Assembly (NCBI GenBank): GCA_016180955.1
Contig: JACPAD010000004.1
Location: forward strand, 1 to 52,562
DNA: 52,562 nt
Direction of reading: 5' to 3'
Origin: Candidatus Zambryskiibacteriota bacterium
Lineage (GTDB): Bacteria > Patescibacteriota > Minisyncoccia > Phycocordibacterales > Zambryskibacteraceae
Shown here: positions 1-52,562 of the stretch, in pieces
Numbering within the stretch: the first letter of the stretch is position 1
Layout of the letters: each line of letters opens with the position of its first letter
Notes under the pieces: generated by a model
What the model saw: only the letters and a program-made list of their open reading frames with translations
What the model was told of the DNA's origin: nothing
The model's database searches: none
Made by a program: the position numbers and the translations under genes

Positions 1-617
1 GAGCCGTAGTACCGGTCACCACCACTCAACAAACTACCACTTCGGTACAATCAACGACTTCTGGTTCTTCTACAACCGCGGCTACCAGCACAGCCTCCGC
101 TCCAACATCGACAAGCACTAATACAGAGCCAGTAGATACCACACCACCTTCTGCGCCCAGTAATCTAAGCGTCATTCAGCATCCAAACACGGCCGGATTG
201 ATAGGTTCAATAGACTTTATTTGGACTGGGTCTGTCGACTCACAATCTCCATCTGGGTCATATTCTATATATCTTGACAATAAAGAATTCTGGTTTCTAG
301 GAAGTAAAACACTTGATGGAAGACAAGAAAGTTTTACTACGGCAGAAGGAGGAGCCACAAATCTTCCATATGGCAGTACCCATACTTTCTATATTACTGC
401 TAGCGATGGAGCAAGAACTTTTCTAGGTCCGACGAGTGGATATGTTTATGTACGGAATGTTTCTTTACCATCGAATTCAGTCACGGTCACGATTACAGCT
501 CTGTCATCAGGCGAGACTGCAACCACCTCCAGACGAACTACCTTTCAACAAGTAGCTAATATTTTAAAATCCTTGCAAAGTCTCCTAAACCAGATCGAGG
601 AATTTCTCAATCAATGA
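1..617 (+). CDS. 5'-truncated Thr/Ser-rich surface protein with FN3-like domain; paralog of the downstream gene
   Basis: Frame of ORF 198..617 is open from base 3 (AVVPVTTTQQTTTSVQS...DTTPPSAPSNLSV). DTTPPSAP is an FN3-type entry motif. C-terminal helix QQVANILKSLQSLLNQIEEFL matches QQTANILEAMQKILNQMQEFL of the next gene. Confidence 0.75.
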   Translation, partial: AVVPVTTTQQTTTSVQSTTSGSSTTAATSTASAPTSTSTNTEPVDTTPPSAPSNLSVIQHPNTAGLIGSIDFIWTGSVDSQSPSGSYSIYLDNKEFWFLGSKTLDGRQESFTTAEGGATNLPYGSTHTFYITASDGARTFLGPTSGYVYVRNVSLPSNSVTVTITALSSGETATTSRRTTFQQVANILKSLQSLLNQIEEFLNQ

Positions 618-2886
618 AAAAATATAAATTTTTATCTTACGTTATTATTTTCCTTGTCCTGATTCCCGCTACAACACTCGCCCAGACAGCCAGTTCAACA
701 GCTGATTTACAGGCTTTAATTAAACAACTCCAAGCACAGATAGCGGAATTGCAAGCCCAAGTGCAATCCATAAAGACGGAGCTCAAGATTACCAGAGCTT
801 TAGCCAAAGGAGCCACCGGCGACGATGTCAAACAGCTTCAAGAGTTTTTAAAGACCATTCCGGGTGTCTATCCAGAAGGTTTGGTAACCGGCTACTTTGG
901 TCCTCTGACGGAGCAAGCAGTCAGGAGATTGCAGGAGAAAGAGGGTATTGAAGCTATAGGCATCGTGGGGCCGAGAACAGAACAACCGCCAAATTAAACG
1001 AACTTATCACTCAAGGCGCCGGCAAGTCAGGAACTATTCCACCCGGACTACTGACCGCTCCCGGTATTCAAGGAGCAGTAGTAGTGCCGGCAGTGACCAC
1101 TACCACTACCACTACCACTACCACTACTCCTACGGCAACAGCTCCTGCCACCGCTGATACCTCTTCTACCTCCGGAGGAGCAACAGCGCCAGTCATCGCT
1201 CCGACTCAGCAAACTACCACTTCGGTGCAATCAACACCTACGACATCAACTGCGACTACCACAAGCGGCACTACTACGACTATAAATACTACTAGCACTT
1301 CCGGGCTATCAGCACCACTTAACTTTCGGATGACGGGCGCTATCAGCGGTGTGTTTGTATATTGGTCAGCGGTAAATAGCACCTCTGTTGCAGGATATAA
1401 AGTATTTCTGACAAACACCGATACGAATACATTAACCACTTACAAGTACGCCACAAGCACTATTGGAATTGGTATAGGTGGGCTTGCTACAGGAAACTAT
1501 TCCGCATATGTTGTCACCTATGATGCTGCCGAGAATATATCCGCTCCGTCTACATCGGCTTCTGCAACTGTTACAGCACAGCTGACTGCACCAGCCAATT
1601 TCTCCGTATCAGCGTTTAGTCCCATTTTTGTCGGGTTAACTTGGTCTGCTTCACAGGGCTCTGTTTCTTACTACACTATCGATAGAAATACCTGCAATTC
1701 GTGCGGGGCCGAAGCCACTTTTGAAGTTTCTGCCCCAGCGACTTCGTATAATGATTTCACGGTTAAATCAGGCACAGCATATACTTATCGGATTCGAGCT
1801 ATAGGCACGGATTTTGGCAACCAATCTGACACGGTTTTTGCTTCAGTGACGACTCCAGTTGGCACTGGCAGTTCTGAAGCTCCTTCTTCTGCAACCACCT
1901 CTCTCCGCCTAACTAATAGTCAAATGGCAAATGTTTTTACAGCCCTCGCCCAAACAGACCCCTCTCTGATCATCAAACAGCTCCAAGAGCAGATTAAAGT
2001 ACTTCAAGCCCAAGTAGAAGAGCTTAAAACTCAAATTGTTCAAGTAAAAAGCGAACTTAACTTAACGAGGTCTCTCTCTCGAGGCTTGAGTGGAGATGAT
2101 GTCAAACAACTTCAGACTTTTCTCTCACAGAAATACCCTGAATTTTATTCAGCTCCCATCACCGGCTACTTTGGTCCTTTGACGGAGCAAGCAGTCAGGA
2201 GATTGCAGGAGAAAGAGGGTATTGAAGCCGTAGGCATAGTCGGACCGAGAACAACTGCCAGATTAAACGAACTCGTTACTCAAGGCGCCGGAAAGTCAGA
2301 AGTTGTCCCACCCGGACTGCTTACCGCTCCCGGTATTCAAGGGTCAATAGCAGCGCCGGCAGTTACCACTTCCACTACGACAACAAGTGCAACGTCAGAT
2401 ACGACATCCAATACCACAACAACCAGCGGTCAGACGAATACGGAAACCTCCGCCCGTAAAATGTTTAACGGCGCTAACGGCGACGGTTGGGGTTCGGATG
2501 ACACCTTCTGTCTTGACTCTAACTACAGCGTATCGATGTGGTCGGATGTTGCCGGCACTTGTCAGGATAAGGCCGGTACTTATACGGATGTTTGCCAAGC
2601 TCCTCCATACGAATGGCGGAAGACTAACTATAGTTGTACGGGAGATGTTTCCGGCACTACTTGGACCAATGTCCGTTGCACGACCAGTAATAGCGGTTTT
2701 GTTGGAGGCTCTTGTTCTGCCGGCGTTATTTCACCCACTCCACCCCCACCATCTTCGACCACCTCCACTACTAGCTCATACCTCTTGCCTAGAAGTCAAC
2801 AGACGGCAAATATTTTGGAGGCCATGCAGAAAATTTTGAACCAGATGCAAGAGTTTCTCAATAAATCCGGTGGTAATGAAAATTAA
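614..2886 (+). CDS. Secreted protein: signal peptide, two coiled-coil + peptidoglycan-binding (PG_binding_1) modules, Thr-rich linkers, two FN3-like domains, Cys-rich C-terminal domain; split by a frameshift at ~979
   Basis: ORFs 614..997 and 1084..2886 join into one 755-aa frame if the duplicated AGAAC (974-978/979-983) is removed. The motif GDDVKQLQ..L...TGYFGPLTEQAVRRLQ...GIVGPRT occurs twice. Confidence 0.8.
1096..1128 (+). repeat. (ACCACT)5 microsatellite encoding poly-Thr
   Basis: accactaccactaccactaccactaccactact read directly. Confidence 0.9.
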
Positions 2887-3253
2887 CATCAAAGCGACCA
2901 ACATAGAATTGACTCCTGCTATTTCAAATTATGTTAATAGAAAGATTTCTACTATCGAAAAGTATTTTGAAAACAAGCCCGAACTCGTAGCTCAAGTGGA
3001 GGTAGGGAAGTTCACTCAACATCACAAGTCTGGCGACATTTTCCGGGCGGAAGTGCATGTGGTCGGAGCGGGTATTGATCTCTACGCCGCTTCCAGCCAA
3101 TCCGACTTATACGCCGCCATTGATCTGGTGAAGGACGAGATAATAAGGAATGCGCTCCACTTCAAGGGCAAACGCGAGAGCATAGCGCGCAGAGGCGCCC
3201 GCATGGTCAAGGATATGATAAGAGGCTTCAATATCTTCAAGAAAAGGGGTTAG
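2876..3253 (+). CDS. hpf: Ribosome hibernation promoting factor (HPF/RaiA, short form)
   Basis: MKINIKATNIELTPAISNYVNRKI...DLYAAIDLVKDEI, S30AE family signature. Confidence 0.9.
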   Translation: MKINIKATNIELTPAISNYVNRKISTIEKYFENKPELVAQVEVGKFTQHHKSGDIFRAEVHVVGAGIDLYAASSQSDLYAAIDLVKDEIIRNALHFKGKRESIARRGARMVKDMIRGFNIFKKRG

Positions 3254-3315
3254 GCGTTGCCGCGAAGAAACGCTGAGCAGTCCGTTTCCTTTTTACCATC
3301 GGGGATTGTTCTGAT

Positions 3316-3342
3316 TTTTCGCAAGAACCGTTCTTGCGAAAA
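3316..3342. repeat. Left palindrome (REP-like) of RAYT-1
   Basis: TTTTCGCAAGAA-CCG-TTCTTGCGAAAA, perfect stem; core repeated at 4026-4044. Confidence 0.85.
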
Positions 3343-3358
3343 GGTGTATAATGTAAAG

Positions 3359-4021
3359 ATGCTACGTAAAGATCCTTTTATTACTGGAGAGTATTACCAT
3401 TTGTATAATCGCGGCATAGATAAACGGGTTATTTTTAAATCAAATAAGGACTACGAGCGTTTTATTTTACTCATGTATCTTTCGAATTCTAATAACTCTT
3501 TTAGACTAGATGATATTAAGCAACAGAAAACATTTGGCGAGATTCTAATGTTAGATAGAGGCAAGTTAATTGTTTCAATTGGCGCATGGTGCCTGATGAC
3601 AAATCATTTCCATTTACTGGTTAGACAAGAAGTAGATGGCGGGATTACTAAGTTCATGAGAAAACTGGGAGTAGGGTATTCAATGTATTTTAATATTAGA
3701 CACGAAAGGAGCGGGGCTCTTTTTGGCGGGCTGTTTAAGTCAAGATTAGTCGGGACCGATGATAATTACATGAGACATTTATTTGGGTATATTCACATTA
3801 ATCCTTTAGAGATAAAATTTCCCGAATGGGAAAACCAAGTCACCAGGTCATCAATCGATATGAAAAAATTCCTCGAATCATATCGATACTCTAGTTATCT
3901 CGATTATCTTGATGTAAATAGGGTAGAGAAAAACATACTCCAAATAGAAAATTTCCCCAGCTATTTTCAAAATGCCCAGTCATTTCGAGATTTTGTAGAA
4001 AATTATTTTATTAACGCCTAG
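3359..4021 (+). mobile_element. Y1 HUH transposase, REP-associated tyrosine transposase (RAYT/IS200-like)
   Basis: YYHLYNRGIDKRVIF, CLMTNHFHLL (HUH), YFN..HERSGALF..FKS, YIHINP, YRYSSY. ATG 3359 lies 6 nt after TATAAT. Confidence 0.88.
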
Positions 4022-4023
4022 CT

Positions 4024-4046
4024 TCCGCAAGAACCGTTCTTGCGGA
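4024..4046. repeat. Right palindrome (REP-like) of RAYT-1
   Basis: TCCGCAAGAA-CCG-TTCTTGCGGA, same 19-bp core and orientation as 3320-3338, starting 3 nt after the stop codon. Confidence 0.85.
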
Positions 4047-4147
4047 TTCATGCGGATTCAACGCCAACCGGAACGACGATGGTCAATGGGTCAACACTTA
4101 TTGGAACAACTCTCTCCGTCAAGTGGGGGAATGCTTACAAAATAAGC

Positions 4148-4939
4148 TTAAGAATTTCCCCTTAAATAGTCCTGCCAATCCATCTCGCGCTTGCCTTCTG
4201 GGATTATTCTAGTTGGGACAAATTTTCCATCTTCTACTTTTGCATCTTTAACTATCACGCGGAGATCTTTACCTATTTTGTTTTTGAAGAAGAAGTAAGC
4301 GCCGGGCCAAGTGTTGTAAGCGAGCACTTTTCGGTAATTTGTTTCGGCGGGATCATTTAAATTAAGCAGTCCGTCTTCTTTTCTTATCATCTTGGTATAG
4401 GTTGCCCTCGAGTCATCTTGTGGGATCGGATTAGGTAAGTTTGACAAAGTGCTGACTAAGAGTTTGCCGCCGGCATGAGCCAGCTTTTCCTCAATGGTTG
4501 CATAGTGGTCAAGCCACGGTTCTATCTCGACCTTCTCTTGCGCGAGAATCGGCCCGTGGTCCATTTTCTCGTCCATTTTTATAATAGTGACTCCCGGCTC
4601 GCCTCGGCCCAGTATTAAATTTTGAATAGGGGATGGTCCGCGTAGTTCCGGCAGGAGTGAGGGGTGCACATTGAGAGAGCTATATTTAGGAATATTGAGA
4701 GTTTCTTTAGAAAGAATCTTGCCGAAAGAGGCAACGATGAAGAAATCAACTTCCGGCAATTTAGGCAATGAGGCTTTCGCATCAATAACCTTGAGAGTAG
4801 GAAAGAACCCAGCTTGCTCCAATTCTTCCAGTACAAATTCCGAAAACCTCGAGCTACCGAAGAATACGAACTTGATTTTGCTATTCTTAAATCCTAAGTC
4901 CTGCTTGCCCATCGTAGCTTTAGCGAAGTCGGGAATCAT
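4148..4939 (-). CDS. fmt: Methionyl-tRNA formyltransferase (compact)
   Basis: FVFFGSSRF, VASFGKIL, LNVHPSLLPELRGPSPIQ, MDEKMDHGPIL, WPGAY; next to def. Confidence 0.93.
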   Translation of the reverse strand: MIPDFAKATMGKQDLGFKNSKIKFVFFGSSRFSEFVLEELEQAGFFPTLKVIDAKASLPKLPEVDFFIVASFGKILSKETLNIPKYSSLNVHPSLLPELRGPSPIQNLILGRGEPGVTIIKMDEKMDHGPILAQEKVEIEPWLDHYATIEEKLAHAGGKLLVSTLSNLPNPIPQDDSRATYTKMIRKEDGLLNLNDPAETNYRKVLAYNTWPGAYFFFKNKIGKDLRVIVKDAKVEDGKFVPTRIIPEGKREMDWQDYLRGNS

Positions 4940-5466
4940 AAATCTTTCTCCGGAGGTAAGTCACGGATGTTCTCCGCCTTGTCTGTAAAAAGTATGCCGT
5001 TTAAATGGTCAATCTCATGCTGGAAGATTTGGGCCAAGAGACCGGAGGCCCCGACAGTTACGGCTTTACTGCTTTCGTCATACGCTTTGATTATCACTTT
5101 CTCGTGCCGCAATACTTGGCCGTAGAGCCAGCGTACCGAGAGGCAACCCTCTTCCACCCCCTTTTTCTTTTTTGAACTTTTGATAATCTCCGGATTGATA
5201 AAAACTAAATCATTAAGTTCTTTAGTCGGGTCAACCTTTTTCTTTTTTACCATCGCCAGTGCCTCGCCGCTTACCACGAAAATTCTCAAGCTAATGCCTA
5301 TCTGCGGCGCGGCAATAGCTACTCCGTCTTTCTCGGTGTGGAGTGCCCTTTTCATCCTGGTTATAATACTCCCAATCTTTTTAGACCCGATATCCTTAAG
5401 AGGTACGGGCTTTGCAATCTTTCTTAGTATCGCCGCATTTTTACCGACTATTTGTAGTTTCGTCAT
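4936..5466 (-). CDS. def: Peptide deformylase
   Basis: GVAIAAPQIG, EGCLS, QHEIDHLNG motifs. Confidence 0.96.
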   Translation of the reverse strand: MTKLQIVGKNAAILRKIAKPVPLKDIGSKKIGSIITRMKRALHTEKDGVAIAAPQIGISLRIFVVSGEALAMVKKKKVDPTKELNDLVFINPEIIKSSKKKKGVEEGCLSVRWLYGQVLRHEKVIIKAYDESSKAVTVGASGLLAQIFQHEIDHLNGILFTDKAENIRDLPPEKDL

Positions 5467-7265
5467 AATATGCTCTCGGGGTCTACTTTAATATTAAATC
5501 TCGGCCCAAGCAAAGAGAGTGCCTCGGCAAGTTCGGCGTCCGGCCACCTGTCCCTCGGCATTCTTATGATAAGCGAATTTCTGTAAATCTCCGGATTCCA
5601 CTTTAATAATTTATCTCTCGGCAAAAGAGAGTCTATTTTTATAAATACGGAAAACGGCGGATAGAGCAGCGACTCTCTCTCGGCAATTTCGCTCAAATAG
5701 AAATCTATGATATTACCTTGTGCCGCCCAAGCAAGCACTTGCTTGCCGATGTTTCTCGTCTGGACCACCGATTCCTTCTGAGTCATTTCGCGCAGGCGGC
5801 TGACTAGATAGAAGATGCGCTCGTTAATGCCGAAGTCAGGTATAGAGAATAGCGCGTCAACCGAGACTAAACCGCTATAAGGGACAGACTCGAGGTAGGA
5901 GAATGCAAGCTCTGTCCCGACGAGAATACCGCCAGTGTCTCTAAATTTCTTAACGATGTTCTTGGCTCTCGCGTCGTTCCTCGCGTGGTCTTTGTCGAGG
6001 ATATAGACATTGTACTTCGGGAAAAGTTCTTTAGCGGCGCGGGCTATCACTTCCGTGCCGATGCCTAAGGGCACAAGTTTCCAGCTTTTGCAGTAGGCGC
6101 ATCTGGTCGCAGCTTCCCTTTGGGAACCACAGGCATGGCAGATGTATACTCGCTCTCCGGAACGATAATGCAGTACCAGAGGAGCCTTGCAATTCTCGCA
6201 CTCCAAGATTGTGCCGCACTCCCCACAGACAGTAGTTGGAGCAAGTCCCTTCCTTGCGCCGAAGAGGAAAATTTCCTCGTTTTCCGCCATCGCCTTTTCT
6301 AAGAGTTTCTTAAGCTCATCGGAGAAAATCTCAAACCGGCCACGTTCGTTTTGCGGGCTTTTAGCGTCCACTAATCTTGTAAGTGCGCCCGGTAGGCGCC
6401 AACGGACAAGCGATGACTCTCCATAATCGCCCCTTTTTTCTCTCCAAAGGATTTCGACCGAGAGAACAGAATCTCCGAGGACCAGCTGTTTTTTGGCTTT
6501 CTTGGCCCAAGTCTCGATAAAAATTTTCCAGTTAATGTAAGGCCGCGCAAGAGTGCGATAAGCGCGGGAATTTTCCCTCTCGACAATGATGGTGTCGAGG
6601 TCCGGGCGGTGGAAAGCGACTCCTGCCGGAGTGGTAATGAAGAGAATCGGGTGCGGAAGAGACACGGCCGCGCGCCAGCTCTTTTGAGTGTGGACAAATT
6701 CGCTAATGCCTCTTGAAAGCTCGAGAAAAGCGCGCAAGCCGTCTTGGTGGGTAGGAACTATGAACATAACCGAATTACCACGCGCAAAACTTTGCCTGAC
6801 TAAAGCGCGGTATTGCCCGAAGCGCTCTGTTATCTCCATCTGGAGGAGTATTGTTTCTTTAGAATGTCCAACGTGTCTTTTTTTGCGTGCAGTATTTTTC
6901 AAGTAGGTAGCCGGTTCGTCGAGAATAGTTTTGGGCAAAACAGCTCCCAGTATTGCTCCGGTCGAAGTGGCGTAATAGGCGGCAGTTATCTCTGCGGCAG
7001 CTATGAACTCTGGTGCAAGACTTGCGTTATAAATATCCTTTTTAGAAATCTTTTTTAAGGAAAAGGCGGCGCGACGGATGTCTGACTTGGCGCTCAAAAC
7101 GCTTCGAGAACTTTGCACTACTCCAATCACAAAGCTTTTTCTCATCGGCACTCTGACTAACGTGCCTGATTGGAGTTTGATAGCCGAGAAGTAGGAAAGG
7201 GGTTCGTGTCCGGAGTTCTTGCTGATTGTAATGACCTCTACCAGATAGGTCTTTTGGGCTTTCAT
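5463..7265 (-). CDS. priA: Primosomal protein N' (helicase motifs degenerate)
   Basis: N-terminal 3'-DNA-binding region (GTLVRVPMR), CGECG..CENC..CHACG..CAYC zinc cluster, GIGTE, LLYPPF; def-fmt context. Confidence 0.85.
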   Translation of the reverse strand: MKAQKTYLVEVITISKNSGHEPLSYFSAIKLQSGTLVRVPMRKSFVIGVVQSSRSVLSAKSDIRRAAFSLKKISKKDIYNASLAPEFIAAAEITAAYYATSTGAILGAVLPKTILDEPATYLKNTARKKRHVGHSKETILLQMEITERFGQYRALVRQSFARGNSVMFIVPTHQDGLRAFLELSRGISEFVHTQKSWRAAVSLPHPILFITTPAGVAFHRPDLDTIIVERENSRAYRTLARPYINWKIFIETWAKKAKKQLVLGDSVLSVEILWREKRGDYGESSLVRWRLPGALTRLVDAKSPQNERGRFEIFSDELKKLLEKAMAENEEIFLFGARKGLAPTTVCGECGTILECENCKAPLVLHYRSGERVYICHACGSQREAATRCAYCKSWKLVPLGIGTEVIARAAKELFPKYNVYILDKDHARNDARAKNIVKKFRDTGGILVGTELAFSYLESVPYSGLVSVDALFSIPDFGINERIFYLVSRLREMTQKESVVQTRNIGKQVLAWAAQGNIIDFYLSEIAERESLLYPPFSVFIKIDSLLPRDKLLKWNPEIYRNSLIIRMPRDRWPDAELAEALSLLGPRFNIKVDPESIL

Positions 7266-7288
7266 CCCGTTATAGTATCATTGTGCAA

Positions 7289-8290
7289 ATGGCGAAGAAA
7301 CTTGGCATTGATCTCGGTACTACCAACATCTTGGTCTTTGTCCCCGGCAAGGGGATTGTCTTGAACGAACCCTCGGTAGTGGCAGTCTCGGCTGACAACA
7401 AGATTCTTGCCATCGGAGCGGAAGCGAAGACCATGATTGGCCGCACTCCGGAAGATATCATCGCTTACCGGCCGATGAAGGACGGCGTGATAGCAGATTA
7501 TCGCGTAACCGAGGCGATGCTCCGCTACTATATCGACAAGACTTTGGGTAAGTGGAATTTTTTCAAACCGGATGTTCTGATTTCTGTGCCGGCCGGAGTG
7601 ACTTCAACCGAGCGGCGCGCGGTGATAGAGGCGGCGGTCAAGGCCGGCGCGAGGAACGCCTACGTGGTTAAGGAGCCGATTCTCGCAGCCATCGGTGCGG
7701 GTATCTCCATTCAGGAAGCGGCGGGGCATATGATTGTAGACATCGGCGGTGGTACCACTGACGTGGCCGTCATCTCTCTCGGCGGTATTGTCGCTTCCAC
7801 TTCGGTGAAGGTAGCAGGGAATAAGATGGATGCCGCCATCGCTGATTACGTCAAGAAAAATTTTAATCTTGTTATTGGAGATAAGATGGCCGAGGATATT
7901 AAAATTCAGATTGGCTCGGCTACTTTGCTCGACGAAGAACTTTCCATGCCGGTCAAAGGGCGCGACTTCGTTCTTGGTTTACCGCGCACTATTGAACTTA
8001 AGACTAACGAAGTGGTCAAAGCGATTTCAAGAGAATTACGCGAAATGATTAAAGCGGTTAAAGAAGTTCTGCAGGAAACACCGCCGGAACTCTCGTCAGA
8101 CATTATCGACAGGGGTATTATTATGACCGGCGGCTCTTCCCAACTGCGCAATTTTCCGGAACTGATGTTTCGTCGCACTGGCGTCAAGGCCGTTTTAGCC
8201 AAAGACGCTTACTTCTGTGTAGCCAAAGGCACCGGCGTGGCCCTAGAGCATCTCGACACTTATAAAAAATCTATTATCGCCAAAAGATAA
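7289..8290 (+). CDS. mreB: Rod shape-determining protein MreB/Mbl
   Basis: GIDLGTTN, EPSVVAV, RPMKDGVIAD, VDIGGGTTDVAVISLGG, TGGSSQL. Confidence 0.96.
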   Translation: MAKKLGIDLGTTNILVFVPGKGIVLNEPSVVAVSADNKILAIGAEAKTMIGRTPEDIIAYRPMKDGVIADYRVTEAMLRYYIDKTLGKWNFFKPDVLISVPAGVTSTERRAVIEAAVKAGARNAYVVKEPILAAIGAGISIQEAAGHMIVDIGGGTTDVAVISLGGIVASTSVKVAGNKMDAAIADYVKKNFNLVIGDKMAEDIKIQIGSATLLDEELSMPVKGRDFVLGLPRTIELKTNEVVKAISRELREMIKAVKEVLQETPPELSSDIIDRGIIMTGGSSQLRNFPELMFRRTGVKAVLAKDAYFCVAKGTGVALEHLDTYKKSIIAKR

Positions 8291-8299
8291 GCATGCTAA

Positions 8300-8324
8300 A
8301 ATATCAAGGGCTACCCTTGATATT
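8300..8324. repeat. Left palindrome (REP-like) of RAYT-2
   Basis: AATATCAAGGG-CTA-CCCTTGATATT directly before the ATG. Confidence 0.85.
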
Positions 8325-8987
8325 ATGGAAAGAAAAGTAAAATTTGTTGAAGAAGAGCATTATCATCTCTTTAGTCGGGGAGTCGAGAAGAGAAAAATAT
8401 TTTTAGATAGAAAAGACTACGAAAGATTTCTTGCCTTGCTCTATATTTTGAATCAAGAAGACCACTTTCATGTCAGTAATTTCTTAAATAAAGGTCAGAA
8501 CAATATTCTTGATTTGTATAAACAAAAACGTGGTAAGCCGCTTGTATCAATCCTCGCTTATTCTCTTATGCCAAACCATTTTCATTTTATAGTGAGAGAA
8601 ATTGTGGAAAATGGGATTAGCACTTTTATGATGAAGCTTCTGACTGCTTATTCAATGTATTTTAATATAAAGAACGAGCGCAGTGGACCACTATTTGTTC
8701 ATCCGTTCAGATCGGAACATATAGATAATGATAGCTACTTTCTTTATATATTTAGCTATGTTCACTTGAATTGTCTAGATTTACTTGAGAAGGGATGGAA
8801 AGAAAATGGAATTAAAAATAAAAAGAAAGCGCAGGAGTTTCTAGGAAGTTACCATTACTCTAGCTATCCTGATTCTTGTAAATTGATAGATAGGATAGAA
8901 TCTCAAATTATTGATTCTGATTCTGTTCCAGATTTTGTATCAAGGGTAGCCCTTGATATTTCTGGGTATACGAAATATCAGAAATAA
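8325..8987 (+). mobile_element. Second Y1 HUH transposase (RAYT/IS200-like)
   Basis: HYHLFSRGVEKRKIF, LMPNHFHF (HUH), YFNIKNERSGPLF, YVHLN, YHYSSY; AT-rich relative to mreB. Confidence 0.88.
8938..8958. repeat. Right palindrome (REP-like) of RAYT-2, inverted relative to the left copy and inside the ORF 3' end
   Basis: TATCAAGGG-TAG-CCCTTGATA; loop TAG is the reverse complement of CTA. Confidence 0.85.
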
Positions 8988-9019
8988 AAAAGCCGCGCGG
9001 CAGTGATGACCCGCGCGGC
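8986..9019 (-). terminator. Intrinsic terminator of the small minus-strand gene
   Basis: Stem GCCGCGCGG/CCGCGCGGC followed by a T-run on the minus strand. Confidence 0.75.
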
Positions 9020-9041
9020 GATGTGCAAGTGAGCCAGTGGC

Positions 9042-9188
9042 TCACTTACACTGACCAAGAAGCTGTCTTACCTCCGAGCACGGCTCGGAGGCGGCCTTCT
9101 CGCGGAACCTGCTGACGAAGTCGCCAGCAGCCCACACGAGGAGAGCCAAAAACAGAAGGAGTCCGAAGACTCCAACAAAACTTTTCAT
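9042..9188 (-). CDS. 48-aa small membrane/secreted protein (not in ORF track)
   Basis: MKSFVGVFGLLLFLALLVWAAGDFVSRFREKAASEPCSEVRQLLGQCK; AAGGAGG SD; TTGACT-18-TATAAT promoter (9235-9206); terminator downstream. Confidence 0.75.
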   Translation of the reverse strand: MKSFVGVFGLLLFLALLVWAAGDFVSRFREKAASEPCSEVRQLLGQCK

Positions 9189-9280
9189 ATTGGCCTCCTT
9201 ATTTAATTATATCATAAAATATATGCAAAAGTCAATGGAGATTTGGTTTAAGTTGAAAAGTGTAGTAATATAGCCATGAA

Positions 9281-11344
9281 ATGGCAATTTTTAAGATAAA
9301 CAATGAGTTTAAGCCGGCCGGTGACCAGCCGAGAGCGATCGAGGAGCTTGTAAAAGGAATCGAGCAAGGTCTGATGCATCAGACCTTGCTCGGCGTGACC
9401 GGCTCAGGCAAAACTTTCACTGTGGCAAATGTTATTGAGCAAATCGGTAAACCCACACTGGTGATTGCCCATAACAAAACTCTGGCAGCACAGTTGGCAC
9501 AAGAGTATCGAGAATTTTTCCCCGACAATGCCGTGCATTACTTCGTTTCTTACTATGATTTCTACCAGCCGGAGGCATATCTGCCTGTAACGGACACTTA
9601 TATTGAAAAGGAGGCGATGATTAACGAAGAGATAGAACGTCTGCGCCATGCCTCCACACAGGCACTTCTTACTAGGAAAGATGTGATAATTGTGGCTTCC
9701 GTTTCCTGTATCTATGGCTTAGGTAATCCGACCGAATACGAGAAAGTTAATTTAAAAATTGAGAAAGGCCAGAGTGTTTCGCGCACCGATTTTATCCGCG
9801 AACTTATCAGTATTCATTATTCGCGCACCAATACGGATGTTAAACCTGGAACTTTCCGCGCTATAGGCTCTGCCATTGAGATTATGCCGATATCCGAGAG
9901 AATTATTTATAGGATTGAACTTGAAGCTGGCAAGGTTGCTTCTATCAAACGGATTGATGCAGTCTCGCGCTCAATTACCAATGAAGTAAATGTTTTCTTT
10001 CTCTTTCCGGCTAAGCACTTTATTACTGCCGAAGACACTCTTAAGAGCGCCTTGAAGGGTATAAAAGAGGAACTCAATGAGCAATTAATGAAATTCAATA
10101 AAGAAGGAAAATTACTGGAAGCGGAAAGACTAAAAAGGCGAACAACTTATGACTTAGCCATGATCCGCGAGCTGGGCTATACCAATGGTATCGAGAATTA
10201 CTCAAGGCACTTCACGGGTAAAAAGGCGGGTGAGGCACCATATACACTTTTGGACTATTTCCCCTTCGACGAAGCTCAGGGCAAGCCCGATTTTTTGACA
10301 ATTATTGATGAATCGCACGTAACGGTACCGCAGATTGGCGGCATGTATGCCGGAGACAAGAGCAGGAAAGACACTTTGATTGAGCACGGCTTCCGCCTGC
10401 CATCGGCTCGCGACAACCGGCCGTTAAAATTTCAAGAATTTCAAGAAAAAGTCGGTCAAATAATTTATACCAGCGCCACTCCGGCTGAGTATGAAAGGGA
10501 AGTAAGCAAAAAAGTAGTGGAGCAGATAATTCGTCCTACGGGACTAATTGACCCGGAAGTTTTGATAAGACCAATACAACCCACCTCACCTGGCTTACAG
10601 CCACCCTCTCCTAGAGCTAGGAGAGGGGCAGGGGGTGAGGTCTATCCGGGCCAGATAATGGATTTTATAGATGAGGCGCAAAAAGCCATAGTAAGGGGTG
10701 GTCGGGTGATGGCCACCACTCTGACCAAGAAGATGGCCGAGGATTTAAGTGAGTATCTCAAGGAAAAAGGTCTCAAGGCAGAATATTTACACAGCGATAT
10801 CAAAACGATTGAGCGCATCGAAATTCTGACCAACTTCCGCAAGGGTATTTTCGACTGTATTGTGGGGGTCAATCTTTTGAGAGAAGGGCTTGATTTACCG
10901 GAAGTGACACTTATCGGCATTTTGGACGCGGACAAGGAAGGATTTTTGCGCTCCGAAACCTCGCTTATCCAGATTATCGGCCGTGCGGCAAGAAATATCG
11001 AGGGCAGAGTAATTCTTTATGCAGATGTATTAACTAGCTCAATAAAGAAAGCAATTGATGAAACCGCGCGTAGGAGAAGACTTCAGAGTGCGTACAACAA
11101 AAAGCACGGTATCACTCCCAAAACCATCATCAAAAAAATCAAGGATATTACTGATACTTTAGAGCGAGAACATCATCAAGCGGTCAATGTACTTCTTGAA
11201 ACTGATGAGAAGCTTTTCAAAAAATCTCCTAAGAAATTAATTAAAGCGAAGATGAAAGAAATGGAGGAGGCGGTTAAAAATCTCGACTTTGAAACCGCCG
11301 CCATCTTGCGGGATGAAATTCGAGTGCTTGAGAAAAGGCTGTGA
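9281..11344 (+). CDS. uvrB: Excinuclease ABC subunit B
   Basis: PAGDQP, GVTGSGKT, YFVSYYDFYQPEAY, DESH, GLDLPEV, C-terminal UVR domain. Confidence 0.97.
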   Translation: MAIFKINNEFKPAGDQPRAIEELVKGIEQGLMHQTLLGVTGSGKTFTVANVIEQIGKPTLVIAHNKTLAAQLAQEYREFFPDNAVHYFVSYYDFYQPEAYLPVTDTYIEKEAMINEEIERLRHASTQALLTRKDVIIVASVSCIYGLGNPTEYEKVNLKIEKGQSVSRTDFIRELISIHYSRTNTDVKPGTFRAIGSAIEIMPISERIIYRIELEAGKVASIKRIDAVSRSITNEVNVFFLFPAKHFITAEDTLKSALKGIKEELNEQLMKFNKEGKLLEAERLKRRTTYDLAMIRELGYTNGIENYSRHFTGKKAGEAPYTLLDYFPFDEAQGKPDFLTIIDESHVTVPQIGGMYAGDKSRKDTLIEHGFRLPSARDNRPLKFQEFQEKVGQIIYTSATPAEYEREVSKKVVEQIIRPTGLIDPEVLIRPIQPTSPGLQPPSPRARRGAGGEVYPGQIMDFIDEAQKAIVRGGRVMATTLTKKMAEDLSEYLKEKGLKAEYLHSDIKTIERIEILTNFRKGIFDCIVGVNLLREGLDLPEVTLIGILDADKEGFLRSETSLIQIIGRAARNIEGRVILYADVLTSSIKKAIDETARRRRLQSAYNKKHGITPKTIIKKIKDITDTLEREHHQAVNVLLETDEKLFKKSPKKLIKAKMKEMEEAVKNLDFETAAILRDEIRVLEKRL

Positions 11345-11405
11345 TGTGATACTATAACTCGGTTGCTTATACCCCTATGCGCTAAGCATGGGTGAATTTC
11401 TTTGT

Positions 11406-13952
11406 ATGAAAAAAGATTCGGGCAAAATTATCGTCAAAGGAGCGCGCACTCACAATCTCAAAAACATCACGGTTGAAATGCCACGCAATGCCGTGATCGC
11501 TATCACCGGTCTTTCCGGTTCCGGCAAATCATCCCTTGCTTTCGACACCATCTTTGCCGAAGGGCAAAGGCGCTATGTTGAATCACTCTCTTCTTACGCC
11601 CGGCAATTCCTGCGCCAGATGCAAAAGCCGGATGTCGATGAAATCGTGGGTCTCTCGCCCGCTATTTCCATTGACCAGAAGTCCCGTTCCAACAATCCGC
11701 GCTCAACCGTCGCCACTATTACCGAAATTTATGATTATCTGCGCATTCTCTACGCTCGCATCGGCCGGCCGCATTGTCTAATCTGCGGCACTGAGATTAA
11801 AAAACTTTCTAATGAAGAAATCAAAGACTTTATCCTCAAGAAAGTGTCAAGCGGCATTCTTGACATAGAGATTTGGTCACCGATTGTTCGCGGGAGAAAG
11901 GGCGAATATTATCAGCTTCTCTATGATCTTTTGGGCAAAGGATACAGCGAGGTGATGGTAGACGAAGTCAGGCACTCATTGCGCGAGAGAATCGTTCTGA
12001 CCAAAACTAAGAAACATGAAATATCAGTATTGGTAGACTCAATAAATTTAAAAGAAGAGTCGGCTGACGAGAGATTGAGTGAGGCGATAGAAAGAGCATT
12101 GCACGAGTCCGATGGCCTACTTCTTCTGAAGACTAAAGACGCCTCCTCCGCCAAAGGCTTCGGCGGGCCGACGGAAAAACATCTTATGTCTGCCAAGTGG
12201 GCTTGTCCCAAAGACGGATTCTCTTTTCCCGAGATTGAGCCGAGACTTTTCTCTTTCAACTCGCCGTATGGCGCCTGTCCGGAGTGCAACGGCCTTGGTA
12301 CGAAATATTTATTCGGTTCGGAGCCGTGCGAGCGCTGCCATGGAGCGCGACTTAGAGAAGAAGCTCTGCACATTCTGATCGGTAATAAAAACATCGTGGA
12401 ACTGACCAAACTTTCCATTCAAGAATGCGATGAATTTTTCAAAAAGTTGAAACTAACCATCCGTGAGAAAAATATTTCCAAAGTGGTGACCAAAGAGATA
12501 GAAGCGCGGCTCTCATTCATGCTTAATGTCGGCATCGAATATCTCTCGCTTGACCGCCGCGCTCATACGCTCTCCGGCGGAGAAGCGCAACGTATTCGCC
12601 TAGCCAGCCAGCTTGGTTCCGGTCTGGTGGGAGCACTCTATGTACTCGATGAGCCGACCATCGGACTCCACGCGCGAGATAATGTCCGCCTGATTAAAAC
12701 TTTGCTTAATCTGCGCGACTTGGGCAACACCATTCTTATCGTGGAACATGATGAAGAAACAATTTATTCTTCCGATTATTTGATTGATATCGGGCACGGA
12801 GCGGGAGTGCACGGAGGGAAAGTGGTAGTATCAGGAAATCTGGACGATCTTTTAACTGCGCCTAAAAATACGAGCGGTTCTTTAACGCTCGCATATCTGC
12901 GCGGTGAAGAAAAAATAGAATTACCCGAGAAGCGGCGCGAAGCGGAGAAAGGAATAATACAAATCAGAGGAGCCAAGATTTTTAATATAAAACATCTTAA
13001 TGTCGATGTCCCTCTTAGGCGGCTTGTAGCTGTTACCGGTGTGTCCGGCTCCGGTAAATCGTCCTTCGTCTACGAGATTTTGCATAAAAATTTACAAGCG
13101 CGGCTTGATCGCCGATACCGCTCGGCACAAACCTATAATTGCCAGAGTTTTATGGGCTCGGAATACTTGGGCCGCGTCATCCTTATAGACCAGTCACCGA
13201 TTGGTCGCACTCCGAGAAGCAATCCAGCTACTTATACCGGGGCTTTTACCTTTATCCGCGAACTTTTTGCCGAGACGGCAGAAGCGCGGGCTAGGGGCTG
13301 GAAGCCGAATCGGTTTTCCTTCAACGTTAAGGGCGGTCGCTGCGAAACCTGCCAAGGTAATGGCGTGATAGAAGTGGAGATGCACTTCCTGCCAACCGTC
13401 TATGTGCCTTGTGATGTCTGTGGCGGCAAAAGATTTATGAAAGAGACCTTGGAAATGAAGTATAAGAAAAAGAGTATTTACGACACGCTTGAGATGACCA
13501 TTGAGGAAGCGCTTAGTTTCTTCGAAGACATTCCGGCCATTTATGACCGACTGAAAACTCTAAACGATGTTGGACTCGGCTACTTAGCACTCGGTCAGTC
13601 CGCCACCACACTCTCCGGCGGGGAAGCGCAGAGAGTGAAAATTGCTTCGGAGCTCTATCGTCCGCATTTGGAAAAAACAATTTATCTTCTTGACGAGCCG
13701 ACTATCGGCTTACATTACGAAGATGTTAAGAAGCTCATAGAGATTCTCCAAAAATTAGTGGACAAGGGTAATACAGTCATTGTCATCGAACACAATATGG
13801 ACTTTATTAAGTCTTGCGACTACATTCTTGACATTGGCCCCGAAGGCGGCGCTGGCGGCGGAGAACTGGTGGCTAAAGGTACTCCCGAAGAAGTGGCTAA
13901 TACCAATACGCACACCGGGAGGTATTTAACGAAAACTTTAAAAAAGAAATAA
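11406..13952 (+). CDS. uvrA: Excinuclease ABC subunit A
   Basis: [24 protein letters not shown], two LSGGEAQR signatures, zinc fingers; start 11406 preferred over 11388. Confidence 0.97.
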
Positions 13953-13982
13953 GAAAACGCGCCGACCTCGTCAGGTCGGCGC
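13951..13982 (-). terminator. Intrinsic terminator
   Basis: GCGCCGACCT-cgtc-AGGTCGGCGC with a T-tract on the minus strand. Confidence 0.75.
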
Positions 13983-13998
13983 TAGATTCAAGTTGTGG

Positions 13999-14331
13999 TT
14001 ACTTCTCGAAAATAGCGAGAAGTTCCTCGGCTGCATTGAGAAGACCGATGACCTTTCTGAAGTTGATCAGTACTTCGCCTGACCAGTTTGTACTGTTCAA
14101 GTCGCCATACGTTTGCTGGGAGATCTGGTGAAGTATTGCCGCTCCCGCTACTGTTGGGAGACACAAGTCGTCGTACTTACGCTCGACGAGCTCTCCTTCT
14201 TCTTCCAATTCCTTTGCTCTGCTTACAAGCAGGCGAAGGAAGGGATAAGAGAAACCATTGATGACCGGTGCCTCACGAATGAGTTTCTGTTGCTGCTGAA
14301 TCAGCGATCCTGTCGCCACCTTGATAGCCAT
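13999..14331 (-). CDS. Orphan hypothetical protein (110 aa)
   Basis: AAGGAG SD, TTGACT promoter at ~14399, own terminator; no family recognised. Confidence 0.7.
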   Translation of the reverse strand: MAIKVATGSLIQQQQKLIREAPVINGFSYPFLRLLVSRAKELEEEGELVERKYDDLCLPTVAGAAILHQISQQTYGDLNSTNWSGEVLINFRKVIGLLNAAEELLAIFEK

Positions 14332-14437
14332 AGCTTGTCTCCTTCGGTTGGGGTGCCGTTTCTGATTTTATACTATTATAATAAAATATAAAAAGTCAAG
14401 TATTAAAAGAGTAACATTTTATGTAAAATAGATTGAT

Positions 14438-14626
14438 ATGGAAGGTATAAAATCAATAAAATTGAAGGATAATACTAAAGCACTCGAAACTTTTATCAAG
14501 AAGGCCAATCACAAATTGGTAGAACTTGACGTTTTGCAATCTATCTGGGAAATTAAAAGTGGTAAAGGCAAAATCTATAATTCTTCTGCTGATTTCATGA
14601 AGCATATAAAGTCAAAGCTTTCTTAG
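14438..14626 (+). CDS. Probable antitoxin
   Basis: 62 aa ending EIKSGKGKIYNSSADFMKHI, typical of RelE/YafQ-partner antitoxins; overlaps the toxin start. Confidence 0.65.
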   Translation: MEGIKSIKLKDNTKALETFIKKANHKLVELDVLQSIWEIKSGKGKIYNSSADFMKHIKSKLS

Positions 14627-14895
14627 TGATGAGAAAAATCTTCTCCTCCCCACAATTTGAGAAAAAGTTAGTTAGATTTTTGCAGAAAAATCCAGAATAT
14701 GAGAAGAAAATAAAAATTGTTTTCAAATTGCTTGAAAAAGATATTCGTCATCCCACTCTCAAGACGCACAGACTACATGGCAAACTTTCTTTTCTGTTTT
14801 CGTGTTCTATAGCATATCAATATAGATTAGCCTTTTCTTCTGATAGTAAATTTATCTATCCACACGCCATCGGTAGCCACGATGATGTCTATTAA
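14626..14895 (+). CDS. RelE/YafQ-family mRNA interferase toxin
   Basis: SPQFEKKL...HPTLKTHRLHGKL..SCSIAYQYRL..IGSHDDVY. Confidence 0.82.
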   Translation: MMRKIFSSPQFEKKLVRFLQKNPEYEKKIKIVFKLLEKDIRHPTLKTHRLHGKLSFLFSCSIAYQYRLAFSSDSKFIYPHAIGSHDDVY

Positions 14896-16060
14896 AAAGA
14901 TTAACTTACCAGACACACCCGGGGTGTATTTCTTCAAACAGGGCAAAAAGATTTTATATGTTGGGAAAGCAACAAGTTTGAAAGACAGGGTCAAAAGTTA
15001 TTTCGCTCATGATATTCTGCTCACTCGTTCGCCGCTTATTGCCAAGATGCTTAAAGAAGCCGATAAAGTCGAGTTTGTCCAAACAGATTCGGTACTTGAA
15101 GCGCTTATTCTTGAGGCAAATGAGATTAAAAAGCATCAGCCGATTTACAACTCGAAAGAGAAGGATGATAAAAGTTATAACTTCGTCACTATTACCCACG
15201 AGGATTTTCCGAAAGTCGTTATTACCCGTGGTGCGGGGGATTATGGACCCTATCCGCATTCGGGAGAATTAAAAGAAGGGCTAAAAATTATTCGCAAAAC
15301 TCTTCCTTTCAGGGATGAGAAGTGCAAACTCGTTGGTAGGCCGTGTTTCAACGCGCAAATCGGTCTCTGCCCCGGACCTTGCGCCGGTTGGATAAGTAAG
15401 TCAGACTACAGAAAGCAGATCAAAAACGTCAAATTATTTTTTGAAAGCAGGAAGGATATCCTCATCAAATCTCTTGAGAAAGAGATGAAGAGATTAGCCA
15501 AAGAGCAGAAGTTTGAAGAGGCGAAAAAGGTCAAAAAGCAGCTCTTTGCTCTCGACCATATTCACGATGTTGCCTTGATCAAACATGATCTTGAATCCAG
15601 AATCATAAATCCTAAATCCACCTTTCGCATCGAGGCCTACGATATAGCGCACATTTCCGGTACAAATGTTGTAGGTGTAATGACCGTAGTGGAAAACGGT
15701 GAGTTGAATAAAAGCCAGTACCGCAAATTTAAGATCCGAAAAGATCTAAATGATGACACTAAGAATTTTAAAGAGATTATTTCAAGGCGCTTGGGGCATC
15801 CGGAATGGAGATTCCCGAACTTAGTCGTGGTTGATGGCGGCAAGGGACAGATCAATGCGGCAAAAAAAGTTCTCGATGACTCCGGTCTGGACTTTATCGG
15901 TGTCGTTTCAGTAGTTAAAGACGAAAGACATAGAGCTCGTGAAATTCTCGGTGTCCGAAGCCCGGCTTTGGACAAAGACATCCTTCTCGCGAATTCAGAA
16001 GCGCACCGCTTTGCTATTGGTTATCACAGGAAGTTGCGTGACAAGGGCTTCAGAATCTAG
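14885..16060 (+). CDS. uvrC: Excinuclease ABC subunit C (short; no C-terminal HhH seen)
   Basis: GIY-YIG (PGVYFF..ILYVGKATSLKDRVKSYF), UVR domain, RIEAYDIAH, VDGGKGQ, EAHRFAI. Confidence 0.93.
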   Translation: MSIKKINLPDTPGVYFFKQGKKILYVGKATSLKDRVKSYFAHDILLTRSPLIAKMLKEADKVEFVQTDSVLEALILEANEIKKHQPIYNSKEKDDKSYNFVTITHEDFPKVVITRGAGDYGPYPHSGELKEGLKIIRKTLPFRDEKCKLVGRPCFNAQIGLCPGPCAGWISKSDYRKQIKNVKLFFESRKDILIKSLEKEMKRLAKEQKFEEAKKVKKQLFALDHIHDVALIKHDLESRIINPKSTFRIEAYDIAHISGTNVVGVMTVVENGELNKSQYRKFKIRKDLNDDTKNFKEIISRRLGHPEWRFPNLVVVDGGKGQINAAKKVLDDSGLDFIGVVSVVKDERHRAREILGVRSPALDKDILLANSEAHRFAIGYHRKLRDKGFRI

Positions 16061-16075
16061 TGATATAATATTTTT

Positions 16076-17005
16076 ATGACTAGGATTAAAGTCGCTGTTT
16101 TGCGCGGCGGACCCTCGCCCGCTTATGATGATTCTTTGAAAACAGGCGCTTATGTATTGTCGCTTTTGCGTGAGATGCCGGAAGAGTACGAGCCGCTTGA
16201 CGTCTTTATTGCTCGTGACGGCATCTGGCATTTCCAAGGCCTCTCTGAAGAGCCGCACCGCATTCTCTCTCGCGCGGACGTTGTTTGGAACGCCTTGCAT
16301 GGCCCATATGGTGAAGACGGACAGGTCCAGCAGCTTTTGGAAAAACTGAAAACGTCTTTTATCGGCTCTGGTATCCTTGCTTCTTCCTTTTCGCACAATA
16401 AGGAATTGGCCAAAAACCTCTACCGTAGATACTCTCTTCTTACTCCGGAATCGGAACTGGTAACTGAAAACGACCTGTCGAGCGACGAGCGCTTGGTGCA
16501 TATCTTTAGGAACTACCTGCATCCGGTCATCGTTAAACCCTCTACTGGCATCAGCGCTCTCGGAGTGCGGCTGGCCCATTCTTTCCAAGAACTTAAGGAT
16601 TCAGTCAGAAAAACTTTGGAACATTCGTCCAAGGCGCTAGTGGAGGAATACGTGCGCGGAGCTACGGTGAGTTGCGCCGTTGTCGAGCGAGCGAGGGGAG
16701 AGGAACTTTACGCGCTTATGCCCGCGCGGTTAGAAGTAGCAAAGAAAAGGATTGCTCTTACTTTCGAAGAGAAAAAAATGGTCGAAGAAATGGCAAGAAC
16801 GGCGCATCGCGCGCTGGGATTGCGCCACTATTCAAGCTCGGATTTTATCATCACTCCCAGAGGGAAAATTTATATACTCGAAACTAATTCTGTGCCCGTA
16901 CTTCACGAAGATTCTCTAATGCACCGCTCGCTTAAAAACACTGGCTGGAAGCCGCGCGAGTTTGCCACGCATTGTTTGAAATTGGCTCTTAATCAAATCA
17001 ATTAA
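16076..17005 (+). CDS. ddl: D-alanine--D-alanine ligase
   Basis: VAVLRGGPS, NALHGPYGEDG, VIVKP, VEEY, LETNSVP. Confidence 0.9.
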   Translation: MTRIKVAVLRGGPSPAYDDSLKTGAYVLSLLREMPEEYEPLDVFIARDGIWHFQGLSEEPHRILSRADVVWNALHGPYGEDGQVQQLLEKLKTSFIGSGILASSFSHNKELAKNLYRRYSLLTPESELVTENDLSSDERLVHIFRNYLHPVIVKPSTGISALGVRLAHSFQELKDSVRKTLEHSSKALVEEYVRGATVSCAVVERARGEELYALMPARLEVAKKRIALTFEEKKMVEEMARTAHRALGLRHYSSSDFIITPRGKIYILETNSVPVLHEDSLMHRSLKNTGWKPREFATHCLKLALNQIN

Positions 17006-17014
17006 TCATTTTAA

Positions 17015-17195
17015 ACAAAAAGTCCACGCACAATCGGCGTGGACGAGAACGATGGGAGTGGAGGGCATCAAGCGCCTGCGGCCTCTTCAGATTAGCGAAC
17101 CTTATCTGGCTCAGCTAAATCTGCGGGCCGCAACCCAGGAGGAACCCTCCACTCCCCCAGAAGGCCTCCTCCTGGGTCCGCCTCTCTGGTCTCTA
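17015..17195 (-). ncRNA. Candidate structured non-coding RNA with long-range pseudoknot
   Basis: Promoter TTGCTA-17-TATCTT with extended TG (17230-17202). Four complementary segment pairs. Terminator GTCCACGC/GCGTGGAC plus T-run (17022-17044). No credible ORF. Confidence 0.6.
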
Positions 17196-17304
17196 ATTAA
17201 TAAGATAGCACTCCTCTAATAAAATAGCAAGCGCTTTATTTTGCTTCACTTTTGGGCTAGAATCAAACATCTTGCCTCGCCCTACGTAGCTCGGGCGTTG
17301 CACG

Positions 17305-17377
17305 GGGCCCTTAGCTTAGTTGGTAGAGCGCCTCATTTGCAATGAGGAGGTCATCGGTTCGAATCCGATAGGGTCCA
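17305..17377 (+). tRNA. tRNA-Ala (TGC), CCA not encoded
   Basis: GGGCCCT/AGGGTCC acceptor stem with G3:U70, CCTCA-TTTGCAA-TGAGG anticodon arm, TTCGAAT T-loop. Confidence 0.97.
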
Positions 17378-17454
17378 CAATTCCGAATTTGAAGAAAGGT
17401 TGACCTCGCCCGCGCCCTCGCTGGGAAGGAAAATTTTGAAGACGGGTTTCTGGT

Positions 17455-19101
17455 TTATACACTACATCCGGCGCCATCTTTTTGTTGCGGGGTAAGACCC
17501 AGCTTTTTAATTTCTGCGTCAATATTGGCGTACCAGCCGCCAGCACTCGAATAATCCTTGCCCATCACTAACTTGGGATCGACTTTGTCCCAGTCAGTAT
17601 TTTTTGCCGCCTTGAAGTAAAGGGCGGTTTGGATGTAGTTATGCGGAAACCAGAATGAGTTGAAGACTACTGCCTCTCGGTAAAGGTCATCTTCGGTAAG
17701 TCCTTGCGCCGCGCCAAGCTGAAGAAGTCCCAGCAACGCCGAGCCGTGATTGCAATCCTGATAAAAGGTTGAGTTGTTGCAACATGGCCTGTAAGCATTT
17801 TGAGCAATTTTCGTGACTAACGCCTCTTGTTCCGGCGTAAGTTCAACTATTTTGAATTTATTGAAGTACGCGCCGCCATTTTCTTCCTTGCCTAAGTTCC
17901 AGCCGCCAGTGGATGCAAAATTAAAGAGCGATTTGCCAAGAATGGGACTTTGCTTATTGGATGACATATAGTTAGCAAGTCCAAGCGGCCACAAGAGATT
18001 CACATAGTAGTTTGCATTTTCTCGCGTAAGAAGAATCGGTCTTGGGGATGGCTCATCAAGCACATCCTTTAATTCAGTGGGGAAACCGCCGCGATCTTGA
18101 TAGATCGCCAATAATTTATTGCGCTCAATCACGCCGTTCCGAACTAATTTCACTACGCTGCTTCCCAAAACGATCTTGCTTTGAAATCCTTGCTCCGGCA
18201 GAACCCTTGCGGTTACCTCGTCAATAAGCGTATTTCCAGTTTGTGAGACATTTGCGTTGTTGAGCGTATTGTCATTGGGATTAACAATGCCGTTTTGGCT
18301 CAACACTTTGGCGATTACCGGCTCGGTTTTGAGCATATTCCAACTGACCAGAGTTAAGGCAATTACAGCCGCAACCAATCCCAAAAGCCAGAGCCTGTCG
18401 GCTTCTTTGAAAGAGTGGTCTTTTGGCAAAGGACATACACCGCTCAAGCAATCAACTTCAAGTTTTTTTAAATCTCTTCTCGTAAGCCATATCGGCAATA
18501 CGAGCAACCCAAAAGACAGCGCTTTAAGCTCAAGCCCTTGAAGCGGAAAGGCCGCAAGTCCTCCGGCAATGCCAATCGTAGAAAGAAGCGTTGAGCCGCA
18601 AACAGGACAGGCAGAGGCGGCAATGCTGACAACCGTTCCGGCTCCGCTGCCCGTTTCTGTTTTTAATTTCGGGGGGCCAAACTTCCTCCAGCGATAGACA
18701 AGGAGTGATATATTCACGCCAAAGAGAACAATCGCCCCAAGCGTCAGAATCACATACGGCCAGAAATAAAGAGGTGTGCTGTAGGTATTGGTGATGACAT
18801 TGGTAATTGCCGAATCAAGACGAAGTACCCAGTATAGGACCAGGAAGAAAGCAAGCGATGAGGCAATGCCGATAAGCCCGAAGAAAAGTTTTGTGAGAAA
18901 CTTGATGTCTTCTGACTTGAGCGTGTCTTTTTTGGACTCGTCTTCTTGTTGGATTGCGTGCGCAGTTATTTCGATATTGCAACTCTGATGTTCTTTGCAC
19001 CACGCTTCGCACTTCTCGGCCCACTCTTTATCTTCGTATTGGAAGCCGCACTCTTCGCATTGACGCAACTCTTTATCATTTTGTTGAGTTGTTTTGGTCA
19101 T
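17455..19101 (-). CDS. Cys-rich multi-domain membrane protein (possible metal binding)
   Basis: N-terminal CEECG..CEAWC..C, transmembrane region with ACPVCG, C-terminal PCCNNSTFYQDCNHG, ends GCSV. Confidence 0.7.
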   Translation of the reverse strand: MTKTTQQNDKELRQCEECGFQYEDKEWAEKCEAWCKEHQSCNIEITAHAIQQEDESKKDTLKSEDIKFLTKLFFGLIGIASSLAFFLVLYWVLRLDSAITNVITNTYSTPLYFWPYVILTLGAIVLFGVNISLLVYRWRKFGPPKLKTETGSGAGTVVSIAASACPVCGSTLLSTIGIAGGLAAFPLQGLELKALSFGLLVLPIWLTRRDLKKLEVDCLSGVCPLPKDHSFKEADRLWLLGLVAAVIALTLVSWNMLKTEPVIAKVLSQNGIVNPNDNTLNNANVSQTGNTLIDEVTARVLPEQGFQSKIVLGSSVVKLVRNGVIERNKLLAIYQDRGGFPTELKDVLDEPSPRPILLTRENANYYVNLLWPLGLANYMSSNKQSPILGKSLFNFASTGGWNLGKEENGGAYFNKFKIVELTPEQEALVTKIAQNAYRPCCNNSTFYQDCNHGSALLGLLQLGAAQGLTEDDLYREAVVFNSFWFPHNYIQTALYFKAAKNTDWDKVDPKLVMGKDYSSAGGWYANIDAEIKKLGLTPQQKDGAGCSV

Positions 19102-19149
19102 AAGATTGGCGGTTATTCATACCGAATTTCGATTTTATCTCCGTCGCTG

Positions 19150-19740
19150 TTAATGATGATGTTCGCTGTCGCCGCCGCAACCGTCCGAGAGATTCCAAAC
19201 TTGGGTTACTTGCTCGCCGGTGAAGCCGTGATTTTTAATAAGGTATTTGCCCAAACCGCCATACACATACCAACGCCAGCATTTGCAACAGCAAGGCCCT
19301 TTTTCGCTTGAATTTTGCATGGCATAGTCATACGCCTTCTGTTCATCTGGCGTAAGCTCCATGTCGTAATAAGACATCAGTTCTTTTGCGAGTCTTGCTT
19401 CGATATTATAGGGATCATCGGGAATTTCTGCGATGTTCTGACCGGCAACGGCCTTGAATTTTACTAATCCTTCAACCTGCTCGCTATAACGATGCACGCT
19501 CATCGGACTGCAACATGAACCCTTGAGCCGCGCGTCATCCGGCATGGTGGTTATTGAATCTTTGAATGTGCCCGAACAAGACGAATTGCCGCTTTGGGAT
19601 AATTCCTCAAACTTTGCGGCGAGGGCGGTATTAGCGAAACTGCCGCTTTGTTCTGATTGTTCGGGCGAACGACCAAGAAAAAACACTCCTCCGATGAGCA
19701 GGGCAACTATTATGATAGCGAAAGTAGTTTGTTTGCTCAT
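19150..19740 (-). CDS. Cys/His-rich exported protein
   Basis: N-terminal TM (MSKQTTFAIIIVALLIGG), GSCCSPM, GPCCCKCWRW, GCGGDSEHHH; start 19740 preferred over 19791. Confidence 0.7.
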   Translation of the reverse strand: MSKQTTFAIIIVALLIGGVFFLGRSPEQSEQSGSFANTALAAKFEELSQSGNSSCSGTFKDSITTMPDDARLKGSCCSPMSVHRYSEQVEGLVKFKAVAGQNIAEIPDDPYNIEARLAKELMSYYDMELTPDEQKAYDYAMQNSSEKGPCCCKCWRWYVYGGLGKYLIKNHGFTGEQVTQVWNLSDGCGGDSEHHH

Positions 19741-19886
19741 GATTATATAGCGAGTGTGCTTGCGGTACCGAAATAGGAAGTAAACAACCATTGCAAGAAA
19801 GCGGATATCATGTCTTTACTTTAGCACTTTTCGCGCAATCAAACAACGCGAAGTAAGTCCGAACTTTTTGGTATAATGACCACCAC

Positions 19887-20489
19887 ATGCTTGATGTATT
19901 TGATCCTGTAAGTCTCATAAAAGCCTTCGGATACCTCGGGCTTTTTAGCATTATCTTTGCCGAGTCGGGGATATTGCTCGGGCTCTTTCTGCCCGGAGAT
20001 AGTCTACTATTTACGGCGGGGTTTCTCGCCTCTCAAGATTATTTACGTGTAGAGATATTGATGCCGTTGCTTTTAATTGCGGCCTTTGCTGGAGATTCTG
20101 TCGGGTATCTGTTCGGGAAAAAAGTGGGACCTAAAGTTTTTTCCCAGCCGAAATCCCTCTGGTTTAATCCGGAAAATGTTGAACGAACGCGCCGCTTTTT
20201 CGAACGATATGGTGCGAAGACCATAGTACTCGCGCGCTTCATTCCAATTGTTAGAACCTTCGCGCCCGTGATGGCGGGAGTGGGGGAAATGAAATATAAA
20301 ACCTTTGTCCTCTATAACTTTATCGGTGCATTTCTCTGGGCAGTAGGGGTAACGGCGGCAGGATACTTTTTCGGCAATATTATCCCGAATGCCGACCGCT
20401 ATGTCTTGCCGGTAGTCTTCCTAATCATTCTCACTTCGCTTGCTCCGCCGCTCCGGTATTTCTATAAAGAAAAGAGAAAGAAAGAATAG
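19887..20489 (+). CDS. dedA: DedA/VTT family membrane protein
   Basis: FAESG..LPGDSLLFTAG, GDSVGY, ARFIPIVRTFAP.AG. Confidence 0.92.
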   Translation: MLDVFDPVSLIKAFGYLGLFSIIFAESGILLGLFLPGDSLLFTAGFLASQDYLRVEILMPLLLIAAFAGDSVGYLFGKKVGPKVFSQPKSLWFNPENVERTRRFFERYGAKTIVLARFIPIVRTFAPVMAGVGEMKYKTFVLYNFIGAFLWAVGVTAAGYFFGNIIPNADRYVLPVVFLIILTSLAPPLRYFYKEKRKKE

Positions 20490-20556
20490 TATCCTTGCTC
20501 TTTTCTTTATATATGCTATTTGTTAGAGATACCATTTAATAATCAAATTAACCAAA

Positions 20557-20715
20557 ATGGACGAAAAAGTTATCGGATATTGTGTGAAGTGCAAAGAAAA
20601 GAGGGAAATGAAGGACGTACAAAGGGTTGAAATCAAGCCGGGACGTCCGGCCGCCAAAGGCATTTGCACTGTCTGCGGCACTGGTATGTACAAGATTCTC
20701 TCCTCTAAGAAATAA
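20557..20715 (+). CDS. 52-aa zinc-ribbon protein (DUF5679-like; not in ORF track)
   Basis: MDEKVIGYCVKCKEKREMKD...GRPAAKGICTVCGTGMYKIL. Confidence 0.8.
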   Translation: MDEKVIGYCVKCKEKREMKDVQRVEIKPGRPAAKGICTVCGTGMYKILSSKK

Positions 20716-20716
20716 A

Positions 20717-21625
20717 TTGAAGACGATTGTTTTGTTTACTGTTTTGATTGCCGGTTTTTCCGTTTGGAACTTAACGAGAGTAAAAGAAGCTTCCGCGCCC
20801 TGCACCGAACCGATTGCTTATACCATCGGTATTTTCGATCGCCGCTTTGGTCTGACTCAACAGACATTTCTCCAAGCTATCGCTGAAGCAGAAGCGACCT
20901 GGGAGAAGCCGATTAACCGAGAACTTTTTGTTTACTCTCCGGAAGAAGCTCTTCTACACATTAATCTCATCTACGACTATCGACAGGAGGTAACTGAAGA
21001 GCTGGGAGAAATCGAGAGTGAAGTGAAAGAAGATAAAGAGACCTATCGCGCGCTGGAGTCAAAATATATCGTTTTAAAAAGCGAATTTGAAACGTTTGAG
21101 AACGGCTACGATGCGCTGGTCGAAATATTTGACGAAAGAAATGTGGCATACGAAAAGCATATAGAAGCATGGAATCAAGGACCACGAAACTCGAAAAGTG
21201 AGTTTGAATCCTTGGAAGCAGAAAGAAAGATGCTTGAAAAGGAATTTACCGAGCTTAAAGCTCTTGAAAGTAGACTGAATCAAAAAGTTAAAGAGCTCAA
21301 CACTCTAATCGGTCGCCTCAACCGTATAGCTCGTGCGCTTGATCTCAATGTTGAACAATTCAATACCGTGGGCGCTTCCCGCGGAGAGACTTTTGCCGGC
21401 GGTATCTACTCAACGAGTGCGGAGGGAGAAAAAATTGATGTTTATGAATTCAGTAGTCGCGAGAAACTACTACGGGTGCTTGCCCACGAATTTGGCCACG
21501 CCTTAGGCCTTGAGCATGTCGAAGATTCGAAAGCAGTCATGTATAAATTAAACCAAGGCGAAGCGGATTCTCTCACCGCTATCGACCTTCTCGAACTCAA
21601 AAGACTCTGTGCCATTAACCTCTAG
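20717..21625 (+). CDS. Matrixin/M10-like zinc metalloprotease with coiled-coil insert
   Basis: HEFGHALGLEH plus Met-turn (AVMY); N-terminal TM; TTG start inferred after the upstream small gene. Confidence 0.85.
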   Translation: MKTIVLFTVLIAGFSVWNLTRVKEASAPCTEPIAYTIGIFDRRFGLTQQTFLQAIAEAEATWEKPINRELFVYSPEEALLHINLIYDYRQEVTEELGEIESEVKEDKETYRALESKYIVLKSEFETFENGYDALVEIFDERNVAYEKHIEAWNQGPRNSKSEFESLEAERKMLEKEFTELKALESRLNQKVKELNTLIGRLNRIARALDLNVEQFNTVGASRGETFAGGIYSTSAEGEKIDVYEFSSREKLLRVLAHEFGHALGLEHVEDSKAVMYKLNQGEADSLTAIDLLELKRLCAINL

Positions 21626-21656
21626 CACCCGGCTTCTAGAACCTGTATACTAGCTC

Positions 21657-21890
21657 ATGATGGGAATTAAAGACTTTTTCCTGAAGCAGGCACTGAAGTA
21701 TAAGTTGAAAGATGTGCCGGAAGCACAGCGGGAGATGTTTCTCCATGTTATGGAGAAACATCCTGACTTTTTCAAAAAAATCGGTGACGAGGTCCAGAAG
21801 CTGACCAAGGCCGGCCAGAGCGAGTTGAGTGCGACCATGATGGTCATGCGCAGGCATCAAAGTGAACTGCAGAAAATAATGCAAGAATAA
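21657..21890 (+). CDS. Small helical hypothetical protein
   Basis: 77-aa ORF, TATACT 5 nt upstream, translationally coupled to the next gene. Confidence 0.7.
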   Translation: MMGIKDFFLKQALKYKLKDVPEAQREMFLHVMEKHPDFFKKIGDEVQKLTKAGQSELSATMMVMRRHQSELQKIMQE

Positions 21891-22471
21891 TGAGAAAGAA
21901 GAAGATTTTTATTCTTCTCGGTCATCCGGACGAAGACAGCTTCAACTGCACTCTGGCCGACGAATATCAAAGAGGAGCGGAAGAGGTCGGGCACGAAGTC
22001 AGGCGCATGAATATTTCCGATATGCAATTCGACCCGGTTTTGCACCACGGTTATCGTCTGGTTCAGAAACTCGAGCCAGACTTACTTTCTTTCCAAGAGA
22101 ATATGCGTTGGTGTGAACACTTCGTGGTCTTCTACCCGTCTTGGTGGTCAACTATGCCGGCACTTCTTAAAGGGCTCTTCGACCGAGTGTGGATGCCGGG
22201 ATTTGCTTTTCAATTTACTAGTCAATTTAGTTGGAAGAAACTCTTGAAAGGGAGAAGCGCTACCATGTTCGTCACTTCCGACACTATTCCTTTTGTTCAG
22301 AGATTAATTTTCGGCGATACGACCAACGAGCTTAGAAAGGGAATCCTTTGGTTTGCCGGTTTCGGACCCATCCGTGTGCGCAAATTTGGTTACCTAAAAC
22401 ATTTCGGTAGCACTGGCCGCCGCGAACGCATCAGACGCAAAGTTTACAGTCTCGGTAGGAAAGCCGCGTAA
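21890..22471 (+). CDS. NAD(P)H-dependent oxidoreductase, flavodoxin-2 fold
   Basis: ILLGHPDEDSF, YPSWWSTMPALLKGLFDRV, LLKGRSA. Confidence 0.9.
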   Translation: MRKKKIFILLGHPDEDSFNCTLADEYQRGAEEVGHEVRRMNISDMQFDPVLHHGYRLVQKLEPDLLSFQENMRWCEHFVVFYPSWWSTMPALLKGLFDRVWMPGFAFQFTSQFSWKKLLKGRSATMFVTSDTIPFVQRLIFGDTTNELRKGILWFAGFGPIRVRKFGYLKHFGSTGRRERIRRKVYSLGRKAA

Positions 22472-22675
22472 AAGACACGGAGTGTCTCACGCGGCCACGT
22501 GGCGAGTAATTTAGCTTTATGTTGGCGAAATAAATATATTTCTAATTCGTGCGAATAGGAGAATAAAAGTAAATGTCCAAATTATCTGTAGGCATGGTCT
22601 GAACACAATGACACATGCCGTACCATTCTCCTTTATCGTAAAACTACCAAGACCGCAAAAATTATTTGGAAATAG

Positions 22676-23275
22676 ATGACTATAGAGATGAAAAGCTATT
22701 GGGATAACTTACTTAAAAAGGCTAAAGATGCACTTGCCAAAAATATTAATGAGGTTTCAGTCTTATATTCTCTAGTTCAGTTAAACAAGTTTGCGGAGGA
22801 TAGAGGTCGAGAATCAGAATTCCCAACTATTAGGCTTTATCGCGATTGGCTTGTTCATACTGACCTTGATAGACCTCGTCATCTTATCGAGTTCTTTGAA
22901 AAGCTAGACGAGGCAATCGATGATATTCGTAAGGGAGGAGGGATAGAGGTTGCTGAACAAAAAATCGTCATTCCTCTTAAATTTGTAAAACTATTTGATG
23001 AACTCTCCGTTTTGGGTATCTCCTTAGATACAGATCAAAAGGCTTTGTTTATTAAATCTCTTGTAGATGGGCTTATTGATGCTCCACTAAGATGGAAAGG
23101 TAAGCATGTAAAGGAGTTCAGATTCACTTATGATAATTTAAGGAAGAAAGAGCGTGAGTCATATTTTTGCCACATTCAAGGACAGCTTATTCAAGGCGAT
23201 AAGTGGTTTGACGGTCCAGAATTGCATTATGAGGGTGAAGGGGAGGGGGAGTATCCAAGTCAGAAAGCGTTATAA
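22676..23275 (+). CDS. Hypothetical protein at the left edge of the RM island
   Basis: 199-aa AT-rich ORF containing LYRDWLVH; no family recognised. Confidence 0.6.
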   Translation: MTIEMKSYWDNLLKKAKDALAKNINEVSVLYSLVQLNKFAEDRGRESEFPTIRLYRDWLVHTDLDRPRHLIEFFEKLDEAIDDIRKGGGIEVAEQKIVIPLKFVKLFDELSVLGISLDTDQKALFIKSLVDGLIDAPLRWKGKHVKEFRFTYDNLRKKERESYFCHIQGQLIQGDKWFDGPELHYEGEGEGEYPSQKAL

Positions 23276-23418
23276 TTATATCTATCCAGTGTTTCCGCAC
23301 AGACTAGGATAGAAACATGAGCTTATCCACAGCCAAAATCTATATTTAGCCTTGTTAAGGCGCAAATAGACCATAATTAAGGGCGGCTTTTCTGTGGAAA
23401 ATCAGGTAGAATAAAGAC

Positions 23419-24456
23419 ATGCCAGTTGCCAGTCCTCCTAAGATACAAACCACCTCAAGATCAGAAGTTAAGAAGAAAGTTGCGTCTCTAAAAGTTGCAT
23501 CTCTTTTTTCAGGTTCAGGCGGGATAGACTTGGGTTTCAAACAAGAAGGTTTCGAGCTTGTGTGGGCTAATGATCTAAATCACTGGGCTTGCGAAACTTT
23601 CAAAAAGAATTTTGGAAATCACATAGTTGAGGGAAGTATTGTTGATATTTCTGATGATCAAATACCTGAGTGCGATGTAGTCCTGGGCGGTTTTCCATGC
23701 CAAGATTTTTCAGTGATATGGAAGCGTATGGGTCTCAAAACAGAGCGTGGAAATCTTTACCGGCAATTTGTGCGAATTGTGGTTGCTAAACAGCCCAAAA
23801 TATTTGTCGCTGAAAATGTAAAAGGCTTGCTGAGTGCAAATAAAGGAATGGCTGTAGAGCAGATAAAAAAGGATTTTGCTGAAGCTGGTTACAGCGTCAG
23901 GGCGCATCTAATAAATTTTGCCAATTACGGAGCTCCTCAATTGAGGGAAAGAGTGTTAATTATTGGAGTTCGCAATGATTTGGAAAGGGATTTTGAAATG
24001 CCAAGATCAACCCATGATCCAAATACATATATTACTGCCAAAGAGGCATTAAGGGGGGTAAAAAGCGTGCCTTTCAATAATGAACATCAAAAGATTTATC
24101 CTGGCACAGTGGCAAAACTGCGTTTGATCCCTCCGGGCGGAAATTTTATGAACATACCGAAAAAATCTCCGCACTATGTTAAGGGTTTGATATCCCATGT
24201 TTATCGCCGACTCCATCCAGATAAACCATCTACAACTATTATTGCAGGCGGTGGCGGAGGAACATGGGGATACCACTATTTTGAGTTAAGACCTTTGACA
24301 AATAGGGAAAGGGCGCGCTTATTTGGATATCCGGATAATTTTGTTTTTGAAGGCTCAATAACTGAGGTTAGGAGACAAATAGGAAATTCCGTGCCTCCTA
24401 TCGGCATACGACCAATAGCCAAGGCTATTAAGGAATTTTTGAAATTAGTCGGATGA
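23419..24456 (+). CDS. dcm: DNA (cytosine-5) methyltransferase
   Basis: SLFSGSGG (I), GGFPCQDFS (IV), ENVKG (VI), QLRERV (VIII), RERARL, QIGNSVPP (X). Confidence 0.96.
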   Translation: MPVASPPKIQTTSRSEVKKKVASLKVASLFSGSGGIDLGFKQEGFELVWANDLNHWACETFKKNFGNHIVEGSIVDISDDQIPECDVVLGGFPCQDFSVIWKRMGLKTERGNLYRQFVRIVVAKQPKIFVAENVKGLLSANKGMAVEQIKKDFAEAGYSVRAHLINFANYGAPQLRERVLIIGVRNDLERDFEMPRSTHDPNTYITAKEALRGVKSVPFNNEHQKIYPGTVAKLRLIPPGGNFMNIPKKSPHYVKGLISHVYRRLHPDKPSTTIIAGGGGGTWGYHYFELRPLTNRERARLFGYPDNFVFEGSITEVRRQIGNSVPPIGIRPIAKAIKEFLKLVG

Positions 24457-25472
24457 TTTACTCAAATGAAGACACTCATGGTGGCAGCCTGTTAGATGCA
24501 GTCAAAATAGAACTCCCTCGCTCCACAGATGCAGCCATCGCTAGCGGATATGTATCAGATGACATCGTAAGTGAATTTGAGCCGGAATTTTATCGAATAG
24601 CAGAAAATGGAGGACGCTTTCGCCTTTTAGTTGGAATGGCTTTCCATGAAGGGCTATCTGCTAAAAAGCTGAAACATTTACGGGAAGTGGATGCAAAACT
24701 CAAGTCGTTATCGGATAGAAGCGGAATTTTTGTATGCTACTCAAGGAGATTTCATGGGAAAATATACAGCTTTAAAGGAGAAGGGAGCGGGAGAGCTTAT
24801 GTAGGTTCTTCCAATTTTTCTATCAGCGGTTTAAGAGAAAACCTTGAATGCAATGCAGAGATACTCGATGAAGATGCAAGAACAGGTCTCGATGGGTATA
24901 TCGATTATATATTCAATCAAGATAATTCGGTTTCAATAGCAGACGCGGATATAGCTGCGCTTGGAACAGACGAATACAAGAAAAGAATAGCAATAGAGAC
25001 TCTCGATGATCTTGAAAGATATGATCCGGAGACCATCGACACAGCCAGTCTGCAATATTTCGATTATCCCCTCACAAGAGCCGCAAGTTCGGAAAAATCA
25101 AATCTTAATGCATATTTCGGAAAAGGAAGATGGTCCAGAGCAACGGGGAAAATTAAACCCAGACAATGGTATGAGGTTGAGCTTATAGCCCCGCGAGAAA
25201 TTAATAGCCTTTCTATATATCCCCAGGGAGAATTTACTGCTTTTACTAGTGATGGATACGTAATGAATATGATGACAAGCGGAGATAATTATAAAAATAT
25301 TAGATCTACTCCTAAATTAACCATTCTCGGAGAGTGGATTAAAAGCAAGCTCCAGAATAGCGGAGTTTTAGCACCCTTAACGCCAATAACCTCTGAGACA
25401 TTAGCCAAATACGGGAAAGATAATTTGAGATTTTATAAAATCGAGGAAAACAAGTATTATGTTGAGTTCTAG
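24453..25472 (+). CDS. PLD-family type II restriction endonuclease (NgoFVII-like)
   Basis: ASGY, FHGKIY (HxK), YVGSSNFS..L..N.E; C-terminal SNLNAYFGKGR..PRQWYEVEL; overlaps the MTase stop. Confidence 0.82.
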   Translation: MIYSNEDTHGGSLLDAVKIELPRSTDAAIASGYVSDDIVSEFEPEFYRIAENGGRFRLLVGMAFHEGLSAKKLKHLREVDAKLKSLSDRSGIFVCYSRRFHGKIYSFKGEGSGRAYVGSSNFSISGLRENLECNAEILDEDARTGLDGYIDYIFNQDNSVSIADADIAALGTDEYKKRIAIETLDDLERYDPETIDTASLQYFDYPLTRAASSEKSNLNAYFGKGRWSRATGKIKPRQWYEVELIAPREINSLSIYPQGEFTAFTSDGYVMNMMTSGDNYKNIRSTPKLTILGEWIKSKLQNSGVLAPLTPITSETLAKYGKDNLRFYKIEENKYYVEF

Positions 25473-25474
25473 CG

Positions 25475-25894
25475 ATGCCAGATACATTTACGAAGAAAAA
25501 ACGAAGCGAGATAATGTCCCGCATACGGGCAAAGAATACAAAACTGGAGAACAACTTTCTTAAAGAGTTAAGCAGTGTTTCTCATAATGCTGGGTATCGA
25601 TACCGCAAGCATTATCTTGGAATAATCGGCAAGCCTGATATTGCTTTTCCGAATAAAAAATTGGCAGTTTTTATTGACGGCTGTTTTTGGCATGGATGCA
25701 AATTGCATAGCAGGGTTCCGCTCTCCAACATTTCATACTGGAAAACTAAACTTGAAAGAAACTGTGCGCGTGATAAAGAGATAAACAGAAAAATAAAGAA
25801 GATGGGATGGCGTGTCATAAGAATATGGGAGCATGAAGCCAAAGGAATGCCGGATAAAGTCATTGCAAAAGTAATGCATGCACTGAGGTCATGA
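25475..25894 (+). CDS. vsr: Very short patch repair endonuclease
   Basis: MPDTFTKKKRSEIMSRIR.KNTKLE, GKPDI, FIDGCFWHGC, GWRVIRIWEHE. Confidence 0.95.
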   Translation: MPDTFTKKKRSEIMSRIRAKNTKLENNFLKELSSVSHNAGYRYRKHYLGIIGKPDIAFPNKKLAVFIDGCFWHGCKLHSRVPLSNISYWKTKLERNCARDKEINRKIKKMGWRVIRIWEHEAKGMPDKVIAKVMHALRS

Positions 25895-26278
25895 TTGGAA
25901 ATACCCAATATTTCACATTAGTCAGCACATAAGTTGATACATATATCAGCGCAATTTCACTTTTTTGCCTATTTTAATAAAAATATGACTCTAAATACTG
26001 CTAGATTGAGGAAATTTGCTGAAAAATAAAAGCAAACTTTTAAAACCTTTTAAGACTTTTTGAGATCTAGGACTATATAGGTATTTAGGAGGAATCTAGG
26101 AAGCACTTTTCTATCCTAAATATCGCTAATCTCCGATATCTCAAAACTTACCGCACACACGCCAATTACCAGTAGCCAGGTATGTAATTCGGATCCACAT
26201 CGCTTGGCACTGGTGACGATTCTCCACTCAGGAGGAAAATAATTTTACTTTCAATCATTTTTTAGCTACCTTTAATTC

Positions 26279-27106
26279 ATGTCATACTCAGCCCTTAATA
26301 TAGGCATTGTAGGTTTACCTAATGTTGGGAAATCGACGTTATTTAATGCTCTTACGAAGAAGGGTGTGCCAACAGAGAATTATCCTTTCTGTACCATTGA
26401 CCCATCGGTCGGCATTGTACCGGTGCCGGATGAACGACTCGATAAGTTAGCGGCGCTAAGCAAGTCTAAAAAAGTAATTCCCGCCGTGGTGGAATTCGTA
26501 GATATTGCCGGACTGGTTAAAGGTGCTTCGGAGGGGGAAGGGCTCGGCAACAAATTTCTTTCTCATATCCGCGAAGTGGATGCAATTATTGAAGTAGTCA
26601 GAATTTTTCAAGATTCGAACATAATTCACGTCCATGAAAAAGTAGACCCTCTTTTCGATATTGAAATTATTAATCTTGAACTTGAAACGGCCGAAATTAA
26701 AAAGCCCACGCTTTATGTCTTGAATTTTTCCGAAGCGGCACCCAAGGTCCGACCTTTGGAATTGAATTCTAAGGTTGGACCTTTGATTGAAGTGGATCCA
26801 ATCTTCGGTACAGGTTTAGATCAACTTATAAACGAGTCGTACAAACTTCTAAACTTAATAGCTTTCTTTACCACGGGAGAGAAAGAAAGCAGAGCATGGA
26901 CCACTAGGCGAGGATCAACCGCGCCGGAAGCAGGGAAGGCAATTCACACAGACTTTCAAGAAAAATTTATCCGCGCGGAAGTCATCCATTATGACAAGCT
27001 TTTGGAGGCCGGTTCTTACGCAGAGGCTCGCGCCAAAGGCTGGGTGCGAACGGAAGGCAAGGAATATATAGTGCAAGATGGTGATGTCATTGAGTTCCTG
27101 ATTTAA
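26279..27106 (+). CDS. ychF: Obg-like ATPase YchF (internally shortened)
   Basis: [45 protein letters not shown] domain ([16 protein letters not shown]). Confidence 0.93.
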
Positions 27107-27146
27107 AAGTTGTAAGCTATAAACTGTCAGCTGAAAGTTAACTTAT

Positions 27147-28079
27147 ATGAATACAAAAATGACTGCTAAAAATTTCTTCTTGCATTTGGGCGCTATTGTC
27201 ACTTTCTATGCGAGCGCCATTGCCCTTATCACTCTTCTTTTCGAGGCAATAAACTTCGCTTATCCGAAAGTTACTAACGCCTATCAATATTATTTCCCGT
27301 CAATAAGCTTCCAGGTAGCCACTCTTATCGTGGCGTTTCCGCTCTTTCTTCTCCTATCGTGGCTTTTACAGAAAAGCTATGTAGCTGAACCCCAACTGCG
27401 GGAATCCCTCGTGCGCAGATGGCTCGCGTACATCACACTCTTTATTGCCGGAGCGGTTGTGGCGGGCGATCTAATCACTCTGATTTACACGTATCTTGAC
27501 GGTCAGGAGCTAACAACAGGCTTTCTCTTGAAAGTCCTGGCGCTTTTGGCTATCGCGGGCGGAGTGTTTATTTACTACCTTCGCGAGATCAGAAATCAAA
27601 TTGCGTCGCGCGAGAGAAATATCTGGAGAATTGTCGCGTTGGTTGTGGTAATCGGCTCGATAATTTTGGGCTTCATGGTGGTCGGGTCGCCGAAAGCTCA
27701 AAGGGAGCGCAGGTATGATAATCAGAGAGTCCAGGATCTCCAGAGTATCCAGTGGCAAGTGGTCAATTACTATCAGCAAAAAGGCACTCTGCCGAATTCT
27801 CTCGAACAGCTTAGAGACCCCATTTCCGGCTACATGATTCCGACTGATCCGAAAACCGAAGAATCATACGAGTACAAAAAGACCGGCAACCTTGGGTTCG
27901 AACTCTGCGCCACTTTCAATAAGGAAGGCTTTAATGGCATCGGTCTCATGCCGCACCCCTCATATCCTGGAACGATAGCAATCGGAAAAGACGCGGAGAA
28001 CTGGAGCCACGAAGCCGGCCGTACCTGCTTCGACCGCATTATTGATCCAGAACTCTACCCCGTAAGATCGAAGATCTAA
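27147..28079 (+). CDS. Membrane protein (DUF5671-like) with pilin-like C-terminal region
   Basis: Five TM segments, then R..DLQSIQ..V..YY...G.LP..L, DP.T...YEY, FELCATF. Confidence 0.7.
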   Translation: MNTKMTAKNFFLHLGAIVTFYASAIALITLLFEAINFAYPKVTNAYQYYFPSISFQVATLIVAFPLFLLLSWLLQKSYVAEPQLRESLVRRWLAYITLFIAGAVVAGDLITLIYTYLDGQELTTGFLLKVLALLAIAGGVFIYYLREIRNQIASRERNIWRIVALVVVIGSIILGFMVVGSPKAQRERRYDNQRVQDLQSIQWQVVNYYQQKGTLPNSLEQLRDPISGYMIPTDPKTEESYEYKKTGNLGFELCATFNKEGFNGIGLMPHPSYPGTIAIGKDAENWSHEAGRTCFDRIIDPELYPVRSKI

Positions 28080-30809
28080 ATGCATGAGTACAATCCTAAA
28101 AAGATAGAGAGTAAATGGCAGCAAGAGTGGAAAAAATCTGGAATTTACCAAGCTGAAGATTCTTCAAGGAAACCGAAATACTATGCACTCATAGAATTCC
28201 CATATCCTTCCGGAGACGGTCTTCATGTTGGGCACCCTCGTCCGTACATAGGCCTTGATGTTATTTCGAGGAAGAGAAGAATGGAAGGCTATAATGTGCT
28301 TTATCCTATTGGTTGGGATGCTTTCGGCTTACCGACAGAGAATTACGCTATCAAAACTGGCAAGAATCCGCGGCAGGTTACGAAAGAAAATACCAATACT
28401 TTTCGTCGTCAGATCCAGTCACTTGGCATTTCTTTCGACTGGTCGCGCGAGATTAACACCACTGACCCGAAGTATTACAAATGGACGCAGTGGATATTTC
28501 TAAAATTTTTAGAGAAAGGTCTGGCCTATAAAGCAAAGGTAGCTATTAATTGGTGTCCGAGTTGTAAGATCGGCTTGGCAAACGAAGAGGTGCTGACCCA
28601 TTCGACAAGCTCAGGGCAAGCGGCTGTGTGTGAGCGTTGCGGCACCCCTGTAGAACAGAAAGAAAAAGAGCAGTGGATGCTCGCTATTACAAAATACGCA
28701 GACAAACTTCTCTCTGGTTTAGACGAAGTAGACTATCCGGAGAGAGTAAAAGTGCAACAGAGAAATTGGATAGGGAAATCTGAAGGTGCGCTTATAAAAT
28801 TTGATGATGTAGAAGTCTTCACTACTCGTCCGGATACTATTTTTGGAGCAACTTTTGTAGTTGTTGCAGGCAAGGAGGATAAATTTACCGGCAGATATGT
28901 TACTAATCCAGCTACCAACGAAGAGATTCCGATTTGGGAAGCTGAATATGTATATGGTGATTATGGCACCGGAGCCATTATGGCTGTGCCGGCACACGAC
29001 GAGCGTGACTATGAATTTGCCAAGAAGCATGACTTGCCGATAAGGCATGTAATAATTCCCAAGCTTACCGATCCCAGCAATCCGCATCAGGAAGGAAAAG
29101 AAACAATTTTCAGAAATGCGGTAATTGTAATAGTTCGCAACCCTAAAACGAATGAAATTCTTACTCTGAAGTGGAAGAAACTCCCATGGACTACATTCGT
29201 GATGGGAGGTATTGAAGAAGGGGAGACTCCGGAAGAAGCTGCAATAAGAGAAATTAAGGAAGAAACAGGATACAAGAACGTAAAAATTATAAAACTTCTT
29301 GGCGGCCCGGTACATAATGAGTTTTTCGCTACGCACAAAGATGAGAATCGCATCGCGCATACCCAAGGAGTACTTGCAGAGCTTATTGATGAAGAGAGAG
29401 ATGAAGTTTCAGAAGAAGAGAAGTATAAGTACGAACTCGTCTGGATACCTGACAGTGAGATTGCTCCAGAAGAACTCAAACATACTGAGGCAGGAGAGCT
29501 TTTAAACAGGATTAATTTAGATTCTGCGTATACAGGGGAAGGAATTCTCATAAATTCTGACGGCTTTGATGGACTGGAAAGCGAAGAAGCTAGAGAAAAA
29601 ATTACAGAAAAGTTCGGCAAGAAAGTTATTAAATACAAGCTTCGAGACTGGATTTTCTCTAGGCAGAGATATTGGGGAGAGCCCATACCGGTCGTGCATT
29701 GTGACGAATGCGGTATTGTGCCCATTCCGGAAAAAGATCTGCCGGTAACACTTCCGGAGGTTGAGAATTATCAGCCGACTGATACAGGAGAATCTCCGCT
29801 CGTAAATATAACCGATTGGGTCAATACCACTTGCCCGAAATGTGGAGGCGAGGCTAAAAGGGAGACAGATGTGATGCCCAATTGGGCTGGTTCCTCGTGG
29901 TACTTCTTGCGCTACACCGATCCGGAGAATGACCAAGCTCTAGCAGATAAAAAGAAACTGGAATACTGGATACCGGTGGATTGGTACAACGGTGGCATGG
30001 AACACACCGTTCTCCATCTTCTCTACTCTCGCTTTTGGAATAAATTCCTGTATGACATTGGTGTAGTGCCGGTCGATGAGCCATACAAGAAACGTACATC
30101 ACACGGTCTTATCTTGGCCGAAGGAGGGGAAAAGATGAGCAAATCGAAAGGCAACGTGATAAATCCTGACTCTATCGTAGAACGGTTTGGGGCCGATACT
30201 TTGCGCCTCTATGAGATGTTCATGGGTCCGTTCGAGCAAGCGATAGAGTGGAATGACAGTTCGCTCGCTGGACCGAGAAGATTTTTGGAAAGAGTCTGGC
30301 GACTTAGAGGTCGGACCTCAAATGCTGATTCCAGAGGTCCGACCTCTGGGAGCGAGGTCTTAATACACTCAACCATCAAAAAGGTTTCTGAAGATATTGA
30401 GGCACTCGGATTCAATACTGCTGTTTCAACATTAATGATCTTTGCTAACGACCTCGAAAAGCGAGAGAAAATTTCTAAAGAAGAATACGAAACTTTACTA
30501 AAACTTCTTGCACCATTCGCGCCACACATAATGGAAGAATTGTGGCGCGAGCTTGGGCACCTCGATTCAATTCACAAAGAAAAATGGCCCGAGTACGATG
30601 AAACAAAACTGGTGTCGGAGAATGTTACAATCGTGGTACAGGTCAATGGTAAGGTGAGAGGAAGCCTCACGGCTCCTAGAGATGTAGAAGAAAGCGCAGC
30701 GGTAAAAAACGCTCTGGATTTGCCAGAGATCAAAAAATGGCTTGGGGATAAAAATGTTGAAAAGTCCATCTATGTCCCTAGAAAACTTGTCAATATTGTG
30801 GTTTCCTGA
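28080..30809 (+). CDS. leuS: Leucine--tRNA ligase with NUDIX domain inserted in a reduced CP1 region
   Basis: FPYPSGDGLHVGH, GWDAFGLP, SRQRYWGEPIP, KMSKS; Nudix box GGIEEGETPEEAAIREIKEETG. Confidence 0.95.
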   Translation: MHEYNPKKIESKWQQEWKKSGIYQAEDSSRKPKYYALIEFPYPSGDGLHVGHPRPYIGLDVISRKRRMEGYNVLYPIGWDAFGLPTENYAIKTGKNPRQVTKENTNTFRRQIQSLGISFDWSREINTTDPKYYKWTQWIFLKFLEKGLAYKAKVAINWCPSCKIGLANEEVLTHSTSSGQAAVCERCGTPVEQKEKEQWMLAITKYADKLLSGLDEVDYPERVKVQQRNWIGKSEGALIKFDDVEVFTTRPDTIFGATFVVVAGKEDKFTGRYVTNPATNEEIPIWEAEYVYGDYGTGAIMAVPAHDERDYEFAKKHDLPIRHVIIPKLTDPSNPHQEGKETIFRNAVIVIVRNPKTNEILTLKWKKLPWTTFVMGGIEEGETPEEAAIREIKEETGYKNVKIIKLLGGPVHNEFFATHKDENRIAHTQGVLAELIDEERDEVSEEEKYKYELVWIPDSEIAPEELKHTEAGELLNRINLDSAYTGEGILINSDGFDGLESEEAREKITEKFGKKVIKYKLRDWIFSRQRYWGEPIPVVHCDECGIVPIPEKDLPVTLPEVENYQPTDTGESPLVNITDWVNTTCPKCGGEAKRETDVMPNWAGSSWYFLRYTDPENDQALADKKKLEYWIPVDWYNGGMEHTVLHLLYSRFWNKFLYDIGVVPVDEPYKKRTSHGLILAEGGEKMSKSKGNVINPDSIVERFGADTLRLYEMFMGPFEQAIEWNDSSLAGPRRFLERVWRLRGRTSNADSRGPTSGSEVLIHSTIKKVSEDIEALGFNTAVSTLMIFANDLEKREKISKEEYETLLKLLAPFAPHIMEELWRELGHLDSIHKEKWPEYDETKLVSENVTIVVQVNGKVRGSLTAPRDVEESAAVKNALDLPEIKKWLGDKNVEKSIYVPRKLVNIVVS

Positions 30810-30854
30810 CCTCGCTTGACATAATATTCTGGCAGTGATAGAAATAGGTTAAAT

Positions 30855-31889
30855 ATGATAAAGATCGACCTAAGCTTCAAACCGAAAGAGGTGACCAAGC
30901 GCCTTTTGTCCGCTCTGCCGAAACGCGCTCAAGATGTTATCACCAGCCGTTATGGGCTGGGGGCCAAAGCGACTCGTCTTACTCTCGACGCCATCGGCAA
31001 GAAATATAATATTACTCGCGAGCGTGTGCGCCAGATCGAGAATCATTCTCTCTCCGCCATCAGGAAGTCGAAGCAATACGAAGAAGGGGGAACAATCTTT
31101 GCCGAGCTCAAGGCTGTCATAGTAGAACTTGGCGGCCTTGTTGCCGAGAAAGACCTCTTGAAGCATTTGGCCAAAGACCCAAGTACGCAAAACCATTTCC
31201 ATTTTCTCTTGGTAATTGGCGAAGAATTCAAGCGCGAAAAAGAGGACGATGAGTTTAGACATCGCTGGCATATTGACCAAGAACTGGCGGATAAAATTCA
31301 CAACGGTTTGCGCAAGCTCTATTCCAAACTTTCTGACAATGAACTGGTCTTTGAAGGCGATTTGATCAGCTCTTTCTTGGAGGAGGTCAAAGATATCAAT
31401 GAAAAGTACAAGAACGAAGAAGTCATCAAGCGCTGGCTCTCCATCTCCCACAAAATTGGTAAGAATCCTTTAGGCGAATGGGGGCGCGCTTCATCGCCCA
31501 ACGTCAATGCCAAAGGCATGCGCGACTACGCCTTTCTTGTCATACGCAAGCACGGCTCGCCAATCCACTTCAAGGAAGTGGCTAAGGCCATCTCGCAATA
31601 TTTCAATAAGAAAGCCCATGTGGCTACTACCCACAACGAGCTCATCAAGGACTCGCGCTTCGTGCTTGTTGGCCGCGGCCTCTATGCACTCGCCGAATGG
31701 GGCTATATGTCCGGCGTGGTCAAGGATGTCATCAAAAAAATTTTGGAAAAAGAAGGGCCTTTAACCAAAGAAAAAATTGTCGAAAAAGTTTTGAAAGAAC
31801 GCTACGTTAAAGAAAACACCATTCTCGTCAATCTCCAGAACCCGAGATATTTCAAAAAAGACAAAGAGAGTCGCTACTCAAACGTGTAG
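30855..31889 (+). CDS. Sigma-70 region 4 HTH plus HARE-HTH-like winged-helix protein
   Basis: RYGL...TLDAIGKKYNITRERVRQIE; HNELIKDSRFVLVGRGLYALAEWGY. Confidence 0.75.
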   Translation: MIKIDLSFKPKEVTKRLLSALPKRAQDVITSRYGLGAKATRLTLDAIGKKYNITRERVRQIENHSLSAIRKSKQYEEGGTIFAELKAVIVELGGLVAEKDLLKHLAKDPSTQNHFHFLLVIGEEFKREKEDDEFRHRWHIDQELADKIHNGLRKLYSKLSDNELVFEGDLISSFLEEVKDINEKYKNEEVIKRWLSISHKIGKNPLGEWGRASSPNVNAKGMRDYAFLVIRKHGSPIHFKEVAKAISQYFNKKAHVATTHNELIKDSRFVLVGRGLYALAEWGYMSGVVKDVIKKILEKEGPLTKEKIVEKVLKERYVKENTILVNLQNPRYFKKDKESRYSNV

Positions 31890-31909
31890 AATCCGTGTAG
31901 AATGAAAGA

Positions 31910-33157
31910 ATGCTAGAAGACTTCTTATCTCTTTTTGAACAAGAAGTATTTTTACAAACTCTGGATATCCTTGTTAGGTCATGGCCCATATGGCTTCCTG
32001 TTCTCTCGCTCAACATCGCTTTCCATCTGTGGTTAGATTATATCCGCCGCCTTTGGATGAATGAGCAAGGCAGCGTTCTCCTTGAAATAAAAATTCCCAA
32101 AGACGTGCCCAAAACGCCGGCCGGCATGGAGTTCGTATTCGATGGGCTCTGGGAACCGGCGGCCTTAAGCACCCCCGCTGACACCTTTTGGGAAGGGAAG
32201 CTGCGCGACTGGTTTTCTCTAGAGATAGTTTCTATCGGAGGAGAGGTGAAATTTTTCATCTGGTCTTTGCCGCGCTGGAAAAAAATCATTGAATCAAGAA
32301 TTTACGCTCAATATCCGGGCGCTCAGGTTGTCGAGGTCAAGGACTACGCCCTCGACCTTGTCTATGACCCGGAGAAGTTTAGTTACTGGGGCATTACCAC
32401 CAAGCTCAACAAGCCAGACGCTTATCCCATCAAGACCTATATTGATTATCAGCTCGATAAAACCAAGCTGAAGGAACAGGAAGAAGCGGTCGATCCATTG
32501 ACGCCTCTTATCGAGTATCTCGGCACCTTAAAATCTGGCGAGATTGCCGGCATTCAAATAATGATACAAGCACATAGGAAGGAGGGGCTCCTCGATGCCA
32601 AGCTTCTTTTGAAGCCGGACTGGAAAGGCGGAATCAAGGATGAGATTAAAAAAATCATCGAGGAAGAATCTTTCATTAAGCCGGAAGAAGGTAAATCCCA
32701 GAGCATGATGACTCTCTCCGAGAGTCAAAAAGACACCATTAAGTCGATAGAACGCAATGCCGGCAAACTTGCCTTCGATGCCATGATGCGCATGCTCTAC
32801 GTCGCTCCCAAAGATGATTATGAGAAGACCAGAGGCATGGGGCTTATCGGCTCAACGCGGCAGTTCGGCACTCATAATTTAAATGGCATCAGGCCGGATA
32901 AATTCATGAGCATCACTCACGCCTGGCAGGACTTCAACGACATTATGAAAAGAAAATTGCAGAGAACGCACCTCAATGCCTACAAACGACGCTCGTTCTT
33001 CAATATTCCTTACAAGAATCTCAACGGCAAGTCCTACATTCTAACTACCGAAGAACTAGCCACGCTTTTCCACCTGCCGGGGGCTATGGCTACCACGCCC
33101 ACCCTCTCCCGCGCTCCGTCGAAGAAGGCGGAAGCACCCGCGAATCTGCCGATTTAG
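31910..33157 (+). CDS. Membrane-anchored hypothetical protein
   Basis: N-terminal TM, LLEIKIPK, FSLEIVS, YAQYP, YPIKTY, EELATLFHLP, APANLP. Confidence 0.65.
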   Translation: MLEDFLSLFEQEVFLQTLDILVRSWPIWLPVLSLNIAFHLWLDYIRRLWMNEQGSVLLEIKIPKDVPKTPAGMEFVFDGLWEPAALSTPADTFWEGKLRDWFSLEIVSIGGEVKFFIWSLPRWKKIIESRIYAQYPGAQVVEVKDYALDLVYDPEKFSYWGITTKLNKPDAYPIKTYIDYQLDKTKLKEQEEAVDPLTPLIEYLGTLKSGEIAGIQIMIQAHRKEGLLDAKLLLKPDWKGGIKDEIKKIIEEESFIKPEEGKSQSMMTLSESQKDTIKSIERNAGKLAFDAMMRMLYVAPKDDYEKTRGMGLIGSTRQFGTHNLNGIRPDKFMSITHAWQDFNDIMKRKLQRTHLNAYKRRSFFNIPYKNLNGKSYILTTEELATLFHLPGAMATTPTLSRAPSKKAEAPANLPI

Positions 33158-33158
33158 T

Positions 33159-34040
33159 ATGAATCTTTTACTTCAAGATAGACGCCTCTATCTGTTCATA
33201 TTAGGAATTATCTTTTTATTGATAGTCTGGTCCCTTATGCCTCCCCAATCGTTCCCGACCGGTTCGATCATTACCGTGCCTGAAGGCGCAGGACTTTATT
33301 CCTTAAGCAAACTACTCGAAGAAGAAAACGTCATACGCTCTCCGTTCTGGTTCCGTACCGTTTCCATTCTTTTGCGTGGAGAAAAGGAGATGAAAGCGGG
33401 GCAATATTATCTCAACCGGTCGCAAAGCACCTTCGGCTTAGCTTGGCGAATCTTCCGCGGCGACCATCGTATCGAGACCGTCAAATTGACTATACCGGAG
33501 GGTTTTACCGTAAACAAAATTTCGGCCCTCTTCGACAACGAAAAGTTTTCTTTCTTTGACAACGACCTCTTCGAGCGCATCGCGCCCGAAGGCTACCTCT
33601 TCCCCGATACTTATTTCGTGCCGGTAACGGCTACCGCCTCTTCGACCATAAAACTCTTTCGCGACAACTTCACGAAGAAGGTCTTCCCAGTGATGCCGGA
33701 GATAGAGCTCTCCGGACGCACTCTTGAAGAAATCATAATCGTAGCCTCGCTTATTGAGGGAGAGGCCAACAATCAGGAAGATCGGGAGATGGTCTCGGAT
33801 GTGCTCTGGAAACGGTTAAAACTCGGTATGCCTCTGCAAGTTGATGTGGAGACGAAGACATACGAATTTCAAGGCCTGCCGGAGCGGCCAATCAACAACC
33901 CCGGCCTTCTTTCTATACAAGCGACTCTTCATCCGACTACCACGCCATATCTTTACTACTTGACCGGCGACAACGGGCAAATGTACTATTCTCGTACTTT
34001 CGATGAACATGTCGCCAAAAAACAGCAGTATATCCAGTAA
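33159..34040 (+). CDS. mltG: Endolytic transglycosylase MltG
   Basis: TIPEG, EGYLFPDTY, ASLIEGEA, MPLQVD, GLPERPINNPG, YLYY. Confidence 0.9.
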   Translation: MNLLLQDRRLYLFILGIIFLLIVWSLMPPQSFPTGSIITVPEGAGLYSLSKLLEEENVIRSPFWFRTVSILLRGEKEMKAGQYYLNRSQSTFGLAWRIFRGDHRIETVKLTIPEGFTVNKISALFDNEKFSFFDNDLFERIAPEGYLFPDTYFVPVTATASSTIKLFRDNFTKKVFPVMPEIELSGRTLEEIIIVASLIEGEANNQEDREMVSDVLWKRLKLGMPLQVDVETKTYEFQGLPERPINNPGLLSIQATLHPTTTPYLYYLTGDNGQMYYSRTFDEHVAKKQQYIQ

Positions 34041-35073
34041 GGTTTTTGTAGCTTTGTCCGGAGGCGTAGATTCTGCTGTAAGTGCAGCGCTTTTAAAAGC
34101 CCAAGGTTACGACGTTACTGGAGTATTTATTAAAGGTTGGCAGCCCGAGTGGATGAGAGGAGCCGGGGGCTCGTCTCATTGCACTTGGCGGGAAGAGCGG
34201 CGCGACGCTATGAAGGTCTGTATTGCGCTTAATATTCCGTTTCTCTTCTTTGATTTTGAAAAGGAATACAAGCAAGCAGTGGTGGACAAAATGCTTGCCG
34301 AATACAAAGCAGGACGGACGCCCAATCCGGACGTGCTATGTAACCGCGAAATCAAATTCGGAATCTTTTGGCAGAAAGCGAAAGAAATGGGGGCTGACTA
34401 TATCGCCACCGGACATTATTGGAGCGGAGAGAAAGATCAGAGTTATTTTCTTTGGACCTTAACACAGGAGGATCTCTCACATACGCTTTTCCCGGTTGGG
34501 AATCTGGAGAAATCGGAAGTAAGAAGGCTCGCGCGAAAATATAAACTGCCGGTAGCGGAGAAGAAAGATAGTCAGGGCATCTGCTTCATCGGTGACGTCA
34601 ACATGGAAAAATTTCTCTCGCACTACATCGAGACCAAACCAGGTAGAGTTATGAACACGGATGGAGAAGTGATAGGGAAGCATAAAGGTCTTATCTACTA
34701 CACCATTGGAGAGAGGCACGGGTTTGAAGTAACAAAAAAGGGTCCGGAGAGCGGGCCGTTCTACGTGGTGGCCAAAAATGCGAGGACTAATAGTATTCTG
34801 GTATCGGATAGTGAATCGGAAATTCTCGAGCTCTCGCCCCGAGAGGTGCTTCTCAAAGATGTGAATTGGATTAATGAACCGGAATCAGAAGAACTCATCG
34901 CAAGAATTCGTTACAGAGGAGAAAAATTACCCTGCGCACTCTCTCTTTCTGGTAAGAAACTTTCTATCAGGTTTAAAGAACCGGTCCGCGGTCTATCGCT
35001 CGGTCAATCGATTGTCTTCTATTCTAGCGACCACTGCCTTGGTGGCGCAATAATGGATAAGGTTTTAGTATAA
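34003..35073 (+). CDS. mnmA: tRNA 2-thiouridylase
   Basis: SGGVDSAV, RTPNPDVLCN, ATGHY, KDQSYFL, DSQGICF, YTIGER. Confidence 0.95.
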   Translation: MNMSPKNSSISSKVFVALSGGVDSAVSAALLKAQGYDVTGVFIKGWQPEWMRGAGGSSHCTWREERRDAMKVCIALNIPFLFFDFEKEYKQAVVDKMLAEYKAGRTPNPDVLCNREIKFGIFWQKAKEMGADYIATGHYWSGEKDQSYFLWTLTQEDLSHTLFPVGNLEKSEVRRLARKYKLPVAEKKDSQGICFIGDVNMEKFLSHYIETKPGRVMNTDGEVIGKHKGLIYYTIGERHGFEVTKKGPESGPFYVVAKNARTNSILVSDSESEILELSPREVLLKDVNWINEPESEELIARIRYRGEKLPCALSLSGKKLSIRFKEPVRGLSLGQSIVFYSSDHCLGGAIMDKVLV

Positions 35074-35111
35074 AACCTCTTTTGCTTTTTCAAATCTGAT
35101 ATAATTAAAAT

Positions 35112-35984
35112 ATGTCAGAGATAGTGCAAGAAGTGCGGAAGTCAAAAGCGGCGGGTGCGGAAGAGATAACCATCGTCAAGGCCAATGGCCAGCGCGAAAC
35201 TTTCGACCCGGAAAAATTAAAGGCCTCGCTTTACCACTCCGGTGCGGCGGAAGAAGCTATTGAGCAAGTAATGACGCATGTTTTGCCCGAGCTTCATGAC
35301 GGCATGTCAACGCACGATATCTATCGGCACGCTTTCTTGGTTCTTCAAGGCATAAGTAGGCCGGTGGCGAGAAGCTATTCTCTGCGCCGGGCGGTTATGG
35401 ACCTGGGACCGTCTGGCTTTCCCTTCGAGGATTTTGTGGCGGAGATTTTGCGGGCCAAGGGTTTCCAGTGCCTGACTCGCCAGACGGTGCTCGGGGGATG
35501 CGTGTCACACGAAGTGGATGTGGTCGCTTATAACGACGTCAAGCTGATGATGGTAGAAGCCAAATTCCACAACGAGCTCGGCACCAAGTCTGACTTAAAA
35601 GTCGTTCTCTACATTAAAGCGCGATTTGATGACCTTAAAGAAAATGTTTTTGACTACGGCGGTAAGAATCGACCCATTACCGACAGCTGGCTTATTACCA
35701 ATACTAAGTTCACAAGCACGGCCATCCACTATGGCCTCTGCCAAAATCTGACGATGATAGGTTGGAACTATCCGGAGAAAGGCAGCCTTCAGGATATGAT
35801 AGAAGAAGAAAGACTTCATCCGATCACCTGCCTCACCACTCTCTCGGAGTCAGAGAAAAATCAGCTGCTTTCAGGCGGAGTGGCGCTCTGCTCGAGCGTG
35901 AAGTCGAATCCGAAAATCCTCTCGACAATCCTTGGAGTTAACTTCGGCTCTCAAGCGGTTCTTAACGAGATAAACGAATTGTGA
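35112..35984 (+). CDS. ATP-cone plus restriction-endonuclease-like (Mrr-type) domain protein
   Basis: IVKANGQRETFDPEKL (ATP cone); GFPFE..HEVDVVA..VEAK; LITNTKFT. Confidence 0.78.
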   Translation: MSEIVQEVRKSKAAGAEEITIVKANGQRETFDPEKLKASLYHSGAAEEAIEQVMTHVLPELHDGMSTHDIYRHAFLVLQGISRPVARSYSLRRAVMDLGPSGFPFEDFVAEILRAKGFQCLTRQTVLGGCVSHEVDVVAYNDVKLMMVEAKFHNELGTKSDLKVVLYIKARFDDLKENVFDYGGKNRPITDSWLITNTKFTSTAIHYGLCQNLTMIGWNYPEKGSLQDMIEEERLHPITCLTTLSESEKNQLLSGGVALCSSVKSNPKILSTILGVNFGSQAVLNEINEL

Positions 35985-36580
35985 AGATATCTGTGGCGGA
36001 TGAGAGGGATATAGCTTTAAAAAAAATCAAGGATGAGATTGTCGCTCTTAAAAGCTCGCCGCTTTATGAAGAGCGCGTTAAAAATAGATATTTTCCGGTT
36101 ATTGGAGAAGGGAGCCATACGGCCGAAATAATGTTTATCGGGGAGGCGCCGGGGGAGAATGAAGCTAAGACCGGCCGGCCTTTCTGCGGGCGGGCGGGCA
36201 AAGTTCTGGAAGAACTTTTAATATCTGTGGATATAGAGAGAAAAGATGTCTACATTACCAATATTGTCAAAGACCGCCCGCCCGGCAATCGTGACCCTTT
36301 GCCTGACGAAATTTCTCTATACGCGCCGTTTCTAGACAGACAAATTGAAATCATCAAACCGAAAGTAATTGCCACTCTCGGTCGGTTTTCGATGCAGTAC
36401 GTCATGAATCGCTATGGCCTTGAGTGGGAACTGGCGCCCATCAGTATTTTGCATGGTAAAGTATTTAAAGTGGAAAAATTTAAATTTATTCCTCTTTACC
36501 ACCCCGCCGCGGCAATTTATAATCAAGAGCTTTTGAAGGTGTTGAAAAACGATTTCCAAATTCTTTCTTCCATGTTATAA
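35981..36580 (+). CDS. Uracil-DNA glycosylase family 4
   Basis: GEAPGENE..GRPFCG, YITNIVKDRPPGNRDP, LYHPAA. Confidence 0.92.
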   Translation: MKISVADERDIALKKIKDEIVALKSSPLYEERVKNRYFPVIGEGSHTAEIMFIGEAPGENEAKTGRPFCGRAGKVLEELLISVDIERKDVYITNIVKDRPPGNRDPLPDEISLYAPFLDRQIEIIKPKVIATLGRFSMQYVMNRYGLEWELAPISILHGKVFKVEKFKFIPLYHPAAAIYNQELLKVLKNDFQILSSML

Positions 36581-36600
36581 TAAAAAATAGGAGGGTCTCT

Positions 36601-36720
36601 ATGGAGCCGTGGCAAATGCTTATCCGTGGACATCGCTGGCGTTACAAATCAGTGATTTTCTATCGGCGAGTTCACGACTTCTTCGAGGACCTGTTTGGGA
36701 AAATTTGGGCGACGCCATAG
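36601..36720 (+). CDS. 39-aa orphan peptide (not in ORF track)
   Basis: TGTTATAAT, then AGGAGG SD, MEPWQMLIRGHRWRYKSVIFYRRVHDFFEDLFGKIWATP; stop lies in the hairpin TGGGCGACGCC-ATA-GGCGTCGCCCA. Confidence 0.5.
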   Translation: MEPWQMLIRGHRWRYKSVIFYRRVHDFFEDLFGKIWATP

Positions 36721-36758
36721 GCGTCGCCCACCTTGTTTTATATGTTAATATGCTTTTT

Positions 36759-37889
36759 ATGCTTTCGAATGAGATTAGAGAGAAGTTCCTAAGATTTTTT
36801 GAGAAGAGGGGACACCGCGTTGTTCCTTCCGCATCGCTTGTGCCAACGGACGATCCGTCCGTTCTTTTTACCACTGCCGGTATGCAGCAATTTAAATCAC
36901 ATTTTATTGGTCTTAGAAATGCTAAAGATGATTTCGGCTCTTTAAATCTGACTTCAAGCCAGAAATGTGTACGCACTTCAGATATCGAAGAAGTTGGCGA
37001 CAAGAGCCACCTGACATTTTTTGAGATGCTAGGCAACTTTTCCTTCGATGGTTATTGGAAGAAAGAGGCGATAGAATATGCTTACGACCTTATTACCAAA
37101 GAGATCGATTTAAAGATAGATTATGTATCTGTCTTCGGCGGCGAAGGAAATGTTCCGGAAGATACAGAATCAGCGGAAATATGGAGGTCTATCGATCCGG
37201 AAATCACGATTAAAAAATTCGGCAGGAGCGACAATTTCTGGGGTCCTACGGGAGAAGAGGGTCCGTGCGGTCCAACAACCGAAATTTATATCGACGGTAT
37301 TGAGATCTGGAATATTGTTTTCAACGAGTATTACCAAAGCCAAGATAAGACGCTTATTCCGCTTAAAACAAAAGGGGTTGATACAGGTATGGGGCTCGAG
37401 AGATTGGTGAAGGTCGTACAAAAGACCGAGACAGTTTTCGAAACCGATCTGTTTCTGCCTATTGTGCAAGTAGCTAATTCAAGAATTGTCGCCGACCATA
37501 TTCGCACCTCTTGCTTTATGATTACGGATGGCATCACTCCGTCAAATACCGGTCGCGGATACGTTTTGCGTCGGCTCTTGCGCCGAGCTTACGTGAAGAA
37601 TAAAGAAATAAATCCAATCATTGATGCAATAGTTAATCATCCAAGCTACCTTGGTCTCTACGCTTTTACTCCGAATACCAAAGAGGTTGTGGCTCTTGAA
37701 CTAGAAAAATTCCAGAAAACTCTCGATGCTGGTCTCAAGCGGATAGGAAAAGGCGAGGACCCATTCATACTTTTTACCAGCTATGGCTTGCCGCTCGAGA
37801 TTATCGAGGAAGTGACATCGGTAGATAAAGAAAAATTTGAAAGGCAGATGGCGGAGCACAAAGAGAAGTCTGGCGTCTGGAAAGAATAG
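36759..37889 (+). CDS. alaS: Alanine--tRNA ligase, aminoacylation domain only (376 aa)
   Basis: FTTAGMQQFK, SQKCVR, HLTFFEMLGNFS, GPCGP, DTGMGLER, DHIR, GRGYVLRRLLRR; ends before the editing domain. Confidence 0.92.
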   Translation: MLSNEIREKFLRFFEKRGHRVVPSASLVPTDDPSVLFTTAGMQQFKSHFIGLRNAKDDFGSLNLTSSQKCVRTSDIEEVGDKSHLTFFEMLGNFSFDGYWKKEAIEYAYDLITKEIDLKIDYVSVFGGEGNVPEDTESAEIWRSIDPEITIKKFGRSDNFWGPTGEEGPCGPTTEIYIDGIEIWNIVFNEYYQSQDKTLIPLKTKGVDTGMGLERLVKVVQKTETVFETDLFLPIVQVANSRIVADHIRTSCFMITDGITPSNTGRGYVLRRLLRRAYVKNKEINPIIDAIVNHPSYLGLYAFTPNTKEVVALELEKFQKTLDAGLKRIGKGEDPFILFTSYGLPLEIIEEVTSVDKEKFERQMAEHKEKSGVWKE

Positions 37890-37907
37890 TTATGTTATAA
37901 TTTTCCT

Positions 37908-39236
37908 ATGCCGAAGAATATCGAAGATATCGTCGTGCCAGAAAGGAGAAAAAGCATCAGGAATATTCCTATTCCTGAAAATCGGCGTAAATCCGTTAAA
38001 CTTGACGGATTTAAGAAGCATTCAGGCGACGAAGGTCCGGAAGACCGCATGTCGCCTCCCTCTCCCCCGCGCTTCAAAATGCCGCGGCGCCGCGGCAACT
38101 TCAGAAGAAGACTGTGGGGTGCTACCGGTATCGCTCTCTTAATCCTTATTTTTACCGCGCTCTCATTCTTTAACGGCGCCACTCTCTCCTATGTGCCGCG
38201 CTTCATTGCTCTTACTTTCGATAACGAAATTTTTTCCGCCAAGAAAACCGCCGACTCGGGGCTTCTCTATAGCGTGGTCAAGCTTTCCGGCGAAAAGAAT
38301 CTTTCCGTGCCGGCTTCGGGCGAAAAAGCTGTTGAGAGGAAAGCGAGCGGTATTATCGTTGTCTACAATGATGCTTCAACCGAGCCCCAGCGTCTTATCG
38401 AGAACACCCGCTTCGAATCTAGCGCGGGCAAAGTTTATCGAATAGCTAACGCTATTACCATCCCCGGCAAAAGGACTGTCAGCGGTATCTCGCAGCCTGG
38501 GTCACTTGAAGTGACAGTCCATGCCGACGAGCCAGGAGAAGAGTTTAATGCCTCTCTCACGGACTTTACCGTGCCGGGGCTTAAGGGCACCTCTCGCTAC
38601 TCCACTATTTATGCGCGTTCCAAAACAGCCATGACAGGCGGTTTTATCGGGGTGGAAAAATCAGTCAATGCAACAGATCTCGAGAGCGCCCAAGAGAAAC
38701 TTCAAGCGCTCTTGAGCGGAGAACTTCTGACTAAAGCCCAGGCGGAAGTGCCATCAGATTTTATCCTCTTCCCGGCCCTTGCCTCGATAGTCTTCGAAGA
38801 CCTTGTTCAGTCCAGTTCAAGTAGTGAAAATTCCGCGACCGTGAACTTGAAGGCGAATCTCTACGGTGTCATGTTCAAGAGAAGTGACCTTGCACGGGAA
38901 CTTTCCAAGAATAAAGCGACAATCTCTCCGGAAGAGCGGGTTGAACTGAAGTCCTTTGACGCTCTTCAGATATCTTTCGCCGGCGCTACTCCAGTTGATC
39001 TTCTCTCTGCAACAGAGGTGAACTTTAAGATTGCCGGTGAAGGACGGCTTGTTTGGCTTACCGACGAAGCGGCACTTAAGTCCGATCTTGTCGGTCGGCC
39101 CAAAGAAGATATCTCGGACGTTCTTAAGAATTACCCGACTATCGCATCAGCCTCAGCCACCATCAGGCCTTTCTGGAAAGGCGTTTTCCCTGAAGATTCC
39201 GGCAAGATTTCAATCAAAAAATTAAAGGTTGAGTAA
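37908..39236 (+). CDS. Membrane-anchored hypothetical protein (baseplate-J-like central region)
   Basis: Single TM; KASGIIVVYN, TRFES..GKVYR, VHADEPGEEFN, MTGG. Confidence 0.6.
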   Translation: MPKNIEDIVVPERRKSIRNIPIPENRRKSVKLDGFKKHSGDEGPEDRMSPPSPPRFKMPRRRGNFRRRLWGATGIALLILIFTALSFFNGATLSYVPRFIALTFDNEIFSAKKTADSGLLYSVVKLSGEKNLSVPASGEKAVERKASGIIVVYNDASTEPQRLIENTRFESSAGKVYRIANAITIPGKRTVSGISQPGSLEVTVHADEPGEEFNASLTDFTVPGLKGTSRYSTIYARSKTAMTGGFIGVEKSVNATDLESAQEKLQALLSGELLTKAQAEVPSDFILFPALASIVFEDLVQSSSSSENSATVNLKANLYGVMFKRSDLARELSKNKATISPEERVELKSFDALQISFAGATPVDLLSATEVNFKIAGEGRLVWLTDEAALKSDLVGRPKEDISDVLKNYPTIASASATIRPFWKGVFPEDSGKISIKKLKVE

Positions 39237-39467
39237 ATGAGCGCGGAACAAAAGAAAGAACTTGAAAGGATAGGAGTAGTGGTAGAGTCCCTTCCCAATA
39301 TCATGTTCCGGGTCAAGCTCGAAGCGCCTAAGGACGACGAAGAAGCAATTCTTGCTTATTTATCAGGCAAGATGCGCTTGCACCGTATCCGCGTTCTCGT
39401 CGGCGATAAAGTACTCCTAGAACTCGAGCCCTATGGCGGCAAAGCCCGTATCACCAAACGACTGTAA
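39237..39467 (+). CDS. infA: Translation initiation factor IF-1
   Basis: [32 protein letters not shown]. Confidence 0.95.
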
Positions 39468-39512
39468 AAAGATAGACAAAAAAACGAACTTGGGTTACAA
39501 TGCAAACTTGCT

Positions 39513-39629
39513 ATGAAAGTTAAGGCGGCGGTCAGAAAAATATGTTCGAAGTGCCAGATAGTCCGTAGAAAGGGCTATGTTTATGTTGTCTGCTCGGCCA
39601 ATCCCAGACATAAGCAAAGACAAGGCTAA
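39513..39629 (+). CDS. rpmJ: 50S ribosomal protein L36 (not in ORF track)
   Basis: [38 protein letters not shown]. Confidence 0.97.
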
Positions 39630-40012
39630 TGAGAATACTCGGTATCACTATCCCAGAGGACAAGCGTCTTGAAATTGGTTTAATGACATTGTATGGTGTC
39701 GGTCGTTCTCGAGCACGTCGGATTCTAAATGAATCAGACGTGCCGGTAGGGTTGAAAGCTAAAGAAGCGACTGTCGAGCAGGAGAATAAGATTCGTTCCG
39801 TCATCGAGACGTTCACTTTGGAAGGGGACCTCAAGCGCGAGAAGGCGACTAATATAAAACGCCTCAAAGATATCAAGGCCTACCGCGGCATTCGTCACCA
39901 GAAGAACTTGCCGACCAGAGGCCAGCGCACCAAAACCAATTCCAGGACCACTAGGACTTATCGCGGCAGAAAAACCGCGGGTACTGGCAGAAAAGTAGCG
40001 GAGAAAAAGTAG
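39629..40012 (+). CDS. rpsM: 30S ribosomal protein S13
   Basis: LYGVGRS, YRGIRH..LPTRGQRTKTNSRT. Confidence 0.97.
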   Translation: MRILGITIPEDKRLEIGLMTLYGVGRSRARRILNESDVPVGLKAKEATVEQENKIRSVIETFTLEGDLKREKATNIKRLKDIKAYRGIRHQKNLPTRGQRTKTNSRTTRTYRGRKTAGTGRKVAEKK

Positions 40013-40024
40013 TCAGTAAATAGA

Positions 40025-40465
40025 ATGGGAAAAAAGAAAATTGCTACAACTTCAATCGAAGTCGAGACCCCAACACCAGAGGTTGGGATTGAAGAGAAAA
40101 AAACGAGCGCCAAAAGGCGTGTTGACTCCGGAGTACTCTCTGTCGAATCAACCTACAACAACACCAAACTCGCCTTGACAGACCAGAAAGGAGGAACCTT
40201 GGCGTGGTCTTCGAGCGGCTCGCTTGGCTTTAAAGGGGCCAAGAAGGGCACCCCATTTGCCGCTGCCAAGGTTGGCGAAGTTTTAGCCGAAAAAGCGCTT
40301 GCGCTTGGCGTCAAGGAAGTGAGAGTGGTAGTCAAGGGTGTTGGCTCTGGCCGCGAGTCGGCCATTCGCGGCTTTATCTCGAAAGGGATAAATCTTACCG
40401 CCATCCAGGACCAGACGCCGATACCGCATAACGGGCCCAAACCGCCTAAACCAAGGAGAACTTAA
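40025..40465 (+). CDS. rpsK: 30S ribosomal protein S11
   Basis: STYNNT, GFKGAKKGTPFAA, GRESAIR, TPIPHNG. Confidence 0.97.
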   Translation: MGKKKIATTSIEVETPTPEVGIEEKKTSAKRRVDSGVLSVESTYNNTKLALTDQKGGTLAWSSSGSLGFKGAKKGTPFAAAKVGEVLAEKALALGVKEVRVVVKGVGSGRESAIRGFISKGINLTAIQDQTPIPHNGPKPPKPRRT

Positions 40466-40470
40466 TGATG

Positions 40471-40555
40471 AATTTAAAATTTTTAATTTAGAATTTAAAA
40501 TGAAAATTCAAACTTTGAAAATTTAATGGAAATTGAAAATTAGGAATTGAAAATT
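40471..40555. repeat. AT-rich degenerate heptamer array with inverted arms
   Basis: AATTTAA AATTTTT AATTTAG AATTTAA ... GGAAATT GAAAATT AGGAATT GAAAATT between rpsK and rpsD. Confidence 0.7.
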
Positions 40556-40557
40556 AT

Positions 40558-41163
40558 ATGCGAATAGGACCTAAATACAAAATAGCCAGACGCCTAGGAG
40601 TCCCCATCTTTGAGAAGACCCAGACTCCGAAGTACACGCTCTCGCTTGCGCGCAAGGAAAAAAGTGTTATAAGACGTAAAAAACCGTTGAGCGAGTTTGG
40701 TCTCTCTCTTATTGAGAAGCAGAAAGCGCGCTTTACTTACGGCTTAAGCGAGAAGCAGTTCAGGAAGTATGTCGACAAGGCCCTGAAAACACCCGTATCG
40801 GCCCAGACGCTCTTTACACTTCTCGAAAGTCGGCTTGATAATGTGCTCTTCCGTTCCGGACTTGCGAAGAGTCGTTCACAGGCGCGCCAGATCGCAAGCC
40901 ATGGCCACGCGCTTGTGAATGGGCGGCGCGTGACCATCCCTTCCGTATCACTCTCGGAAGGCGATACGGTCGGCTTGCGGGATGGTTCGGCGCAGAGCCC
41001 GCTTTTCGGAGAGGTGACGGAAAGGATGAAAGTATTGACTCCCCCCCTCTGGCTCGAGCTAGACCCAGCCGCAAAGACCGCGAAAGTTACAGGAGCGCCG
41101 GTCTACGCTCCCGCAGAACATGTCTTCGATCTCTCAGTCGTGATTGAATTCTATAATCGATAA
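40558..41163 (+). CDS. rpsD: 30S ribosomal protein S4
   Basis: GPKYKIARRLG, EKQKAR..YG, LESRLDN, ARQIASHGH, IEFYNR. Confidence 0.97.
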   Translation: MRIGPKYKIARRLGVPIFEKTQTPKYTLSLARKEKSVIRRKKPLSEFGLSLIEKQKARFTYGLSEKQFRKYVDKALKTPVSAQTLFTLLESRLDNVLFRSGLAKSRSQARQIASHGHALVNGRRVTIPSVSLSEGDTVGLRDGSAQSPLFGEVTERMKVLTPPLWLELDPAAKTAKVTGAPVYAPAEHVFDLSVVIEFYNR

Positions 41164-41196
41164 ATAAAAATTTTAAATTTTAAATTAATAAAATAT

Positions 41197-42171
41197 ATGG
41201 CAGATTACACAATACACTTACCTTCGAAGCCAAAAGTGATTTCTGAAGAGGGAGCTGAAAACAATTCGTTTTCAGGTATCTTCGAGATCGACGGGCTCTA
41301 TCCAGGCTACGGCCACACCCTAGGCAACTCGCTTAGACGTATCATCCTGTCTTCATTGCCGGGAGTGGCTATTACTTCTGTCAAAATCACCGGAGTAAGC
41401 CACGAGTTCTCTGTCATTGACGACATCAAAGAAGACGTGATCACTATCCTCCTTAACCTCAAGAAGATCCGCATGCGCTTTGCCACCGATGAGCCGCAGA
41501 CTATAACGCTTAAGGCCAAAGGAGAGAGGGTCGTCACTGCCGCCGATCTCGAAGCACCCGGTCAGGTCGAGATTCTTACCCCCGAGCAAGTTATTGCAAC
41601 GTTAACTTCCAAATCTGCCGCTATTGAAATGGAGATTCATGCCGAGAAAGGATTAGGTTTTATGCCCAAGGAGATGATAGACAAGAGCCGAGTCGATATC
41701 GGTACCATAGCGCTTGACGGCATCTTTACCCCCATCCGCAAGGCCTCGTATGAAGTCGAAAATATGCGCGTTGGCGATAGGACCGACTTCAATAAATTAA
41801 AGATTTTCATCGAGACAGACGGCACAGTCACTCCGTCAACCGCTCTCTCGACAGCCATCGAAATAATGATAAGCCAACTTAAGGCGGTGGTTGGCTTCAA
41901 AGAAGACGAGCCGGTGCTTGAAGAAATACCAATTATCTCTTCTGCCGCTCTGCCGAAAACCGATGTGGATCCAGAAGTGCTGAAGACTCGCATCGAATCT
42001 CTCGACCTCTCTGCCCGCACCTTAAATGCGCTCTCTGGCGCTAATATTCGTACCATTGGCGGGCTTGCTCGCAAAAAAGAAAAAGATCTTCTTGAAATCT
42101 CCGGGCTCGGAGCTAAGGGTATTCAAGAAATCAGAAAAGCGCTGGGAGAGTTTGGCATCACTTTAAAATAA
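41197..42171 (+). CDS. rpoA: RNA polymerase alpha subunit
   Basis: GYGHTLGNSLRRIILSS, HEFS, ENMRVGDRTDF, alpha-CTD LSARTLNAL. Confidence 0.97.
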   Translation: MADYTIHLPSKPKVISEEGAENNSFSGIFEIDGLYPGYGHTLGNSLRRIILSSLPGVAITSVKITGVSHEFSVIDDIKEDVITILLNLKKIRMRFATDEPQTITLKAKGERVVTAADLEAPGQVEILTPEQVIATLTSKSAAIEMEIHAEKGLGFMPKEMIDKSRVDIGTIALDGIFTPIRKASYEVENMRVGDRTDFNKLKIFIETDGTVTPSTALSTAIEIMISQLKAVVGFKEDEPVLEEIPIISSAALPKTDVDPEVLKTRIESLDLSARTLNALSGANIRTIGGLARKKEKDLLEISGLGAKGIQEIRKALGEFGITLK

Positions 42172-42518
42172 TGGCGTACCACAGAACCAAAAGAAAATTC
42201 GGCAGGAAAAAAAACCAAAGATTGGCTTTGATGAAGTCTCTGGCTTATTCGCTCACTCTCAAGGAAAAGATTAAAACTACGGAAGCTAAAGCCAAATCTC
42301 TGCGTCCTTACATAGAGAAACTTGTAACCTTACGTAAGAAAGATAATCAAGCCATGCACCGTCTGCTCGAAGCTCGTGTTGGAACGCGGGCGGCCAAAAA
42401 GATTGCCACAGAACTTTCTCCTCGTTATAAAAAAAGAGCCGGCGGCTACACTCGCATCACCAAGATGGCTCGCCGCGCTTCCGATGGCGCCAAACAGGCG
42501 ATTATAGAGTTCGTATGA
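42171..42518 (+). CDS. rplQ: 50S ribosomal protein L17
   Basis: IKTTEAKAK, RAGGYTRI, DGA. Confidence 0.96.
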   Translation: MAYHRTKRKFGRKKNQRLALMKSLAYSLTLKEKIKTTEAKAKSLRPYIEKLVTLRKKDNQAMHRLLEARVGTRAAKKIATELSPRYKKRAGGYTRITKMARRASDGAKQAIIEFV

Positions 42519-42859
42519 AATATACTTTAGACGCTAAAGGAAAAGTGCCTGGAAGAATAGCTACGGAAGTAGCGGTATTACTCATGGGGAAAAATCGCAC
42601 CGACTTTGCTCGTAATACCATCCCTAATGTTGAAGTAGAAATCGTGAATGCCGGTTCCCTAAACTTGGAAGCCAGTAAGCTAAAAGCTAAAAACTATTTT
42701 CATCACTCCGGCTATCCAGGCGCTCTCAAAAGAGAATCTATGAAGCACGTCGTGGAGAAGAAGGGCGCCAAAGAGGTTTTGCGCCGGGCCGTCTACGGTA
42801 TGCTTCCCAAGAATAAACTGCGCCCGCGCATGATGAAGAATCTTAGCATTAAAGATTAA
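42515..42859 (+). CDS. rplM: 50S ribosomal protein L13
   Basis: DAKGKVPGRIA, HSGYPG, AVYGMLPKNKL. Confidence 0.96.
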   Translation: MKYTLDAKGKVPGRIATEVAVLLMGKNRTDFARNTIPNVEVEIVNAGSLNLEASKLKAKNYFHHSGYPGALKRESMKHVVEKKGAKEVLRRAVYGMLPKNKLRPRMMKNLSIKD

Positions 42860-42876
42860 AGATTTAGGATTTAAGA

Positions 42877-43275
42877 ATGACTCAAATTAAAGAAAAATAC
42901 ATAGAGGCAGTGGGACGCAGAAAAACTTCCGTAGCGCGCGTTCGTATTGCTCCCGCGTCGAAGACAATGCTTACCGTAAACGATAAAGAATTCGAAAAAT
43001 ACTTCCCGACCACAGAACTTCGAAAAACGGTACTAGCCGTCTTTAATGATGTGCCAGAGAGTTTTGCTGTAACAGCAAAACTCTCTGGCGGCGGTATTTC
43101 TTCCCAAGCCCAAGCGCTTCGTCACGGTATTGCCCGCGCTCTGACAGAAAATGAGCCCGCGCTCCGCACCAAACTCAAGAGCAAGGGGTATCTTAAGCGC
43201 GATCCCCGTGCCAAAGAGCGCCGCAAATTCGGTTTGAAGAAAGCCAGAAAAGCTCCGAAGTGGAGTAAACGCTAG
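42877..43275 (+). CDS. rpsI: 30S ribosomal protein S9
   Basis: GRRKTSVARV, GGGISSQA, RDPRAKERRKFGLKKARKAPKWSKR. Confidence 0.97.
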   Translation: MTQIKEKYIEAVGRRKTSVARVRIAPASKTMLTVNDKEFEKYFPTTELRKTVLAVFNDVPESFAVTAKLSGGGISSQAQALRHGIARALTENEPALRTKLKSKGYLKRDPRAKERRKFGLKKARKAPKWSKR

Positions 43276-43310
43276 TTGCGCTCTGCAGTCCAAACGCAGA
43301 TTTGGACAAG

Positions 43311-43343
43311 AGAAAAGGCAGGACTTGTTTAAGGTCCCGCCTT
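43311..43343 (-). terminator. Intrinsic terminator (possibly bidirectional)
   Basis: AAGGCAGGAC...GTCCCGCCTT stem with a T-tract on the minus strand. Confidence 0.6.
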
Positions 43344-43365
43344 GTGCTCTATCAGCGTCGCCGAG

Positions 43366-43566
43366 CTACCGAGCGGTCGCACCGAAGGTGAGAAGCGCTT
43401 GCAGCTGTTTCGAGTTCAGCTCGAACTCGAACTCGCGGGTGCGGCCGACACGGTTGTCGCGGGCCTGCACCTTGAGGACGACCGTGTTACGGGATTCCGA
43501 GATGATCTCCAGCCGATCCTGCGGGTCGGCCACGTACCTGTCGGGTCGAACGGTGGCGGCGGGCAT
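43366..43566 (-). CDS. Orphan 66-aa protein
   Basis: AGGAGG SD; TTGACA-17-TATGAT promoter (43637-43609); terminator downstream; GC-rich codon usage. Confidence 0.7.
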   Translation of the reverse strand: MPAATVRPDRYVADPQDRLEIISESRNTVVLKVQARDNRVGRTREFEFELNSKQLQALLTFGATAR

Positions 43567-43697
43567 ATCATTACCTCCTGAGTCGTGTGAATCACGACCT
43601 CTTCCATTATCATATCATAGCCCATTCTATTTGTCAAGCATTTTTCGATCATCAAAATAGCTTGCAAAATAAGGGAAATTTTAATAACCTAAGGTAC

Positions 43698-43920
43698 GTA
43701 GCAGACCAAAGCACTCCAGTGGTCGAAACGTTAAGAGAACGCCCCAGTGGAGCAAACGATAAAACAAAAGTAGACCGGAAGGTCTGCTTTTGTTTGGACT
43801 ACTGCGGCAAGAAAAATATCAAGTGCCATGCTATATCATAGCACTATACGTTATTAGTTCACGGTCGTGAGTTAATAACGTATACATCGATATTCAGCTA
43901 TAGCGTGAAGTTGATGTATG
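43698..43920 (+). other. Structured non-coding region: promoter-led switch-like RNA followed by three hairpins
   Basis: TTGCAA-17-TAACCT (43662-43690); hairpins at 43762-43795, 43823-43844, 43845-43884, 43882-43919. Confidence 0.5.
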
Positions 43921-43935
43921 TAAATTGGATAATGG

Positions 43936-43962
43936 AAAAACCGCCGATCGTAGCTGGCGGTT
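43936..43962 (-). terminator. Intrinsic terminator
   Basis: AACCGCC...GGCGGTT followed by a T-run on the minus strand. Confidence 0.7.
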
Positions 43963-43985
43963 AATCCGCCGCCGCGATGGGCGGT

Positions 43986-44258
43986 TCACTTAAGCTTCTT
44001 CTTGCGTTTAGGTGTCTTCCCCAGCCTTTCGCCGCAGAATGGACAGTGGGTAATCGGGAAGTTGGGCATGTAATCATCCACCCCTCGATCGGTACAACTC
44101 CATCTGGTCATGGTAATCACAGCTCTGCGCCTCGGCTCATCAAGTAGGGTAATCGAAGCCTTGATGAAGTTATCTTTCTTGTTGTTGAGATGCCGCAGCC
44201 GTCCGCATTCATGAAAGGCTATGGTGTTAAACATGTTCCATACTACAGAGCTTTTCAT
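43986..44258 (-). CDS. Orphan 90-aa protein with CPFCG zinc-knuckle
   Basis: GGGAGG SD before ATG 44258; TTGACA-17-TATAAA promoter (44304-44276); HEC...CPFCG; basic tail. Confidence 0.72.
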   Translation of the reverse strand: MKSSVVWNMFNTIAFHECGRLRHLNNKKDNFIKASITLLDEPRRRAVITMTRWSCTDRGVDDYMPNFPITHCPFCGERLGKTPKRKKKLK

Positions 44259-44355
44259 AAGCCCTCCCATTTAACTTTATACACCCAAAAAGCTAATTTG
44301 TCAAGCAGATACTTGATTTTAGTGAATTTATAGGGTATCTTATGTGAGCTACTTG

Positions 44356-44422
44356 TCCCGTTAGAAATTTAGCGGGGCATAAATTAAGGTCGAAATTATA
44401 AGGATTAAAATTTCTAACTGGG

Positions 44423-44423
<1 letters not shown>
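44356..44423. repeat. Miniature inverted-repeat element upstream of grpE
   Basis: TCCCGTTAGAAATTT (44356-44370) ... AAATTTCTAACTGGGA (44408-44423). Confidence 0.65.
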
Positions 44424-46865
<2,442 letters not shown>

Positions 46866-46869
<4 letters not shown>

Positions 46870-47747
46870 AGAATTACTACAAGATTCTAGGAGTAAATAA
46901 AAACGCTTCTGAAGAAGAGATAAAGAAAGCGTTTAGAAAATTAGCCCATGCTTATCACCCTGATAAATCCGGCGGAGATGAAGCAAAATTCAAAGAAGTT
47001 TCGGAAGCTTACACGGTACTATCGGACAAAAAGAAGCGTGCCCAGTATGACAATTTCGGTTCAGCCACCGCCGGTGGCGGGGCAAGTTGGCAAGGTGCGG
47101 GGTTCGATCCGTCTTCGTTCGGTTTCGATTTCTCTGGTTTCGGCACGACCGGCTTTGATACCGGTGACTTAAGCGATATTCTCTCAAGTATTTTTGGCGG
47201 CCGCCGCGTCCGCCGGGGACGCGACATTGCCGTCGATATCGAGCTTTCTTTCCAAGAATCTATTTTCGGTGCGGAACGTAAGGTAGTAATCAATTCTAAG
47301 TTTGTAAAACAAAAAGAAGTTTCCATCTCCGTGCCGCCCGGTATTGATGATGGCCAGATGATTCGACTTTCCGGCATGGGCGAGACGCTCGAAGGGGGAG
47401 TGCCGGGCGATTTGTATGTCAAAGTGCATGTCAGGAAACACCCGTACCTGCGCAAAGAAGGTTATAACCTGATTATGGATCTCTCCGTCAAACTCTCCGA
47501 AGCACTTTTAGGTAGCGAAAAAACTATTGCTACTTTAGACGGAGAAATTACGCTTAAGGTTCCGTCCGGTATCAAGCATGGCACGATCTTAAGAGTCAAG
47601 GGCAAGGGCGTGCCTCACAACGGAGGCCTTGCCTCCGTTAAAGTCGGCAGGGGTGATCTCTATGTCCGTATTTCAGTCCAAATTCCCGAAAAACTTTCCA
47701 AAGAAGCTAAGAAAATAGTTGAGGAATTGAAGAAGCAGGGATTATAA
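46866..47747 (+). CDS. dnaJ: DnaJ-class chaperone lacking the zinc-finger region
   Basis: J-domain with HPD, G/F-rich linker, C-terminal domains; no CxxCxGxG repeats. Confidence 0.9.
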
Positions 47748-47754
47748 TAGTTGA

Positions 47755-49076
47755 ATGTCAAATTTTGTTGGCAAAAGTGTGGAGATCCCTGCCACACCCT
47801 TTGCATTTTTATGGTTTGCATTAAAACAATATAGAAAAGGATTTCTCTGGCTTATATTTCTCGGTATTTTAGCGGAAACCCTTAGTAGTTTGAACGCTTA
47901 TGTTTTCAAGGGGTTTGTTGATTCGGCAAACTCCTATCTTCCCGGCAATAGCCAGTATTTACATGTTGTCTTTTTATGGATATTAGCTTTTCCCATACTG
48001 AATTTAGTAGGATCGGCAATAAGGAGAATTGATGGAGTTATCTCAAACTTTGTTACTATTCATGCTCGTAGTGGTGCTGCCAAAACACTTTTTGAATACT
48101 TATCTTTGCACAGTCTTTCTTATTTCAATGACAGGTTTTCTGGAGCATTAAGCGAGAAAGCTGGAACTGTCTCTTCAAGTGTGGCTCGTTTCATTAATCT
48201 TTTAACAGACAATATTCTAGGTTTTGTCGTCAGCTCTGTAGTCACTGGCATCTTGCTGTTTTCTTCCAATAAAGAATTAGCATGGATATTTATAGATGGC
48301 TTTATAATACTTATTCCTATTAATCTTTGGCTTAGCAGAAAACAAAATGATCTTTCAGACCGGGCCGCAGAGTTAGCTGCGAAACTGCGCGGACAGATTA
48401 TAGATACCATTACCAATATTTCCGCTGTTCAGCAATATGCACGGCGCCTCTTTGAGATTGACAGATTGGAAAAAGCTATTAATGAATATAGGGAAGCGTC
48501 GGTCAAAAGCAGCAATTACCGAGCGAAAGTTCTCTTCATCAACAATGTTCTTATAGGAATATTTATCGGAGTAATTATTCTATGGGCCTTCTCCTTGTGG
48601 TCTAAAGCGCTTATTACGATCGGTTCTCTCGTTATGGTAGTCACACTTACGCGTGGCTTCGTTTACAGTCTTACTTATATTGGTCAGAATCTTAATAATA
48701 TTATTGAAATTTATAGCGAGACAAAAAATGGTTTAAGAGAAATTGTCAGACCTCACGACATTGTAGACAAGCCAAATGCTAGAAGACTTGTAGTAGAAAA
48801 AGGCGAGGTGACATTTGAGAACGTAACTTATGCTTATGAAAAAGATCCTAGAAATATTTTTGAAAATCTAAGTTTTAAGATTAAGGGTGGTCAGAAAGTG
48901 GGCATTGTAGGTGGTAGCGGAGCGGGAAAAACGACTCTTATGAAATTACTTTTGCGCCAGTATGATTTGCTCTCCGGAATCATTAGAATTGACAATCAGG
49001 ATATTCGAGAGGTAACACAAGAAAGTTTGAGAGAGAATGTATCGATTGTGCCTCAAGAGCCGATGCTCTTCCACAG
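47755..49076 (+). pseudogene. ABC exporter (TMD+NBD) truncated after the Q-loop
   Basis: Six-TM domain, Walker A GGSGAGKTT, VPQEPMLFHR; signature motif and Walker B are absent. Confidence 0.8.
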
Positions 49077-49328
49077 GGAAAGAAGTGTTATATCACGCTT
49101 GATGTTGATGTTCTGGATCCAACGTTCGCTCCCGGTGTTGGGACACCAGTACCGTTCGGCATGAATCCTAGGACCTTGCTGAATGTTCTGGAATTTGTCG
49201 CGAGTAAGAACGACGTCGTCGCATTAGATATTGTCGAGCTCTGTCCGCACAATGATAGATCTGGTTCAACGGCGAATCTGGTCTTTCATCTCCTTATGAA
49301 TCTTATGGCTTGGGCTTGGGACAAATGA
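49077..49328 (+). pseudogene. C-terminal fragment of an arginase/agmatinase (ureohydrolase) gene
   Basis: In a different frame from the transporter: KKCYITLDVDVLDPTFAPGVGTPVPFG...LDIVELCPHND..TANL...WDK*; no start codon or N-terminal half. Confidence 0.82.
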
Positions 49329-49380
49329 GTGTCCCTTGCTCGCGCGGCCATTCTAAATAGCCTTATGTAGACGCGTAAGG

Positions 49381-49854
49381 CTATTTCTTTTGAAACACTA
49401 CTGCCATCCAGCGCAATTTGAAGTCTGAGCTTTTCTTCGGATACCATAAGTCATCATAGTCAAACCATAATCTCATAAATATGGTTTTCTCAAGTTTTAT
49501 TACCCTTCCTGATTCCGGGTCATTGAGCCAAATGTGTTTCTTATCCATCTTCTCTACAACACTAAAATGGCCGACATATCCTCGAAGCATCCATGAAACT
49601 ATAATGACCTTATCATTGCTATTTTGTGCGACGAGATCTTGCCAGCCTGAGTTATAAGAAGCCTTCACGTTGAGGCCAATTTTCTTGAGAGTCGCGACAA
49701 TATCTTTGTTATTCATACCCTCCTTTTTCCAATTACCACAGAGTATTTCGATATTTTTTTGTGACATCTTGATACCAAAGTAATTCACAATCATCTTAAT
49801 CGAAGTTGGACCGCAGCCGGAACAATGCTTCTGTTTTAGGATTCTTACCTTCAT
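49381..49854 (-). CDS. Stand-alone C39-like cysteine peptidase
   Basis: QKHCSGCGPT (Q/C), GHFSVV (H), LNDP (D). Confidence 0.82.
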   Translation of the reverse strand: MKVRILKQKHCSGCGPTSIKMIVNYFGIKMSQKNIEILCGNWKKEGMNNKDIVATLKKIGLNVKASYNSGWQDLVAQNSNDKVIIVSWMLRGYVGHFSVVEKMDKKHIWLNDPESGRVIKLEKTIFMRLWFDYDDLWYPKKSSDFKLRWMAVVFQKK

Positions 49855-50011
49855 GCTACCTATAATGCAATAAATAAAGCAGCTTAACAATAGTCACCTT
49901 TCTTTATAGGAAAAGCCCCATTCCTTTTGCTCCCACCAAGCCGGAGGGTTTATCAAATAAAACAATTTTGTATACATCTATCGTATATGGTATAATTAAG
50001 GCCGGATAAGT

Positions 50012-50041
50012 TTTCTGTTCTTTCTGTTCTTTCTGTTCTTT
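50012..50041 (+). repeat. (TTTCTGTTC)3 tandem repeat in a 5' leader
   Basis: Read directly between TATAAT (49991-49996) and the AGGAGG SD. Confidence 0.85.
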
Positions 50042-50072
50042 GTCGTGTAACTCTCTATAGGAGGAGAAGGCA

Positions 50073-51239
50073 ATGAGACTCTTACTGTGCGCAGTTTTGA
50101 CCGGCCTCTTGCTTGTAAGCCGGGTGACGGCACAGCAAGAGCAGCAGAGGTTTCGAGCCGAAACCGAACTGGTTGAGGTGAACGTGCTTGTAACGGACAA
50201 AAACGGAGAAGTGGTCCGCGGACTGACTAAAGACGACTTCACCGTTCTCGACGAAGGCAAGCCTCAACAGATCTCGAACTTCTCGTTCGTGGAAATTCCG
50301 TTTTCGAACTCTGGGAGTGCCGAACTCGCGATGACGGTAACAGAATCTGGTATTGATGTGAAAGCCGAATCTCTCGGCCGCATCTATATTATGGTTCTTG
50401 ACGACCTTCATACCACGAGTTGTGTGGACGACCGTCTGGAGTGCGAGGTGGCATCGGCATGGATTGATGTCAAGAAGAGAGCCCGCTTGTTCATCGAGAA
50501 ATTCTTCTCGAACAACGACTTGATGGCCGTTGTCTATACGAGCGAAATCTCTGGCTTGGGTCAAGACCTTACCAACGACCGAGCTCTGCTTCTCAAAGTT
50601 CTTGAGGGGTTTAGCGGTCGGCGACCAAACGATCCTCCGGTCGGCCGAAAAGTCGAAGCCACTCTCGCTGAAAGAAGGTCGAACGACCTTCATATGCTCC
50701 GACAGGTCCAGGACTTGGCCAACTGGAGTGAAAAAAACCTTCCCGCTCGTCAGAAGGTGGTCCTTCTCTTCAGTGAGGGTATCGAGAACTGGGCGGGGAT
50801 TCCTCAAACGGACACCTCAAATGTGGCGTTAAGTCCGTCAGCCAGAGCTAGGGCTTCGTCTGATGCCAGCAGAGCTGTTCCTCGAGAGGACAGTATCATG
50901 TTGGATCGAATGCGAGAAACGGTTGCCGTTGCGGTCGGAGCAAATCTCTCGATTGTTTCGGTCGATGCGAGAGGGCTGGGGGCGCCGGACGATGGCCACC
51001 AGTCTCTCCGTATACTCTCGGAAGGAACGGGCACCCGCCCGATTCTCAGGACCAATGAGTTCGAGCAAGCATTCGAAAGGCTTGTCCGCGAACACAGCTT
51101 GTACTACCTCGTGGGCTACACGATGCCGTTAGGAGTGAAGCAGGGAGAGACCCGCCGAATCACAATGAAAGTGAACCGTCGCGGGGTCGAGATGCGCTAT
51201 CGTCAGGCATATGTCGTGCCAGCTTCTCTTAGAGACTAA
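50073..51239 (+). CDS. VWA-domain protein of the Acidobacterial VWFA-related type
   Basis: Signal peptide, FRAETELVEVNVLVTDKNG..VRGLTKDDFTVLDEGKPQQI, VLDDLH, KVVLLFSEG, VDARGL, LSEGTG, YYLVGY. Confidence 0.82.
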   Translation: MRLLLCAVLTGLLLVSRVTAQQEQQRFRAETELVEVNVLVTDKNGEVVRGLTKDDFTVLDEGKPQQISNFSFVEIPFSNSGSAELAMTVTESGIDVKAESLGRIYIMVLDDLHTTSCVDDRLECEVASAWIDVKKRARLFIEKFFSNNDLMAVVYTSEISGLGQDLTNDRALLLKVLEGFSGRRPNDPPVGRKVEATLAERRSNDLHMLRQVQDLANWSEKNLPARQKVVLLFSEGIENWAGIPQTDTSNVALSPSARARASSDASRAVPREDSIMLDRMRETVAVAVGANLSIVSVDARGLGAPDDGHQSLRILSEGTGTRPILRTNEFEQAFERLVREHSLYYLVGYTMPLGVKQGETRRITMKVNRRGVEMRYRQAYVVPASLRD

Positions 51240-51254
51240 CGGCGCTGTTTTGTG

Positions 51255-51292
51255 AGGTCGGTTTCGCGTTCGCGCGAGGCCGACCTTTTTTT
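51255..51292 (+). terminator. Intrinsic terminator
   Basis: AGGTCGGTTTCGCG-TTCG-CGCGAGGCCGACCT followed by a T-run. Confidence 0.85.
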
Positions 51293-51384
51293 ATTGTGTT
51301 AACAGAGGAACAGCCATTTGAAACATTTGCCGAAGTTCTGGATAAGAAGTTGAAATAAAAATGCTTTTACTCTAAACTTTAGCT

Positions 51385-52038
51385 ATGGAACCGCAAACTC
51401 CTGTTTATCAAAATCCTGTTCCGCAAGTCCAATCACCCAAACCTCTTGATTCTAAGAAATCGCATAAAATTCTATGGTTAACCATCCTGGCCTTACTCAT
51501 AGCCGTCAGTTTTTATTTGACTAGATTGTCTACTCCATCTATAGCAGTTGTAGATCATACACAGATCGAAAGTATTTCAGAAGAAATTCTTGCGCGTAAT
51601 TTCAACCCGAACAAAAGTAATCCAACTCCCGCTGAGATAGAGGCCATTAAGGAATCAGTAAGAACAGTGAGTAAAATTAAGTTACCGAAAATATTAAGCA
51701 AAGAATCTATCAATGTCGATCAATTGCCTGCCGATATGAGTTTTCTTAAATCTACAGGAGTAATCGCCAGCTCTTTATCTGCCAATTTCCAAGGTGGTGC
51801 AGTTGGGTTTGAAGCCGTTTTCAAATATGAAAGTAATTTAATCGATACCTTCAGTCTTTATAAGAGTTTTTATCATAATGATTTTTATATTCTTAAAGAA
51901 TGGCTTGTTGATGAAAATTTAGCGACGATTACTTTTGAAAAGTCCGGATACCTTTTTAGAATTGTGATATATCCCAGCGCCAATAATTCTACTGAAGCGG
52001 TTATTATAGGATTCCCTATCCCTGTAAAAACATTATGA
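51385..52038 (+). CDS. Membrane-anchored hypothetical protein
   Basis: Pro/Gln N-terminus, single TM; TAAACT 6 nt before the ATG. Confidence 0.7.
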   Translation: MEPQTPVYQNPVPQVQSPKPLDSKKSHKILWLTILALLIAVSFYLTRLSTPSIAVVDHTQIESISEEILARNFNPNKSNPTPAEIEAIKESVRTVSKIKLPKILSKESINVDQLPADMSFLKSTGVIASSLSANFQGGAVGFEAVFKYESNLIDTFSLYKSFYHNDFYILKEWLVDENLATITFEKSGYLFRIVIYPSANNSTEAVIIGFPIPVKTL

Positions 52039-52562
52039 CCAATAAAATAAAATTCATTCTAGTCACACTCTTTTCTTTGGCTATTTTGTTTTCTGTAAAT
52101 ACTTTTGTCCAAGCTAGCCATGAATGCACTTGGGGTCTCGGGGATGATTATTGCAGCAGTCCGGAATCCAGTTGCGGTAGTTGTGATGATGATGAAGACG
52201 GAGGGAGCTGCTTCGATGTTTGTAATCCCGGTTGTGAAGGATATGACCCAAATTATTGTGGCTATCCAACACCTGAATACGGTTACCCCACACCTGAATA
52301 TGGCTACCCAACACCTGAATACGGCTACCCGACTCCGTCATACGCCTACCCCTACCCATACCCCTACGAGTATCAGTATCAGTATGAATACCAATACCCA
52401 ACCCCGTACGGAACTCCCTACGCGTACCCAACTCCATACTCCACCCCTTACTCATACCAAACTCCTTATGCCTACCCTTATCCAACTCCTTATGCCTATC
52501 AGACTCCATACGCCTACCCCTACCCCACCCCTTATGTTTATCAATACCAGTATCAATATCAG
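52035..52562 (+). CDS. 3'-truncated secreted protein with Cys/acidic domain and Tyr/Pro-rich repeats (not in ORF track)
   Basis: MTNKIKFILVTLFSLAILFSVNTFVQASHECTWG...CGYPTPEYGYPTPEYGYPTPEYGYPTPSYAYPYPYPYEYQYQY...; open to the window end. Confidence 0.8.
   Translation, partial: MTNKIKFILVTLFSLAILFSVNTFVQASHECTWGLGDDYCSSPESSCGSCDDDEDGGSCFDVCNPGCEGYDPNYCGYPTPEYGYPTPEYGYPTPEYGYPTPSYAYPYPYPYEYQYQYEYQYPTPYGTPYAYPTPYSTPYSYQTPYAYPYPTPYAYQTPYAYPYPTPYVYQYQYQYQ

Follow-up and report, generated by a model that had tools for sequence, protein, structure and literature searches.

The RNA gene analysed here is read on the minus strand (17015-17230) of the window, the whole 52,562-nt stretch of DNA that was examined, which comes from the genome denoted G000. 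It lies between the end of the cell-wall gene ddl and a gene for tRNA-Ala(UGC), both on the plus strand (Table 1). A further flanking gene encodes a 548-aa membrane protein that has no Pfam family (best Atlas score, 0.83) and shows no linkage to the RNA outside G000. The window DNA is found in groundwater metagenome runs, and contigs from three DNA runs of one study span the RNA without differences, indicating that the assembly is sound. Genomes of the genus have sizes of 0.4-0.6 Mb, with one entry at 1.1 Mb.

Table 1. Features of the RNA locus in G000 and of its neighbours, in window coordinates.
Feature	Position	Strand	Basis or remark
-35-like hexamer TTGCTA	17230-17225	minus	sequence reading
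Promoter spacer, 17 nt, between -35-like and -10-like hexamers		minus	sequence reading
-10-like hexamer TATCTT	17207-17202	minus	with extending TG at 17210-17209
Predicted transcription start	near 17193-17196	minus	deduced from the promoter-like site
5' leader, 18 nt	17179-17196	minus	holds the UAG(AG) motif
Helix A	17180-17189 / 17157-17165	minus	9 bp, one bulge; G000 only
Helix B, 5' strand	17166-17178	minus	purine-rich, Shine-Dalgarno-like
Loop 1, 9 nt	17157-17165	minus	doubles as 3' strand of helix A, in G000 only
Helix C, 5' strand	17145-17156	minus	purine-rich; GUG inside
Helix B, 3' strand (B')	17132-17144	minus	pyrimidine-rich, anti-SD-like; abuts C 5' strand (gap 0)
Hairpin D	17078-17131	minus	long stem-loop with interruptions; 17077-17132 in the preliminary description
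Linker from D to C'	17066-17077	minus	not conserved among copies
Helix C, 3' strand (C')	17054-17065	minus	12 bp with 17145-17156
Tail after C', 9 nt	17053-17045	minus	
Intrinsic terminator stem-loop	17044-17022	minus	8 pairs (6 G-C), loop of 7, then T-run
U-tract	17021-17015	minus	follows the terminator stem-loop
uvrC and ddl	ddl end at 17005	plus	RNA convergent with ddl
tRNA-Ala(UGC)	17305-17378	plus	ARAGORN and Rfam
548-aa membrane protein		minus	flanking gene; no family

A preliminary description of this DNA had proposed a pseudoknotted non-coding RNA that stands alone, with a promoter and a terminator of its own, and our analysis supports this proposal. The four complementary segment pairs that it named A, B, C, and D all exist where it had placed them, and their order A-B-A'-C-B'-D-D'-C' is upheld. 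Helices B (11 bp, 17167-17177 / 17133-17143) and C (12 bp) are both present in G000 as described, and helix B can be extended to 13 bp (17166-17178 / 17132-17144). The intrinsic terminator was recovered on the minus strand by a terminator scan, and the GC-rich island is borne out by a GC content of 62% in the core versus 46% in the genome. The absence of open reading frames does not hold literally, as a 55-aa frame (17052-17219, plus strand) and a 36-aa frame (17193-17303, minus strand) overlap the region. As to the sigma70 promoter, the two hexamers, the 17-nt spacer, and the extending TG are present, but the site scores 8/12, below the 9-of-12 rule of our scan, and hence was not listed by it. 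The same extended -10 block is conserved upstream of the RNA copy in another genome (G022, see below) and of the tRNA-Ala(GGC) gene in G024, which makes the promoter-like site credible.

The 186-nt stretch has a minimum free energy of -95.7 kcal/mol versus -67.8 ± 4.6 kcal/mol in shuffled sequences (z = -6.1), with none of 200 shuffles being as stable. The combined pseudoknot score of helices B and C in G000 was likewise matched by none of 300 mononucleotide shuffles. When the whole 488-kb genome was scanned for a pseudoknot followed by a terminator, among 317 terminator-like sites the RNA site alone scored 23; two other matches, both AT-rich, scored 16-18. In the region, two terminator-like sites are observed versus 1.5 expected by chance. 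BLAST and the scan indicate that the RNA is single-copy in G000, as are all six copies that we describe in this work.

A BLAST search with the 231-nt region against 60 related genomes gave no relatives, just matches of 14-31 nt; a pile-up of matches at query positions 157-199 was rejected, as it lies in coding sequence. In most of the relatives read, the slot divergent from tRNA-Ala(UGC) is taken by a tRNA-Ala(GGC) gene. In G006, this slot holds a 150-nt stretch with the same order of pairing strands in different letters. A single-sequence covariance model built on C and D (R1) mis-aligned the G006 copy and was of no use. A second model, of the 5' domain, was built from the G000 and G006 sequences (R2); its genome-wide search picked up a copy in G032, and the three-sequence model R3 added one in G022 (24.1 bits, E = 0.011). 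Genome-wide model searches thus gave four of the six copies (G000, G006, G032, and G022), and the remaining two, in G029 and G034, were found solely by scanning ddl and tRNA loci. To be returned by that scan, a site needed a helix B of 8 bp or more, a helix C of 7 bp or more, a gap of no more than 3 nt between the two, and a terminator no further than 25 nt away. Relaxed versions were swamped by chance matches, so that only strict ones were used. Over 109 loci, the strict scan returned true copies only and revealed G029; when the ddl flanks of 35 genomes of the genus were read, G022 came up again and G034 was added. R3 scores the copies of G022, G029, and G034 at only 24, 18, and 13 bits, respectively, which shows that model searches miss real members.

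The six copies (G000, G006, G022, G029, G032, and G034) all belong to one genus of 37 genomes, two of which have no ddl match. Among the 35 ddl flanks read, six carry the RNA and 29 do not, from which we conclude that it is dispensable. Outside the genus, no true match was found among a further 150 genomes of the order that were searched (151 with G000), nor at the ddl loci of the sister genus (0/20, or 0/19 when G195, an unpublished genome, is set aside), where we used the last version of the strict scan, which recovers five of the six known copies. A set of 80 metagenome ddl loci gave one match, L109, identical to the G032 copy. Several candidates were discarded upon examination: weak model matches in G003, G004, and G013, matches in G071 and G082 that correspond to a plain terminator and the ribosome-binding site (RBS) of a coding sequence, and 23 further model matches in the genus scoring at most 17.7 bits. 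A terminator in G025 is accompanied by a look-alike of the C/B' junction (17 of 24 nt). It has no C' partner nearby and is a look-alike or a relic rather than a member.

The six sequences barely align, and their architecture is common to all: helix B, loop 1, helix C, B', hairpin D, linker, C', tail, and terminator, in this order. Helix B comprises 11-13 bp and helix C 9-12 bp, both with a purine-rich 5' strand. Loop 1 is 4-10 nt long with unrelated sequences, and the 3' strand of B follows the 5' strand of C after 0-2 nt (in G022, 5 nt if no bulged C is admitted). Hairpin D begins 0-2 nt after B' and spans 29-65 nt without sequence conservation. It is followed by the linker of 10-15 nt, by C', and, after a tail of 7-9 nt, by a strong terminator in each copy. 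Neither loop 1, the linker, the tail, nor the loop of D has any sequence shared among the six copies, and no reading frame is conserved on either strand. The conserved object is a single H-type pseudoknot, in which B crosses C and hairpin D is inserted in the third loop.

In all six copies, a UAG(AG) motif is located in the leader, 0-12 nt upstream of B. The 5' strand of B resembles a Shine-Dalgarno (SD) sequence and is followed, 4-10 nt on, by an AUG (four copies) or a GUG (two copies) at or inside the start of C. The GUG is placed 5 nt after the SD-like run in G029 and about 12-15 nt after it in G000, where a CUG is found at 7 nt as well. Within this AUG/GUG codon, the second position (U-A pair) and the third (G-C pair) are invariant in all six copies.

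As MAFFT failed to align the copies structurally and an alignment from R3 hits mixed both strands, we counted covariation with our own script on a hand-made alignment of the six sequences. The alignment was fitted to the structure and the sequences are kin by descent, so that the paired counts are inflated. On this alignment, 69 of 72 cells of helix B are canonical, with eight of 12 pairs changed on both sides and four invariant, and for helix C the corresponding values are 49 of 50 cells, six of nine pairs, and three invariant pairs. Column shuffles never equalled the observed number of canonical cells (0/2000 for B, 0/2000 for C), and sliding the partners by 1-3 columns lowered it to 32-41 of 72 for B and 20-27 of 50 for C. 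The helix C of G034 includes an A-C mismatch. Of the helices A-D, whose covariation had been suggested as a check, B, C, and D are found again, with compensatory changes, in the five other carriers, and helix A is found in G000 only. In a shuffle test of individual sequences covering five copies, the observed score was reached in none of 300 shuffles for G000, G006, and G029, in 6/300 for G022, and in 14/300 for G032; the test is weak for the latter two copies.

Taken alone, helix B contributes -17 to -24 kcal/mol, and the corresponding range for helix C is -8 to -24 kcal/mol. When a nested fold is forced to include either B or C, the two outcomes lie 0-3 kcal/mol apart in four of the six copies, and a pseudoknot-free program is thus unable to choose between them. 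From these energies, joint formation of B and C should be favourable. The assignment of the strand is supported by the U-tract, which is present on the RNA strand in all six copies, and modestly by the G-U pairs, with eight G-U cells (A-C on the opposite strand) against three in the reverse sense.

The RNA is convergent with the 3' end of ddl in all six genomes, and its other flank varies. This count is partly biased, since the copies of G029 and G034 were found only by looking beside ddl and tRNA-Ala. A small gene is interposed between the RNA and ddl in G032; it is on the ddl strand and was judged by eye to encode a PLDc_N-like membrane protein. The preliminary description had presented the RNA as divergent from tRNA-Ala, which applies to G000 and G006. 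In G029 and G032 the tRNA-Ala(UGC) gene shares the strand of the RNA and lies about 60 nt and 1.3 kb upstream of it, respectively. G034 probably has an arrangement like that of G029, its contig beginning with a tRNA-like 3' end, and no tRNA is present at the G022 locus. Divergence from tRNA-Ala is thus no family trait; the neighbour that stays constant is ddl, in convergent orientation. Compared with G000, Ddl identity is 57-64% in carriers and up to 66% in non-carriers. The simplest history would be an ancestral RNA gene that was lost many times, with the fold being kept where the gene survived.

Comparison with known families was carried out with Rfam. At gathering thresholds, the window contains only tRNA. 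By Rfam, the RNA is neither 6S, signal recognition particle (SRP) RNA, RNase P RNA, nor tmRNA, nor any riboswitch known so far, and the preliminary description had not recognised it as one of these either. The best permissive match in the region is the ylbH leader, with 22 bits against a gathering score of 50 bits; it is confined to G000, as none of the other five copies matches. The remaining permissive matches in the region are eukaryotic miRNA and lncRNA noise, and over the six loci all other hits are tRNAs or chance matches outside the RNA copies. RNase P RNA (RF00010) has no match in the region. It is found elsewhere in all five other carriers and in 29 of the 37 genomes of the genus, and was not found in G000, whose genome is 85% complete. 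The tmRNA of G000 is located on another contig (103.8 bits), with ARAGORN calling none in the window, and none of the copies is called as a tRNA by ARAGORN or Rfam in the six loci. In those parts of the literature on noncoding and structured RNAs of Patescibacteria and the candidate phyla radiation that were accessible to us, we found nothing relevant.

Pseudoknots of other classes are among the closest known counterparts. The preQ1-II riboswitch (RF01054) is an H-type pseudoknot defined as a class by a hairpin inserted in loop 3, with helices of few pairs. All six copies share its strand order B, C, B', D, C', and the knot likewise encloses an SD-type sequence. However, the present helices have 9-13 bp, the SD-like run is in the 5' rather than the 3' strand of B, and there is no Rfam match. 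There are no conserved junction nucleotides, loop 1, linker, and tail being unrelated, and each copy ends in a terminator facing the convergent ddl instead of forming a 5' UTR before a gene. The operator pseudoknots of rpsO (S15) and of the alpha operon (S4) enclose an SD sequence and a start codon, precede a conserved gene, and bind its product. The enclosure is shared, whereas no conserved ORF or downstream gene is present here. The same strand order also occurs in the core of group I introns (P3, P7, P3', P8 hairpin, P7'), but only 4-10 nt separate B from C where the P4-P6 domain belongs, and the copies have neither a conserved bulge or J8/7 sequence nor a host gene, splice sites, or an Intron_gpI match.

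We consider it probable, if by no means certain, that these copies represent a structured RNA that is real and functional and has the architecture described, and from the comparison of the sequences we read them as what would be a new, previously undescribed, genus-restricted family of stand-alone small RNAs of about 150-190 nt. Such an RNA would be transcribed from its own promoter and end at its own intrinsic terminator. The strand layout, with 0-2 nt (up to 5) from C to B' followed by D, the linker, and C', would allow B and C to stack into one rod of about 21-25 bp from which hairpin D projects. The B/C pseudoknot would thereby close an RBS-like stretch, the SD-like run followed by AUG/GUG. 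Two long interleaved helices have been kept through near-complete sequence turnover, which suggests that function is exerted by shape. The conservation of the helices and of a few base pairs inside them, and not of loops or junctions, points to a folded particle that may be recognised by its shape, for example as a protein-binding or decoy RNA; we put forward this mode of action tentatively, as a possibility that is itself open to doubt. Of possible protein partners, CsrA is above the cut-off in none of five genomes. Ligand sensors and ribozymes keep junction nucleotides, and seed-pairing small RNAs keep a single-stranded seed. The former are disfavoured here by the lack of conservation in junctions and loops, the latter by loops that are free to vary.

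The buried SD-like run and AUG/GUG, with the invariant U-A and G-C codon pairs, would also fit a tiny mRNA with a locked RBS, type-I-toxin-like or a regulatory micro-ORF, in which B' hides the SD sequence and C' the start codon, and translation follows processing or unfolding. Sequestration of both elements by dedicated complementary strands, as in type I toxins, is indeed found. Against this, the conserved short hydrophobic ORF of such toxins is lacking: the frames behind the codon have 13, 14, 15, 17, 47, and 88 codons with no shared sequence or register, two of them run through the terminator, and none is hydrophobic. Their lengths are about those that we estimate for random 60%-GC sequence. 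As these frames look random, we do not think that a peptide is the point, and this explanation appears unlikely. The same elements could instead mimic a translation-initiation site, with B as an extended SD:anti-SD duplex and the outer end of C as a start codon:CAU anticodon pairing, at RBS spacing and stacked end to end, so that the RNA would dock onto the 30S subunit or initiation factors. If true, this would give a ribosome decoy or regulator in bacteria that appear to lack SRP and in which 6S RNA is not detectable, but we regard it as a long shot. A different role for the pseudoknot would be that of a sensor deciding between stopping at the terminator and antisense read-through into the convergent ddl-uvrC operon. 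The constant orientation towards ddl beside a variable other flank, the start of the terminator 7-9 nt after C' in every copy, and a hairpin without U-tract on the ddl strand are compatible with it. Nevertheless, the synteny could reflect descent and includes the two copies found only via ddl/tRNA loci, an alternative pairing of C' with the terminator is not consistent (5 bp in G000 only, by inspection), and the absence of any conserved nucleotide in junctions or loops sets the copies apart from all ligand-binding RNAs. We hold this sensor to be decidedly unlikely.

The RNA also resembles 6S RNA (RF00013) in being encoded, at about 180 nt, by a stand-alone gene equipped with a promoter and a terminator, and in conserving shape far more strongly than sequence. 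Its nested fold consists of a stem, an internal loop of about 12/12 nt, and a stem-loop. An RNA polymerase binder of this kind would have C as the closing stem, B' and the linker as a roughly 12-by-12-nt bubble that is symmetric in each of the six copies, D as the terminal stem, and the 5' strand of B as a mimic of the product RNA that closes the bubble. Canonical 6S RNA is above the cut-off in none of the 37 genomes of the genus, which counts in favour of this explanation. RF00013, however, has no match in the region or the whole genome (E ≤ 10) nor in the six loci (E ≤ 1), the closing stem is short (9-12 bp), and the RNA is present in only 6/37 genomes. The 5' side of the bubble forms 11-13 perfect base pairs with B in each copy, so that no open-promoter mimic is expected and the open central bubble of 6S RNA is not found; we give this explanation very little credence. 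As little credence is due to the double pseudoknot or conformational switch of the preliminary description, with helix A, or a local hairpin of the minimum-energy fold, competing against B. In G000, loop 1 can indeed form helix A (9 bp) with the leader or the 9-bp minimum-energy hairpin with the 5' strand of B, and B can pair with B'. In the other five copies, loop 1 is just 4-10 nt of unrelated sequence without complementarity to the leader or to B, and neither helix A nor the hairpin has a counterpart. With helix A confined to G000, the switch falls as a family trait. Finally, the locus might hold a relic or passenger without cellular function, either the remnant of a mobile element in a rearrangement-prone tRNA-Ala/ddl region or a mere transcription stop. 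Its patchy presence (6/35 ddl flanks), the extra tRNA-Ala fragments and inserted ORF near the locus in relatives, and the junction look-alike beside the G025 terminator would agree with such an origin. Yet the two long helices were kept through many double changes while Ddl diverged to 57-64% identity, a mere terminator needs no upstream pseudoknot, and there are no repeats, second copy, or adjacent mobile gene, which makes a relic very unlikely.

To our knowledge, unassigned structured non-coding RNAs with solid comparative support are few, and they are almost unexplored in bacteria with ultra-small genomes, in which each retained gene is informative. If confirmed, the shape-conserved RNA proposed here would offer structural biology a new fold, in which a hairpin is inserted into a pseudoknot with long stems, and a handle on RNA-based regulation in organisms not yet grown alone. 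It would also be a test case of families missed by sequence and model searches, given that BLAST returned no relatives and the best model only 13-24 bits for three real copies. Its narrow range (six genomes of one genus) limits the impact for now, and its proposed function is deduced from sequence comparison.

As a separate observation on this genus, the SRP pathway appears to be missing from all of its members, which may be more surprising than the RNA itself. SRP RNA was found in none of the 37 genomes with RF00169 and in none of five with RF01854. No SRP54-type GTPase domain (Ffh, FtsY) is above the cut-off in the 37 genomes, and no Ffh M domain was detected in five. In 14 control genomes, the same SRP-pathway searches were positive in 12-14. 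SecY is present in five of five genomes.

Searches for the components of the signal-recognition-particle (SRP) pathway did not detect it in the genome of the window (G000) or in the 36 other genomes of the genus. The SRP54-type GTPase domain, which is common to Ffh and FtsY, did not pass the cut-off in any of these 37 genomes, and the small SRP RNA was likewise found in none of the 37. The M domain of Ffh and the large SRP RNA were each found in none of the five genus genomes searched for them; SecY was found in five of five. Among the control genomes, 12-14 of 14 were positive in the SRP-pathway searches. Within the portion of the literature accessible to our search, nothing relevant to the absence of an SRP pathway in this genus was found. 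For 6S RNA, no match to RF00013 exceeded the cut-off in the 37 genus genomes, G000 included; G024 gave a single weak match of 22.6 bits.

Two loci of other genus genomes were considered alongside the pseudoknotted small RNA, and they are listed below with two features that neighbor the RNA in the window. On the strand opposite to the hairpin pair of L182, 17 of 24 nt resemble the C/B' junction of the RNA, where B and C are its interleaved helices, and no C' partner was found for this look-alike at L182; the L182 element is possibly a remnant of such an RNA. For the stretch at L214, Rfam gave no match at E <= 0.01.

Features at two loci of other genus genomes and next to the RNA in the window
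Feature	Location	Strand	Remarks
Near-identical block, ~40 nt	window 17224-17277		between RNA promoter and tRNA-Ala(UGC); shared with many relatives
548-aa predicted membrane protein	window 17455-19101	minus	Cys-rich N-terminus
Hairpin pair	L182 (contig C65 of G025), ~420-480 nt beyond ddl stop	ddl strand	terminator of small Cys-rich ORF
G+C-rich stretch, nested hairpins	L214 (contig C59 of G012), ~290-470		weak model match

No Pfam family was assigned to the 548-aa protein, and its top Atlas cluster score of 0.83 serves as a lead only. This protein does not adjoin the RNA in G006 or G032, two other genomes carrying a copy.

The near-identical block recurs at L045, L049, L050, L054, L059, L061 and other loci, and looks like a shared divergent promoter region of tRNA-Ala genes. 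Depth in the groundwater runs rises over this block from ~10 to 400-1060, the excess originating from contigs of other organisms.

The tRNA-Ala genes of the genus are a hot spot, as observed at L058 (contig C102 of G018), L056, L046, L065/L105 and L124. At these loci, Rfam called the intact tRNAs alone and no intron family. Additional partial tRNA-Ala copies occur at tRNA-Ala loci of the genus. An ORF, GIY-YIG-like as judged by eye only, separates a broken from an intact tRNA-Ala(GGC), and a tRNA-Ala D-loop region is interrupted by an insertion of ~85 nt.
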